Translations under genes and position numbers: made by a program
Shown here: one piece after another, positions 1 through 49,025 of the stretch
Numbering within the stretch: the first letter of the stretch is position 1
Layout of the letters: each line of letters begins with the position of its first letter
Assembly: GCA_040877375.1 (NCBI GenBank)
Contig: JBBDNW010000255.1
Span: 1-49,025, forward strand
DNA length: 49,025 nt
Origin: Pirellulales bacterium
Lineage (GTDB): Bacteria > Planctomycetota > Planctomycetia > Pirellulales > UBA1268
Direction: 5' to 3'
The notes under the pieces: generated by a model
The model's input: the letters and a program-made list of their open reading frames with translations, nothing else
Database searches by the model: none
Told to the model about the DNA's origin: nothing

Positions 1-926
1 ACGAACTGGCCGCGGTGCTCGCCCGGCCAGAACTGGCAGATCGCGGTGCCGCCCGTGACGTGGCTGGCGACGTCGGCCAGAGCCTCGATGCTGCCGCGTC
101 TCTGCCGCGCACCGGGATCGCCGACCTCGTGGCCGCGAACGCCGCCCGCGGCACGCAGGCGGTACGGAGCCTCGAGGAGTGCGCCGCTGTCGTGGCCCCG
201 GAAGCCAGCAGCAGTTTCGAACGCATCCGCTACCGGCTCTACGATCTTGAGCGGCGGGTGATGGCGATCCTGCGGGCGCGGGACCGGCTCGCGGGAGTCG
301 CGCTCTGCGTGCTCGTCGACGGTCGGGATGACGTGGCCGTCTTCGAGCGGCTCGTGGAGGGCCTTTTCGGGGTGGGCGTACGGATGCTCCAGATTCGCGA
401 CAAGGATCTGCCGATCGCCTTCATCACCGACCGCATGCAGCGGGCAGTGGCCATTTCCCGACGACACGACCCCGCGCGGCCACCGCTGGTGGTCGTGAAC
501 GACCGGCCCGATGTCGCCGTGGCGGTCGGCGCCGACGGCGTGCATGTCGGCGCCGACGACCTGCCGGTGCCGCTCGTCCGCCGCGTGCTGGGGCCCGGCA
601 GCGTGATCGGCAGCACGGCGCACTCGATCGCGGAGGCGCGGACAGCCGCCGCCGCCGGAGCCGACTACCTCGGGATCGGTCCCTGCTTCCCCTCGGCCAC
701 AAAGTCGTTCGCTGAACATGCGCCGCCAGAGTTTCTCCGGACGGTCTGCCGCGAGCTTGCAGTTCCGTCCTTCGCGATCGGCGGCGTCACGCTTGAGCGG
801 CTCGACACCCTCGCCGCGCTCGGCGTCACACGGGTGGCCGTCGCCTCGGCCGTGACGCGGGCAGCCGACCCGCTCCGTGTCGCCCGGACGCTGCTTGGGC
901 GGCTTGAATCACTGCATCGACCGTGA
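1..926 (+). CDS. thiE: Thiamine-phosphate synthase with N-terminal ThiD2-like extension (5' end truncated by the window edge)
   Basis: Motifs QIRDK, VVNDRPDVA, GADGVHVGADD, GSTAHS, GADYLGIGPCFPSATK, FAIGG; N-terminal 'AARDVAGDVG...N..R..A.RSLEE...RY.LY.LE' resembles the ThiD2 domain. The frame is open to the window start. Confidence 0.9.
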   Translation, partial: ELAAVLARPELADRGAARDVAGDVGQSLDAAASLPRTGIADLVAANAARGTQAVRSLEECAAVVAPEASSSFERIRYRLYDLERRVMAILRARDRLAGVALCVLVDGRDDVAVFERLVEGLFGVGVRMLQIRDKDLPIAFITDRMQRAVAISRRHDPARPPLVVVNDRPDVAVAVGADGVHVGADDLPVPLVRRVLGPGSVIGSTAHSIAEARTAAAAGADYLGIGPCFPSATKSFAEHAPPEFLRTVCRELAVPSFAIGGVTLERLDTLAALGVTRVAVASAVTRAADPLRVARTLLGRLESLHRP

Positions 927-949
927 GTCTGGGCGGGTCGGGCCAGCCG

Positions 950-1516
950 TCACCGTTCCTTGAGCAGTGTGACGATCGTGGCTGCGATCTCGGCCTCGTC
1001 GCTCGAGCGATAGCCGGTCCAGACGCGGCGGACGCGGGCATCCGGACCGATGAGATAGGTCGTGGGGAATGCCTCCAGACCGTAGGTCGAGGCGAAGAGC
1101 GACGCGGCGAGCGGGTCGGAGAGGCTCCAAGCGGAGATGGCGAGTTGTCGTGCGGCAAGGAACTGCCGCGTCTCGCGGGCAAGGTCCTCGAGATTCTCGT
1201 CGCCCCCCGAACCACACGAGACCGCGACAAGTTGGAAGGCGGGCTCGCCCGCGAGCCGGTCGGCGAGCCGCACGAGTCCCGGCAGTTCCTTGCGACAGGG
1301 CGGGCACCAGGTGCCCCAGAAGTTGAGCAGTGTCACCTTGCCCGCCAGGGATGGCGCGGGCAGCGCTGAATCGACGAGCGACACGACCGGCAGCGGCCCC
1401 ATCCGCCGGCCAACCGCGGGGTGCGCAGGCCGAGTGTCGCCGCAGCCGGCGACCATGGTAGTGATCAGGGCGGTGATCACGAAGGCTGGAGCAGCCTGGA
1501 GCGCTCGGGGTGCCAT
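950..1516 (-). CDS. TlpA/thioredoxin-like disulfide reductase, probable lipoprotein
   Basis: GKVTLLNFWGTWCPPCRKELP and PTTYLIG motifs; signal peptide ending in lipobox VAGC. Start placed at ATG 1516. Confidence 0.85.
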   Translation of the reverse strand: MAPRALQAAPAFVITALITTMVAGCGDTRPAHPAVGRRMGPLPVVSLVDSALPAPSLAGKVTLLNFWGTWCPPCRKELPGLVRLADRLAGEPAFQLVAVSCGSGGDENLEDLARETRQFLAARQLAISAWSLSDPLAASLFASTYGLEAFPTTYLIGPDARVRRVWTGYRSSDEAEIAATIVTLLKER

Positions 1517-1675
1517 CGGTTCGGTTTCCAGGTGTTCACGGGGCTCGCAAAAAGTGTAGAGAGTCGAGGTCGTGCTCGACCATGTCGCCGTGACGCAGAT
1601 AGACGCCATCTCGAAAAAACTTCATGCTGCCGGCACCAACCACTCGCCCTTCCGCAGAGTCTCCGTGCCTACCCC

Positions 1676-2780
1676 ATGACCGACGGCCGCACCGCAGCAC
1701 CGCCCGCCGCCGACCGCGAGGGCCGCAATACATTCTGGTTGGAGTGCTATCAGGTCGTCGTCCGCGTCGGCTGGATCTTCAAGACCGAGACGATCATCAT
1801 GCCGGCGGTACTCGACGCCGTCGTTGATTCGGGGTTTCTACGCGGCCTTCTCGTCGGCGAACGGGCTCAACCAACTCGTGGCCGCCGCGCTGCAGGGGAA
1901 ACTCGTCTCGCCCGGACGGCGCGGCAGGGCCATGGTGATAAGCGTCGCCCTTGGCAGCGTGCTGGCCATCATTGCGGCGGTGCTGCTCCTCGGACCCTGG
2001 CTTCGCGAGCCCGACGGCTTCCCGAAGATCTTCGCCGCCACCGCGGCATTCTTTGCGCTGGCGGCCCTGGCGCCGTTGATGCTCGACGAGCACCCTGACG
2101 AGTCGAGGCGGGCGGTCGTGAACGGCGGCGGCACAGCCACAGGCTTCTTCACCCGCTCGGTTGCGGCGGCGCGACACGGCTTGGCACTCTGGCGGGCGAC
2201 GATCGCCCACGATCGGGCGCTGGTGCGGCTCTCGATGGTGGCGGCCTGCTTCTCGGCGGTGCTGATACTGTTTCCCCACTACCAGGCGTTTGCCCGCGAC
2301 CGGCTCGGCAGCGGCACGAGCAGCCTGCTGGCGTGGGTCGTCACGCAAAACGCCGCGACCGGCCTTGCCAGCCTCGTGGCCGGACCGGTCGCCGACCGCC
2401 GGGGCACACGGATCGTGCTCGTGTGGCTCGTCGCGCTCTCGTCGCTCACACCGCTGGTGGTGACGGCGCTTTCGCTGGCAACGCATGCCGTCGCCGTGGA
2501 GTGGTTCTGGATTGTGTACGTGCCGCTCGGACTCAATCCGATCTCACTCAAACTGTTTACAAACTACGCGCTCGAACTGGCCCCGCGGGCCGCCGACCAC
2601 CCGCGGTATGTGAGCATCGTGGGGGCGGCACTTGCGGCGCCGTTCGTGCTCTCGCCCCTGGTGGGCCTGGCGGTCGACGTGTTCGGCTTTCGGCATGTTT
2701 TCATGGCGGGAGCGGCCGTGATCGCCGCCGGGGCCGTGATCGCCCTCGGCCTCCCGGAACCCCGGCATTCCCCCGGCTGA
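1676..2780 (+). pseudogene. MFS transporter, frameshifted and probably internally deleted
   Basis: The N-terminal part (ATG 1676, ...YQVVVRVGWIFKTETIIMPAVLD...FLRGLL) is in one frame and the remaining multi-TM MFS body (FYAAFSSANGLNQL...GPVADRRGTR...to 2780) is in another; the switch is at about 1835-1852. Confidence 0.65.
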
Positions 2781-2876
2781 CCGTTTGGGGCTATCATGCG
2801 GGGGCTTCGGGAACGGCTGCGGCTGCCGCCAACGGCACCGCCAAATCACCCCCGAATTATCCCTCAGGAGTGCGTC

Positions 2877-3326
2877 ATGAAGAATCATCGTCTCGCCGGT
2901 CTGTGTGCGTTCATCGTTGCCTTCGTCTGCTCGGCTGTCGCCATGTCGGCCGCGGTCAAGGAGCCAAAAGACGCCAAGTGCCCCGTCTCGGGCCAGGGCT
3001 GCAATCCGGAGAAGACCGCCGACTTCGACGGCGGCAAGGTGTTTTTCTGCTGCGAGAAGTGTCAAGCCGCGTTTGCTGGCGACTCAGCGAAGTTTGCCGC
3101 CAAGGCCCATCAGCAAATGGTGAGCACCGGCCAACTCGTCCAGAAGGGCTGCCCGTTCAGCGGCGGGCCCGTGAAGCCGGGCACGCAGGTCGCGATCGGC
3201 GATACCGAGGTCGGCTTCTGCTGCCCCAACTGCAAAGCGAAGGTGGAGAAGGCCTCGCCCGACGATCAGGTCGCGATGGTCTTCGGCAAAATCGACAAGG
3301 GCTTCTCGGCACCCGCAAAAAAGTAG
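2877..3326 (+). CDS. Secreted protein with two YHS/TRASH-like Cys motifs
   Basis: AGGAG RBS at 2866-2870, ATG 2877, signal peptide, two repeats of CP(V/F)SG-x(n)-FCCxxC. Confidence 0.75.
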   Translation: MKNHRLAGLCAFIVAFVCSAVAMSAAVKEPKDAKCPVSGQGCNPEKTADFDGGKVFFCCEKCQAAFAGDSAKFAAKAHQQMVSTGQLVQKGCPFSGGPVKPGTQVAIGDTEVGFCCPNCKAKVEKASPDDQVAMVFGKIDKGFSAPAKK

Positions 3327-3440
3327 GATTTTCCAGACCGTCCGCGGGTGGAACTCGCACCCGACTCGCCCACGTTTTCCAGATTGCCGTCTCGAAGCAC
3401 AGCGCTGGTCAAATCCGCTCTAGGGTGCGTGGCTGAGAAC

Positions 3441-3483
3441 TGAAATACTCCGTGCGGGCCGCGTGCCCGGGCGGAGTTTTTCA
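3441..3483 (+). other. Imperfect hairpin ending in a T-run immediately at the lpxB start codon (terminator-like or translation-occluding)
   Basis: TGAAATACTCCG (3441-3452) pairs with CGGAGTTTTTCA (3472-3483) with 1 mismatch; inner GC stem. Confidence 0.4.
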
Positions 3484-4718
3484 TGCGCGTCTTTCTTTCA
3501 GCGGGCGAGCCCTCGGGCGACCATCATGCGGCGCTGCTCGTGCGCGCCATTCGCGACCGCCGGCCAGACGCGGTCTGTGTCGGCCTCGGCGGACCGCACA
3601 TGGCGGCGGAGGGCTGCACGCTCATCGCCGACATGACAATGCTCGCCGTCATGTGGTTTCTGCGGTCGATGCTCAACATCCACCGCTTCGTCGACCTGGC
3701 CCGCCGGGCCGAGCGGAGCTTCCTCGACGCGCGGCCCGATGTCTGCGTACTCGTCGACTTCCCGGGATTCCACTGGTGGCTGGCGTGGCGTGCGAAACGG
3801 CATGGGATTCCCGTCGTCTTCTACTGCCCGCCGCAGATCTGGGCATGGGGGAGCTGGCGGATCAGGAAGATGCGGCGGCTGGTCGACCACGTGCTCTCGG
3901 CACTTCCCTTCGAGCACGACTGGTTCACGGCCCATGGGATGCACAGCACGCTCGTCGGCCATCCCTTCTTCGACGAACTGAAGCCGGCGGAGCTGCACGG
4001 CGCTGCTGATTCCGCGCACCCACTCGTCCTGCTCCTGCCGGGCTCCCGCGGCCAGGAGATCGAGAGCAATCTCGGCACGCTCGTGAGGGCGGCGGCAGCG
4101 ATCCATGCGCAGGTGCCGGAGGCCCGCTTCGCCATCGGGGCGATCCATGAGCGGCACGCGCGGCGGATCACCGCGGCCGTCGACGCCGGGCCCAACGGTC
4201 GCGACCTCGGCATCGAGATCCACGCGGGCCGCACGCGGAGCCTGATCGGCAAGGCGACGGCCGCGATCGCCTGCTCCGGCTCGGTATCGCTCGAACTGCT
4301 CGCCGCGCGGGTGCCGACCGTGATCGTCTACCGGCTCGCAGGCTGGGAATACGTCGTACAGAGCTGGTTTCGCCATACCCGGTATTTCACGCTGGTGAAC
4401 CTCCTCGCGTCGCGGGAGCCGATCGGCCCGGTGCAGGGCGTGTGGATGCCGCCATTCGCGGTGCCACCGGCCGACCCCGAGGCGGTCTACCCTGAATATC
4501 TCGCGGTGCAGGATCCCGCCGACCGGTTGGCAACGCATGTCGTCGAGTGGCTCGTCGACGCGGGGGCGCGGCACCGGGTTGTCGAGCAGTTGGAGGCTAT
4601 CGCGTCCGTCGTGGCCCGCCCCGGATCGGCGGACTGCGCCGCCGCTGCGGTGCTCGCGATCGCTACGCGCAGCCGTGGTGACGCCTCGGCGGAAGCCGAC
4701 AATCGCCGGGCAGCCTGA
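3483..4718 (+). CDS. lpxB: Lipid-A-disaccharide synthase
   Basis: SAGEPSGD, VDFPGF, PPQIWAW, LPFE, VGHP, LLPGSR motifs. Confidence 0.93.
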   Translation: MRVFLSAGEPSGDHHAALLVRAIRDRRPDAVCVGLGGPHMAAEGCTLIADMTMLAVMWFLRSMLNIHRFVDLARRAERSFLDARPDVCVLVDFPGFHWWLAWRAKRHGIPVVFYCPPQIWAWGSWRIRKMRRLVDHVLSALPFEHDWFTAHGMHSTLVGHPFFDELKPAELHGAADSAHPLVLLLPGSRGQEIESNLGTLVRAAAAIHAQVPEARFAIGAIHERHARRITAAVDAGPNGRDLGIEIHAGRTRSLIGKATAAIACSGSVSLELLAARVPTVIVYRLAGWEYVVQSWFRHTRYFTLVNLLASREPIGPVQGVWMPPFAVPPADPEAVYPEYLAVQDPADRLATHVVEWLVDAGARHRVVEQLEAIASVVARPGSADCAAAAVLAIATRSRGDASAEADNRRAA

Positions 4719-4749
4719 TCCGCCGTCGGGCGTGTACGATAGAGGAACG

Positions 4750-5526
4750 ATGTTCGCCGAACCGCAGACCACCTCCGCCGATCTCGAGTTCGATCTCGCC
4801 GGCATCCGCGTCCGCGTGTCGGCCTGGTTCTGGCTGGCCGCGGCCCTCCTGGGCTGGAGCGTGTGCCAGGCCTACTCGCGGGGTGACCAGCGGATGCTGC
4901 TGCAGATGCTCGTGGTCTGGATCGGCGTCGTCTTCCTGTCGATCCTCGTGCACGAGATGGGCCACGCGCTCGCCTACCGCGGCTTCGGCCAGTCGGCTCA
5001 TGTGGTGCTCTACCACTTCGGTGGTCTGGCGGTCCCGGAATCATGGGGCCGGCGGCACCTGCGGCCGTTTGAACGGCTGCTCGTTTCGGCGGCCGGGCCG
5101 CTGGCCCAACTGCTCTTCGCCGGGTTGATCGTGGTCGGCCTCAAGGTCGCGGGATACGCGGTGCCGCTGCCGATCCCAACGCTCTCGTCCATGGTCGGGG
5201 GCGACGGCGGTAGCGACTTCTCGTCGCCCCTCGTCTACGCCCTCTTCGACTTCCTGCTCTACGTCAACATCTTCTGGCCGCTTTTAAACCTCATCCCGGT
5301 GCCACCCCTCGACGGTGGCCAGATCGTCCGCGAGGGACTGCTGACCCTCGGTGTGTCGAGTGCTCATCGCATCGCCGGCATGATCGGCGTGGTGGTCGGC
5401 GGTGGCGTTGCCTGGTGGGGCTACTCCCGCGGCCAGCCGTTTCTCGGGATCATGTTCGCGATGCTTGCCGCGTCGTGCTTCCAGGGCCTCTCGGCTGGTG
5501 ACATGCCGTGGCGCCGCTGGAACTAA
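4750..5526 (+). CDS. Site-2 protease (M50 family intramembrane metalloprotease)
   Basis: HEMGH, SAAGP and NLIPVPPLDGG motifs with TM helices; AGAGGA RBS before ATG 4750. Confidence 0.9.
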   Translation: MFAEPQTTSADLEFDLAGIRVRVSAWFWLAAALLGWSVCQAYSRGDQRMLLQMLVVWIGVVFLSILVHEMGHALAYRGFGQSAHVVLYHFGGLAVPESWGRRHLRPFERLLVSAAGPLAQLLFAGLIVVGLKVAGYAVPLPIPTLSSMVGGDGGSDFSSPLVYALFDFLLYVNIFWPLLNLIPVPPLDGGQIVREGLLTLGVSSAHRIAGMIGVVVGGGVAWWGYSRGQPFLGIMFAMLAASCFQGLSAGDMPWRRWN

Positions 5527-6320
5527 ACTCCACTGGCCGACCGGCCGTGGCCGTCGTCGTGCTTGGGGCGAGCAACGTCTCCCGCGGCCTCTGCCGTCTG
5601 AGTGCCGTCGCCCGAGCCAGAACTGGCGGCAGAGCCGATCTGTTCGTTGCGGCCGGTCATGGTCGCTCGTATGGCGTCAACAGCCGAGTGGCCCTGCGCC
5701 GCCTGCCCTCGATCCTCGGAAGCGGCCTCTGGCGCGGACTCGATCGTGACCGCGCGGCGGGTCTTGACGGCAGAGCGTCGCCGCTGGCGCTGGTGACCGA
5801 CATCGGCAACGACCTGCTCTACGGCTTTCCGGTCGATCAGGTGGCTGCCTGGGTGCGGGAAAGCGTTGGCCGGCTGAACGACCGCGGGGCCAGCGTGGCG
5901 ATCACCCGTCTGCCGCTGGCGAGCATTGCCAGCGTGGGCCCGCTGCGATACCGGGCCCTGCGGACGTGCTACGTGCCGGGCTGTCGGCTCACGCTCGCTG
6001 ACTTGAAGTCGTCGGCACAGCGGCTTGACGACGCAGTCGTGGCGATTGCGGCCGACCTCGGGGCGACGCTCGTCGGGCAGCCGGGCGATTGGTATGGGCT
6101 CGACGCGATCCATGTCCGCCGCCGCCGGCTCGACAACCTCTGGCATCGCGTGTGCGACGCATGGGGCCTCGGCCCGACGGCGAACACTCCGCGGCCCTCG
6201 ATCGGCGAATGGGCGCGGCTCGGCACCAGGTCGGCCGAAGTCCGCTCGGTTGGGCGCAGGATGCGGTTCACGCCGCAGCCGGTGGTGCAGCGGCCGGACC
6301 TGCGGCTGTGGCTGTATTGA
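5508..6320 (+). CDS. Hypothetical protein, SGNH-hydrolase-like
   Basis: VVLGASN (block I-like), DIGNDL (block III-like), DAIH (block V-like). Start uncertain. Confidence 0.6.
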   Translation: MAPLELNSTGRPAVAVVVLGASNVSRGLCRLSAVARARTGGRADLFVAAGHGRSYGVNSRVALRRLPSILGSGLWRGLDRDRAAGLDGRASPLALVTDIGNDLLYGFPVDQVAAWVRESVGRLNDRGASVAITRLPLASIASVGPLRYRALRTCYVPGCRLTLADLKSSAQRLDDAVVAIAADLGATLVGQPGDWYGLDAIHVRRRRLDNLWHRVCDAWGLGPTANTPRPSIGEWARLGTRSAEVRSVGRRMRFTPQPVVQRPDLRLWLY

Positions 6321-6531
6321 TGGGTGTTTTCTGACGAAGACGGCTTCTCGAGGGGGAGCACGCACGCTCCCGATCGTGAGGAGCCGGGGGTGGCACGCGC
6401 AGACGCCGGGGAATGTTTGCGACTCACGAGCGACGTCGAGTCGGCCAGCGGGGCATCCCGTAGCAAAATCCCCCGGCGGCGAGCATGTCACCGCTGGCGA
6501 ACCAATCCGGCACTGATTTCGAGGTGGCCCG

Positions 6532-6630
6532 TATTCCCCGCGCTCGCGCTTGGGGCTTCTTGGTGGCAGGGCACGCAGCGCCGTAGTGATGCCACGCCTA
6601 TTCCCCGCGCTCGCGCTTGGTGCTTCTTGG
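6532..6630. repeat. Two direct copies of a 32-bp palindromic REP-like unit
   Basis: TATTCCCCGCGCTCGCGCTTGG(G/T)GCTTCTTGG at 6532-6563 and 6599-6630, separated by 35 bp, between convergent genes. Confidence 0.8.
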
Positions 6631-6672
6631 GGAGCCACCACAGGAAAGCGTCGCGATGGTCACCGGGCCGCA

Positions 6673-7761
6673 TCAGAGCACGGGCAGCGAGGGCATCGGG
6701 GGGCGGGCGGCGACGGCAGCGGCGAGATTGCCGACGAGCCGCTCGCAGATGGCCTCGAAGTAGGGGCGGCTCGCCGGGTCGTCATAGTTGGCGGCGGTCT
6801 TACCCGCATCGCCGTGCTCGCGGATCGGGATCTGGAGCGGAACCTCGCCGAGGAACGGGATGTCGAGGTCACGGGCGGTCCGCTTCGCGCCACCGGTGCC
6901 GAAGATGTCGTACCGCTTCTGCGAATCGGGGCAGAGGAAGAAGCTCATGTTCTCCACCATGCCGAGGAGCGGGATGTTGACCTTCCTGAACATCGCGATC
7001 GCCTTCGTGGCGTCGAGCAGGGCGACGTCTTGCGGCGTGCAGACGACGACGGCACCCGAGAGCGGCAGGGCCTGCGAGAGCGTCAGCGCGATGTCGCCCG
7101 TGCCCGGAGGCATATCGATCACGAGGTAATCGAGCGGACCCCAGAGCGTGTCGCGGAGCATCTGGGTGATCGCCCCGTGCAGCATCGGGCCCCGCCACAC
7201 GACCGCCTCGCCCGGTGGCACGAGAAAGCCCATTGACATCACGGGCAGCGGATTCCCGCCGACATCGAGAGTCATTGGGAGGATCTTGCCATTGTCGACC
7301 TGCGGCCGGCCCGAGAGGCCCAGGAGATGCGGCACGCTGGGGCCATAGACGTCGGCATCGAGCAGGCCCGTGCGGCTGCCCGCCCGCGCCAGGCCGATCG
7401 CGATGCTCGCGGCGATCGTGCTCTTGCCCACGCCTCCCTTGCCGGAGCCGACGGCGATCACGCTCTTGGCCTCGAGACCGATCTGGCCAAGCTTTGTCGG
7501 CGGCCGGTCGTGCGGCACGACGGCCACGGAGACGGTGGCGACCTGCGGGAACTTTGCCCGGATGAGTTCCTCGATCCGGGCCCGCGTCACGCTCCAGCGA
7601 ATGGCGGAGTGCGTGGTGAGGCCGATGGTGACGGCGATCGCCGCCGGATCGGCGGCCACCGACACGACCTGCCCCATGGTGGTGAGCGGTCGGCCGGTCT
7701 CCGGATCGGCGACATCGGCGAGGACCGCCTCGACGGCCGCGGGGGTGGGCGTGGTTGTCAT
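6673..7761 (-). CDS. mrp: Mrp/NBP35 (ApbC) Fe-S cluster carrier ATPase
   Basis: N-terminal FeS_assembly_P-like domain (V.DPE), GSGKGGVGKST, DADVYGPS, WRGPM, DMPPGTGD, ENMS..CP. Start overlaps the nuoN stop (TAATG). Confidence 0.92.
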   Translation of the reverse strand: MTTTPTPAAVEAVLADVADPETGRPLTTMGQVVSVAADPAAIAVTIGLTTHSAIRWSVTRARIEELIRAKFPQVATVSVAVVPHDRPPTKLGQIGLEAKSVIAVGSGKGGVGKSTIAASIAIGLARAGSRTGLLDADVYGPSVPHLLGLSGRPQVDNGKILPMTLDVGGNPLPVMSMGFLVPPGEAVVWRGPMLHGAITQMLRDTLWGPLDYLVIDMPPGTGDIALTLSQALPLSGAVVVCTPQDVALLDATKAIAMFRKVNIPLLGMVENMSFFLCPDSQKRYDIFGTGGAKRTARDLDIPFLGEVPLQIPIREHGDAGKTAANYDDPASRPYFEAICERLVGNLAAAVAARPPMPSLPVL

Positions 7762-9443
7762 TAGGGTGTGGCGGCGGTCGGGCCTGGGATGTCGGAAACC
7801 GTCGTGTCGGAAACCATCGCGGTGGAGGCGGCTGCCTGAGGGATGATGCTTTCGCCGGCCCGCGAGGCCGCGGTGAACAGGCCGCGGGGCTGGATCGTGA
7901 CCATTCCCACCAGCGCGAGGCACGCCAGCATCGCCAGCCCGCCCCCGAGGCCACCGTCGGCCTGCACGCCCCGCTTCGTGGTCTTGAAGTACATCGCGGC
8001 GATGATGCGCAGGTAGTAGGCGGCAGCGATCGCGGCGTTGAGCACGAGCACGACGGCCAGGCCTACAAACCAGCAACGGCGGCTGCCTAGCGTGATCGGG
8101 GCGTTCCAGTCGACTTCGAGTGTCGAGACGGCGAGCGAAAGCTTGCCCCAGAAGCCCGGCAGGGGCGGGATGCCGGCGAGGGAGAGCAGGAACACGGCCA
8201 GGGCGAAGGCGGCGACCGGGTTGGTCGATGACAGGCCGTCGAGGTCGTCGACCGTGGTGATCTCCTCGCGGGGCGGCCGCGGGCCGCTGCCGCTGGTCCA
8301 CTCAGGCCAGCGATGGCCGAGGTAGGCAATGCCGCCGAACAGCCCGATCGTCGCCAGAGCGTAGGTCGTGAGATAGAAGAGCGTGGCCGAGAGCCCACCC
8401 GCGGCGAAAATCCACGACGAACGATCGTCGGCAGCCGCCGGAGGGGCGGCCGCGGCCGCGGCGACCGCGATCCCGACGAGCAGATAGCCCGCGTGGGCGA
8501 TCGACGAACAGGCGAGCAGCCGCCGCAGGTTCCGCTGCCAGAGAGCCATCACGTTGCCAACCGTCATGGTGACCGCGGCCAGCACTACGGCCACCCGCCA
8601 GAAGAGCTCGGGCGAGGCGCCGGGGCCGACCAAGGCGATGAGTCGGGCGAGGATCACGATGCCAGCCACCTTCGGCAGCGTGGAGAGCAGGGCGGCGTTG
8701 CCGGGGCTCGTGCCCTCGTAGACGTCGGGAGCGTAGAAGTGCATCGGGACCGCGGCGAGTCGGAAGGCTGCACCGACGATCGCCATGCCGATGGCCAGCG
8801 GGAGGAGCACCTGCACCGTGCGGCTCGTGGCCGCCTCGGCCTGCAGCCGCGCCGCGATCGCCTGGAGGTCGGTTGAGCCGCCGAGGCCGTAGAGGCAGAC
8901 GAGGGCATAGAGGAAGATGGCCGATGCGACGAGCGAGAGAAAGAAGTATTTGAGGCTCGCCTCCTGGCCACGGGCGTCGGTCCGCTTCAGGGCCAGGAGA
9001 ATGTAGGTGGGGATCGAGACGAGCTCGAGGCCCGCGAAGAGGAGCACGAGGTCACCGGCCACACCCACCAGGGAGAGGCCGGCAAGGAGCAGGAGAAACG
9101 TGCCTGCCTCCTCGCAGGTGCCACCCCGATGGAGCCCCGGGCCACGGCTGACCGCCGAGACGAAGAGATCGCCAGACTGCACCAGGCAGAGAAGCAGTCC
9201 GAGCGCGAGGACCGTCCAACGGATGAATCCGGAAAACGCATCAACCGTCACGCCGGCCGAGAAGACCGGATCGGCGGCTTGGCCGCGGGTGACGGCCATC
9301 GCCGCCACGATGCCAGCGGCGGCGACGAGCCAGCCGAAGCGGAGACTGGCGAACGCCCCTCCGAGGTAGGCCACGAGCGCCGCCAGCACGAGCACGATCT
9401 CGGGGGCGAGCAGGCTGAACGTTTCAAGCGACGTGGCATTCAT
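7761..9443 (-). CDS. nuoN: NADH-quinone oxidoreductase subunit N
   Basis: EASLKYF, PMHFYAPDVYEG, RLLACSSIAHAGY, SLAGIPPLPGFWGK; operon position. Confidence 0.95.
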   Translation of the reverse strand: MNATSLETFSLLAPEIVLVLAALVAYLGGAFASLRFGWLVAAAGIVAAMAVTRGQAADPVFSAGVTVDAFSGFIRWTVLALGLLLCLVQSGDLFVSAVSRGPGLHRGGTCEEAGTFLLLLAGLSLVGVAGDLVLLFAGLELVSIPTYILLALKRTDARGQEASLKYFFLSLVASAIFLYALVCLYGLGGSTDLQAIAARLQAEAATSRTVQVLLPLAIGMAIVGAAFRLAAVPMHFYAPDVYEGTSPGNAALLSTLPKVAGIVILARLIALVGPGASPELFWRVAVVLAAVTMTVGNVMALWQRNLRRLLACSSIAHAGYLLVGIAVAAAAAAPPAAADDRSSWIFAAGGLSATLFYLTTYALATIGLFGGIAYLGHRWPEWTSGSGPRPPREEITTVDDLDGLSSTNPVAAFALAVFLLSLAGIPPLPGFWGKLSLAVSTLEVDWNAPITLGSRRCWFVGLAVVLVLNAAIAAAYYLRIIAAMYFKTTKRGVQADGGLGGGLAMLACLALVGMVTIQPRGLFTAASRAGESIIPQAAASTAMVSDTTVSDIPGPTAATP

Positions 9444-11155
9444 GGTGTCGGGGCCTGGGCAACATGGGCGGCGGGATCGGTGAGCCGCATCCGGGCGGCG
9501 AATGCCTCGCTCGAGGCTTGTGTCGACTCGCGAACGGCCTGGGCGGCGGGCCTGAGAAACGTCGCAGGGGTGAGGCCGATCCAGATCGCGAACACTGCCA
9601 GGGGCAGGAGCGCCGCCAGTTCGTGCCAGCGGAGATCGCAGCGGTCCTGCGCAGCAGGGGCGTGGCTGCCGTGCGAGCCGTGCGAATCATGACCACCATG
9701 CGAGCCATGCCCATCATGACCGTGGCTCCGCGGTGGCTCCCGGGAACCGCCGAAGAAGACCCGCTCGACCGCCCAGAGCATGTACCAGGCGCCGAGCACG
9801 ACACCGACCACCGCAATGAGCGACATCGCGAGATAGGCCGTCTGCCAGGCGGGTGCGACACCCGCCCATGCCCGCTGGAACGAGCCGGCGAGGATCATGA
9901 ACTCGCCCACGAAGCCGTTGAGGCCCGGTAGACCGATGCTCGAGAACGTGAACAGCATGAAGAGCACCGTGAGCCACGGCGCCTTCGAGGCGATCCCTCC
10001 GAGGCTGGCGATGTTTCGTGTGTGAAATCGTTCGTAGATCATGCCGACCAACGCGAAGAGGCCGGCCGACGACAGACCGTGGTTGATCAATTGCAGATTG
10101 GCCCCCTCCGTCGCCACGGGCGTGAGGGCGAAGAGGCCCATCACGATGTAGCCCATGTGGCTCACCGACGAATAGGCGATCAGCCGCTTGAGATCAGTTT
10201 GCACGAGCGCCACCAGGGCTCCGTAAATGATCCCCACCACGCCGAGGCCGAAGAGCCAGGGGGCCGCGACGGCCGTGGCCTCGGGCAGCATGGGCATGGA
10301 GAACCGCAGGAATCCGTAGATGCCGAGTTTGAGCAGCACGCCGGCGAGATCGACGCTGCCGCCAGTCGGCGCCTCGACGTGGGCCAAAGGCAGCCAGGTG
10401 TGGAACGGCACGATCGGAACCTTCACCGCGAAACCGGCGAGCAGCGCTAAAAACACGATCATCTGCAGCCAGCCCCCCTCGGCGGACATCGGCAGCGGGT
10501 GGATCTTCATGGCATCGGTGAGGGCTTCGATGTCGAACGTCACGGTGCCGGTGTGCGAGGCGTTCCAGAGCACGATCGCCAAGAGGCCGAGGAATGTGAA
10601 CACGCTTCCGGTGAGCGTGTAGATGAAGAACTTGCTGGCTGCCCTGCGGCGGTCGTCATGGCCCCAGATGCCGATCAGGAAGAACAGCGGCACGAGCGTG
10701 AACTCAAAGCAGGTGTAGAACAGGATCACGTCGCGGGCTGCAAACACGCCCAGCATCGCCGCCTCCAGCACCAGCAAAAGCACGTAAAAGCCGACCGGTC
10801 GGTCTTTGACGGCGTCCCAACTGACGAATACGGCCGTCACTGAGAGCAACGCCGCCAGGCCGAACATCCAGAGCGACAGGCCATCGAGGCCGAGCGACAG
10901 TTTCACGTCGAAGATGCCTTCGGTAAGCCACGGCATCTCGACCAGCGCGTAGGGCAGACCCGACGCGGCGGCCGGATCACCCAGGTAGCGGACGATCAGC
11001 CAGCCGGCGAGTCCGAGTGTCACCACCGCGGAGACGGCGGCGCTCTGCCGCACGGCCGAGACGCCACGGGCGCCGAGCACCCAGGCGACAACTGCGCCCA
11101 CCAGCGGCGCGGTGATCGTCAGGATGAGATGGGCTGATGGGCTGAAGCCGTTCAT
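9440..11155 (-). CDS. nuoM: NADH-quinone oxidoreductase subunit M
   Basis: GLDGLS, FAVKVPIVPFHTWLPLAHVEAPT, LKRLIAYSSVSHMG, GLPGLNGFVGE. Confidence 0.96.
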   Translation of the reverse strand: MNGFSPSAHLILTITAPLVGAVVAWVLGARGVSAVRQSAAVSAVVTLGLAGWLIVRYLGDPAAASGLPYALVEMPWLTEGIFDVKLSLGLDGLSLWMFGLAALLSVTAVFVSWDAVKDRPVGFYVLLLVLEAAMLGVFAARDVILFYTCFEFTLVPLFFLIGIWGHDDRRRAASKFFIYTLTGSVFTFLGLLAIVLWNASHTGTVTFDIEALTDAMKIHPLPMSAEGGWLQMIVFLALLAGFAVKVPIVPFHTWLPLAHVEAPTGGSVDLAGVLLKLGIYGFLRFSMPMLPEATAVAAPWLFGLGVVGIIYGALVALVQTDLKRLIAYSSVSHMGYIVMGLFALTPVATEGANLQLINHGLSSAGLFALVGMIYERFHTRNIASLGGIASKAPWLTVLFMLFTFSSIGLPGLNGFVGEFMILAGSFQRAWAGVAPAWQTAYLAMSLIAVVGVVLGAWYMLWAVERVFFGGSREPPRSHGHDGHGSHGGHDSHGSHGSHAPAAQDRCDLRWHELAALLPLAVFAIWIGLTPATFLRPAAQAVRESTQASSEAFAARMRLTDPAAHVAQAPTP

Positions 11156-11174
11156 GTCTGCGAGAAGTTTCCTT

Positions 11175-13400
11175 TCAGCCCATGGCCCGCGCGACGAGCG
11201 CGAGCACGATCAGAAGCATGCCGATCACTCCGGCGAGTGCGTAGCGCTGGACAAGGCCCGACTGGAGGTGACGGACGAGCCCGCCGAGCGCGAGTGGTAG
11301 CCGTGCGACCAAGTCGACGGTTCCGTCGATCAGATACCGATCGATGAGCGCCGCGAGCGTGGCGACGAACTCCAGCGGCTTGATGATCAAGCCGGCGTAG
11401 ATCTGGTCGAAGTAAAACCGGTTGGCAAACAGCGTCTCGAGGGGCCCGAGAAACCGCTCCATCTGCGGACCGTCGCTCCGCTTGCCGAGATGGCCGAGGG
11501 CGGCGACCACGATTCCGGCCGCAGCGGCCAGCGTGCCCTGGATGGCAAGGTCCCAGTGAAAGACCGGAGGCGTCGCCGTCGAGGCGATTGACGACGCTGT
11601 GAATGACGGCGTCGCGGCCAAAAAGGTAGCCAGGCTGTGGGTGCTGAACAGCCACCAGCCGCTGACGGCTGACGCCACCGCGAGGATCACCAGTGGGATC
11701 GTCATCACGGGGGGCGATTCGTGGGCCGCGGAGCCTGCCGCACCATGCGCATGGTGCCCCGCCTCCTCGGGTACCCGCGTCGGACCGGTGAACGTCATGA
11801 ACACGGCGCGGAAGGAATAGAAGGCGGTCAGGCCCGCCGTGACGAGCGACATCCAGAAGAGCAGCCGCCAGGTGGCAGGCTGGTTGAGCGCGTCGAGGCG
11901 GGAGACGCGGTCGCCGCCAGCGAGTTGGCTGGCGTCGGGAGTGACGCTCACGAGACGCAACGAGGTCGCGGTCATCGCATGGCCGCCGGCCGGAACGGCC
12001 TCCTGGTGCTCGCCGTGGGTATCGGGCCAGCCCCGCGAGTGCAGCGAGGCGAGGATCTCATCCTTGCTGAAGAAGCCGGCGAATGGCGCCACGCCAGCTA
12101 GGGCGAGTGACCCCACGAGAAACGTGACCGCCGTGATCGGCATCACGCGCCTCAGCCCGCCGAACCGCCGCATGTCGATCACGCCCCCCATTGAGTGCAT
12201 CACCGAGCCTGCACCAAGGAACAAGAGCGCCTTGAAAAAGGCGTGGGTGACGAGATGGAAGATCGCAGCGCTGAAGCCGAGCAGGGTGCCCGTGCCGAGG
12301 CTCGCGAACATGTAGCCGAGCTGGCTGATCGTGGAGTAGGCGAGCACCCTCTTGAGGTCGTTTTGCACGGTGCCGATGAGCGCCGCGATCAGGGCCGTGG
12401 TGGCACCGACGATCGACACGAGCGTCAGGGCGCCGGGGCAGGCCACGAAGAGCGGGCCGCTGCGGGCGATGAGGTAGATGCCGGCCGTGACCATCGTCGC
12501 GGCGTGGATCAGGGCGCTGGCCGGCGTGGGGCCCTCCATCGCGTCGGGAAGCCAGACATGCAGTGGCAACTGCGCGCTCTTGCCGCACGCGGCGAGGAGC
12601 AGGAGCAGGCAGATCGCGCTGCCGACCGCGCCGCCGACGTAGCCGGAGGCATCGGCCAGCCGTGTCACGCCTAGGATGCCAGGCACGGCCGTGCCGTCCG
12701 ACAGCACCGTGTCGTGGAAGTTGAGCGTGCCGTAGGTCATCCAGAGCAGGAAGGTCGCCACAGCGAGGCCGAAGTCGCCCACGCGATTGACGAGGAAGGC
12801 CTTCTTGGCGGCCTTCGCCGCCTCCGGCTTTGTGAACCAAAAACCGATAAGCAGATAGCTGCACGCGCCTACGGCTTCCCAGAAGACGTACACGAGCAGA
12901 AAGTTACTGGCCGCAACGAGCATGGTCATCGAAAACACGAACATCGAGAACAGCGCAAAAAACCGCGGATAGCCCGGATCGCCGTGCATGTAGCCGATCG
13001 AGTAGATGGCCACGAGCAGGCCGACGCATGTGATGATCACCAGCAGCGTCGAAGTGAGAGGGTCGAGCCGCAGGGCGACCGGAATCGAAAAACTCGCCGC
13101 GGTCGTGCCGCCGGCGGCCTGGGCGTTGGGAATGTCGGCCCATTCCCAGAGCGTGGTCACCATCTCCACGGGCTGTACTTGCTGCACTTGCTGATCATGT
13201 CCCGAGTTGCCCACGCCGACCTGCCGGACCATGCCGAAGAGCAATGTGACGGCCACGGCCGCCGAAGCGGCGATGCCGATGATCGCGGGCACGTGCGCCC
13301 GGGAACCGAGCGTGCGGCCGAGGGCCACCGTGAGGATGGCACCCACGAGCGGCAAAAGCGGCACGAGAACGAGCAGCGTCGAGGAGGGGATGTCTTGCAT
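11175..13400 (-). CDS. nuoL: NADH-quinone oxidoreductase subunit L
   Basis: NRVGD, GKSAQLPLHVWLPDAMEGPTP, HAFFKALLFL, GFFSKDEI. Confidence 0.96.
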   Translation of the reverse strand: MQDIPSSTLLVLVPLLPLVGAILTVALGRTLGSRAHVPAIIGIAASAAVAVTLLFGMVRQVGVGNSGHDQQVQQVQPVEMVTTLWEWADIPNAQAAGGTTAASFSIPVALRLDPLTSTLLVIITCVGLLVAIYSIGYMHGDPGYPRFFALFSMFVFSMTMLVAASNFLLVYVFWEAVGACSYLLIGFWFTKPEAAKAAKKAFLVNRVGDFGLAVATFLLWMTYGTLNFHDTVLSDGTAVPGILGVTRLADASGYVGGAVGSAICLLLLLAACGKSAQLPLHVWLPDAMEGPTPASALIHAATMVTAGIYLIARSGPLFVACPGALTLVSIVGATTALIAALIGTVQNDLKRVLAYSTISQLGYMFASLGTGTLLGFSAAIFHLVTHAFFKALLFLGAGSVMHSMGGVIDMRRFGGLRRVMPITAVTFLVGSLALAGVAPFAGFFSKDEILASLHSRGWPDTHGEHQEAVPAGGHAMTATSLRLVSVTPDASQLAGGDRVSRLDALNQPATWRLLFWMSLVTAGLTAFYSFRAVFMTFTGPTRVPEEAGHHAHGAAGSAAHESPPVMTIPLVILAVASAVSGWWLFSTHSLATFLAATPSFTASSIASTATPPVFHWDLAIQGTLAAAAGIVVAALGHLGKRSDGPQMERFLGPLETLFANRFYFDQIYAGLIIKPLEFVATLAALIDRYLIDGTVDLVARLPLALGGLVRHLQSGLVQRYALAGVIGMLLIVLALVARAMG

Positions 13401-13448
13401 GAAGTGTGGTGCGGGGCCGGTCGCGGGACGGCCACAGGAAGGAGTGGC

Positions 13449-13892
13449 CTAAACGTGTTCGCGTTCGAGCAGTGCGTCTTGGTCGACCGGCGGCTCGACA
13501 CCCGCCGGGAAGAGTTTCGGAAACCTCAGCGGCATCGTGTCGATGGCGGGCAGTTCGTGGTCGATCGTCCGGGGCAGATTCGACTCACGAAGCGACTGCC
13601 AAGCGGCCGAGTCGAGTCGGCCGGTCCGGGCAAACGCCTGAAGCACGAAGACGAGGGCCACCGCTGCCTCGCAGGCAGCGACCGCGAGCACGAAGATCAC
13701 GAGCACATGGCCGCCCCAGTCGCCATGATGCCGGCTCCAGGAGACGAGGCTCACCGAGATGCCCTGCAGCATCAGTTCGGCGCACAGGAACATCACGATG
13801 AGGTTCCGCCGGGCGAGGATACCGACGAGGCCGAGCGCGAACAGGATCGCGCCGACGACGAGACCGTCGAGGACGAGCGGGGAAGGGGTCAT
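13449..13892 (-). CDS. nuoK: NADH-quinone oxidoreductase subunit K (with C-terminal extension)
   Basis: RRNLIVMFLCAELML and VAACEAAVAL; start ATG 13892 overlaps the nuoJ stop. Confidence 0.93.
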   Translation of the reverse strand: MTPSPLVLDGLVVGAILFALGLVGILARRNLIVMFLCAELMLQGISVSLVSWSRHHGDWGGHVLVIFVLAVAACEAAVALVFVLQAFARTGRLDSAAWQSLRESNLPRTIDHELPAIDTMPLRFPKLFPAGVEPPVDQDALLEREHV

Positions 13893-14707
13893 GGGACGGC
13901 CCTCCGGGCTGGGGCGACGGTGCCATCGGCCGAGGCCGCACGGGATACGATCGCGATCGAACCGACGAGCGCCACGAGCAGGAGCACGCCGGCCACCTCG
14001 ACCGCGATGAGGTGGCGTCCGAAGAGTTCGCCGCCGAGACGGGCGACGTGGTTTTCGGCAAGCAGGTCGACGCTCATGTCGGCGACGGCGGGGAGGCCGG
14101 TAGCAGGGGCGGCGTCGCCGGTGATGGCCGCTGCCTTCGACGGCATCCGGCAACACAGCGGCGGCTCGGCGGTGAGCCGGCCGATTGAGAGCGAGAGGAT
14201 GCCGAGCAGGACGGCTCCCGCCACTGCGGAGAGCAGCGGCTCGTTAGAGACGCGGTCGTATGGTGCGAGTCCCGCGGGCGCCGCCAGCATGAGCACAAAC
14301 AGAAACATCACGAGGATCGCCCCGGCATAGACGACGATCGTGGCCACGCCCAAGAACTGGGCGCCCAGCACAAGCAGGACCCCCGCCACGCCGGCCAGTG
14401 CCATCGCGAACCAGATCGCGGAGTAGACGGGAGACCGCGTCACGACCGTGGCGGCGCCGGAGATCACCGCCACGAGCGACACGATCAGAAACACAGTCTC
14501 TTCGCCGAGGCCGCCGAGGCGGTGGCCGGTGGCGATGAAGCAGCCGAGCGCGGCGAGGCCGAGTAGGCCGCCGAGCCAGCGGCTCCTCCGCTCTGCGGCG
14601 CCGATCTGACCGCGGGGCAGGAGCAGCCAGAGGCTTGCCGCTGTGGAGGTCACGGCTGCCGCCAGGAGCGTGCCGGGCGAGATCGCGGGCAGAACGGAGG
14701 CGATCAC
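13889..14707 (-). CDS. nuoJ: NADH-quinone oxidoreductase subunit J
   Basis: SPVYSA, VYAGAILVMFLFVLML, EVAGVLLLVALVG; GTG start overlaps the nuoI stop. Confidence 0.92.
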   Translation of the reverse strand: MIASVLPAISPGTLLAAAVTSTAASLWLLLPRGQIGAAERRSRWLGGLLGLAALGCFIATGHRLGGLGEETVFLIVSLVAVISGAATVVTRSPVYSAIWFAMALAGVAGVLLVLGAQFLGVATIVVYAGAILVMFLFVLMLAAPAGLAPYDRVSNEPLLSAVAGAVLLGILSLSIGRLTAEPPLCCRMPSKAAAITGDAAPATGLPAVADMSVDLLAENHVARLGGELFGRHLIAVEVAGVLLLVALVGSIAIVSRAASADGTVAPARRAVP

Positions 14708-15237
14708 AGCGTGCCCCCCATTGAAGCCGACTTCATCGGCTCGGCGTCTTTTGTCATGTCGAAGACGCTCAGCAGTTTCTCTTTGTCGAAGATCATCTCC
14801 TCGCGGCTCTTGCCGGTGAGGTCGAGTAGGCTCGTGAGTTCGATCGCGTCGACGGGGCAGGCCTCCTCGCACATGCCGCAGAATATGCACCGCAGTTCGT
14901 CGATCTGGAAACTCTCGGGATACTTCTCGCGATCAGGCCAGGGGCTCTCCGTGGCCACGATGTCGATGCAATGTGCCGGGCAGGCAGTGGCACAGAGAAA
15001 ACAGGCCACGCACTTTACCCGGCCCTCATCATCGCGGTTGAGCCGATGGACGCCGCGGTAGATGAGCGGATTGCCCACCGTCGGTCGCTGCTCAGGAAAG
15101 CTCACTGTGACCTTGGGGCTAATCAGATGCCGGGCCGTGGTCGCAAGCCCCTGCACAAAGAGCGGCAGGTAGAGCCGCTCGGAGAGGCCCAGCGGCCGCT
15201 CTTCGAGCCAGGTAATCGCCGGATCGTTGGGCTTCAT
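14704..15237 (-). CDS. nuoI: NADH-quinone oxidoreductase subunit I
   Basis: Two 4Fe-4S motifs: CVACFLCATACP and CIFCGMCEEACP. Confidence 0.95.
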   Translation of the reverse strand: MKPNDPAITWLEERPLGLSERLYLPLFVQGLATTARHLISPKVTVSFPEQRPTVGNPLIYRGVHRLNRDDEGRVKCVACFLCATACPAHCIDIVATESPWPDREKYPESFQIDELRCIFCGMCEEACPVDAIELTSLLDLTGKSREEMIFDKEKLLSVFDMTKDAEPMKSASMGGTL

Positions 15238-15238
15238 C

Positions 15239-16516
15239 TCAGACCTCCACCAGTTCACGTTGCGAGTCGTCCAGCACGTGCTCGGCGTCGAGCGGGCCGG
15301 GCGTACGAATGGGCGTGTTGTCGGTACCCGAGGGAGTGAGCATGCCCGCTGTGATCCAGCCGACGAAGAACACCGCCCAGGGAATCGCGATCGCCACCGT
15401 CTTCGCCCAGCCCTCACCGACCGCGGTCACGAGTTGCGGCCGGAACTCCTCGACAGTCGCCACGGTCACAAGATTGGCGATCCCCAAGGGCAGCATCACC
15501 TTCCAGGCGAGGTTCATGAGTTGGTCGAACCGGAACCGCGGCCAACTCCAGCGGACGAGCATGAAGAACAAGATCACGGCGAAGATTTTGGCCGAGAGCA
15601 CCGCGAAGCGGATGAAGGCCACCAGCCAGGTTTCGACCGGCCCTGAGCCCGTCACGCCCCAGAGGTGCCAGCCGCCGAGGAACATGATCACGATCAGGAA
15701 TGCCGCCGTGACCATGTGCAGGAACTCGGCCACGAGGAAGAGCAGGAGTTTGATGCCCGAATATTCCGTGTGGTAGCCCCCCACGAGTTCCTGTTCGGCT
15801 TCGGGAAGATCAAAGGGCAACCGGGCCGCCTCGGCAAAACTCGCCACCAGAAACACGATGAAGCCGAGCGGCTGGGCGAAGGCAAACCAGACGCCGGTCG
15901 CGGCCTGAGCATCCATGATCGTGTCGAGCTTGAGCGAGCCGGCCGCGAGCACGACGCCCAGGAGTCCGAGGCCGAGCGGAATCTCGTAGGCGAGGAGTTG
16001 GGCGCTGCTCCGCAGGCCCCCGAGAAAGCCATACTTGTTGTTGCTCGCCCAGCCGCCGAGCAGCACACCGTAGACGGCGATGCTCGAGAGCGCAAACACC
16101 CAGAGCACCCCGACGTCGAGGCCGGGAGCCACGAGCAAAGGCTCCTCGCCAGTGAGTCCGAGCGCCGGAATCGCGGGGAGCGAACTGCCAAACGGGATCG
16201 CCGCGAAGATGGCGAGCGATGCGGCGAGGATCACCACTGGCGCCGCCGTGTAGAGCACCTTATCGACGTGCCGCGGCGTGAAATCCTCCTTGAGGATGAT
16301 CTTCAATCCGTCGGCCAGCGGTTGCCCGAGCCCGAAGAGGCGGATCTTCGTGAGCGGGATGCCGACGCGATTGGGTCCCTTACGGTCCTGCACCCAGGCC
16401 GCCATCCACCGCTCGACGAGCACGAGATACGCCGCCGCCGTCATCAGGCCGCCGACGAGCAGGCCAATCTTCACCAGGGCGACGATCGTGGGCAGCGAAG
16501 GTAGAAATGAGTTCAT
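15239..16516 (-). CDS. nuoH: NADH-quinone oxidoreductase subunit H
   Basis: QDRKGPNRVG, QPLADGLK, RLPFDLPEAEQELVGGYHTEYS, PRFRFDQLM. Confidence 0.96.
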   Translation of the reverse strand: MNSFLPSLPTIVALVKIGLLVGGLMTAAAYLVLVERWMAAWVQDRKGPNRVGIPLTKIRLFGLGQPLADGLKIILKEDFTPRHVDKVLYTAAPVVILAASLAIFAAIPFGSSLPAIPALGLTGEEPLLVAPGLDVGVLWVFALSSIAVYGVLLGGWASNNKYGFLGGLRSSAQLLAYEIPLGLGLLGVVLAAGSLKLDTIMDAQAATGVWFAFAQPLGFIVFLVASFAEAARLPFDLPEAEQELVGGYHTEYSGIKLLLFLVAEFLHMVTAAFLIVIMFLGGWHLWGVTGSGPVETWLVAFIRFAVLSAKIFAVILFFMLVRWSWPRFRFDQLMNLAWKVMLPLGIANLVTVATVEEFRPQLVTAVGEGWAKTVAIAIPWAVFFVGWITAGMLTPSGTDNTPIRTPGPLDAEHVLDDSQRELVEV

Positions 16517-16539
16517 GCGTGTGGGATTCGAGAGAGCGG

Positions 16540-18180
16540 TCAGGCGAGTTGGTGGATACGGAGGTCGACGCCGGTGGCAGGCAGCTCGCCGGCAAGGGCG
16601 GCGAGCGCCGCCGACGAGCCGGCGATCTGCTGCCGGACGGAGACGGGGTCGTAGAGGCCGCGGCGGCCCAGCATGTTCCAGAACAGCCGGCCCTCTGGCC
16701 AGACGCCCGCGGGGGGCCGAATGGCTTGGCTGAAGCTCTGGGCGTGATGAGCGACGTTGACCCATGTGCCGGCCCGCTCGGCGAAGCCGGCGGCGGGCAG
16801 CCGCCACGAAGCGAGCCGCATCAGCGGTGAGTCGAAGAGATCTTGCACGACGAGTTGCCCGAGACCGGCGAATGATTCGGCGGTCGCTGTGTCAATCCAC
16901 TGGCCGGGATAGCCAGCGGTAATCCAGGCGGCGTCGGCGTTACCCGCGGCCACGTACGCCACCAGATCGTTCCACGATCGTCCTGCGGCGCCGTAGAGTG
17001 CGAGCACCTCCTCGATGCCACGGCGGTTGGGGCATTTCTCGGCGCGGATCGTGAAGCCGCCCGGGAACGACTCGTCGTTGCCAGTCACGGGCACAAAGCC
17101 GGGCGCGAGCCAGGCCTGCGGGTCGATCGACCGTGCGACGGCGCAGAGCATCCACGCCTCCTCGATGGTGAGCATCGGGGAAACGGCCACGGCCAGCCGG
17201 CCGGCGGCCTTGAGATCGGCGCGGAGGCCTGTCACCACGTCGGACCACTCAATGGTCTCAACAGCGGGCGTGAGCGATCCCTGGTCGGGGCGGTCGGGTC
17301 GCACGGCCTTCCGCGACGCCTCGAGGATTCGGGACGAATCGTGGAGGTGATGCCAGCCATACCGGCCGTCGTCGCAGATCCACCACTTGTTGACGTGTGG
17401 GTTCTCGCGGGGCTTGAGCCGGTAGACGGCGTCTTGGTTGTGCTCCGTGGAGATCGAACAGCCGGCGGAACAGCCACCGCAGACGTTGGCCTCGCGCTTC
17501 AGAAACCAGACCCGCTGCTGGTAGAGGAAGTCCTTGTCGCCGAGGGCGCCCACCGGACAGAGATCGACCACGTTGCCTGAGAGCTTGTTGTCGAGTGGAT
17601 GGCCGGGGAAGACGTCGATTTCCTCCTTCGCGCCGCGGCTGGTCACCATCAGCTCGGCCGTGCCCGAGATCTCACGGGTGAACCGCACGCATCGCGTGCA
17701 CATGATGCAGCGGTCGACAAACAGCGTGACCGTGGGCCCCACGTCGCGCTTCCGGCTGGTGAACGGATGCAGGTCGGCCCGCCGCTCGGCCTGGCCGTGC
17801 TCGAAGTGATAGTCCTGCAGCAGGCATTCGCCCGCCTTGTCGCAGATCGGGCAGTCGATCGGATGGTCGATCAGCAGCGCCTCCTCGACGCGGGCGCGGC
17901 TCTCCTTCACGAGGGGGCTTTCCGTGACGATCACGGTGCCGTCCTTGACCGGCGTCTGGCACCCCGGCACGAGCTTCGGCACCATCGAGATCTTGCCAGT
18001 GGCCGCGTCGCGCTGGCCCGTCTCGATCAGGCACATCCGGCAACTGGCCACGACCGAGAGGCCGGGATGCCAGCAGTAGTGCGGGATCTCTTTGCCGGCG
18101 CGGCGGGCCGCCTCGATGCAGTTGAGCCGCTCGTCGGCCCCGATCTCGATCTCCTGTCCGTCAACGATCACGACCGGCAT
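16540..18180 (-). CDS. nuoG: NADH-quinone oxidoreductase subunit G (short, 546 aa)
   Basis: IPHYCWH...CRMC, HPIDCPICDKAGEC, CIMCTRC...CP, CGGCSAGC...ICDDG. Confidence 0.93.
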   Translation of the reverse strand: MPVVIVDGQEIEIGADERLNCIEAARRAGKEIPHYCWHPGLSVVASCRMCLIETGQRDAATGKISMVPKLVPGCQTPVKDGTVIVTESPLVKESRARVEEALLIDHPIDCPICDKAGECLLQDYHFEHGQAERRADLHPFTSRKRDVGPTVTLFVDRCIMCTRCVRFTREISGTAELMVTSRGAKEEIDVFPGHPLDNKLSGNVVDLCPVGALGDKDFLYQQRVWFLKREANVCGGCSAGCSISTEHNQDAVYRLKPRENPHVNKWWICDDGRYGWHHLHDSSRILEASRKAVRPDRPDQGSLTPAVETIEWSDVVTGLRADLKAAGRLAVAVSPMLTIEEAWMLCAVARSIDPQAWLAPGFVPVTGNDESFPGGFTIRAEKCPNRRGIEEVLALYGAAGRSWNDLVAYVAAGNADAAWITAGYPGQWIDTATAESFAGLGQLVVQDLFDSPLMRLASWRLPAAGFAERAGTWVNVAHHAQSFSQAIRPPAGVWPEGRLFWNMLGRRGLYDPVSVRQQIAGSSAALAALAGELPATGVDLRIHQLA

Positions 18181-19535
18181 CAGTGGGCTCCGACAATCTG
18201 GAGGGCGGGGACGGGGTCGGTGACCATCCAGCCGGATGGATTCGTTCGCTTGATGTAGTCCTCGAACTCGCCACGAAACTTCTTGATCGCGTTTTTGATG
18301 GGCCAGGCGGCCCCGTCCGCAAGGCCGCAGATCGTGCTGCCCGGCATCATGCCCATCGTGTTGCCAATCTCCAGCAGGATGTCGAGGTCTTTGATCCGGC
18401 CCTTGCCCGCCTTGATCCGCTCCAGCATCCGCAGCGACCAGCTCGTGCCCTCGCGGCAGGGGGTGCACTGGCCGCACGACTCGTGCGCGAAGAACCGGCA
18501 GGAGTTGTGGAGAAAGTCGACGATGCTCGTCTGGTCGTCGATCACGACCACGGCTGCGGTGCCGAGGCCGAGGCAGCCGACCTTGCCCGGGCCGGCGAAG
18601 TCGAGCGGCGTGTCGAGTTCGCTCTCGGTCATCAGCCCCATGGAGATGCCGCCCGGGATCACCGCCTTGGCCTTGCGGCCCTTCCAGACGCCGCCGCCGA
18701 AATGATTGATCAGCTCCCGGGCCGTGATCCCAAGCGGGGCCTCGTAGCAGCCGGGCTTCTCGACATGGCCGGAGAGGCAGTAGAGCTTGGGGCCATAGGA
18801 GCCGGGGTCGCGCGGGTTATTGGGATCGGCCGGCACGCCGATCGACTTGAACCACTCGATGCCGCGGCGGGCGATCTGGGCCACACAGGCCATCGTCTCA
18901 ATGTTGTTGACGACCGTCGGCTTGTGAAAGAGCCCCTCAATCGCCGGAAACGGCGGCTTGATCCGGGGCCAAGCCCGCTTGCCCTCGAGGCTCTCGATCA
19001 GGCCCGTCTCCTCACCACAGATGTAGGCGGCTGCTCCACGGTGGAGGTAGATGTCGAGCGAGAAGTTCGTCCCGCGAACGTTCTTCCCGAGATACCCGGC
19101 GGCGTAGGCCTCGTCGATCGCGGCCTGGAGCCGGTGCCAGCTCTGCGGATACTCATAGCGCAGGTAGATATAGGCCGTGGAGGCCCGCGTGGCATACGCC
19201 GAGAGGATGATCCCCTCGATCACCTGATGCGGGTCGTCTTCCATCAGGATTCGGTTGTTGAAGGTGCCCGGCTCGCTCTCGTCGGCATTGATGCAGAGGT
19301 AGATCGGGCCCGGATGGTCCTTGGGCAGGAACGTCCACTTGAGGCCCGTCGAGAAGCCGGCGCCGCCGCGGCCACGGAGGCCCGACGCCTTCACCATTTC
19401 GACGACCTCAGCCGGCTGTTTCTCGGCAAGGATCTTCTCGAGCGGCGCATATCCGCCGCGGCTCTGGTAGCTCGCGAGCGTGTTGCCGTCGGGTACGCCG
19501 ACGGCCTCGAGCAAAACTGGCTTGAATGGCTGCAT
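18180..19535 (-). CDS. nuoF: NADH-quinone oxidoreductase subunit F
   Basis: SGLRGRGGAGF, NADESEPGT, YICGEET, HESCGQCTPCREG. Confidence 0.97.
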   Translation of the reverse strand: MQPFKPVLLEAVGVPDGNTLASYQSRGGYAPLEKILAEKQPAEVVEMVKASGLRGRGGAGFSTGLKWTFLPKDHPGPIYLCINADESEPGTFNNRILMEDDPHQVIEGIILSAYATRASTAYIYLRYEYPQSWHRLQAAIDEAYAAGYLGKNVRGTNFSLDIYLHRGAAAYICGEETGLIESLEGKRAWPRIKPPFPAIEGLFHKPTVVNNIETMACVAQIARRGIEWFKSIGVPADPNNPRDPGSYGPKLYCLSGHVEKPGCYEAPLGITARELINHFGGGVWKGRKAKAVIPGGISMGLMTESELDTPLDFAGPGKVGCLGLGTAAVVVIDDQTSIVDFLHNSCRFFAHESCGQCTPCREGTSWSLRMLERIKAGKGRIKDLDILLEIGNTMGMMPGSTICGLADGAAWPIKNAIKKFRGEFEDYIKRTNPSGWMVTDPVPALQIVGAH

Positions 19536-19536
19536 G

Positions 19537-20034
19537 TCAGGTGGCCCTCGCGCGCGGCTTTTGGAGTTCGGCCTCGGCGGCCTCGGGCGTCATGTTCTTG
19601 AGCAAGTCGTCATTGGCCAGGATGCAGGGGGCGAAGTCGCACGCTCCCAGGCACTCGGCCGGCTCGATCGTCAGGCTCCCGTCGGCCGTGGTGCCGTAGG
19701 GCGGAATACCGTTCTTCTCACAGAGGTGCTCGAGCAGGTGGTCACCGCCGCGGAGGGCACACGACACGGAGCGGCAGACGAACGCCCGAACCGTGCCGTG
19801 CGGCTTGTCTTGGTAGAAGAACTCGTAGAAGGTCATCGTGTCTTGCACCTCCGCCGGCGCAAGGCCGAGCACCGCCGCGATCTCGGCCACGGCCTGGAGA
19901 GGCACGTGCCGCAGTTCGGCGTTGACGATGTGGAGCGCGGGCAGCGTGAGGGCGCGGCGGTTGGGATACCGCGGCGCGAGCGCCTCGATCTTCGCAACCA
20001 TCTCGTCGGTAAGGATTTTTTTCTGAGCGATCAT
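19537..20034 (-). CDS. nuoE: NADH-quinone oxidoreductase subunit E
   Basis: TFYEFF, CRSVSC, ECLGAC..APC. Start placed at ATG 20034. Confidence 0.93.
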   Translation of the reverse strand: MIAQKKILTDEMVAKIEALAPRYPNRRALTLPALHIVNAELRHVPLQAVAEIAAVLGLAPAEVQDTMTFYEFFYQDKPHGTVRAFVCRSVSCALRGGDHLLEHLCEKNGIPPYGTTADGSLTIEPAECLGACDFAPCILANDDLLKNMTPEAAEAELQKPRARAT

Positions 20035-20084
20035 GCGCGGAACGGATGGGTCAGTCGATCTTTTCTGTGCGGGTGAACCTGGGA

Positions 20085-20215
20085 GGGGTTGCCCCTGCCG
20101 TGGATCCGGCGTTGCTGGCCAGCAAAGCCATGGATGGCGAAGCGCAGCCAGCATCGAGTGAGCGGAGGCCAGGATGGCCGCAGTGAACGTCCGGAGCCAT
20201 GGCGGGGGCAACCCC
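20085..20215 (+). repeat. 131-nt structured dispersed element (MITE/REP-like or ncRNA), copy 1
   Basis: Terminal inverted arms GGGGTTGCCCCTGCCGTGG and CCATGGCGGGGGCAACCCC; internal GATGGCGAAGCGC and GAACGTCCGG shared with the copies at 33416 and 41267. Confidence 0.85.
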
Positions 20216-20247
20216 GACCCACGCAAAACGCTGCAAGCAGCCTTGTC

Positions 20248-21480
20248 TCATCGGTCGAGCTCCGCGGCGATGATGTTGAGGCTGCCGAGCACCGCCACGA
20301 CGTCAGAGAGCGTGTGGCCGCGGATGAGGTGGGGAAAGAGGGCAAAGTGGAGCACCGAAGGCGGCCGGCAGCGGGCCCGGTAGGCGTTCTCGCTGCCGTC
20401 ACCCACGATGTAAAAGCCGAGCTCGCCATTGGGGGCTTCGATCGCCGCGTACGACTCCTCGTGCGGCACCTCGAACCCCCGGTTGCTCATCGAGAGTTCG
20501 AAGTGCGAGATGGTGCCTTCGATCGTGGAGTAGACCTGCTGCTTGGTGGGCAGGGCCGTTCGCTGGTCGATGCCCACGTTGACGGGCCCCGCCGGCAGGT
20601 TTTCGATCGCCTGCGCCACGATTTTGAGGCTCTCCCGCATCTCCTGCATGCGGATCAGGTAGCGGGCGTAGCAGTCGCCGGCACTGGCGCAGCAGATCTG
20701 GAAGTCGAAGTCGCCGTAGGCGAGGTAGGGCTCGTCCTTGCGCAGGTCGCGGGTCACGCCGCTGGCCCGGGCGACCGGTCCGGTCGCGCCGCGGTTGATC
20801 GCCTCCTCCTTCGTCAGCACGCCCACGCCCTTCGTGCGGTCGACGAAGATGCGGTTACGGGTCAGGAGTCGCTCCATGTCATCGAGCGTTTTAGGGAACG
20901 TCTTGAGGAATCCACCGATCTTCTCGATCACCAGCGGGGTGAAGTCTTGCGAGACGCCGCCGACGCGGGTGTAGGAGTTGGTGAATCGTGCACCACACAG
21001 CGTCTCGAAGATGTCGTAGATCACTTCCCGCTGATAGAAGGCGTAGAGGAAGAACGTGAACGCCCCCGTGTCGAGGCCGACCGCGCCATTGCTGAGCAGG
21101 TGATCGCTGATGCGGGCCAGTTCGGCGATGATCGTGCGGATCGAGGCGCAGCGTGGCGTAAGTTCGATCCCGAGGAGCGCTTCGACCGCGTGATGCCAGG
21201 CCACGTTGTTGGCCATCGGCGAGATGTAGTTCATCCGGTCGGTGACCGTGACGTACTGGTTGAACGTGAGGTGCTCGCCGAGCTTCTCGAAGCCAGAGTG
21301 CAGATACCCCATTTCGGGCAGCGCATCGACGACCCGCTCGCCGTCGAGTTTGAGCACGATCCGCAGGGTGGTATGGGTCGCGGGATGCTGCGGTCCGAAG
21401 TTGAGCGTCCAGAGGTAGTCCTCGGAACGGGCGCCCGCCTCCGGGCCGGAGGTGCCGAACTCAGCCGTGGCGATGGACAT
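20248..21480 (-). CDS. nuoD: NADH-quinone oxidoreductase subunit D
   Basis: LNFGPQHPATH, GYLHSGFEK, EAPNGELG, C-terminal ELDR. Confidence 0.97.
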   Translation of the reverse strand: MSIATAEFGTSGPEAGARSEDYLWTLNFGPQHPATHTTLRIVLKLDGERVVDALPEMGYLHSGFEKLGEHLTFNQYVTVTDRMNYISPMANNVAWHHAVEALLGIELTPRCASIRTIIAELARISDHLLSNGAVGLDTGAFTFFLYAFYQREVIYDIFETLCGARFTNSYTRVGGVSQDFTPLVIEKIGGFLKTFPKTLDDMERLLTRNRIFVDRTKGVGVLTKEEAINRGATGPVARASGVTRDLRKDEPYLAYGDFDFQICCASAGDCYARYLIRMQEMRESLKIVAQAIENLPAGPVNVGIDQRTALPTKQQVYSTIEGTISHFELSMSNRGFEVPHEESYAAIEAPNGELGFYIVGDGSENAYRARCRPPSVLHFALFPHLIRGHTLSDVVAVLGSLNIIAAELDR

Positions 21481-21489
21481 GGGGAGGGC

Positions 21490-21999
21490 TCAGCTGTGGT
21501 CGCGGGTGATGACAGGAAAGTTGTGGCGTTCGCCCCGACCCTGGAGCGGGTAATCCTTGCGAAGCGGATGGGCCGTGAACTCTTCGGGCATCACGAGACG
21601 GCGGAGATCGGGATGGCCCGTGAAGCGAATGCCGAACAAGTCCCAGACCTCCCGCTCCAGCCAGTTGGCAGCCTCCCAGAGCGGCACCGCGCTCTTCACG
21701 GTCGGGTCGGGGTCGTCCACGAACACGCGAAGGGTGAGCCGCTGGTTGGTCGCTGTCGACGCGAGCAGGTAGACGAGACCGTAGCGGTGCTTCGCGGCCT
21801 TGTACTCGAGATAGTCGACGCAGGTCACGTCGATGAGCAGGTCGAATCCCTGATCCTTGAGCCACGCCAGGACGTCGAATGAGAGTGGCTCCGGCACGAC
21901 CACCCGCGTCTGGCCGCGATTCAGAGACGTCTCGAGGCTACCGAAGCGATTCGTCAGGCCGGCGAGTACGTCGGTGACGGAGGGAAGCGTGTAGGGCAT
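21490..21999 (-). CDS. nuoC: NADH-quinone oxidoreductase subunit C
   Basis: ANWLEREVWDLFGIRFTGHPDLRR and HPLRKDYPL. Confidence 0.95.
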   Translation of the reverse strand: MPYTLPSVTDVLAGLTNRFGSLETSLNRGQTRVVVPEPLSFDVLAWLKDQGFDLLIDVTCVDYLEYKAAKHRYGLVYLLASTATNQRLTLRVFVDDPDPTVKSAVPLWEAANWLEREVWDLFGIRFTGHPDLRRLVMPEEFTAHPLRKDYPLQGRGERHNFPVITRDHS

Positions 22000-22034
22000 G
22001 GGTGAGACTGGTGGCGGGCGTGTGGGTTTGACGT

Positions 22035-22673
22035 TTAGTTTCGTCCGGCAACGGCGTCGGCCGCCGCGGCGAGTTCCCGCTGCAGATTGGGATTCCGGGC
22101 CGCGTCGATCGACAGTGGGTTCGCGATCTCGACCAGCGCCCGCTTGCGGAGCTGACGGCCCGCCGTATCGAACTCTCGGCCGCTGATCGTGCCCTCCCGC
22201 TGAATCTTGTCTTGCAGGTCGATGATCGCCTGGATGAGCTGCTCGGGCCGCGGGGGGCAGCCGGGCACGTACATGTCGACGGGAATGAAGCGGTCGATGC
22301 CCTGCACGACCGCGTAGGTGTCGAACACCCCGCCCGTGCTCGCGCATGCGCCCATCGAGATACACCACTTGGGCTCGTGCATCTGCTGCCAGATTCGCTG
22401 CAGCACCGGCAGCATTTTCATCACGACTCGGCCCGCCACGATCATCAGGTCGCACTGCCGCGGGCTGAAACGAAATACCTCGGCACCGAACCGGGCGAGG
22501 TCGTGCTTGGCCGCACCGGTAGCCATCAGTTCGATGCCGCAGCATGCCGTGGCGAACGGCATCGGCCAGAGGCTGTTTTTGCGACACCAGCTCGCGAGTG
22601 AGTCGAGCCGGCCGATGACGACGTTTTCGGGAAGTTCGAGCCTATCGGACGAGACCGAGTGCACTACCGCCAT
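22035..22673 (-). CDS. nuoB: NADH-quinone oxidoreductase subunit B
   Basis: [30 protein letters not shown]. Confidence 0.96.
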
Positions 22674-23059
22674 CGGAAAACCCCCTTTCGCCAGTCGTAC
22701 GCGAAACCGATGACCACCATCGCGATGAAGGCCATCGCGGCTCCGTAAACGAGGCCCCGCGACGAGACGAGGCCCCCTTGCACGGCTGCGTCGATGCCGG
22801 CCGCCGACCGGCTGGCGACCGCCCATGGATAAAGAAAGAGCAGTTCGACGTCGAACACGAGAAACGTGATGGCGACCAAATGAAAGCGGACATCAAACCG
22901 CCGCCTCGTGTCATGGACGGGATCCATGCCGCTCTCGTACGGCATCTCCTTCACGGCCCCCGACCGCCGCGGGCCGATCAGGTTGGCCGCCACGAGGAGC
23001 CCGACCGACACGGCCGCCGCGATCGCAACGAACAGCAGAACCGGCAGGATCGCGTCCAT
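22664..23059 (-). CDS. nuoA: NADH-quinone oxidoreductase subunit A
   Basis: PYESG, FLVFDVE, YPWAV, WRKG. Confidence 0.95.
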
Positions 23060-23119
23060 CAGGGCCTCGGGGGGCAAAAGATCCAGGAAGGCATTATGCG
23101 TTTTTCGGCCGTGGAAACA

Positions 23120-23145
23120 GACTTCGTGAAATTCGTCACGAAGTC
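23120..23145. promoter_or_regulatory. Palindromic operator upstream of nuoA (Rex/CRP-FNR type)
   Basis: GACTTCGTGA-AATTCG-TCACGAAGTC: perfect 10-bp arms with a GTGA-N6-TCAC core, about 60 bp upstream of the nuoA start. Confidence 0.65.
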
Positions 23146-23291
23146 CGGGCCCAAAAAAGCCGGGGGCTACGTAAGGCCGCCGGCACGTCCGAATCCACCA
23201 CAGTTATACAGCTGCCGCATCCAACCGACGAGTCGGCCTCGTTTCGCCCGCCTTCCGGCCGCCGTTCCCGTCACCGTCGCTGGCGACCGCG

Positions 23292-24188
23292 TCATCCGCA
23301 GCGGGCGAGATGCCCGCGGATGAGGCCCAGATCGTAGGGGGTCGACCGCTCCAGGCCCCCCATGACGCGGCCCAGATCGATGCCGTAGTGGTTCACCCTG
23401 AAGAGCCCCACTTTCACGAACGGCACCCCGGCCTCCAGCAGCCGCCACCAGACCAGCTCGCTGGGGTTGTGCGGCGTGCGGCGGCTCTTTCGAACCAGAC
23501 GCCACGATCGGCTCGGCGCGGCGATCGAGAGCTGCGGGATCACCTCCCGCAGGCTCACGCGGGGCGCGGTGGTGGCGTCGTAGAGGCCGGCGACGGAGAA
23601 CCCGGCGCGGAGGACGTGTTGCGAGAGCCCGACTTCGTAGCGATCGATCACCGCCCTTTTCGATGAGAGCGGCTCGACCGTCGACCAGAAGGTGTCGAAG
23701 CACGGCGACTCGAGCAGTGGCCGCCGCATGCCGAAGAACCACGACTGCACATGCCGTTGGCGGGGCAGACCGCGGCCCGGGGGCTGGTCTGAAACGACCA
23801 TGCCCCACAGGTCGGCGGCAGCCGTCCGGGGATCGTCGAACGCGGGCTTAAGATCGAAGAGCGGGCCGTAGACGCTGTCGTTGACACAGATCACCTCGTC
23901 GAACGCGGATCGATCGAGCGTCGCGAGTCCGTCCCGCCAGGCACCGAAGTCGTAGCCGACGTTCTTGCGGGGCAGGAACTCGTCGACGAACGGTTTCAGG
24001 GCCGCCGGCAGCTGGCGGCCGCCGTTGGACACCACCACGAGCCGGTCGGCGAACCGGCGGTATGCGGTGATGGCGTGCCGGACATGCGGATCGAAGTCAC
24101 CGTGCGGGTCGAAGTGGGCCAGCACGATCGCCCGCGCGGATCGTTCGCGGGTAGCCGTCCGAAACGCGCTTCCGTGGCCTTCGCTCAT
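23292..24188 (-). CDS. Rhamnan synthesis protein F (RgpF)-family protein
   Basis: AHFD, R.NVGYDFGAWRDG, NDSVYGP, DLWG, HVQSWF, YEVGLS, PFVK. Confidence 0.8.
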   Translation of the reverse strand: MSEGHGSAFRTATRERSARAIVLAHFDPHGDFDPHVRHAITAYRRFADRLVVVSNGGRQLPAALKPFVDEFLPRKNVGYDFGAWRDGLATLDRSAFDEVICVNDSVYGPLFDLKPAFDDPRTAAADLWGMVVSDQPPGRGLPRQRHVQSWFFGMRRPLLESPCFDTFWSTVEPLSSKRAVIDRYEVGLSQHVLRAGFSVAGLYDATTAPRVSLREVIPQLSIAAPSRSWRLVRKSRRTPHNPSELVWWRLLEAGVPFVKVGLFRVNHYGIDLGRVMGGLERSTPYDLGLIRGHLARCG

Positions 24189-24206
24189 GAATCACGTGCG
24201 GCGGGA

Positions 24207-25241
24207 TCACGCCGCGCTCCGCACAGCGAGTTGGCTATCACCAAGCCGCGACTGCAGCACCGCCAGCCTCCGCACCGTAGCACGGTCGGATGGCCCGTCG
24301 TCGATCAGATCGAGCAGATCGGGGATGGTTCGCAGCGTGTCGGCAGCGGCCCCCGTCGCACCCGCCGCGAGCTGACGCCTGGCGGTGCGCAGGGCGGAAG
24401 CCGCGTGCCAGTAAACGCTGGCGGCGACGCTGCGATCACGGATCGATTCGGGTAGAGAGGCGGCGTTGATTTGGATGGCACGGGCCATGTCGGGCCAGAC
24501 GGCCCCCATGGAGAAGAGCCGCGTGGTCTCGTTGGCGACGTGCCGACGGTAGATGGCCAGCGTCCGCGGCTCGTACCAGACGCGATATTGGGCGGCGATC
24601 CGCACCCACATCTCCCAGTCGAGCGCATGGCACAGATCGGCCCGATAGCCGCCGACCGCCTCGTAGGTGTCGCGGGGCACAACGGCGGCCGGCGTCTGAA
24701 TCCGCTGACGCTCGGCGATTGTCGGCAGCCAGTTGGCGAGCACTCCGGGCAGCCACTGCTGCCGCGAGTTTGTTCTGACGTGGCGACCGAGGGCGTCGAC
24801 GATCCGGCTCCGGCAAAACGCCATGCCGACGTCCGGCGCCCTCGTAAAGCCACGGTCGATCCGCGCGTAGAATCCTGGACGGACATAGTCGTCCTGATGG
24901 AGCAGGTGGACGAGTTCGCCCCGTGCCAGTTCGATCGCTCGGTTCCAGTTGCCGCCCAGACCGAGCCGTCGGTCATATTCGATCAGGTCGATCCGCCCAG
25001 TGCGGTCGACCGATCGAACCAGATCGGTGACGAACCCCGGTGTCGAGGCGTCGTCCACGACGGCGATCTGCATGACGGCCCGCGAGGGAGCCTGCCGGAG
25101 CACCGACTCCAGCGTTTGGCAAAGCATCTTGTCCGGCTCGCACGTCGGCACCATTACCGAGAACCGTGGCCGCGGACTGGATCCTGCCACCGGCTTGATG
25201 TGGGGCGGTGCGACGGCGGTGTGCACGGGCTTGCGTAGCAT
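24207..25241 (-). CDS. Glycosyltransferase family 2
   Basis: FSVMVPT, VVDDAST, NWNRAI, LHQDD, DWEMWVR. Confidence 0.9.
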   Translation of the reverse strand: MLRKPVHTAVAPPHIKPVAGSSPRPRFSVMVPTCEPDKMLCQTLESVLRQAPSRAVMQIAVVDDASTPGFVTDLVRSVDRTGRIDLIEYDRRLGLGGNWNRAIELARGELVHLLHQDDYVRPGFYARIDRGFTRAPDVGMAFCRSRIVDALGRHVRTNSRQQWLPGVLANWLPTIAERQRIQTPAAVVPRDTYEAVGGYRADLCHALDWEMWVRIAAQYRVWYEPRTLAIYRRHVANETTRLFSMGAVWPDMARAIQINAASLPESIRDRSVAASVYWHAASALRTARRQLAAGATGAAADTLRTIPDLLDLIDDGPSDRATVRRLAVLQSRLGDSQLAVRSAA

Positions 25242-25457
25242 GGGTGTGCAGATGGCGGCGAAGGAGGCCCACGGGGTTACTCGGCGGAGGGGAGGAATAA
25301 CAGTCTTCCCAGAGCAGCAATAGGCCGGACGGGACGTCGGTCACCCAAAAACGAGTACTCCCCTCTGCCCGCGGCTTGCCGGTCTTCGCCCGCCCGCCCA
25401 GACTATCAGCGGGGTTGGTGCAGTGACCTTCGCCCATCTTCCAGGGAGTATTTCCAG

Positions 25458-26900
25458 ATGAATCGGATCCTGATGTCGTTCGTTGGCCTGTTCGTGATCC
25501 TGACTTCCGCTACCGCCTTGGCCGCCGAGACCGCGAAGCCGCTCGAGGTGCTCTACATCACCGGCGGCTGCTGCCACGACTACGACGGTCAGAAGAAGGT
25601 GATCACCGAGGGGCTCGCGCAACGCGCCCGGATGAATGTCACTGTGATCCACGAGGGGGGGGCGAGCACCGACCACCGGGTAGCGCTCTATTCGAAGCCC
25701 GACTGGTCGAAGGGCTACGACGTCGTGTTTCACAATGAGTGCTTCGCGAACGTCAAGGACCCGGAGTTTCTCGAGGGGATCGTGAACGAGCACGAGAAGG
25801 GGACGCCGGCGGTGATGATGCACTGCGCGATGCACTGCTACCGGGCTGGCACCGACGACTGGTTCAAACTCTGCGGCATCACGTCACCCGGGCACGGCAA
25901 GCACTACGCCTACACGGCCAAGACGGTGGGCGACCACCCCGTGCTCCGCGGCCTACCGAAGGAGTGGGCCCTCCCCAAGGAGGAGCTCTATTTCTGCGAC
26001 AAGATCTGGCCGACGGCCACGCCGCTTGTTGAGGCCATGAGCGAAGAGCGGAAGTCGATGCAGACCGTCATCTGGACGAACCAATACGGGAAGGCCCGGG
26101 TGTTTGGCACCACGATCGGCCACTACACCGACACGGTGAAGCTTCCAGAGTTTCTCGACCTTATGGCCCGGGGCACGCTCTGGGCCGCCGGCAAACTCCA
26201 GGATGACGGCACGCCCGCCGTCGACGTAGCGCTCACGCCCGGTGAGGCGGCCGCGGCGGCCGACTGGGCGTCGACGGTGACGCTGCCGCCGGAGGAGCAG
26301 GTGAAGGCGGTTCGCCTCTTCAACGGCCGCGACCTCGACGGTTGGGAGGGGCACGTCGAGCCCTACTGGTCCGTCGAGGCTGGCGAGATCGTCGGCCGAA
26401 ACACGGCGGAGAACGCCCCGCCGGTGAGCACCTACCTGCTCACCAAGAAGCCCTCTCGCAACTTCCGGCTCCTGGTCGAGGGAAAGCTCATGACGAGCGA
26501 GATGCACTCCGGCATCGCAATCTGGGGACGGAAGTTTGAGAAAGACGCCGAGGCCTCGAGCTACCAGGGACATCTGGTCATGTTCCCGTCGGGCTGGGGT
26601 CTCTATGACCTCTACCGGCGCAACGGCATCGCGGGAGACGAAGGAGGCAAGGCCAAGGCCGCCGGCCAGCAGCACGACTGGAACCGAATGGAGATCCTCG
26701 CCCTCGGCAGCCGGATTCGGCTCGCGGTCAACGGCAAGGCGGTGCTCGACTGGACCGATCCCAAGCCGGAACTCTGCGAGGGCGGACCGATCGGCCTGCA
26801 GTTGCACTCCAACAAGGTGCCGCAGGAGGTCCGCTTCCGCGGCCTCGTGCTCGTCGAGGATCCACAGGAGGTGCTCGTCACCGCAACGCCGACCGAGTAG
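25458..26900 (+). CDS. Secreted ThuA-like plus DUF1080 (3-keto-disaccharide hydrolase-like) protein
   Basis: Signal peptide; GGCCHDY...EELY...GTTIGH (ThuA); LFNGRDLDGW...WN.MEI...GPIGLQLH (DUF1080). Confidence 0.85.
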   Translation: MNRILMSFVGLFVILTSATALAAETAKPLEVLYITGGCCHDYDGQKKVITEGLAQRARMNVTVIHEGGASTDHRVALYSKPDWSKGYDVVFHNECFANVKDPEFLEGIVNEHEKGTPAVMMHCAMHCYRAGTDDWFKLCGITSPGHGKHYAYTAKTVGDHPVLRGLPKEWALPKEELYFCDKIWPTATPLVEAMSEERKSMQTVIWTNQYGKARVFGTTIGHYTDTVKLPEFLDLMARGTLWAAGKLQDDGTPAVDVALTPGEAAAAADWASTVTLPPEEQVKAVRLFNGRDLDGWEGHVEPYWSVEAGEIVGRNTAENAPPVSTYLLTKKPSRNFRLLVEGKLMTSEMHSGIAIWGRKFEKDAEASSYQGHLVMFPSGWGLYDLYRRNGIAGDEGGKAKAAGQQHDWNRMEILALGSRIRLAVNGKAVLDWTDPKPELCEGGPIGLQLHSNKVPQEVRFRGLVLVEDPQEVLVTATPTE

Positions 26901-26901
26901 G

Positions 26902-27696
26902 TCAGAAGTTGCCTACGTTGAAACTTGCGTAGGCTCCAAACGGTCCCACGCCCACGCTCATCCCAGAGCCCTTCACGTCAGAGAAGGGCGGTTTGCCCCC
27001 GCCTTGGCTCCGGTAGGGAGAGAACGACATTCCCGACTGCATCTGCGCCGCGGCGGCGTTTGAGGCGGCCGCGGTCTGTTGCCGTGCCGCCTGCGCCCGC
27101 TCCACGAGCTGCTGACGGCTCGCGTCGAAGGCCGTCTGCTGCTGCTGGAGAGAGTTTCGCTTCTGCTCAATCTTATCGATCTCCTGCTGGAGTTGGGCCG
27201 ATGACATCTTCACGACGTTCGGCACATCCTTGATGACCTCAGCCCGCTTTTGGTCCGACATCACCGAGAGATACTGCCCAACCCACTGCCGCGCGTCCTT
27301 CGCTTCGGGCGTCTCGAGAATCTTGAACTTCGCATCGAGGTCGTCGAGCAGATATTCAAGTTCGTACGACGACATCGCCGTGACCCGCTTGTTGAAGTCG
27401 GCCTTGATGTTGCGGACCTCCTGCGGGGTGTAGATGCGCTGTGACGAGAGCCACTCACCGAGTTCAAAGATTGCCCGCCGCCACCGCTGGCTGTTCATGA
27501 TCTCGGCCTTGCGGGTGAGATCACCGTCGTCGCCGTCGGCGTTGTCCTGCGGGGATGCCACGGGCTGGGGCTGGGCCTCTTGCCCGCATGACGACGGGTG
27601 AACGCCAGCGACCAGCCAGCCGACCATCGCTGCGGCGAAGGAGGCCCCGTGGGACCAGGGAAAACCGCCCGCCGTCGTGATGCGTGACGCTCTCAT
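26902..27696 (-). CDS. Hypothetical exported protein with coiled-coil region
   Basis: ATG overlaps the upstream stop (ATGA at 27693-27696); helical Q-rich segment; composition typical of a real gene. Confidence 0.7.
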   Translation of the reverse strand: MRASRITTAGGFPWSHGASFAAAMVGWLVAGVHPSSCGQEAQPQPVASPQDNADGDDGDLTRKAEIMNSQRWRRAIFELGEWLSSQRIYTPQEVRNIKADFNKRVTAMSSYELEYLLDDLDAKFKILETPEAKDARQWVGQYLSVMSDQKRAEVIKDVPNVVKMSSAQLQQEIDKIEQKRNSLQQQQTAFDASRQQLVERAQAARQQTAAASNAAAAQMQSGMSFSPYRSQGGGKPPFSDVKGSGMSVGVGPFGAYASFNVGNF

Positions 27697-28703
27697 CGTG
27701 CCGTGCCCTCGTTGGTTTCCGAACCAGACTTGCGAATCATCGTCAGGTTGATCTGTGGCATGTGTTCGCCGCCCACGTGCGTCGGCAACGACCGCCAGAT
27801 GCAGCGGTCCTTGCCATCGAAGGTGTAGATGTTGATCGACGACGTCTGGCTGCCATCGGGCAGCACAGCCGTCGTTCGCGCGACCCAAGAGCCATCGTCG
27901 CGGCTCCACGTCGCCTCACCGTGGCCGCCATCGTCGCTGAACACCCATGAGCGGATACTCCTGGAAAGTGGATCCCAGCCGATCCGTTGCGTGATCTGAG
28001 TCGCGGCACCCGGACCGTCCGGGCCGCCTGCCGGCGTGATCTTCAGGTCGCGAAGCAGGTAGGTACGCGAGGGGTTCCAGCGGACAGACATCTCAATGCC
28101 GGGCTTGCCAGCCGGCCGCCCTTCGCCGCCGGTTTCGTCGACCGCCACCCACTCGCCCACCATCCAGGCGAGGTCGGCGAGTGGCTCGTGGCCGGCCGCC
28201 TGATCGCCGCGGGCCTCGCGGATCGCCGAGAGTTTCCAGGCATTATCGTGCCGGACCCACGTGGCCGAGAATCGTCCGTGCAGCGGCGCTGCGTGGCGGG
28301 GGTGAACGACAGTCACCGTCCCATCCTCGACCGCGACATCGGGAGTGATGAACCGCAGGCTTGTTTCGCTGATCGTCACTTTGGGACTACCAGTCTTCGC
28401 CGCCTCGGCGGGCGGCGGCTCGAGCACCGCAATGGTGTCGCTCCCCTTCATCACGCGGCCAGCGTCATCGATGATGTCGCCGTCGGGCATCCACAGGGCT
28501 GCGAGTGCCTTGCCGTCGCCCCGTTCGAGTGCCGACTTGTAGGTTTGGGATGCGGTGCGAATTGCCCGCTCGTCGTTCGACCGGGTGATGGCGGCCGTGG
28601 CCCTCGGCTCCTCGGAGGTGGCGGGCGTGGCGGTGGTGAGGAACGCGAAGACCACGAGGGCGGTGGTGCCACGGTGGAGCAGTCGAAAGACGTGCGATGA
28701 CAT
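27693..28703 (-). CDS. SgcJ/EcaC-like (DUF4440, SnoaL fold) secreted protein
   Basis: Signal peptide; GD.KALAALW..DG, SLRF.TPDVAVEDG, L.DLAWMVGEW, IGWDP....IRSW.F..DGG. Confidence 0.8.
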   Translation of the reverse strand: MSSHVFRLLHRGTTALVVFAFLTTATPATSEEPRATAAITRSNDERAIRTASQTYKSALERGDGKALAALWMPDGDIIDDAGRVMKGSDTIAVLEPPPAEAAKTGSPKVTISETSLRFITPDVAVEDGTVTVVHPRHAAPLHGRFSATWVRHDNAWKLSAIREARGDQAAGHEPLADLAWMVGEWVAVDETGGEGRPAGKPGIEMSVRWNPSRTYLLRDLKITPAGGPDGPGAATQITQRIGWDPLSRSIRSWVFSDDGGHGEATWSRDDGSWVARTTAVLPDGSQTSSINIYTFDGKDRCIWRSLPTHVGGEHMPQINLTMIRKSGSETNEGTAR

Positions 28704-28825
28704 GGAGCACCCAGCAGGGGAACGGGCTACGGCTACGCAAACGAGCGGGCTCGACTACTGGATTTTACCACGCTCTCGGCGGGTGGGGAAAGCATCCGGG
28801 CAGATGGTTTGGTAGGGTGCTCGAG

Positions 28826-30040
28826 ATGTTCGACCACGTGTCCCTCCTCGCCGACCTGGTGCGCCGCCCAAGCGTCAATCCGATGGGCCGCGACGTCTCC
28901 GGCCCGGAATACCTGGAGGGAAGGGTCGGCGATTACCTCGTCCAGCGGTTCACCGCTGCCGGCCTGCAGTGGGCCCGGCAGCCGGTGGCCCCGGGCCGCG
29001 ACAACGTGGTTGCGCGACTGGAGGCGACGGTGCCGCGGGCGCCTGTCATCCTCTGGGACGCGCACCAGGACACGGTGCCTGTCGAAAACATGACCATCGA
29101 CCCGTTCGCCCCGGTTGTTCGAGAGGGGCGGATGTATGGCCGCGGCACGTGTGACGTGAAGGGGGGCATGGCGGCCATGGTCGCGGCTCTGGAGCAGCTC
29201 TGCGCAACCGGCGGCCCCCGCGCGGCGACAGTTGTCTTTTCCGCGACGGTGAACGAGGAGTTTGGCTTTACCGGCGCCAAGGCCTTAGCGCGATTGTGGG
29301 ACGCGGCCGGGGATGCGCCGGCGTCGGATGCCGCGGCCCGCAGGGTCGTCGGTCGCCGACCGACCGTCGCGATCGTCGCGGAGCCCACGCGGCTCGACCT
29401 CGTGGTGCAGCACAAGGGGGCGATCCGCTGGCGGATCCTGGTGCATGGTCGCGCCTGCCACAGCGCGTTTCCGGAGCAGGGTGTGAATGCCATCTATCCC
29501 GCGGGCCGGGCGATTCTCGCGGTCGAGACGCTGGCCGGCGAACTGCTCACCCGCCATGCCGACCATCCCTGCGGCCCACCGACGCTCAACCTGGGCACGA
29601 TCCGCGGCGGCGCGGGGGTGAATCTCGTTCCCGACCTGACGATCCTCGAGGTCGAACGGCGGGTGCTGCCGGGCGAGTCGCCACACGAGGCGCGGGCCGA
29701 GGTGATCGCCCGGATCGCCGCCGCCTGCGGTGCCGCGTGGATCGAGCACGCCGAGCCATTCCTCGAGAGCGCCGGCCTCACCGACGCCACCGATGATCCG
29801 AAGGCGGCGGCTTGGATCGGCAAGCTGGCCACCGAGGCGGGTAGCCGCGGGGCTGCCGCAGCCCGTACGGCTGCCCGCTACGGCACCAACGCGAGCGTGC
29901 TGGCGGCCGTCGGCGTGCCGAGCGTGGTCTTCGGACCCGGTTCGATCGAGCAGGCGCACACGGCCGACGAATGGATTGACCTCGCCGAGGTCGGCACCGC
30001 CGCGGAGACCCTCGCCGCCCTCGTGAGCTGCGCGGCCTGA
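28826..30040 (+). CDS. M20 family metallo-amidohydrolase (ArgE/DapE-like)
   Basis: DAHQDTVP, YGRGTCDVKGG, NEE, AEPT, GPGSIEQAHTADE. Confidence 0.88.
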   Translation: MFDHVSLLADLVRRPSVNPMGRDVSGPEYLEGRVGDYLVQRFTAAGLQWARQPVAPGRDNVVARLEATVPRAPVILWDAHQDTVPVENMTIDPFAPVVREGRMYGRGTCDVKGGMAAMVAALEQLCATGGPRAATVVFSATVNEEFGFTGAKALARLWDAAGDAPASDAAARRVVGRRPTVAIVAEPTRLDLVVQHKGAIRWRILVHGRACHSAFPEQGVNAIYPAGRAILAVETLAGELLTRHADHPCGPPTLNLGTIRGGAGVNLVPDLTILEVERRVLPGESPHEARAEVIARIAAACGAAWIEHAEPFLESAGLTDATDDPKAAAWIGKLATEAGSRGAAAARTAARYGTNASVLAAVGVPSVVFGPGSIEQAHTADEWIDLAEVGTAAETLAALVSCAA

Positions 30041-30089
30041 TTGGTACAACGTCGCCTTCGAACCACCCCCGCCTTAAAGGAGCGCGAGC

Positions 30090-31316
30090 ATGGCAGGCAA
30101 GATCAAGATCAAGGTTACGGGCCCGGTCGTCGATCTCGACGGCGACGAGATGACGCGGATCATCTGGCAGTTCATCAAGGACAAGCTGATTCTGCCCTAC
30201 CTCGACCTTGAAATCCGCGCGTACGACCTCTCGATCGAGAACCGCGACGCCACCGCCGATCAGGTGACGGTGGACGCGGCCCACGCCATCAAGGAATGTG
30301 GCGTGGGCGTGAAGTGCGCCACGATCACGCCCGACGAGGCCCGCGTGAAGGAGTTCGGGCTCAAGAGCATGTGGAAGAGCCCCAACGGCACGATCCGCAA
30401 CATCCTCGGGGGGGTGATCTTCCGCGAGCCGATCATCATCAAGAACATCCCCCGGCTGGTGCCCGGCTGGACGAAGCCGATCGTCGTCGGCCGCCATGCC
30501 TTCGGCGACCAATACCGCGCGACCGACGTGAAGATCCCCGGCAAGGGCGCACTGACGCTCACGTTCACGCCCGCCGACGGCTCGAAGCCGATGGAGATGA
30601 AGGTCTTCGACTTCCCGTCGAGCGGCGTCGCGCTGGCGATGTACAACCTCGACGATTCGATCCGTGACTTCGCCCGGGCGAGCTTCCGCTACGGCCTGGC
30701 CCGCCGCTATCCCGTCTATCTCTCCACGAAGAACACGATTCTCAAGGTCTACGACGGCCGCTTCAAGGATCTTTTTCAAGAGGTCTTCGACGCCGATTTC
30801 AAGGCCGAGTTCGCCGCCCAGGGCATCACCTATGAGCACCGCCTGATCGACGACATGGTGGCCAGCGCGCTGAAGTGGGAGGGGGGGTATGTCTGGGCCT
30901 GCAAGAACTATGACGGCGATGTGCAGAGCGACATTGTGGCTCAAGGTTTTGGCTCGCTGGGCCTGATGACGAGCGTCTTGATGACGCCCGACGGGAAGAC
31001 CGTGGAGGCGGAGGCGGCCCACGGCACGGTGACGCGGCACTACCGCCAGCACCAGCAGGGCAAGCCGACGAGCACGAACCCCATCGCCTCGATCTTTGCC
31101 TGGACGAGGGGCCTGGCGCACCGTGGCAAGCTCGATGGCACGCCGGAGGTGACGCGGTTCGCCGAGACGCTCGAAGAGGTCTGCATTCGCACTGTCGAAG
31201 AAGGCAAGATGACGAAAGACCTGGCCATCCTCATCGGGCCGGGCCAGCCGCACCTCACGACGCAGGAGTTCCTCGCCGCCATCGCTGCCAACCTTGTCAC
31301 GGCGATGCAGGCGTAG
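30090..31316 (+). CDS. icd: NADP-dependent isocitrate dehydrogenase (eukaryote-like type II)
   Basis: [47 protein letters not shown]; AAGGAG RBS. Confidence 0.97.
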
Positions 31317-31371
31317 GGGAGCGGGCAGGAGCCGTCGCGGATCGGTCGAACGACGCGGCGCGAGATGCCCT

Positions 31372-31406
31372 CAAGAAGCCCGGAGCGCGAGCGATGGGAA
31401 TACGGG
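31372..31406 (-). repeat. Third, diverged copy of the 6532/6599 REP-like unit
   Basis: Reverse complement CCCGTATTCCCATCGCTCGCGCTCCGGGCTTCTTG versus CCCGTATTCCCCGCGCTCGCGCTTGGGGCTTCTTG at 6528; lies between convergent icd and OPT genes. Confidence 0.75.
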
Positions 31407-31451
31407 TGGCGGGCGTGGCGGTGGTGCGGAGCGGGTTGGGATGGCGGGCGC

Positions 31452-33326
31452 CTACCCCGCGCCAAATGCCCTTAGCACCTCGAGCACGAGAATGATCGCC
31501 ACGCCCATCAGGCTCTCGCCGGCGATCAGGCCGCTCGATACCGGCACCGTGTAGGTCTCCGCGACCTTCGGTCGGGCCCGGGCAACGAGCCACGCGATCA
31601 GGGCCCCGGCGAACATCGCGATCGAGTTGAAGGCGGGGATCACGCCCGCGATGCCAAGGCCTGTCGTCGACGGCAGCCAGGGCCGCCATGTCTTGGGCCC
31701 GAGTTCTTCGAGCAGCGTGAGCACGATCCCGATCGAGGCTCCGACCGCGATTGCCGTGAGCGCACCCGCCGGCAGCGCGTCGATTCCCTTTGCCAGGAGT
31801 TCCGCGACGCCGGCCCAGACCTTCGCCGACGGCGCGGGGAGGGCCTCGGTGCCGAGCCTCGAGGGGTCGCGCTGGACCACGAAGAGATACGCGGGCACCG
31901 AGACGATCGTGCCGGCGATCACGCCGAAGAGCTGCGAGATCGTCTGCTTGCGGGGATTACCGCCGAGGAGGTAGCCGCTCTTGAGATCGGTGAGCAGGTC
32001 GGCGGCATGTGAGGCGGCACCCGAGGTGATCGACGCGGTCATGAGGTTCGTGGTGATGTTCTGCGGGGCCACCACGCCGTACATGAGCTGCGTGATCTTC
32101 CCCATCGCGCCGATCGGTGTGATATCGGTCTCACCGGTGGCCCGGGCGGCGACGATCGACAGGAAGAAGGTCACAAGCACGGCGAGGATGCCCATCCACC
32201 AGGTGATCCCGAACATCCAGTGGCCCAGGATCACGCAGGCGGTGCCGGCGGAGAGTGTGCCGGCCACGAACCAGCTCGACGGCACCTCGACATGGGCGAG
32301 CGGATCGTCGTGATGCACGGCCGCGCCGCCCACGAGCCGTCCGAGGCCTCCGAAGGCCCGCAGGACGGTCCGCCACTTGAGCGCGAAGGAGAGGAGGCCC
32401 GACGCCACCATCATCGCGGTGGAGGGCCAGAGCACCCATGAGACGATGCCGCGGTAGCCCGGCTGGGCGATGCCCCGCTCGACGAGGATCGGTCCGATGA
32501 GCCCATAGAAGATGATCGACCCCACGAGCATCGATGCGGCCACCCGCAGGCCCATGATCGCCCCGGCGGCGATCATGATCAGCGAGCCCTCGATGCCGAG
32601 CGTGTACTTCGACAGCAGGTCGCGGGCGAAACCGCCGGGGCCGAAGGGGATTTCGGTGGGGATGGCCCAGGCGGCGATCGGCTTGATGCCCCCGACCAGG
32701 TCGCGGCCGAGCGCGACGAAGCCGCCGAGCATCGCGGCCCCGAAGAGCGACCGGGCCTTCACGACCGCCTCGCCTCCTTCGCTGTGCATGCTCGTGAGCG
32801 TCTCGGCGGTGGCGATGCCGGAAGGGAATGGGAGCTGGTCAATGTTGATCAACTGCCGCTTGAGCGGGATCGCCATGAACACGCCCAGAATCGAGAGCGC
32901 GAACAGCCAGAGGCCGATTTCCCACCAGGTGAGCAACCGGCCAGTCGTCATGTAGAGGGCCGGAATCGCTGACACGAGGCCTGCACTCGACATGTAGCCG
33001 GCGGCACTGGCCGCGCTGCTCATCGTGTAGTTTTCAAGCGTCGAGAACGGCCTGGTGCGATAGGCGGGCACGACCTGCTCGAGGAACTTGAACACCGCGT
33101 AGGCGATGATGCACGACGTGATCGTGACGCCGAGTCCCCAGCCGGTCTTGAGGCCCACGTAGAGATTCGACACCGACATCAGCCCGCCGATCAGCATGCC
33201 GCTGATGACGGCTCGGGGCGTGAGTTGCACGGCGTCGTCGCCGGCATAGACGTTGGCGAGCCACCACCGCGCTGCCTCCCGCTCGTCACTGAATGCTTCG
33301 TGGTGTAGTGGTCGTTTCTGGTTCAT
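31452..33326 (-). CDS. OPT family oligopeptide transporter
   Basis: QLTPRA, NLYVGLKTG, LENY, LPFPSG.ATAE, DLKSGYLLG, SGLIAGES. Confidence 0.9.
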   Translation of the reverse strand: MNQKRPLHHEAFSDEREAARWWLANVYAGDDAVQLTPRAVISGMLIGGLMSVSNLYVGLKTGWGLGVTITSCIIAYAVFKFLEQVVPAYRTRPFSTLENYTMSSAASAAGYMSSAGLVSAIPALYMTTGRLLTWWEIGLWLFALSILGVFMAIPLKRQLINIDQLPFPSGIATAETLTSMHSEGGEAVVKARSLFGAAMLGGFVALGRDLVGGIKPIAAWAIPTEIPFGPGGFARDLLSKYTLGIEGSLIMIAAGAIMGLRVAASMLVGSIIFYGLIGPILVERGIAQPGYRGIVSWVLWPSTAMMVASGLLSFALKWRTVLRAFGGLGRLVGGAAVHHDDPLAHVEVPSSWFVAGTLSAGTACVILGHWMFGITWWMGILAVLVTFFLSIVAARATGETDITPIGAMGKITQLMYGVVAPQNITTNLMTASITSGAASHAADLLTDLKSGYLLGGNPRKQTISQLFGVIAGTIVSVPAYLFVVQRDPSRLGTEALPAPSAKVWAGVAELLAKGIDALPAGALTAIAVGASIGIVLTLLEELGPKTWRPWLPSTTGLGIAGVIPAFNSIAMFAGALIAWLVARARPKVAETYTVPVSSGLIAGESLMGVAIILVLEVLRAFGAG

Positions 33327-33415
33327 GCGGGTGAGTGTAACGCGGCGTGCTGCTGCGCCAGCCAATCCCTTCGGGCCTTATACGGCTCACATTTGAGCCT
33401 CAGGCGTGGTGGTTC

Positions 33416-33547
33416 GGGGATGCCCCTGCCACATCTCCGGACGTTCGCGACGGCCTTCCGGGCCGGCGCTCTCTGCATGTCCGCTGCGCTTCGCCATCCC
33501 TGGCTTCGCTTGCTCCCACAGCCCGGCGACGTGGCAGGGGCACCCCC
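33416..33547 (-). repeat. 132-nt structured dispersed element, copy 2
   Basis: Arms GGGGATGCCCCTGCCACATC and GACGTGGCAGGGGCACCCCC; internal CCGGACGTTC and GCGCTTCGCCATC. Confidence 0.85.
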
Positions 33548-33681
33548 TCCTCGCATCATGGGGCCAGAACCGTTGAGGCCGCGCGAGACTCATTTGAGCG
33601 CTGTATGAGATCGCTTTCAACGTACGTGTCTTGCCGGCTTCGGGGGGACAAAAGTCGCCGCTGCGCGGTTTTGCGGATTGT

Positions 33682-33814
33682 CGCCGGGGCCATGGATGGC
33701 CCGGCAGCGGATGGTTTTCATCGGCCGCCGGGATGGCGGCCGGGAGGGCGCGGCGAACCTTGGCTTCGCCCCGCCCGACTCAAGCCCGCCGGGGCCATGG
33801 ATGGCCCGGCGGGC
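33682..33814. repeat. Cluster of GGAT-containing hairpins, including two identical 24-mers
   Basis: CGCCGGGGCCATGGATGGCCCGGC at 33682-33705 and 33787-33810; CGGCCGCCGGGATGGCGGCCG at 33722-33742. Confidence 0.75.
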
Positions 33815-33821
33815 GGTCAAT

Positions 33822-34166
33822 TTAAAACACGTCGAGATTGAAGTGGTGGCCGTGGTGGTAGCGACGCGACTTCGGGTATTCGTTATGCCAGGCGCGGTTG
33901 TAGACCGGCGTCCGCATTTCCTGCGGATAGCGGTGATAGAGGTCGTTGGCCGACTGCATGTAGCCGTCTTGGTAGAAGTTTTGTGGGTACCACACGTAGG
34001 GGTAGTGATAGAGCCGGTTCCAGTCCTGGGCGTTGTACGAGTTGCCCCACTGGTAGCCATAGGCCTGCGTGCCCGCGTTAGCGGGCGGTTGGGCGGCCGC
34101 GTCGGCGGCGGTGAAGCAGAGCAGCGCCAAGGTGAAAAGTCCCCCAGCGGCAAGGTGCCGTGTCAT
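33822..34166 (-). CDS. Small secreted Tyr/Trp/His-rich hypothetical protein
   Basis: Signal peptide ending A-A-A, GGGGGA RBS-like site, motif DWNRLYHYPYVWYPQNF. Confidence 0.8.
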   Translation of the reverse strand: MTRHLAAGGLFTLALLCFTAADAAAQPPANAGTQAYGYQWGNSYNAQDWNRLYHYPYVWYPQNFYQDGYMQSANDLYHRYPQEMRTPVYNRAWHNEYPKSRRYHHGHHFNLDVF

Positions 34167-34330
34167 CGGAATTGTCCCCCTGAGAATCCAGCGTCAGGAG
34201 GAATATCGGCCGGCCCTACGACCGTTCTTCACGGAAAATCCCGCAAGGTCGGGGAGCGCGGCGGTGGCGGGGAGCTGGTTGAGGTGGAGGGCGTCTACCC
34301 CGCGCTGGCGCTTGGGCCCTGACTCAACCA

Positions 34331-35131
34331 TCACGCACGCTGGGGTTTCGCTTCGGGGAACGTTCCCTCGGCGAGTTCGCGGTCCCACTCGTCCATCAAC
34401 GGCCAGTGCGGGGAGCAAGTGCCAAAGTCGGCGAGGGTGAGGTAGCCCTTGAGGCGGGCGATGGTGGCGGCAAGGAGCCGATCGTCCTTCTTGAAGATTG
34501 GGCCATGGCTGGGGAGCAGCCATTCCACGTCGCTGGCTGCGATCCGTTCGAGTGACGTGATGAACGACGGAATGTCGCTGCCGTGGTGGGCGTCGATCGC
34601 GCCGACGGAGCCGTCGCGGTAGATGTTGTCGCCCGAAAGCAGGAGGTTGCCCATGCGGAAGGCGAGTTGGCTATCGGTGTGTCCGGGCGTGAGCCAGACC
34701 TCGAGCGCCCGGTTACCGATCGTGATCATGTCGCCATCGACAATCGCGCGGTCGACCTTCACTACCGGCATCTCGAGGTGCACGTTTTGGGCTTCAATCT
34801 CCGCGAACGTCTTGATGCGGTCGCCCGATTCGAGGGATGGCACGGCCTTCGGATGAGCGAGCACCGGTGCCTTGAGGATCGCTTTGGCCTTGGCGAGCCC
34901 CTGGATGTGATCGACGTCGGCGTGCGTGGCAATGAGCGCTTGGCACTGCGACAGCGGGAAATCCATCTGGCGGACGAGTTCGATGATCTCGTCGACGCTC
35001 TCCTCGTAGCCGATGTCGATCAGCGCCCAGTCTCGGTCGTCGTACACGAGATAGACATTGCAGCCGATCCGCCAGCCGGCCTGGTGGTTCATTTCGATCA
35101 CACCGGGGAAGACTGGATGGCGTTCGAGCAT
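34331..35131 (-). CDS. MBL-fold metallo-hydrolase
   Basis: THADVDH, TPGHT, LSGD, LPSHG. Confidence 0.88.
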   Translation of the reverse strand: MLERHPVFPGVIEMNHQAGWRIGCNVYLVYDDRDWALIDIGYEESVDEIIELVRQMDFPLSQCQALIATHADVDHIQGLAKAKAILKAPVLAHPKAVPSLESGDRIKTFAEIEAQNVHLEMPVVKVDRAIVDGDMITIGNRALEVWLTPGHTDSQLAFRMGNLLLSGDNIYRDGSVGAIDAHHGSDIPSFITSLERIAASDVEWLLPSHGPIFKKDDRLLAATIARLKGYLTLADFGTCSPHWPLMDEWDRELAEGTFPEAKPQRA

Positions 35132-35325
35132 GGCGAAACCGAGGCTACTGAGGGCGGATTTGCGGGGAAATCCCGCCGAAGACACACTTGCCCGGGGACC
35201 GACCCCGGAATCATCCTAAGTCTAGGGCGTTGGGATGGCGACGGCAATGAACGTCGTCGGTATCGGCAGAAGTCGTCTCACAGGATGCATAGCGGAGTCG
35301 CCGCAAACAAATGGTTTTCGAGGGC

Positions 35326-37131
35326 ATGCCCGCCGCGCCGTCGTTCGCCGCCTGGGCGGTGAGCGTCGCTGACCTCTGCGAACAGGTCGACCGCCTCGCG
35401 CCGTTGGCCATGACGCTCGGCGCGGCTGATCCCCGGGCGACCGACTGGCACGGCTCGCTGTTCGGCAAACTCAAGCCGCAGGTAGCCCGAGAACCGCTGC
35501 TCGTGGCGGCTGTCTGCGGCGGCACGAATACCGGCAAGAGCCTGATCACCAACACGCTGGTCGGCGCGGTGATTAGCCGCTCGGTGCCGGAGGCGGCACG
35601 CACGTTGCACCCGGTGGCGAGCCTCGCTGCAGGTGTCGCCGGACGGATCGATCTGGCCGCGCTCTTCCCGGGGTTTCAGCCCGTGCCCTGGCAGAGCGAG
35701 GAAGATGCGCTCGACGCCGCCGCCCAGGACGTGCTTGTCTGGCGGGAGGATCCGGGCTGCACGCAGCCCGCGAGACTCGTCGTGCTCGACACGCCCGACA
35801 TCGACGGCACGCTCCGTGAGAACTGGCACCGCGCCGAACTCGTCCGTGACGCCGCCGATGTGATCGTGGCGGTACTCACTCAGCAGAAATACAACGATGC
35901 GGCGGTTCGCGATTTCTTCTCAGACGCCACCGCCGCCGGCAAGACCGTGATCGTCGTTTTCAACATGGTCGATTGGCCAAGGCAGCGGGAGCGGCTCGCT
36001 GGCTGGCTCGGCACGTTCACCGCCGAGACGGGCGTGGCGCCGACGGCGGTGTATGCCGCGCCGCACGACTTCGCCGCCGCGGAGGCAGGACGCATCACGC
36101 TCCATCCCGTGGCCGAACTCACGCCCGACGGTGGCGCGGCGAGCCTCGGCGAGCGTCTCGCGGGGTGTGACTTCGACCGCATCAAGCGGCAGGCGATGGC
36201 TGGGGCGATGCGGGTCGTCCTTGATCCTGGGCGGGGGCTCGCGACGTGGCTAGACGACATCAACCGGGCGGCCGCGGGCTGGCGGGATTCGCAGCAGTTC
36301 CTCAAGCGCGAGGGGCAGGTCCGCGTGGAACTTCCGGCGGCGCCACGGCAGATCGTCTGGGACGAGATCTGGTCGTGGCTCGAGCCCCGACGGTCGGGCG
36401 TCGACCTGTTCGTGAGCGGCGGCTATCGGTTCATCGGCCGCGGCATCTCGTGGACAGCCCAGCGGATCGGGATCGGACGGACCGCGGAGGAGCGGCAGGA
36501 GGATTTCGCGATCACGGAACTCGAGGCCCTGAAGCGGGCGCTCGCCGACTTCATTGACCGGCTCGACGATGCCTGCCGGCGTGACGAGCGGCTGGCCGCG
36601 AAACTTGGGCCGCGGCTCGCGTCGGCCGATCGCGCGGCCTGGTACACCGACCTCGAGCGGCGGCATGCGGCGCTGCCGCTGGTGTCGCACGACTACCGGA
36701 AGTTTGTGCGGGATGAACTCGACCGCTTTGCAGCGGAGAACCCCGGCATGGTCAAGGCCGTGCTCACCGGGCTCACCGTCGGCTCGGTGGCCCGGCCGGT
36801 GATGACGCTTGCGCTGTTCGGTGTCGGTGCTGCGGCGGTGCCCGCTGCTGCGGGCGTTCTGCACCATGTCGTCGACTTCGGCGTGACGGTTGCGGCGCCA
36901 CTCGCCGGAGAGGGGGCCGTGGCGGTGGCTTCCAAGGGCATCAGGCCGCTGATCGAGCGGCTGTTTGCCGGCTGGTCGGCTGAACGTGGAAAGATACTCG
37001 CCGAGACGCTACACGACGTCGTCCTCGGCGATGGCTTGGAGGAGATCGCCCGGCTCGCGGACTCGGGCTCGAGGCCCGAGCTCGTGCGGGCTCGGCAGCT
37101 CCTCGTCGAATGCTCTCGGGAGTGCGGCTGA
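35326..37131 (+). CDS. Dynamin-like/MMR_HSR1-type GTPase A
   Basis: P-loop GGTNTGKS, G3-like DTPD, G4-like NMVD, long helical C-terminal region with a hydrophobic segment. Start is 35311 or 35326. Confidence 0.75.
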   Translation: MPAAPSFAAWAVSVADLCEQVDRLAPLAMTLGAADPRATDWHGSLFGKLKPQVAREPLLVAAVCGGTNTGKSLITNTLVGAVISRSVPEAARTLHPVASLAAGVAGRIDLAALFPGFQPVPWQSEEDALDAAAQDVLVWREDPGCTQPARLVVLDTPDIDGTLRENWHRAELVRDAADVIVAVLTQQKYNDAAVRDFFSDATAAGKTVIVVFNMVDWPRQRERLAGWLGTFTAETGVAPTAVYAAPHDFAAAEAGRITLHPVAELTPDGGAASLGERLAGCDFDRIKRQAMAGAMRVVLDPGRGLATWLDDINRAAAGWRDSQQFLKREGQVRVELPAAPRQIVWDEIWSWLEPRRSGVDLFVSGGYRFIGRGISWTAQRIGIGRTAEERQEDFAITELEALKRALADFIDRLDDACRRDERLAAKLGPRLASADRAAWYTDLERRHAALPLVSHDYRKFVRDELDRFAAENPGMVKAVLTGLTVGSVARPVMTLALFGVGAAAVPAAAGVLHHVVDFGVTVAAPLAGEGAVAVASKGIRPLIERLFAGWSAERGKILAETLHDVVLGDGLEEIARLADSGSRPELVRARQLLVECSRECG

Positions 37132-37132
37132 C

Positions 37133-38968
37133 ATGGATTCAACCACCGACGCCTCGACCCTTCCGCATCCTGTGGGGCCCGACTTCGTGGCGTTCGACCT
37201 GCTCGTCGACGCGCTGGCCCGCTGGTCGGCCGCAGGTCCGCAGTGGCCCCCGGCCCGCCGGGTGAAAAGCGAGTGGGAGGCGGTCGCGCCCCGGCTCGAC
37301 CGAGCCCGCCGCGAACTCTCGCGAGTGCTCGTCGTTGGCGTGATCGGCGGCACCGGCACGGGCAAGAGCACCCTCGTCAACGCGCTGGCCGGCGGCGAGG
37401 TGACGGCGGCAGGCGACGTCGCCCGGCCCACGACCGTCAATCCGATCGTCGTCGCCGCCCGCGACGTCGACGTCTCCTGGCTGCCGCTCGACGTGATGCA
37501 GGCCCGGCTTGTCCGTAGCGATTCGCCCGCGGTCGCCAACATCGTGCTCGTCGACTGCCCCGAGCCGGACACACAGGATCTCGTCGCGGCGCGGGCGCAC
37601 GGCGAGGCGACGGGGTCGAGCGCGACGAACCACAATCGTGACCTCTTGGAGGCTGTGCTGCCGGCCTGCGACGTGCTGCTGCTGGTGTCGACCGCACAGA
37701 AATACCGGTCCTGGATCGTGGCCCGTGAGGTGGCCGCGTTCGCGCCGGGGCGGCCGCTGCTCTTCGTGCAGACGCACGCCACCCGCGATCCCGACATTCG
37801 CGGCGACTGGCGCGGGGAACTTGAGTCGCAAGGGTTTGAGGTGCCACGAATCTTCCGGATCGACGGGGTCGAGGTGGCCACCCGCGCGGCAGCGGGGCTC
37901 GAACCCGACGCCGGGTTTCGCGAACTGCTCGACGCGATCGCCGGTGAACTCGCCGGGCGGGCGGCCCGCCGTGTGCGCCGCACCGGGGCGGTCGATCTGG
38001 CTGCCTGGTTCACACGGCAGGCGCGGGCCGAACTCTCGCCGTTTAAGGAGCCAGCCGCGGCCCTGACTGGTGGCGTCGTGGCGGAGCGGAAGCGACTCGA
38101 GGCGATCCTCGCCCGCGAGGTCGGCGGCAAACTCCGCTCGAACCGGTCGGCGTGGCAGCGATTGATCGGTGACGACGTCGTGGCCCGCTGGCACGGGGGC
38201 CCGTTTGCGACCTTCCTGCACGTGATCGCGGCGCTGGGATCGCTGTGGACTCGTGTCCGCCCTGGTGGCGGCTTGATCGGCCGCCTGCTCGCCGGCCAAT
38301 CCGCCTCGGCCGCCGCTGGTAATGGCGGCTGGCAGGCGGTCGAAGAGCTCGGCCTGGCGGTGGGCGAGGTCGAGCAGTCGCGGAGCGTGCTCGCGGGTTT
38401 CGCTTCTCGAGCCGCCATCGGTGACCCGCTCGTGGGCCGGGCCCGCTTTGACACATCGTGCGTGCCGGCGATCACTGCCGCCGTCATCGATCGCGCGGGC
38501 CACTGGCTCGGCTCCGGTATCGACCGCCTCGTGGCCGACCGCCGCACCCGGATCGGCCGGCCGCTCCTCCACTGGGTCTTCGAAGGGCTGTTCGTCGCGC
38601 TGCTCGCGACGGTGCTCGTGCGGGCCGGATGGAACTTCTTCCATGGCAATCTCTGGGAAGGCAGGCCTGTGTCGGGCATCGGTTTCCTGGAAGAGGCGCT
38701 GGTGTGGGTTGTGCTCTGGGGGCTCTTCCTGCGGTGGGTGATTTTTGCGCTCGTGCGTCTGGGTCTCGACCACGACATCGAGTCGCTCGTCGGAGGCCTT
38801 CCGTCGGCTCGGCTCGTCGATCCCTTGCTCGCCGACTTCGCCGACGCGGCAGACGCGACGACCGCCTGGCTCGATGAGGGTGAGCGGCTCGGTGCCGACG
38901 CCGACCGACTGGCCGCGGCCTGTGGGGAAACACCCGGCCTTGGCCGCCTGCGGAGGCCCCCGGGATGA
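37133..38968 (+). CDS. Dynamin-like/MMR_HSR1-type GTPase B with two C-terminal TM helices
   Basis: P-loop GGTGTGKSTLVNAL, RPTT (G2), DCPE at G3; starts 1 nt after the GTPase A stop. Confidence 0.75.
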   Translation: MDSTTDASTLPHPVGPDFVAFDLLVDALARWSAAGPQWPPARRVKSEWEAVAPRLDRARRELSRVLVVGVIGGTGTGKSTLVNALAGGEVTAAGDVARPTTVNPIVVAARDVDVSWLPLDVMQARLVRSDSPAVANIVLVDCPEPDTQDLVAARAHGEATGSSATNHNRDLLEAVLPACDVLLLVSTAQKYRSWIVAREVAAFAPGRPLLFVQTHATRDPDIRGDWRGELESQGFEVPRIFRIDGVEVATRAAAGLEPDAGFRELLDAIAGELAGRAARRVRRTGAVDLAAWFTRQARAELSPFKEPAAALTGGVVAERKRLEAILAREVGGKLRSNRSAWQRLIGDDVVARWHGGPFATFLHVIAALGSLWTRVRPGGGLIGRLLAGQSASAAAGNGGWQAVEELGLAVGEVEQSRSVLAGFASRAAIGDPLVGRARFDTSCVPAITAAVIDRAGHWLGSGIDRLVADRRTRIGRPLLHWVFEGLFVALLATVLVRAGWNFFHGNLWEGRPVSGIGFLEEALVWVVLWGLFLRWVIFALVRLGLDHDIESLVGGLPSARLVDPLLADFADAADATTAWLDEGERLGADADRLAAACGETPGLGRLRRPPG

Positions 38969-40482
38969 GCCCGCGCCTGCCACGACGAATCTCCTTGAGC
39001 GGCGTGATGGTCCTGGGGTGGGCCTGCGTCGCCGCCGGAGCTGAGCTCGACGACGTGCAGCGCCAGGGCGAACTGGTCTGGGCCGCCGATCAGGAGGGGG
39101 GCGGGCCGCACGTCTTCCCCGATCCGGCCGACCCGCGACGGATCAGCGGGTTTGAGGTTGAGCTCGCGGAGTTGATCGCTGGTGAACTCGGCGTGAAGGC
39201 AAGGTTCCTGCAAGGGCAGTGGGACCGGCTGCCGCTCTTGCTGGGCCAGTCGGCCGACTGTGTGATCAACGGCATCGAACTTACCCCGGAGCGCCGCCGC
39301 GACTACGGCTGCTCGCGGCCCTACTTCGGCTACGCGCTCCAGCTCCTGAGCCGCCGCGGCGCGGCTCCCGCCTCGTTCGCCGAGTTGGCGGATCCCGGGC
39401 CATCGGGGCCTTGGCGCGTGGGCGTGCTGACCGGTTCCGCAGCTGAGATGGAGATGCGGGCACGGTTCGCGCGGGGCGAAGTGCAGGTGGAGGTGATCGG
39501 TTACGACGGCACGCTGGATTCGCTGGAGCAGCTGCAATCAGGCGTGCTCGACGCGGCCGTGATGGACGACTGTATCTTTGCCTTTTATGCCGACCGCTAC
39601 GCGAAACTGCGGGCTATCGACCGACCGTTCGCCGGCGGCTTCTATACGGTGCTCACCCCAAAGGCCACGCCAGGCCTGGCCGCCGCGATCGACGCAGCGC
39701 TCGGCACGCTGATCACCGACGGCCGGCTCAAGGCGCTCTACGACCGCTGGGATTTGGCCGGCCGCCAGCAGATGCTGATCCTTCGCGACGCTGCCGAGGT
39801 CCCCCCGGCAAGCCAGCGGACGCTCGTCGAGCTGATCCGCCAGACGCTACCGTTGCTGCTGTCGTCGGCCGGGATGACGATCGTGCTCGCGTGTGCGTCA
39901 TTTCCGCTCGCTATCGCGATCGGTCTCGCCGTGGCCATCGGGCGGCTCCACGGGCCGGCCTGGCTCGCACCGTTCCTCACTGGCTATGTCGAGGTGCTCC
40001 GTGGCACGCCGTTGATGCTCCAGCTCTATGCGATCTTCTTCCTTCTGCCGAAGGTGGGCCTCGTGCTGCCGGCACTCCTGGCGGCGATCCTCGGCCTGGC
40101 GCTCAACTACTCCGCCTACGAGTCGGAGATCTATCGCGCGGGGCTCAAAGCGGTGCCCCTCGGGCAGTTCGAGGCGGCCCTCTCACTCGGGCTCTCCAAG
40201 TGGCAGGCGCTGCGGCACGTGCTCGTGCCGCAGGCGGTGCGGATCGTGATGCCTCCGGTCACGAGCGATTTCATCGCGCTCTTTAAGGACACGAGCGTCT
40301 GCTCGGCGATCACGGTGATCGAACTCACCAAGCGGTATAGCGTGCTGGCGCTCTCGACGGGCCGGATCGTGGAGCTGGCGGTGGTGACGGCGCTGCTCTA
40401 CCTGTGCATGAGCTGGCCCTTGGCGCTGGTCTCGCGATGGTTTGAGGCAAGGCTCGAGCGGCCGGCAGGCACGACGCCCTGA
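38965..40482 (+). CDS. Polar amino-acid ABC transporter, fused substrate-binding and permease protein
   Basis: GFEVELA (SBP family 3), RGTPLMLQL, AYESEIYRAG, GQFEAA.SLG, LFKDTS. Confidence 0.9.
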   Translation: MSPRLPRRISLSGVMVLGWACVAAGAELDDVQRQGELVWAADQEGGGPHVFPDPADPRRISGFEVELAELIAGELGVKARFLQGQWDRLPLLLGQSADCVINGIELTPERRRDYGCSRPYFGYALQLLSRRGAAPASFAELADPGPSGPWRVGVLTGSAAEMEMRARFARGEVQVEVIGYDGTLDSLEQLQSGVLDAAVMDDCIFAFYADRYAKLRAIDRPFAGGFYTVLTPKATPGLAAAIDAALGTLITDGRLKALYDRWDLAGRQQMLILRDAAEVPPASQRTLVELIRQTLPLLLSSAGMTIVLACASFPLAIAIGLAVAIGRLHGPAWLAPFLTGYVEVLRGTPLMLQLYAIFFLLPKVGLVLPALLAAILGLALNYSAYESEIYRAGLKAVPLGQFEAALSLGLSKWQALRHVLVPQAVRIVMPPVTSDFIALFKDTSVCSAITVIELTKRYSVLALSTGRIVELAVVTALLYLCMSWPLALVSRWFEARLERPAGTTP

Positions 40483-40520
40483 GCAAAGAGGCCCTCAGCA
40501 AAACGGTGTGGGGAACGCGC

Positions 40521-41204
40521 ATGATCCAGGTCGAGTCGCTGACGAAACACCGCTGTGGCGTGCCGGTGCTCGACGGCGTGAGCATGGCAGGAGAGGAGGG
40601 GGGCGTGACGGCTCTGGTCGGGCCGTCCGGCAGCGGTAAGAGCACGCTGCTTCGCTGCCTCAATGGCCTAGATTGTTTCGAGGCGGGTGCGGTGTCGATC
40701 GCCGGCCACCGTCTCGCCCCCGGATCTAATCCCGGCGGTGTGCTGGAGGCGTTGCGACGGGACGTGGGAATGGTGTTTCAGCAGTTCAACCTCTTCCCGC
40801 ATCTTTCCGTGCTCGACAACGTCACGCTCGCCCCCCGCACTGTCCTCAAGACGCCCGCGGCGGAGGCCCGGTCGCGGGCCGTCGACCTGCTCGACCGCGT
40901 GGGGCTAAAGTCGTTTGCCATCGCTAGGCCTGCGACGCTCTCGGGAGGTCAGCAGCAGCGGGTGGCGATCGCGCGGGCTCTTGCCATGCAGCCGCGGGTG
41001 ATGCTCTTTGACGAACCGACCAGCGCACTCGATCCGAAGATGACCGCAGAGGTGCTCGACGTGATCGTGGACCTCGCGAAGGCGGGGCAGACGATGGTAG
41101 TGGTCACGCACGACCACGGCTTCGCGAAGCGGGCGGCCACGTGGGTCGTGGAGCTCGCCGCGGGGAAGGTCGCGCGTCAGGGCACGGCCGCCGAGATGCT
41201 GTAG
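40521..41204 (+). CDS. Polar amino-acid ABC transporter ATP-binding protein (GlnQ-like)
   Basis: GPSGSGKST, GMVFQQFNLFPH, LSGGQQQRVAIARAL, FDEPTSALDP. Confidence 0.93.
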   Translation: MIQVESLTKHRCGVPVLDGVSMAGEEGGVTALVGPSGSGKSTLLRCLNGLDCFEAGAVSIAGHRLAPGSNPGGVLEALRRDVGMVFQQFNLFPHLSVLDNVTLAPRTVLKTPAAEARSRAVDLLDRVGLKSFAIARPATLSGGQQQRVAIARALAMQPRVMLFDEPTSALDPKMTAEVLDVIVDLAKAGQTMVVVTHDHGFAKRAATWVVELAAGKVARQGTAAEML

Positions 41205-41266
41205 CGGGCGGGGGTTCAGGGCACGCGGTCGCCTCGCGACGGCGACGTATTGGCTTGGCGCGGGTC

Positions 41267-41398
41267 GGGGCTGCCCGTGCCCCGTCGCCGGACGTTCGTG
41301 TCGCCCCTCCTGAGCTCCACTCACTCGGATGCCGCCCGCGCTTCGCCATCGTGGCTGCGCTTGGCGTCATACGCCGGCTCCGGGGCACGGGCAGCCCC
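41267..41398 (-). repeat. 132-nt structured dispersed element, copy 3
   Basis: Perfect 18-bp arms GGGGCTGCCCGTGCCCCG and CGGGGCACGGGCAGCCCC; internal CCGGACGTTC and GCGCTTCGCCATC. Confidence 0.85.
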
Positions 41399-41443
41399 TC
41401 GCTGAGTTCGTGCCCGTGCAGACGTCGAGATGGACGGCGCAAT

Positions 41444-41480
41444 AAAAAAACTCCGCCCGGGGGTTTCCCCCCGGGCGGAG
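41444..41480 (-). terminator. Rho-independent terminator of the Cys-rich protein gene
   Basis: 13-bp stem CTCCGCCCGGGGG/CCCCCGGGCGGAG with a 4-nt loop, followed by T7 on the minus strand. Confidence 0.88.
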
Positions 41481-41533
41481 CTCACTGGCCGAAGTCGGGC
41501 AACAGATCTCCGTTCGACCTATTGACCGTCAAC

Positions 41534-42334
41534 TCACTTAGAGGCAACCGTCCGGACCGCCTGCGCCTTCGAGGCGGAGGCATCGGGAGTCGGCTCGGCA
41601 GCCGGGGCACAGCCCGTGCCCGCACCGCACGCCGGCTCCGCACCGCAAGCCGGCTCGCAGCAGCCGTTGCCGGCCGAGCAGTCGGGCTCACCACCGCAGC
41701 AGCTGGTGCCGCAGCAGCTCTTGCGAGCGTGCTTGGCCTTCAGCGCCGCGAGCATCTCGCGGAGCGGGTGGTGCTTCTTCCGAACACCGCAGCAAGAGGC
41801 TGCACCGCAGCTGGGCTCGCAGCAGCCAGCACTGGCGTCGCAGGCCGGCTCGCAGCAGCCGTTTCCGGCGTCGCAAGCGGGCTCAGCGCAACCATTGCCA
41901 GCGTCGCACGCCGGTTCGCAGCAGCCGTTGCCAGCGTCGCAAGCGGGTTCAGTGCAGCTGCCGCAGCAGCTACGATCCCGCTTGCACTTGGCGAACAGAC
42001 CCTTCAGACCACCAAACAGATCATGCTTGCGTGCCTTCCGGGCACCGCAGCAGCCAGCACCGGCGTCGCAGGCCGGCTCGCAGCAGCCGTTTCCGGCGTC
42101 GCAAGCGGGCTCAGCGCAACCATTGCCAGCGTCGCACGCCGGTTCGCAGCAGCCATTACCAGCACCGGCATCGCAGCCGGGCTCGCAGCAGCCAGCACCG
42201 GCATCGCAGCCGGGCTCACAGCACGAAGCACAGCCCTTGTGGCCGAGCATCCTGTCAAGGAGCTCGAAACCGAAGGACTGGCTACAAACGGTAACGCCGA
42301 GAACCAGCGCACCGAGATACATCATACGCTTCAT
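41534..42334 (-). CDS. Secreted cysteine-rich tandem-repeat protein (CCEPACDAGNG)n
   Basis: AAGGAG RBS, ATG 42334, signal peptide MKRMMYLGALVLGVTVCSQSFG, 13 EP[AGSD]C motifs, own terminator. Confidence 0.85.
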   Translation of the reverse strand: MKRMMYLGALVLGVTVCSQSFGFELLDRMLGHKGCASCCEPGCDAGAGCCEPGCDAGAGNGCCEPACDAGNGCAEPACDAGNGCCEPACDAGAGCCGARKARKHDLFGGLKGLFAKCKRDRSCCGSCTEPACDAGNGCCEPACDAGNGCAEPACDAGNGCCEPACDASAGCCEPSCGAASCCGVRKKHHPLREMLAALKAKHARKSCCGTSCCGGEPDCSAGNGCCEPACGAEPACGAGTGCAPAAEPTPDASASKAQAVRTVASK

Positions 42335-42799
42335 CGAGCCACATCTCCTTTGCTTATGAATCACCGGTGTGCTCGTCCCGCTCGCGACGCTGTCACCCCG
42401 AGGTTGTGATTCACGAACTTTCCGCGGCAGGCCTGTCGAGCCATTCCGTGACTCGATTGATCGCAGGTTGTTGCCGCCCCCTGGTTGCCCGACGGGCACA
42501 GTGATGCCCCGGGGGACAAGTGGGCTATCGGCGGCCAGACCGAAGGGGCTTGAACCACACCCAAGTTTTTTGAACATCAACACTTGCGCGTGACTGTCAC
42601 GTTGAGAATGACGCGTGTGTCGGGTGCGCAAAGCCTGCGCTTTGAGGCCGCGCGATCGTCACGTCTTCACGTCACGGTCGTCGACAACCGGCAAGGTTTG
42701 CCACGGCGGAGGGCCGTGGTGGAAAACCCTGCGGCCCAGGCAGGGCTCAGTCGGTTTGGTTGACAGCCTCTGCCCGACCCTTACACTCTGCCCTTTGAC

Positions 42800-42994
42800 T
42801 CTGGTGGCCGGCCTCGCGGGCTCTTGCGCGGTTGGCAAACAGGGAACTCCGGTGTGATTCCGGGACGGCCCCGCCGCTGTATCCAAGCGTTTGAGGCTGG
42901 CTGTTATCAGGCCATTGCCGGCTTTCGTCCATCGGGGCGGTCCGGCGAGAAGGCATGCAGCCGGCTGAGCTTGGGAGTCAGAAGACCTACCAGA
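42800..42994 (+). ncRNA. Cobalamin (B12) riboswitch
   Basis: P1 TCTGGT/ACCAGA; AGGGAA-CTCCGGTGTGATTCCGG-GACGGCCCCGCCGCTGTA; GCCATTG...GAGAAGGC; B12 box GAGTCAGAAGACCTACC. Confidence 0.92.
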
Positions 42995-43163
42995 TGTCAT
43001 GGGTTCGCCGAACCGCGAGGGCGGGACGACGAGCACGGCCGCGAGGCCGTTCGTCTGCTCTTCGAGATCCGCTCCTGCACGCTTCGCTCCGCCGCGGTTG
43101 CGCTCTGCTTTTGCATGCGCAGTCGTCGGTGCTTTGCGATGTGTTGCTTTGCGCCTGCACTTT

Positions 43164-43994
43164 ATGGATACGTCGTCCGCATCGCTGGGAGGTTCGCGTG
43201 GCCGGCCGGCTATGACGCTCGTGGAACTGCTCGTCGTCATGGCAGTGATCGCTGCGTTGGTAGCCCTGCTCCTACCCGCGGTGCAGGCGGCCCGCGAGGC
43301 GGCCCGGCGGATCTCCTGCATGAACAACCTGCGGCATATTGGCTGCGCGATGCACGGCCACCTTCTAGCGCGGCGTGCGTTTCCCGTGGGGTGCACCGAG
43401 TGGCGGTCTCCGGGCAAGTCAGGTACCGAGCGGTGCCTGGCGTGGAGCGCACGGATTCTTCCCTGGCTCGAGCAGGAATCGGTCGCCGACATGATCGATT
43501 TCGCCAAGGCCTTCGATCATCCCGTCAACGCCACGGCGGCGGCCGTGCCGCTGGCGATCTTTCGCTGTATATCCGCGGACCGGCCTAACAACCTCGTGGC
43601 CAGCATGGGCCGCAGTGACTACGGCGGTGTGACCGGGGAGCGGATCGTCTCACCCAACAACCCCGAGAAGGGTGTGCTCGTCCATGACCGTGGCTTCGCG
43701 CCACGGGAGGTGGGTGACGGCCTGTCCCGCACGATTCTCGTCGGCGAATGCGCGGCGGGCAGTTGGTCGGACGGCCAGTGGATCAATGGGCGAAACCTGT
43801 TCGATCAGGCGTATGCCGTCAACTGGCCGACCTGGGAGGACGAGCTCCGCAGCCGCCATCCTGGTGGTGCCCATGCGATCTTCGGTGACGGTGCCGTCCG
43901 ACTCATCGCCGACCAGACCGACCCGCGCGTCGTCGCCGCCGCCTGTACAAGAGCCGGCGGGGAGTCGCTCCCGACAGCAGGAACGATTCCATGA
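43164..43994 (+). CDS. DUF1559 prepilin-like (type IV pilin N-terminus, H-X9-DG) protein
   Basis: A|MTLVELLVVMAVIAALVALLLPAVQAAREAARRISCMNNL, ILVGE, RHPGGAHAIFGDGAV. Confidence 0.92.
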   Translation: MDTSSASLGGSRGRPAMTLVELLVVMAVIAALVALLLPAVQAAREAARRISCMNNLRHIGCAMHGHLLARRAFPVGCTEWRSPGKSGTERCLAWSARILPWLEQESVADMIDFAKAFDHPVNATAAAVPLAIFRCISADRPNNLVASMGRSDYGGVTGERIVSPNNPEKGVLVHDRGFAPREVGDGLSRTILVGECAAGSWSDGQWINGRNLFDQAYAVNWPTWEDELRSRHPGGAHAIFGDGAVRLIADQTDPRVVAAACTRAGGESLPTAGTIP

Positions 43995-44827
43995 TCAAAC
44001 CACTTCGCGTTGCACTCCTCGCTTTTGTGACGGGTCTGGTCTTGTCAGGGGCAGGTGCCGAAGCCGCAGTCGTCGATTTCGAGGATCTCAAGGTGCCGGC
44101 CGTGGGGTACTTCGACGGTGACCCAGGCACCCTCGCGCTGGGGCAGTCGGTGGCGGTGCCGTGGACCTCAACCAGCGTCTCCTTCTCCAACACGTATGGC
44201 ATCGACGCCGACTATGCGTTTGCCTACTGGTATGGCTTCGCGTATTCGAACCAGTCGACCGTCATCAGCGGCACGGCGCAGGGCGACTTCGCGGACCAGT
44301 ATCTCTCCCTTCCGGGCGGTGGCTTCGCGTCGAGCACTTATGCCGTCGCCTACGCCGACAGTGCGACCGTCACGTTCCCAGCGGCTGGGTCTGTCGCTGG
44401 ACTTCAGATCACCAACACGGCCTATACAGGGCTCACGATGCTCAATGGCGATCCATACGGCTTCTCCCGGCCGCTGTCCGCAGGAGGCTGGTTCGCCACA
44501 ACCGCCACCGGGAAACTCGGCGGCATAACCACGGGCTCGGCGACCTTTTATCTCGCTGATCTACGCACCGGCACGTCCCCCGGAGTCCTGACCACGTGGG
44601 CCTGGTTCGACCTCGCCGCGCTCGGCACAGTGGATCAGGTCGAGTTTGTGTTCGAAGGTTCCGACAAAAGCACGTTCGGCCTCAACACGCCGGCCTATTT
44701 TGCGATGGACAATCTGACGTTTTCTGCTGTTCCTGAGCCGGCGACGGCCACCGCGCTCGGGCTGGTGGCGTTCGCGGCGCTCGCCAGGCGTGCGCATCGC
44801 GTGCGGAGCCGCCGTCGCGATGCGTGA
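43991..44827 (+). CDS. DUF4465 domain protein with PEP-CTERM anchor
   Basis: Signal peptide, VDFEDL, YWYGFAYSN, YAVAY, ITNTAY, GLNTPAYFAMDNL, then VPEP-TM helix-RR; ATGA overlap with the upstream gene. Confidence 0.85.
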   Translation: MIKPLRVALLAFVTGLVLSGAGAEAAVVDFEDLKVPAVGYFDGDPGTLALGQSVAVPWTSTSVSFSNTYGIDADYAFAYWYGFAYSNQSTVISGTAQGDFADQYLSLPGGGFASSTYAVAYADSATVTFPAAGSVAGLQITNTAYTGLTMLNGDPYGFSRPLSAGGWFATTATGKLGGITTGSATFYLADLRTGTSPGVLTTWAWFDLAALGTVDQVEFVFEGSDKSTFGLNTPAYFAMDNLTFSAVPEPATATALGLVAFAALARRAHRVRSRRRDA

Positions 44828-45656
44828 ACGCGACCAGCATGCGCACGAGCGGGCCCGGGCGATTGATCACAACGCCCGCGCCTGGGATCGGCTCGCGGCG
44901 GGTGGGGCGGCCCTCTCGCGACCCGCCATCGACGAGGCCTTTGGCGATCCGCGTGGCTGGCTCGGGAGTGGAGGCACCACCGGCCGGCCGTGGATTCCGG
45001 CGCGACTCGACGGGCTCGAGGTGCTCTGTCTGGCCGCTGGCGGCGGCAAGCACGGCCCGCTTTATGCGGCGGCCGGGGCCCGCGTCAGCGTCGTTGACAT
45101 CTCCCCCGCGATGCTCGCGCTCGATCGGGCGGTGGCCCGGGAGCGGAAGATCGACCTTGCGATCGTGCAGGGCTCGATGGACGACCTCACGATGTTCGGG
45201 GCCGGACGGTTCGATCTCGTCATCCACCCGGTGAGCACTTGCTATCTGCCCGATGTCGCGGCCGTGTTTCGGGAGGTGGCCCGGGTCACGCGTCCCAGCG
45301 GGATCTATGTGAGCCAGCATAAATCGCCGGCGAGCCTGCAGGCGTCGGGTGAGCCGAATGCTGGCGGCCGTTACGAACTCGAATATCCGCAGGCAACCGG
45401 CGAGCCCCTGCCGCCCGCAGCCCCCTCACGGCTGCGCGAAACCGGCACACACGAGTTCATCCACTCGCTCTCAGCCCTGTGCGGCGGGATCTGCGCCGCG
45501 GGCTTCGTGATCGAGGACGTCTATGAGCCTGACCATGCGGCGCTGGCGGCAAAGATCGGCTCGTTTGCCCACCGTGCCATCTTCATTCCGCCGTATCTCC
45601 GTGTGCTCGCCCGTCGGCGGGCCGATGCAGAGCCGCGGAAAGTGCTGGTACAGTAG
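44820..45656 (+). CDS. Class I SAM-dependent methyltransferase
   Basis: VLCLAAGGG, VVDISPAML, FDLVIHPVS, RVTRPSG; start overlaps the DUF4465 stop. Confidence 0.85.
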   Translation: MRERDQHAHERARAIDHNARAWDRLAAGGAALSRPAIDEAFGDPRGWLGSGGTTGRPWIPARLDGLEVLCLAAGGGKHGPLYAAAGARVSVVDISPAMLALDRAVARERKIDLAIVQGSMDDLTMFGAGRFDLVIHPVSTCYLPDVAAVFREVARVTRPSGIYVSQHKSPASLQASGEPNAGGRYELEYPQATGEPLPPAAPSRLRETGTHEFIHSLSALCGGICAAGFVIEDVYEPDHAALAAKIGSFAHRAIFIPPYLRVLARRRADAEPRKVLVQ

Positions 45657-45958
45657 TGCCGGAGACCATCATGATCTGCTTGACCATTCTTCTCACTGCC
45701 AAGGACGCGGCCGACGTGCCGATGATCCGGGATCTGCTTGTGCAGGCCATGCACAAGAGCCGAGCCGAGCCCGGCTGCCTGCGGTTCGACATCTATCACT
45801 CGACGGCTGATCCGCGACGGTTCACGCTCGTCGAGCACTGGGCGTCGCAGGAGGCGATCGACGCCCACCGGCTCGCCGAGGCCTACACCACCATCTACAA
45901 GCCGCAGGTCATGCCGCTGGTCGACCGCGAGGGGCATCCTGCGGAACTCCTGGAATGA
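45656..45958 (+). CDS. ABM/putative quinol monooxygenase family protein
   Basis: SRAEPGCLRFDIYH, LVEHWAS.EA.DAH. Start is GTG 45656 or ATG 45671. Confidence 0.85.
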   Translation: MPETIMICLTILLTAKDAADVPMIRDLLVQAMHKSRAEPGCLRFDIYHSTADPRRFTLVEHWASQEAIDAHRLAEAYTTIYKPQVMPLVDREGHPAELLE

Positions 45959-46045
45959 AATGAGGGACGGGAGCGAATTTTCTGCGCTGGTGTCATAATC
46001 TCCGACCACGATTGGGTGAAAAACCGCTCCCGTCCCTCATTTCAT
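45955..46045. repeat. Perfect 21-bp inverted repeat spanning the whole intergenic region
   Basis: ATGAAATGAGGGACGGGAGCG (45955-45975) and CGCTCCCGTCCCTCATTTCAT (46025-46045), with a 49-bp spacer. Confidence 0.85.
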
Positions 46046-46640
46046 GATCCTGCTCATCGACAACTACGACTCGTTCACCTGGAACCTCGTGCAGCGGTTC
46101 GGGGAGATCGCCCCGGGCATTCCCGTCGAGGTGCATCGCAACGACAGGGTCACCGGTGACGAGATCGCCGCGAAGTCCCCGAGCCATCTCGTGATCTCGC
46201 CCGGGCCCTGCACGCCCGACGAGGCGGGCATCTCGTGCGACGTCGTGCGGCGGTTCGCTGGACGGATGCCGATCCTCGGGGTCTGCCTCGGCCACCAGTC
46301 GATCGGCCAGGTGTTTGGCGGCACGATCGTGCGGGCCAAGCAGCTCATGCATGGCAAGGTCGATCGGATCGAGCACACGGGCAAGGGATTGTTTGCAGGT
46401 CTGTCCTCGCCGATCGAGGCCACGCGATACCACAGCCTCGTGATCGACCCGCCCACCCTGCCCAAAGACTTCGAGGTCGACGCCTGGGCCCGGGCGCCCG
46501 ACGGCTCCCGTGAGATCATGGCGATCCGCCACCAGACGTTGCCTGTCTTTGGCGTGCAGTTTCATCCTGAGAGTTTTCTCACCCCCGCCGGCTACGACCT
46601 CCTGCGGGCTTTTCTTCGCAGCGGTTCTCCGCTGGTGTGA
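46044..46640 (+). CDS. trpG: Anthranilate/aminodeoxychorismate synthase component II (TrpG/PabA)
   Basis: MILLIDNYDSFTWNL, ISPGPCTP, GVCLGHQ, RYHSL, GVQFHPES. Confidence 0.92.
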   Translation: MILLIDNYDSFTWNLVQRFGEIAPGIPVEVHRNDRVTGDEIAAKSPSHLVISPGPCTPDEAGISCDVVRRFAGRMPILGVCLGHQSIGQVFGGTIVRAKQLMHGKVDRIEHTGKGLFAGLSSPIEATRYHSLVIDPPTLPKDFEVDAWARAPDGSREIMAIRHQTLPVFGVQFHPESFLTPAGYDLLRAFLRSGSPLV

Positions 46641-46649
46641 CGGGGCGAC

Positions 46650-47924
46650 ATGATCGATCTCGACAAGGCGCTCGAACTCTTGGAGCGCGCGGCGGCGCCG
46701 CTGCCGCCGCGACGGCAGCGGCTGCTCGACGCGGTTGGCTGCAGGCTCGCGGCAGCGGTCGTCTCCGACGTCGATTCGCCCCCGTGGGACCGGGCCATGA
46801 TGGACGGCTTCGCGGTCCGGTCGGCCGACCTCGCCGATCGGGCCGGCGGCCCCGTGGAGTTCGACGTGATTGTCGACCTCGCAGCTGGTGACGTGACCAC
46901 GCTGGTGATCGGCAGCGGAGCGTGTGCGCGGATCATGACCGGCGCCCCGCTTCCGCCGGGCGCCGACGCCGTCATCCCGATCGAGTCAGCGGTCGAGGGC
47001 ACGGCGACAACGCATGCGGGGGGCCGCGTCCGGCTGCATGAGCCGAAGTTCCGTCCGGGGCAGCATGTGGGCCGGCGTGCCGCCGCGTTTCGTGCGGGGC
47101 AGGAGGTCCTGCCTGCCGGAGTGTGTCTCACCGCGGCGGGCATCGGCCTGGCGGCCGAGGCCGGGGCCACGCATGTGCTCGCCGCCGGGCGGCCGCGGGT
47201 CGCGATCCTTTCGACGGGCAGCGAGTTGGTGTCGCCCGACGCCGTGCCTGAGCATGGACAAACCCGCAACTCCAACGGGCCGATGCTCGCGGCCGCCGTC
47301 GCGCTACTCGGTGCCGAGCCCATCCCGCTCGGCATCGCCGCCGACAGCCCCGAGGCGATCCGTGCGGCCGTTGCGCAGGGGCTCGCCGCCGACATCCTGA
47401 TCCTCTCCGGGGGCGTCTCCGCAGGCGACCTCGATCTCGTTCCAGCGATCTTCGCGATGTGCGGCGTCGAGCAGGTGTTTCACAAGGTGCGGCTCAAGCC
47501 CGGCAAACCCGTCTGGTTCGGCCGTCTCGACCGGGGCCCCGGGCAATCGCCCACGCTCGTCTTCGGACTCCCGGGCAATCCCGCTAGTAGCCTCGTCTGC
47601 TTCGAACTCTTCGTGCGGCCAGCGGTGGCGATCCTCGCGGGCCGGCCGCGCGACGCGTGGCACCTGCCGCGGGTTCGTGGCGTGCTGACGGCGCCGGCCA
47701 AGGCCGCGGCTGATCGGCCCGTCTACCTACCGTGCCGGATCGTGCGGTCCACCGGCCGCCTCGATGTGATGCCGCTGCCGTGGACGGGCTCGTCCGATCT
47801 TGTCGGCCTCGCCACGGCCGACGGCTTGCTCGTGCTGCCGGCCGGCGGCACGGCCGACGCGGGCAGCGGTGTCGACGTGCTCCTCATCAACGAACCCGGC
47901 CGCACCACGGCCGCCACGCCATGA
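46650..47924 (+). CDS. moeA: Molybdopterin molybdotransferase
   Basis: AMMDGFAV, IMTGAPLP.GADAV, STGSEL, SGGVSAG..D, KPGKP, LPGNP. Confidence 0.93.
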   Translation: MIDLDKALELLERAAAPLPPRRQRLLDAVGCRLAAAVVSDVDSPPWDRAMMDGFAVRSADLADRAGGPVEFDVIVDLAAGDVTTLVIGSGACARIMTGAPLPPGADAVIPIESAVEGTATTHAGGRVRLHEPKFRPGQHVGRRAAAFRAGQEVLPAGVCLTAAGIGLAAEAGATHVLAAGRPRVAILSTGSELVSPDAVPEHGQTRNSNGPMLAAAVALLGAEPIPLGIAADSPEAIRAAVAQGLAADILILSGGVSAGDLDLVPAIFAMCGVEQVFHKVRLKPGKPVWFGRLDRGPGQSPTLVFGLPGNPASSLVCFELFVRPAVAILAGRPRDAWHLPRVRGVLTAPAKAAADRPVYLPCRIVRSTGRLDVMPLPWTGSSDLVGLATADGLLVLPAGGTADAGSGVDVLLINEPGRTTAATP

Positions 47925-48643
47925 CGCCGCCCCCCGCCGGCACGATCGTCGCGTCATTTCCCAAGGCGGGCAGCACGTGGGTGAGGTTCATCATCGGGAA
48001 CCTCTTCAATGCACTGCATCCCGAGGTGGAAGCGGTCGACTTCCATAACGTCCACGGGATCGTGCCGGAGATCGGTCGACCCGACGACCGGCGGCTGTTC
48101 CTCGGCATGCCGGCAGCCTGGAAGACGCACGACGAGTGGCGGAAGGAATTCACCCGCGCCGTTCTCGTGGTGCGGAATCCCTGGGACACGCTCTTTTCCT
48201 ACTATCAGTACGTCAGTGGCGAGCAGGGAAAACTCACGACGCTCGAGAGCGTGATCACCAGCGGCAAGCGCGGTGCCGCGGCGGTCGTGCACCACGCGGC
48301 GTCGTATCTCAGCCGTTGCCCCGAACTCCTTGTGCTGACCTACGAAGCGCTGCATGCCAGCCCGCGGGAGGAGGTGGCGCGACTGGCTGGCTTTCTGGGG
48401 CTCGAACCGACCGCAGACCAACTCCGCGCGGCGATCGATGCCTCGTCGTTCAATGCGATGCTCAGCAGTGAGGTCGAGAAGGGCCGCAAGTACGGCGGCA
48501 GCGGCTTCCGCTTCATGCGGCAGGGGGCCGTCGGCGCGGGCTTCGCCGCGATCTCCGTCGATCCCGGGCTCGACCGCCACATCCGCCGTGAGCTAGCCAA
48601 GTGCCCGCCCCTCCACGAACTTTACGGCGAGTTCCACGCCTGA
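47921..48643 (+). CDS. PAPS-dependent sulfotransferase
   Basis: SFPKAGSTW (5'-PSB), KTH, VRNPWD...S (3'-PB), FMRQG.VG. Confidence 0.85.
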   Translation: MTPPPAGTIVASFPKAGSTWVRFIIGNLFNALHPEVEAVDFHNVHGIVPEIGRPDDRRLFLGMPAAWKTHDEWRKEFTRAVLVVRNPWDTLFSYYQYVSGEQGKLTTLESVITSGKRGAAAVVHHAASYLSRCPELLVLTYEALHASPREEVARLAGFLGLEPTADQLRAAIDASSFNAMLSSEVEKGRKYGGSGFRFMRQGAVGAGFAAISVDPGLDRHIRRELAKCPPLHELYGEFHA

Positions 48644-48696
48644 CCGCGCTCCGGCACCCAGATGAGGCTCGTGCGTTCTCGCCCTTTCGGAAGGCT

Positions 48697-48939
48697 ATGA
48701 CCATGAAAACCACTGACAGCAAGGGCCGGCTCACGCCCGGGGAGCGGTTTGCCAATCGCACGGTGATCGTCGAAGAGATCGACGACACCGCGGTACGAAT
48801 CACGCTGGCACGGGTCTTGCCCGAGCGGGAGATGTGGCTCCAAGAGAATCGGGCGGCGTCAGCCGCCGTCAGCCGCGGTGTCGCTGAGGCCCGCGCCGGA
48901 AAGCTCTCATCCGTCGGACCCGACCTAGAGCGCATCTGA
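48697..48939 (+). CDS. Small AbrB/MazE-like putative antitoxin
   Basis: DSKGRLT (AbrB-like N-terminus) and P..E.WL..N......RG..EA..GK C-terminus; about 80 aa. Confidence 0.55.
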   Translation: MTMKTTDSKGRLTPGERFANRTVIVEEIDDTAVRITLARVLPEREMWLQENRAASAAVSRGVAEARAGKLSSVGPDLERI

Positions 48940-49025
48940 GTTTGGTATAGCGGCGAGATGGTACCTTGGTGGAGGTAGGCAAGGGGGTCGGCGAACGCTC
49001 GAGGAGCGTCGGGCCGCCGCGGCCC

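Follow-up and report, generated by a model that had tools for sequence, protein, structure and literature searches.

A 49,025-nt stretch of Pirellulales DNA (the window) carries three copies of a folded intergenic element that we read, with moderate confidence, as a dispersed repeat of some 146 nt, non-autonomous, constrained by its structure and working like ERIC or REPIN sequences. What is conserved in this element is a single-stranded fold rather than a pair of terminal repeats, and the strand under pairing constraint is the one with purine-rich loops, which reads GAACGTCCGG. Copies accumulate shortly past stop codons in both orientations, and the element persists across at least 11 genera of a single family of uncultured freshwater planctomycetes.

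The original prediction placed three copies of 131–132 nt in the window, and the placement holds: GGGG...CCCC spans run at 20085-20215 (131 nt, reverse), 33416-33547 (132 nt) and 41267-41398 (132 nt). The copies are real, but the conserved unit is longer, about 146 nt by covariance model (R1), and the family is much larger than three, with 60 matches in the genome by nhmmer (E<=1e-3), 42 of them near full length. As claimed, the blocks CCGGACGTTC and GCGCTTCGCCATC are unchanged across the window copies, whose mean column identity is 84%, and the terminal stems differ in sequence with pairing kept. Each copy, on either strand, is more stable than its shuffled counterparts (z -4.6 to -8.1; 0/200 shuffles equally stable). 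Among four DNA runs compared with the window, one contig of X1 spans copy 1 with zero differences. Copy 2 lies within a composite unit that has four further genomic copies, 89–94% identical over about 225 nt, making a five-member subfamily. The features of the window are collected in Table 1.

Table 1. Coordinates of the element copies, their parts and their surroundings in the window.
Feature	Position	Strand	Details
nuoD-nuoE insert, whole, 213 nt	20035..20247		between nuoE start CAT (20032-20034) and nuoD stop TCA (20248-20250)
TCAT, left 4-nt repeat	20031..20034		from comparison of occupied and empty sites
TCAT, right 4-nt repeat	20248..20251		from comparison of occupied and empty sites
Copy 1 core, ~146 nt	20078..20221	+	R1, 151.8 bits; fold -86.3 kcal/mol, z -8.1
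Copy 1, strand identity		+	purine-loop, wobble-tolerant strand; reads GAACGTCCGG
Copy 1 hairpin A tip, GCCA-TGGA-TGGC	20127..20138	+	covarying stem, conserved GGA loop
Copy 1 heptamer GCGAAGC	20137..20143	+	fits the GCGNAGC mini-hairpin consensus; in the internal loop of arm A
Copy 1 hairpin B, GGCCA-GGA-TGGCC	20167..20179	+	covarying stem
Junction block GAACGTCCGG	20185..20194	+	nearly invariant in alignments A1 and A2; CCGG closes helix P2
Copy 2 core	33410..33554	- (purine-loop strand)	R1, 114.8 bits
Copy 2 composite unit, 225 nt	33381..33605		core nested inside outer inverted repeats TACGGMTCACnnnnTGAGCC
ABC-transporter ATPase gene	40506-41204	+	Pfam; copy 3 core lies 56 nt downstream
Copy 3 core	41261..41405	-	R1, 123.9 bits

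The family extends well beyond the window. Searching this 3.45-Mb draft genome with R1 gave 55 matches, equivalent to about 44 distinct loci. The element was also found in all 24 other species searched of the genus and in 33 of the 40 further genomes searched from the GTDB family, spanning 11 of its 12 genera, whereas none of 16 other families of the order, each represented by one genome, yielded a copy, and viral contigs scanned with the conserved pattern gave 0 matches. Mean identity between copies is 76% within this genome against 75.5% between genomes, and there is little sign of recent bursts, one subfamily excepted, observations that weigh against the dispersed-repeat reading. The Rfam comparison proposed with the prediction returned, at the gathering thresholds, only a cobalamin riboswitch across the window and no match to the element; five copy-bearing loci searched against Rfam 15 (E<=10) gave two chance-level matches, both outside it. 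The literature on planctomycete REPs, MITEs and REPINs that we searched consisted of general surveys, in which we found no description of the element.

The element folds into a 20–25-bp terminal stem (P1) broken by tandem G-A mismatches, followed by a short CCGG helix (P2) that leads to a three-way junction. Of its two arms, one combines an internal loop rich in GAA with a CA(N)GGAUG hairpin (hairpin A), and the other is a second GGA hairpin (hairpin B). Loops and junctions are fixed while the stems covary strongly. Among the 40 copies aligned from this genome, 87.6% of cells are paired, compared with 76.0% in shuffles, and double changes occur in 33 of 52 pairs; among 108 copies from other MAGs the corresponding values are 94.8% and 34 of 48 pairs. 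None of 500 shuffles reached the observed values in either set. P1 varies by compensation, as at pair 12/141, where 17 copies have UA, 14 have CG and five have GU. In the alignment of this genome's copies, hairpin A pairs 52-55/60-63 are 96% paired; in hairpin B, 24 copies have CG and 14 have GC at pair 97/106, and the loop is GGA with a minority of CGA. The terminal stems are variable, unlike conserved transposase sites, a feature that we count against the dispersed-repeat reading.

The two strands of the element are not equivalent. The prediction held that all four stem imperfections in copies 1 and 2 were wobbles on one strand. Each of these copies does have two A:C 1x1 mismatches on the CCGGACGTTC strand that become G:T on the opposite strand, but each also has one non-wobble mismatch, and "all" was slightly overstated. 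The sense of the wobble strand was read correctly: it is antisense to nuoD and nuoE at copy 1 and sense to both neighbours at copy 2. The asymmetry is general. On the GAACGTCCGG strand the ratio of G:T to A:C is 171 to 37 among the 108 copies of other MAGs (105 to 22 in P1 alone) and 78 to 43 among the 40 copies of this genome, and the purine-loop strand forms the more stable fold in 34 of those 40. This G:T excess, together with the covariation, supports the predicted selection on a single-stranded fold.

Orthologous sites are both occupied and empty between species, as would be expected of the non-autonomous element originally proposed. Copy 1 lies between nuoD and nuoE, identified by Pfam. 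When this spacer was compared across 24 species, as had been suggested, empty sites did exist: 11 junctions are empty or nearly so, 11 have an R1 match and two carry a short unrelated insert. In nine of the 24 the genes overlap as ATGA (..GATCATCGG..) and two more have nearly empty spacers; R1 matches every one of the 11 loci whose spacer reaches about 190 nt. Among species, the element occurs at this junction in both orientations. Relatives' contigs from DNA read sets X3 and X4 contain the empty junction, joined from 20021 to 20248. At a second locus the element is present in this genome and in G022, and G009 and G043 have precisely empty sites, the R1 match being missing from eight of the nine relatives' loci fetched.

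These two resolved insertions each have a 4-nt repeat (TCAT, GGCG) at a variable distance from the core. The TCAT repeat that bounds the nuo insert could be a target duplication or a trace of selection preserving both the stop and the start codon. The same repeat is seen there in both element orientations, and it may owe more to gene integrity than to mechanism. Across the family we saw no consistent target-site duplication, in agreement with the original claim; an offset scan reached a best 4-mer agreement of only 4 of 40 copies. On each side of the core, both resolved insertions include 20–45 nt of unshared, unique flank, which a clean cut-and-paste or copy-and-paste unit would not predict. 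The flanks of copy 1 beyond the core occur nowhere else in the genome, and a donor search found no paralogue of them. We found no conserved flank sequence around the copies, and flank-to-flank complementarity beyond the core was no better in cis than in trans (mean scores 11.8 and 11.6); four of 40 copies exceeded the trans 95th percentile, two of these from the five-copy subfamily.

Copies sit past the ends of genes and hardly ever between divergent ones. Of 40 copies in this genome, 15 lie between convergent genes, 24 between tandem genes and one between divergent genes; the counts for 33 copies in other MAGs are 13, 19 and one. Tandem copies in this genome are nearer the stop codon of the upstream gene in all eight forward-sense cases and in most of the 16 others. 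The element shares spacers with other repeat families in mosaic clusters. Position downstream of genes, frequent convergent pairs and a long GC-rich hairpin formed by both strands would suit immobile hairpins maintained as bidirectional transcription terminators without dispersal of their own. We find that explanation very improbable: no T-run follows the stem, termination does not need a conserved three-way junction and loops, the sites are occupied or empty across species with one copy inside a formerly overlapping nuoD/nuoE operon junction, and the five-copy subfamily has its 89–94% identity. A settled copy nevertheless probably gives its neighbouring genes a passive 3'-end hairpin as well.

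Orientation is random relative to neighbouring transcription but modestly biased with regional GC skew. In tandem contexts, taking this genome and other MAGs together, 22 copies have the purine-loop strand in sense and 21 have it in antisense, which bears out the predicted independence of host transcription. Yet the purine-loop strand coincides with the C-rich strand in 32 of 45 copies of this genome and in 26 of 40 and 8 of 11 copies in other genomes, a GC-skew bias of about 2:1 that is still present 10–19 kb from the copies. The skews at dnaA disagree between genomes, G068 being positive on both sides and G057 dropping from +0.086 to -0.015 across the gene, so that the bias may be towards either the leading or the lagging strand. 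Because orientation ignores transcription yet has this skew bias, a DNA-level, replication-linked process would be favoured over one acting on read-through RNA. In such a process a trans-acting factor might recognise the single-stranded fold and copy or maintain the element.

The fold could instead serve as RNA, with dispersal secondary: a cis-acting or sponge-like module that offers two CA(N)GGAUG loops to a protein of the CsrA type, or a stabiliser of the 3'-UTR. Covarying stems with fixed loops are typical of functional RNAs, and the copies sit in gene 3' regions. GGA is present in 39 of 40 hairpin A segments and 38 of 40 hairpin B segments in this genome, and 37 of 40 copies carry one or more CA(N)GGANG motifs on the purine-loop strand, against 2 of 40 on the opposite strand. 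This loop motif resembles the CsrB repeats, CAGGA(U/A/C)G within hairpin loops, and the SELEX consensus RUACARGGAUGU (PMC7652899). Matches to csrA were found in all 41 family genomes searched, one to seven in each and mostly three to five. Even so, we regard the RNA reading as unlikely. The GGA strand is sense to its neighbours in only 22 of 43 tandem cases, so half of the copies would be read as the UCC strand unless they had a promoter of their own, and no conserved flank is able to supply one. CsrA is equally present in seven family genomes without the element, stand-alone terminator-like hairpins in these genomes carry a UCC loop on the sense strand, the GC-skew bias is unexpected for an RNA function, and there is no Rfam family match.

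A more specific version, in which the purine-loop strand of each copy is a putative CsrA-binding module whose two loops, on a rigid three-way-junction scaffold, form a two-handed site for one CsrA dimer, seems to us improbable. If it were true, 50 to more than 100 dispersed copies would act as a distributed CsrB-like sponge, or the flanking operons would be under several csrA paralogues. The likeness to CsrB/RsmZ-type sRNAs lies in CA(N)GGAUG within hairpin loops, two per unit in the element (PMC7652899). The sRNAs differ in being single genes with their own promoter and terminator, whereas the element is dispersed in both orientations and does not match the Rfam Csr/Rsm models.

Returning to the element as a dispersed repeat, our search for a mobilising enzyme yielded no linked transposase, as the prediction had also reported. 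Genes bracketed by copy pairs at four places encode DUF6288/HEAT, peptidase M3, PSCyt/DUF1553, DUF1501, STAS, SpoIIE, halogenase-like, TPR and YTV proteins, with no recombinase among them. Y1 transposase (PF01797), TnpB (PF07282) and IS110 (PF01548) were not found in this genome, which at 94% completeness does not make absence proof. An IS200/IS605-derived element (PATE) was set aside, PF01797 and PF07282 not being found in this 94% complete genome and a conserved flank being missing.

The proposed link to REPINs or REP doublets moved by a RAYT (Y1 transposase) found no support in this search. Such a link would suit a long extragenic hairpin present in many copies in convergent and tandem spacers, and Y1_Tnp genes do occur in 18–20 of 41 genomes of the genus, one to three per genome. 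But this genome shows none, and the element is in every congener while the Y1 gene is in only about half. R1 picked up nothing significant (best E 0.42) in the Y1 neighbourhoods fetched from relatives, which cover 4 of 28 matches; repeat scans of three of them showed unrelated AT-rich palindromes of the AAAAGGTGTCAGGAACCTTTT type on the flanks. The element also lacks a GTAG or CGTC-type tag of the form described in PMC3733652. We consider this explanation largely refuted and its remaining probability slight.

Another candidate process is mobilisation of single-stranded DNA by another HUH enzyme, such as the IS91-family Y2 transposases common in this genome. The genome has 18 PF04986 matches; among them is a complete IS91-type gene that has a Zn_Tnp_IS91 domain and an integrase neighbour. 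The strand-specific fold, the absent target duplication, the conserved GTTC within CCGGACGTTC and the GC-skew orientation bias are all in its favour, as are GCGNAGC mini-hairpin motifs: GCGN(N)AGC occurs at least once on the purine-loop strand in 34 of 40 copies of this genome and in 0 of 40 on the opposite strand. Such mini-hairpins are known at ssDNA priming sites (PMC13037366). We nonetheless judge it improbable, since the IS91-type Y2 genes, although present, are neither adjacent to copies nor tightly co-distributed with them, and here too the original prediction is not supported. No copy lies beside a Y2 gene on the 12 contigs examined, where only a weak partial match turned up on C104 and, at a distance of about 8 kb on C65, a full copy. 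IS91-type Y2 genes occur in 20 of 33 element-positive and two of seven element-negative genomes; they were not found in the other 13 element-positive genomes, some of which have 50–78 scored element matches.

The IS91-family target is GTTC/CTTG, and neither empty site, GCGATCAT|CGGTCG or CACCGGCG|GCAGCC, has it. The ends of the IS91-like unit on C25 bear no resemblance to the element. On these two grounds an IS91-family derivative was set aside. Taken as a whole, the original interpretation is supported for fold selection, independence of transcription and non-autonomy, and lacks support for the REP/REPIN-RAYT link and for other HUH enzymes.

ERIC, BOX and CGTC-type REPs are small hairpin repeats whose spread and purpose are unexplained decades after their discovery, and the element adds a new example to these poorly understood small mobile repeats of bacteria. 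It is an unusually clean case, combining a conserved core with strong compensatory change, a transcription-independent strand asymmetry, a modest GC-skew orientation bias and polymorphic sites, among them the nuoD/nuoE junction where the genes once overlapped. With this combination it is directly testable whether the fold is recognised as DNA or as RNA. The element also has practical weight in that it breaks assemblies of abundant freshwater planctomycete MAGs; at least six contig ends in this draft genome lie inside copies.

Several known systems share parts of this description. Classical MITEs such as Correia/NEMIS and RUP are likewise dispersed, non-coding, hairpin-forming sequences of 100–250 nt whose presence differs among relatives. 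They end in inverted repeats of conserved sequence and duplicate a target of fixed length; neither trait is seen for the element core, and MITE-like outer inverted repeats appear only in the 225-nt composite subfamily. Integron attC sites and the ends of IS200/IS605 elements, both structure-specific ssDNA substrates, resemble it in conserving fold over stem sequence, in keeping some unpaired bases and in having one active strand. attC sites form one-directional cassette arrays beside an integrase, and the IS200/IS605 ends lie on either side of Y1/TnpB genes, next to a fixed tetranucleotide; cassette array, Y1/TnpB flank and fixed tetranucleotide are all missing for the element.

REP, BIME and REPIN sequences are similar in being extragenic palindromes downstream of genes, in forming mosaic clusters with other repeats and in occupying mainly convergent or same-direction spacers, the extragenic placement of 39 of 40 copies in this genome and 32 of 33 in other MAGs. 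In the accepted model, REPs are recognised strand-specifically in single-stranded form. The unit differs, at 146 nt with a three-way junction, from REPs of 20–40 nt with a GTAG or CGTC tag, which pair head-to-head in REPINs, and the CGTC inside GAACGTCCGG is not the 5' tag of an 8–9-bp stem that PMC3733652 describes. Nor does the element have a linked RAYT, and those RAYT-like genes of relatives that were scanned for repeats carry another one.

The closest counterparts are the ERIC/IRU elements of Enterobacteriaceae, imperfect palindromes of about 127 nt. Their host phylum is another one, and their sequence is apparently unrelated; the element differs further in its three-way junction, two conserved GGA hairpins, compensating terminal stems and wobble strand asymmetry. 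The two share a size class, a single long imperfect hairpin, intergenic and usually transcribed 3' regions in either orientation, tens to hundreds of copies, sequence conservation across genera, occupied and empty sites and the lack of a known transposase. With no cognate transposase and with its palindrome, intergenic position, free orientation, cross-genus conservation and polymorphic sites, the element falls within the ERIC-like class, understood as a functional class and not a sequence family.

The three copies lie in the window where the original prediction had placed them, copy 1 in reverse orientation, and each represents an intergenic unit of ~146 nt. The CCGGACGTTC and GCGCTTCGCCATC blocks are unchanged across all three, which share a mean column identity of 84%. 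Every copy folds better than its dinucleotide shuffles on both strands (z -4.6 to -8.1; 0 of 200 shuffles as stable), and stability is greater throughout on the strand that reads GAACGTCCGG, hereafter rev. Copies 1 and 2 each carry two positions that mispair as A:C on the opposite strand and form G:T pairs on rev, as predicted, and the orientation of this wobble strand relative to the flanking genes was also as described.

Element copies (cores placed by the covariance model R1) and other features, with fold energies in kcal/mol
Feature	Position	Context	rev	Other strand
Copy 1	window 20078-20221	spacer between nuoD and nuoE	-86.3	-76.5
Copy 2	window 33410-33554	spacer between OPT-transporter gene and small ORF	-85.1	-71.0
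Copy 3	window 41261-41405	3' of ABC ATPase gene	-93.2	-84.6
36-nt repeat	window 33649-33684			
Two identical GGGGCCATGGATGGCCCGGC hairpins	window 33686-33705 and 33791-33810	downstream of small ORF 33822-34130		
GC-rich hairpin with A-run, + strand	window 41434-41480	30 nt past copy 3		
Cobalamin riboswitch (RF00174, 80.1 bits), + strand	window 42785-43008	upstream of DUF1559 (SBP_bac_10) gene, 43212-43994		
csrA match	contig C8 40695-40838			
Tandem array, three ~97-nt units	contig C58 1-250			
IS91-family unit	contig C25 (locus L221) 750-3000 and 5298-6500	split phage-integrase gene (two ORFs) followed by Zn_Tnp_IS91/Y2_Tnp transposase		

The element forms a large family. A profile of the window copies found 60 matches in the 3.45-Mb draft genome (282 contigs), 42 of them spanning at least 120 of 153 model positions. 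We aligned 40 full copies, derived a consensus structure from per-copy folds and built R1 from these; it returned 55 matches at ~44 distinct loci, the remainder being opposite-strand echoes of the palindrome. Because copies are cut by at least six contig ends, the true copy number is higher than counted.

Read on rev, the consensus opens with a terminal stem, P1 (~20-25 bp), whose outer end pairs GG-GA-GGGG with CCCC-GA-CC in a tandem G-A mismatch, and continues into a short helix, P2, closed by CCGG/CCGG. Arm A runs from an outer 7-bp helix through an internal loop of GCGNAGC-type heptamers to the hairpin GCCA-(U)GGA-UGGC, after which come a conserved single-stranded GAGUGAG, arm B (the hairpin GGCC(A)-GGA-(U)GGCC) and a conserved GCGAACGU that returns to P2. 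Loops are conserved and stems variable: GGA lies within the hairpin A segment in 39 of 40 copies and the hairpin B segment in 38, while among 108 copies from other metagenome-assembled genomes (MAGs) hairpin B carries GGA in 83 and mostly CGA in the rest.

Covariation supports this structure. In the 40-copy alignment, 87.6% of cells at paired positions are paired against a shuffled mean of 76.0% (0 of 500 shuffles reach the observed value), with double changes at 33 of 52 pairs; shifting the 3' partners by 1-3 columns lowers pairing to 30-47%. The 108 copies, from 100 MAG loci, gave 94.8% against 82.8% (again 0 of 500) and double changes at 34 of 48 pairs, in an alignment that leans towards structure through its fitting to the covariance model, and in which the two conserved blocks are invariant by ascertainment, since they were used to choose the loci. 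Imperfect pairs are asymmetric between strands: in counts that come from related copies rather than independent events, G:T on rev outnumbers A:C on rev (that is, G:T on the other strand) by 78 to 43 in this genome and by 171 to 37 in other MAGs, where P1 alone contributes 105 and 22. The direction of this lean is shared by 17 of 20 P1 columns, with two opposite and one tied, and 34 of 40 copies in this genome fold more stably as rev. These results back the proposal that pairing is constrained on a single strand.

Genes were called with our own GC3-based tool, whose calls on the window were sensible, and both neighbours could be placed for 40 copies in this genome and 33 in other MAGs. Copies lie between convergent genes (15 and 13, respectively), between tandem genes with rev in sense (16 and 6) or antisense (8 and 13), and between divergent genes once in each set. 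Among tandem copies of this genome, the upstream gene's stop codon is the nearer in 8 of 8 rev-antisense and most of the 16 rev-sense cases. Together, these patterns indicate that copies are placed 3' of genes and avoid promoter regions. Across both sets rev is sense to tandem genes in 22 cases and antisense in 21, consistent with a fold independent of host transcription.

Orientation does show a modest bias relative to GC skew. Within ±15 kb, element excluded, rev lies on the C-rich strand at 32 of 45 copies in this genome (Wilcoxon p 0.004); the same holds for 26 of 40 copies in six other genomes, each on its own contig (p 0.05-0.08), and 8 of 11 further copies within those stretches. The lean is still present 10-19 kb from a copy, and skew and gene strand are uncorrelated in this genome (rho -0.04). 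The 3.0-Mb contig of G068, the one nearly closed genome of the family, has no skew sign switch at dnaA and so does not show which sign marks the leading strand. In a second relative, G057, skew falls across dnaA, with +0.086 before and -0.015 after. Either the origin is not at dnaA or the family has an unusual skew pattern (G068 and G057, loci L283-L296).

Orthologous sites reveal turnover. Among 24 species with both nuoD-nuoE flanks found, this one included, the genes overlap as ATGA (..GCGATCATCGGTCG..) in nine, the spacer is nearly empty in two more, and two carry a 50-60-nt unrelated insert. The spacer measures ~190-430 nt in 11, and R1 matches every one of these 11 and not one of the remaining 13; copies stand in either orientation, sometimes two to a spacer. 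Relatives' contigs from two public DNA runs likewise join position 20021 of the window straight to 20248. Every occupied nuo site reads GATCAT, insert, TCATCGG, giving a 4-nt repeat that could be a target duplication, or could equally reflect selection keeping the nuoD stop and nuoE start. Over the copies, no target duplication was consistent at any offset tested, in line with the original observation.

A second locus (contig C208) is occupied in this genome and G022 and precisely empty in G009 and G043, with an R1 match absent from eight of nine relatives' loci examined. Its insert sits between CACCGGCG and GCAGCC with GGCG at both boundaries, and gives the upstream gene a new stop codon. Both resolved inserts include 20-45 nt beyond the core on each side; these flanks are not common to other copies, have no paralogue in this genome and are not mutually complementary. 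Recent amplification is clearly indicated only by a five-copy subfamily that includes copy 2 (89-94% identity over ~225 nt), in which the core is nested within outer inverted repeats TACGGMTCACnnnnTGAGCC. Sites that vary in occupancy between species agree with the prediction of a non-autonomous element.

The search for a mobiliser did not support the RAYT link that had been proposed. This genome has no Y1 (IS200/RAYT; PF01797) gene; within the genus, 18-20 of 41 genomes have one. Four of 28 relatives' Y1 matches were examined and showed no significant R1 match; at the three loci scanned for repeats (L218, L219 and L220, from G045, G047 and G056), inverted AT-rich AAAAGGTGTCAGGAACCTTTT-type palindromes flank Y1_Tnp (RAYT-like) genes. 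This is a classical RAYT-REP layout and bears no relation to the element. TnpB and IS110 are also absent from this genome. IS91-type Y2 transposases (PF04986) have 18 matches there, one intact and the other 17 mostly partial, and on the 12 contigs inspected none has a copy of the element beside it. The IS91 unit on C25 has a ~90-nt terminal segment ending GTTC, repeated 4547 nt downstream, and its ends look unlike the element. Of the family genomes, Y2 is found in 20 of the 33 that carry the element and 2 of the 7 that lack it; MAGs often lose insertion sequences, so the Y2 absences are weak evidence. Genes bracketed by pairs of copies are ordinary ones.

The family is widespread and old. R1 matched all 24 congeneric species examined (12 to at least 78 scored matches per genome) and 33 of 40 other genomes in the GTDB family, covering 11 of 12 genera, with some relatives' matches at 150-163 bits, the level of the best copies here. 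Sixteen other families of the order, represented by one genome each, gave no match. Scanning one genome per species for an exact pattern turned up at least 119 stretches (~710 estimated); among the matches listed, all are in MAGs, titled Planctomycetota, Pirellulales, Planctomycetia, Planctomycetaceae or 'Ca. Kuenenia', with one Chitinophagaceae-labelled exception. The same scan of viral contigs gave no matches. Mean copy identity is 76% within this genome and 75.5% between genomes, and 11 of 40 copies have their closest relative among a small sample from other MAGs, which implies an old family with subfamilies common to several species.

Two loop motifs offer leads on function, rather than independent evidence, because both follow from conserved sequence. 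CA(N)GGANG occurs in hairpin loops at least once in 37 of 40 copies on rev and in 2 of 40 on the opposite strand. It fits both the CsrB repeat, CAGGA(U/A/C)G, and the SELEX consensus for CsrA, RUACARGGAUGU, as given in PMC7652899, and may point to an RNA role. Matches to csrA occur in all 41 family genomes searched (1-7 each, mostly 3-5), those of this genome on contigs C222, C280, C8 and C27. Several csrA paralogues seem a high number for a 3-4 Mb genome. GCGN(N)AGC heptamers or octamers occur at least once in 34 of 40 copies on rev and in none on the other strand. This type of consensus, according to an excerpt of PMC13037366, forms an unusually stable DNA 'mini-hairpin' known at ssDNA priming sites, and may point to an ssDNA role. 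Random orientation relative to transcription, combined with the GC-skew bias, leads us to favour a DNA-level reading over an RNA role.

Other repeats share these spacers. The 36-nt repeat has at least 10 copies in this genome at 85-95% identity, several at contig ends. In relatives, the equivalent of the GGGGCCATGGATGGCCCGGC-hairpin spacer is a patchwork of other palindromic families, so several unrelated hairpin repeats populate these genomes. On contigs C43, C190 and C254, element copies are broken off at differing internal points by the repeat CAAGAAGCCCCAAGCGCGAGCGCGGGGAA, which suggests one family inserting into or replacing another. Each unit of the C58 array joins the element's left arm to a module not related to it (CAATCCTGTTCGGCGCGCC...GGCAGGTGAATCGGCGTCTTGCG), whose final portion also lies 5' of several full copies. 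The hairpin beyond copy 3 resembles an intrinsic terminator read on the - strand, suggesting a - strand gene that ends near 41534.

The original interpretation is therefore borne out in part: pairing is constrained on one strand, independently of transcription, and the element turns over as a non-autonomous one, but the RAYT link is not supported. The element matches no Rfam 15 family, and the literature searched held no account of anything like it in planctomycetes. It fails the defining tests of the REP-RAYT system, of TIR/TSD MITEs, and of IS200/IS605 or IS91 derivatives. We class it as a structure-defined, orphan, non-autonomous repeat, one that behaves similarly to ERIC elements and to REP/REPIN or BIME mosaics.
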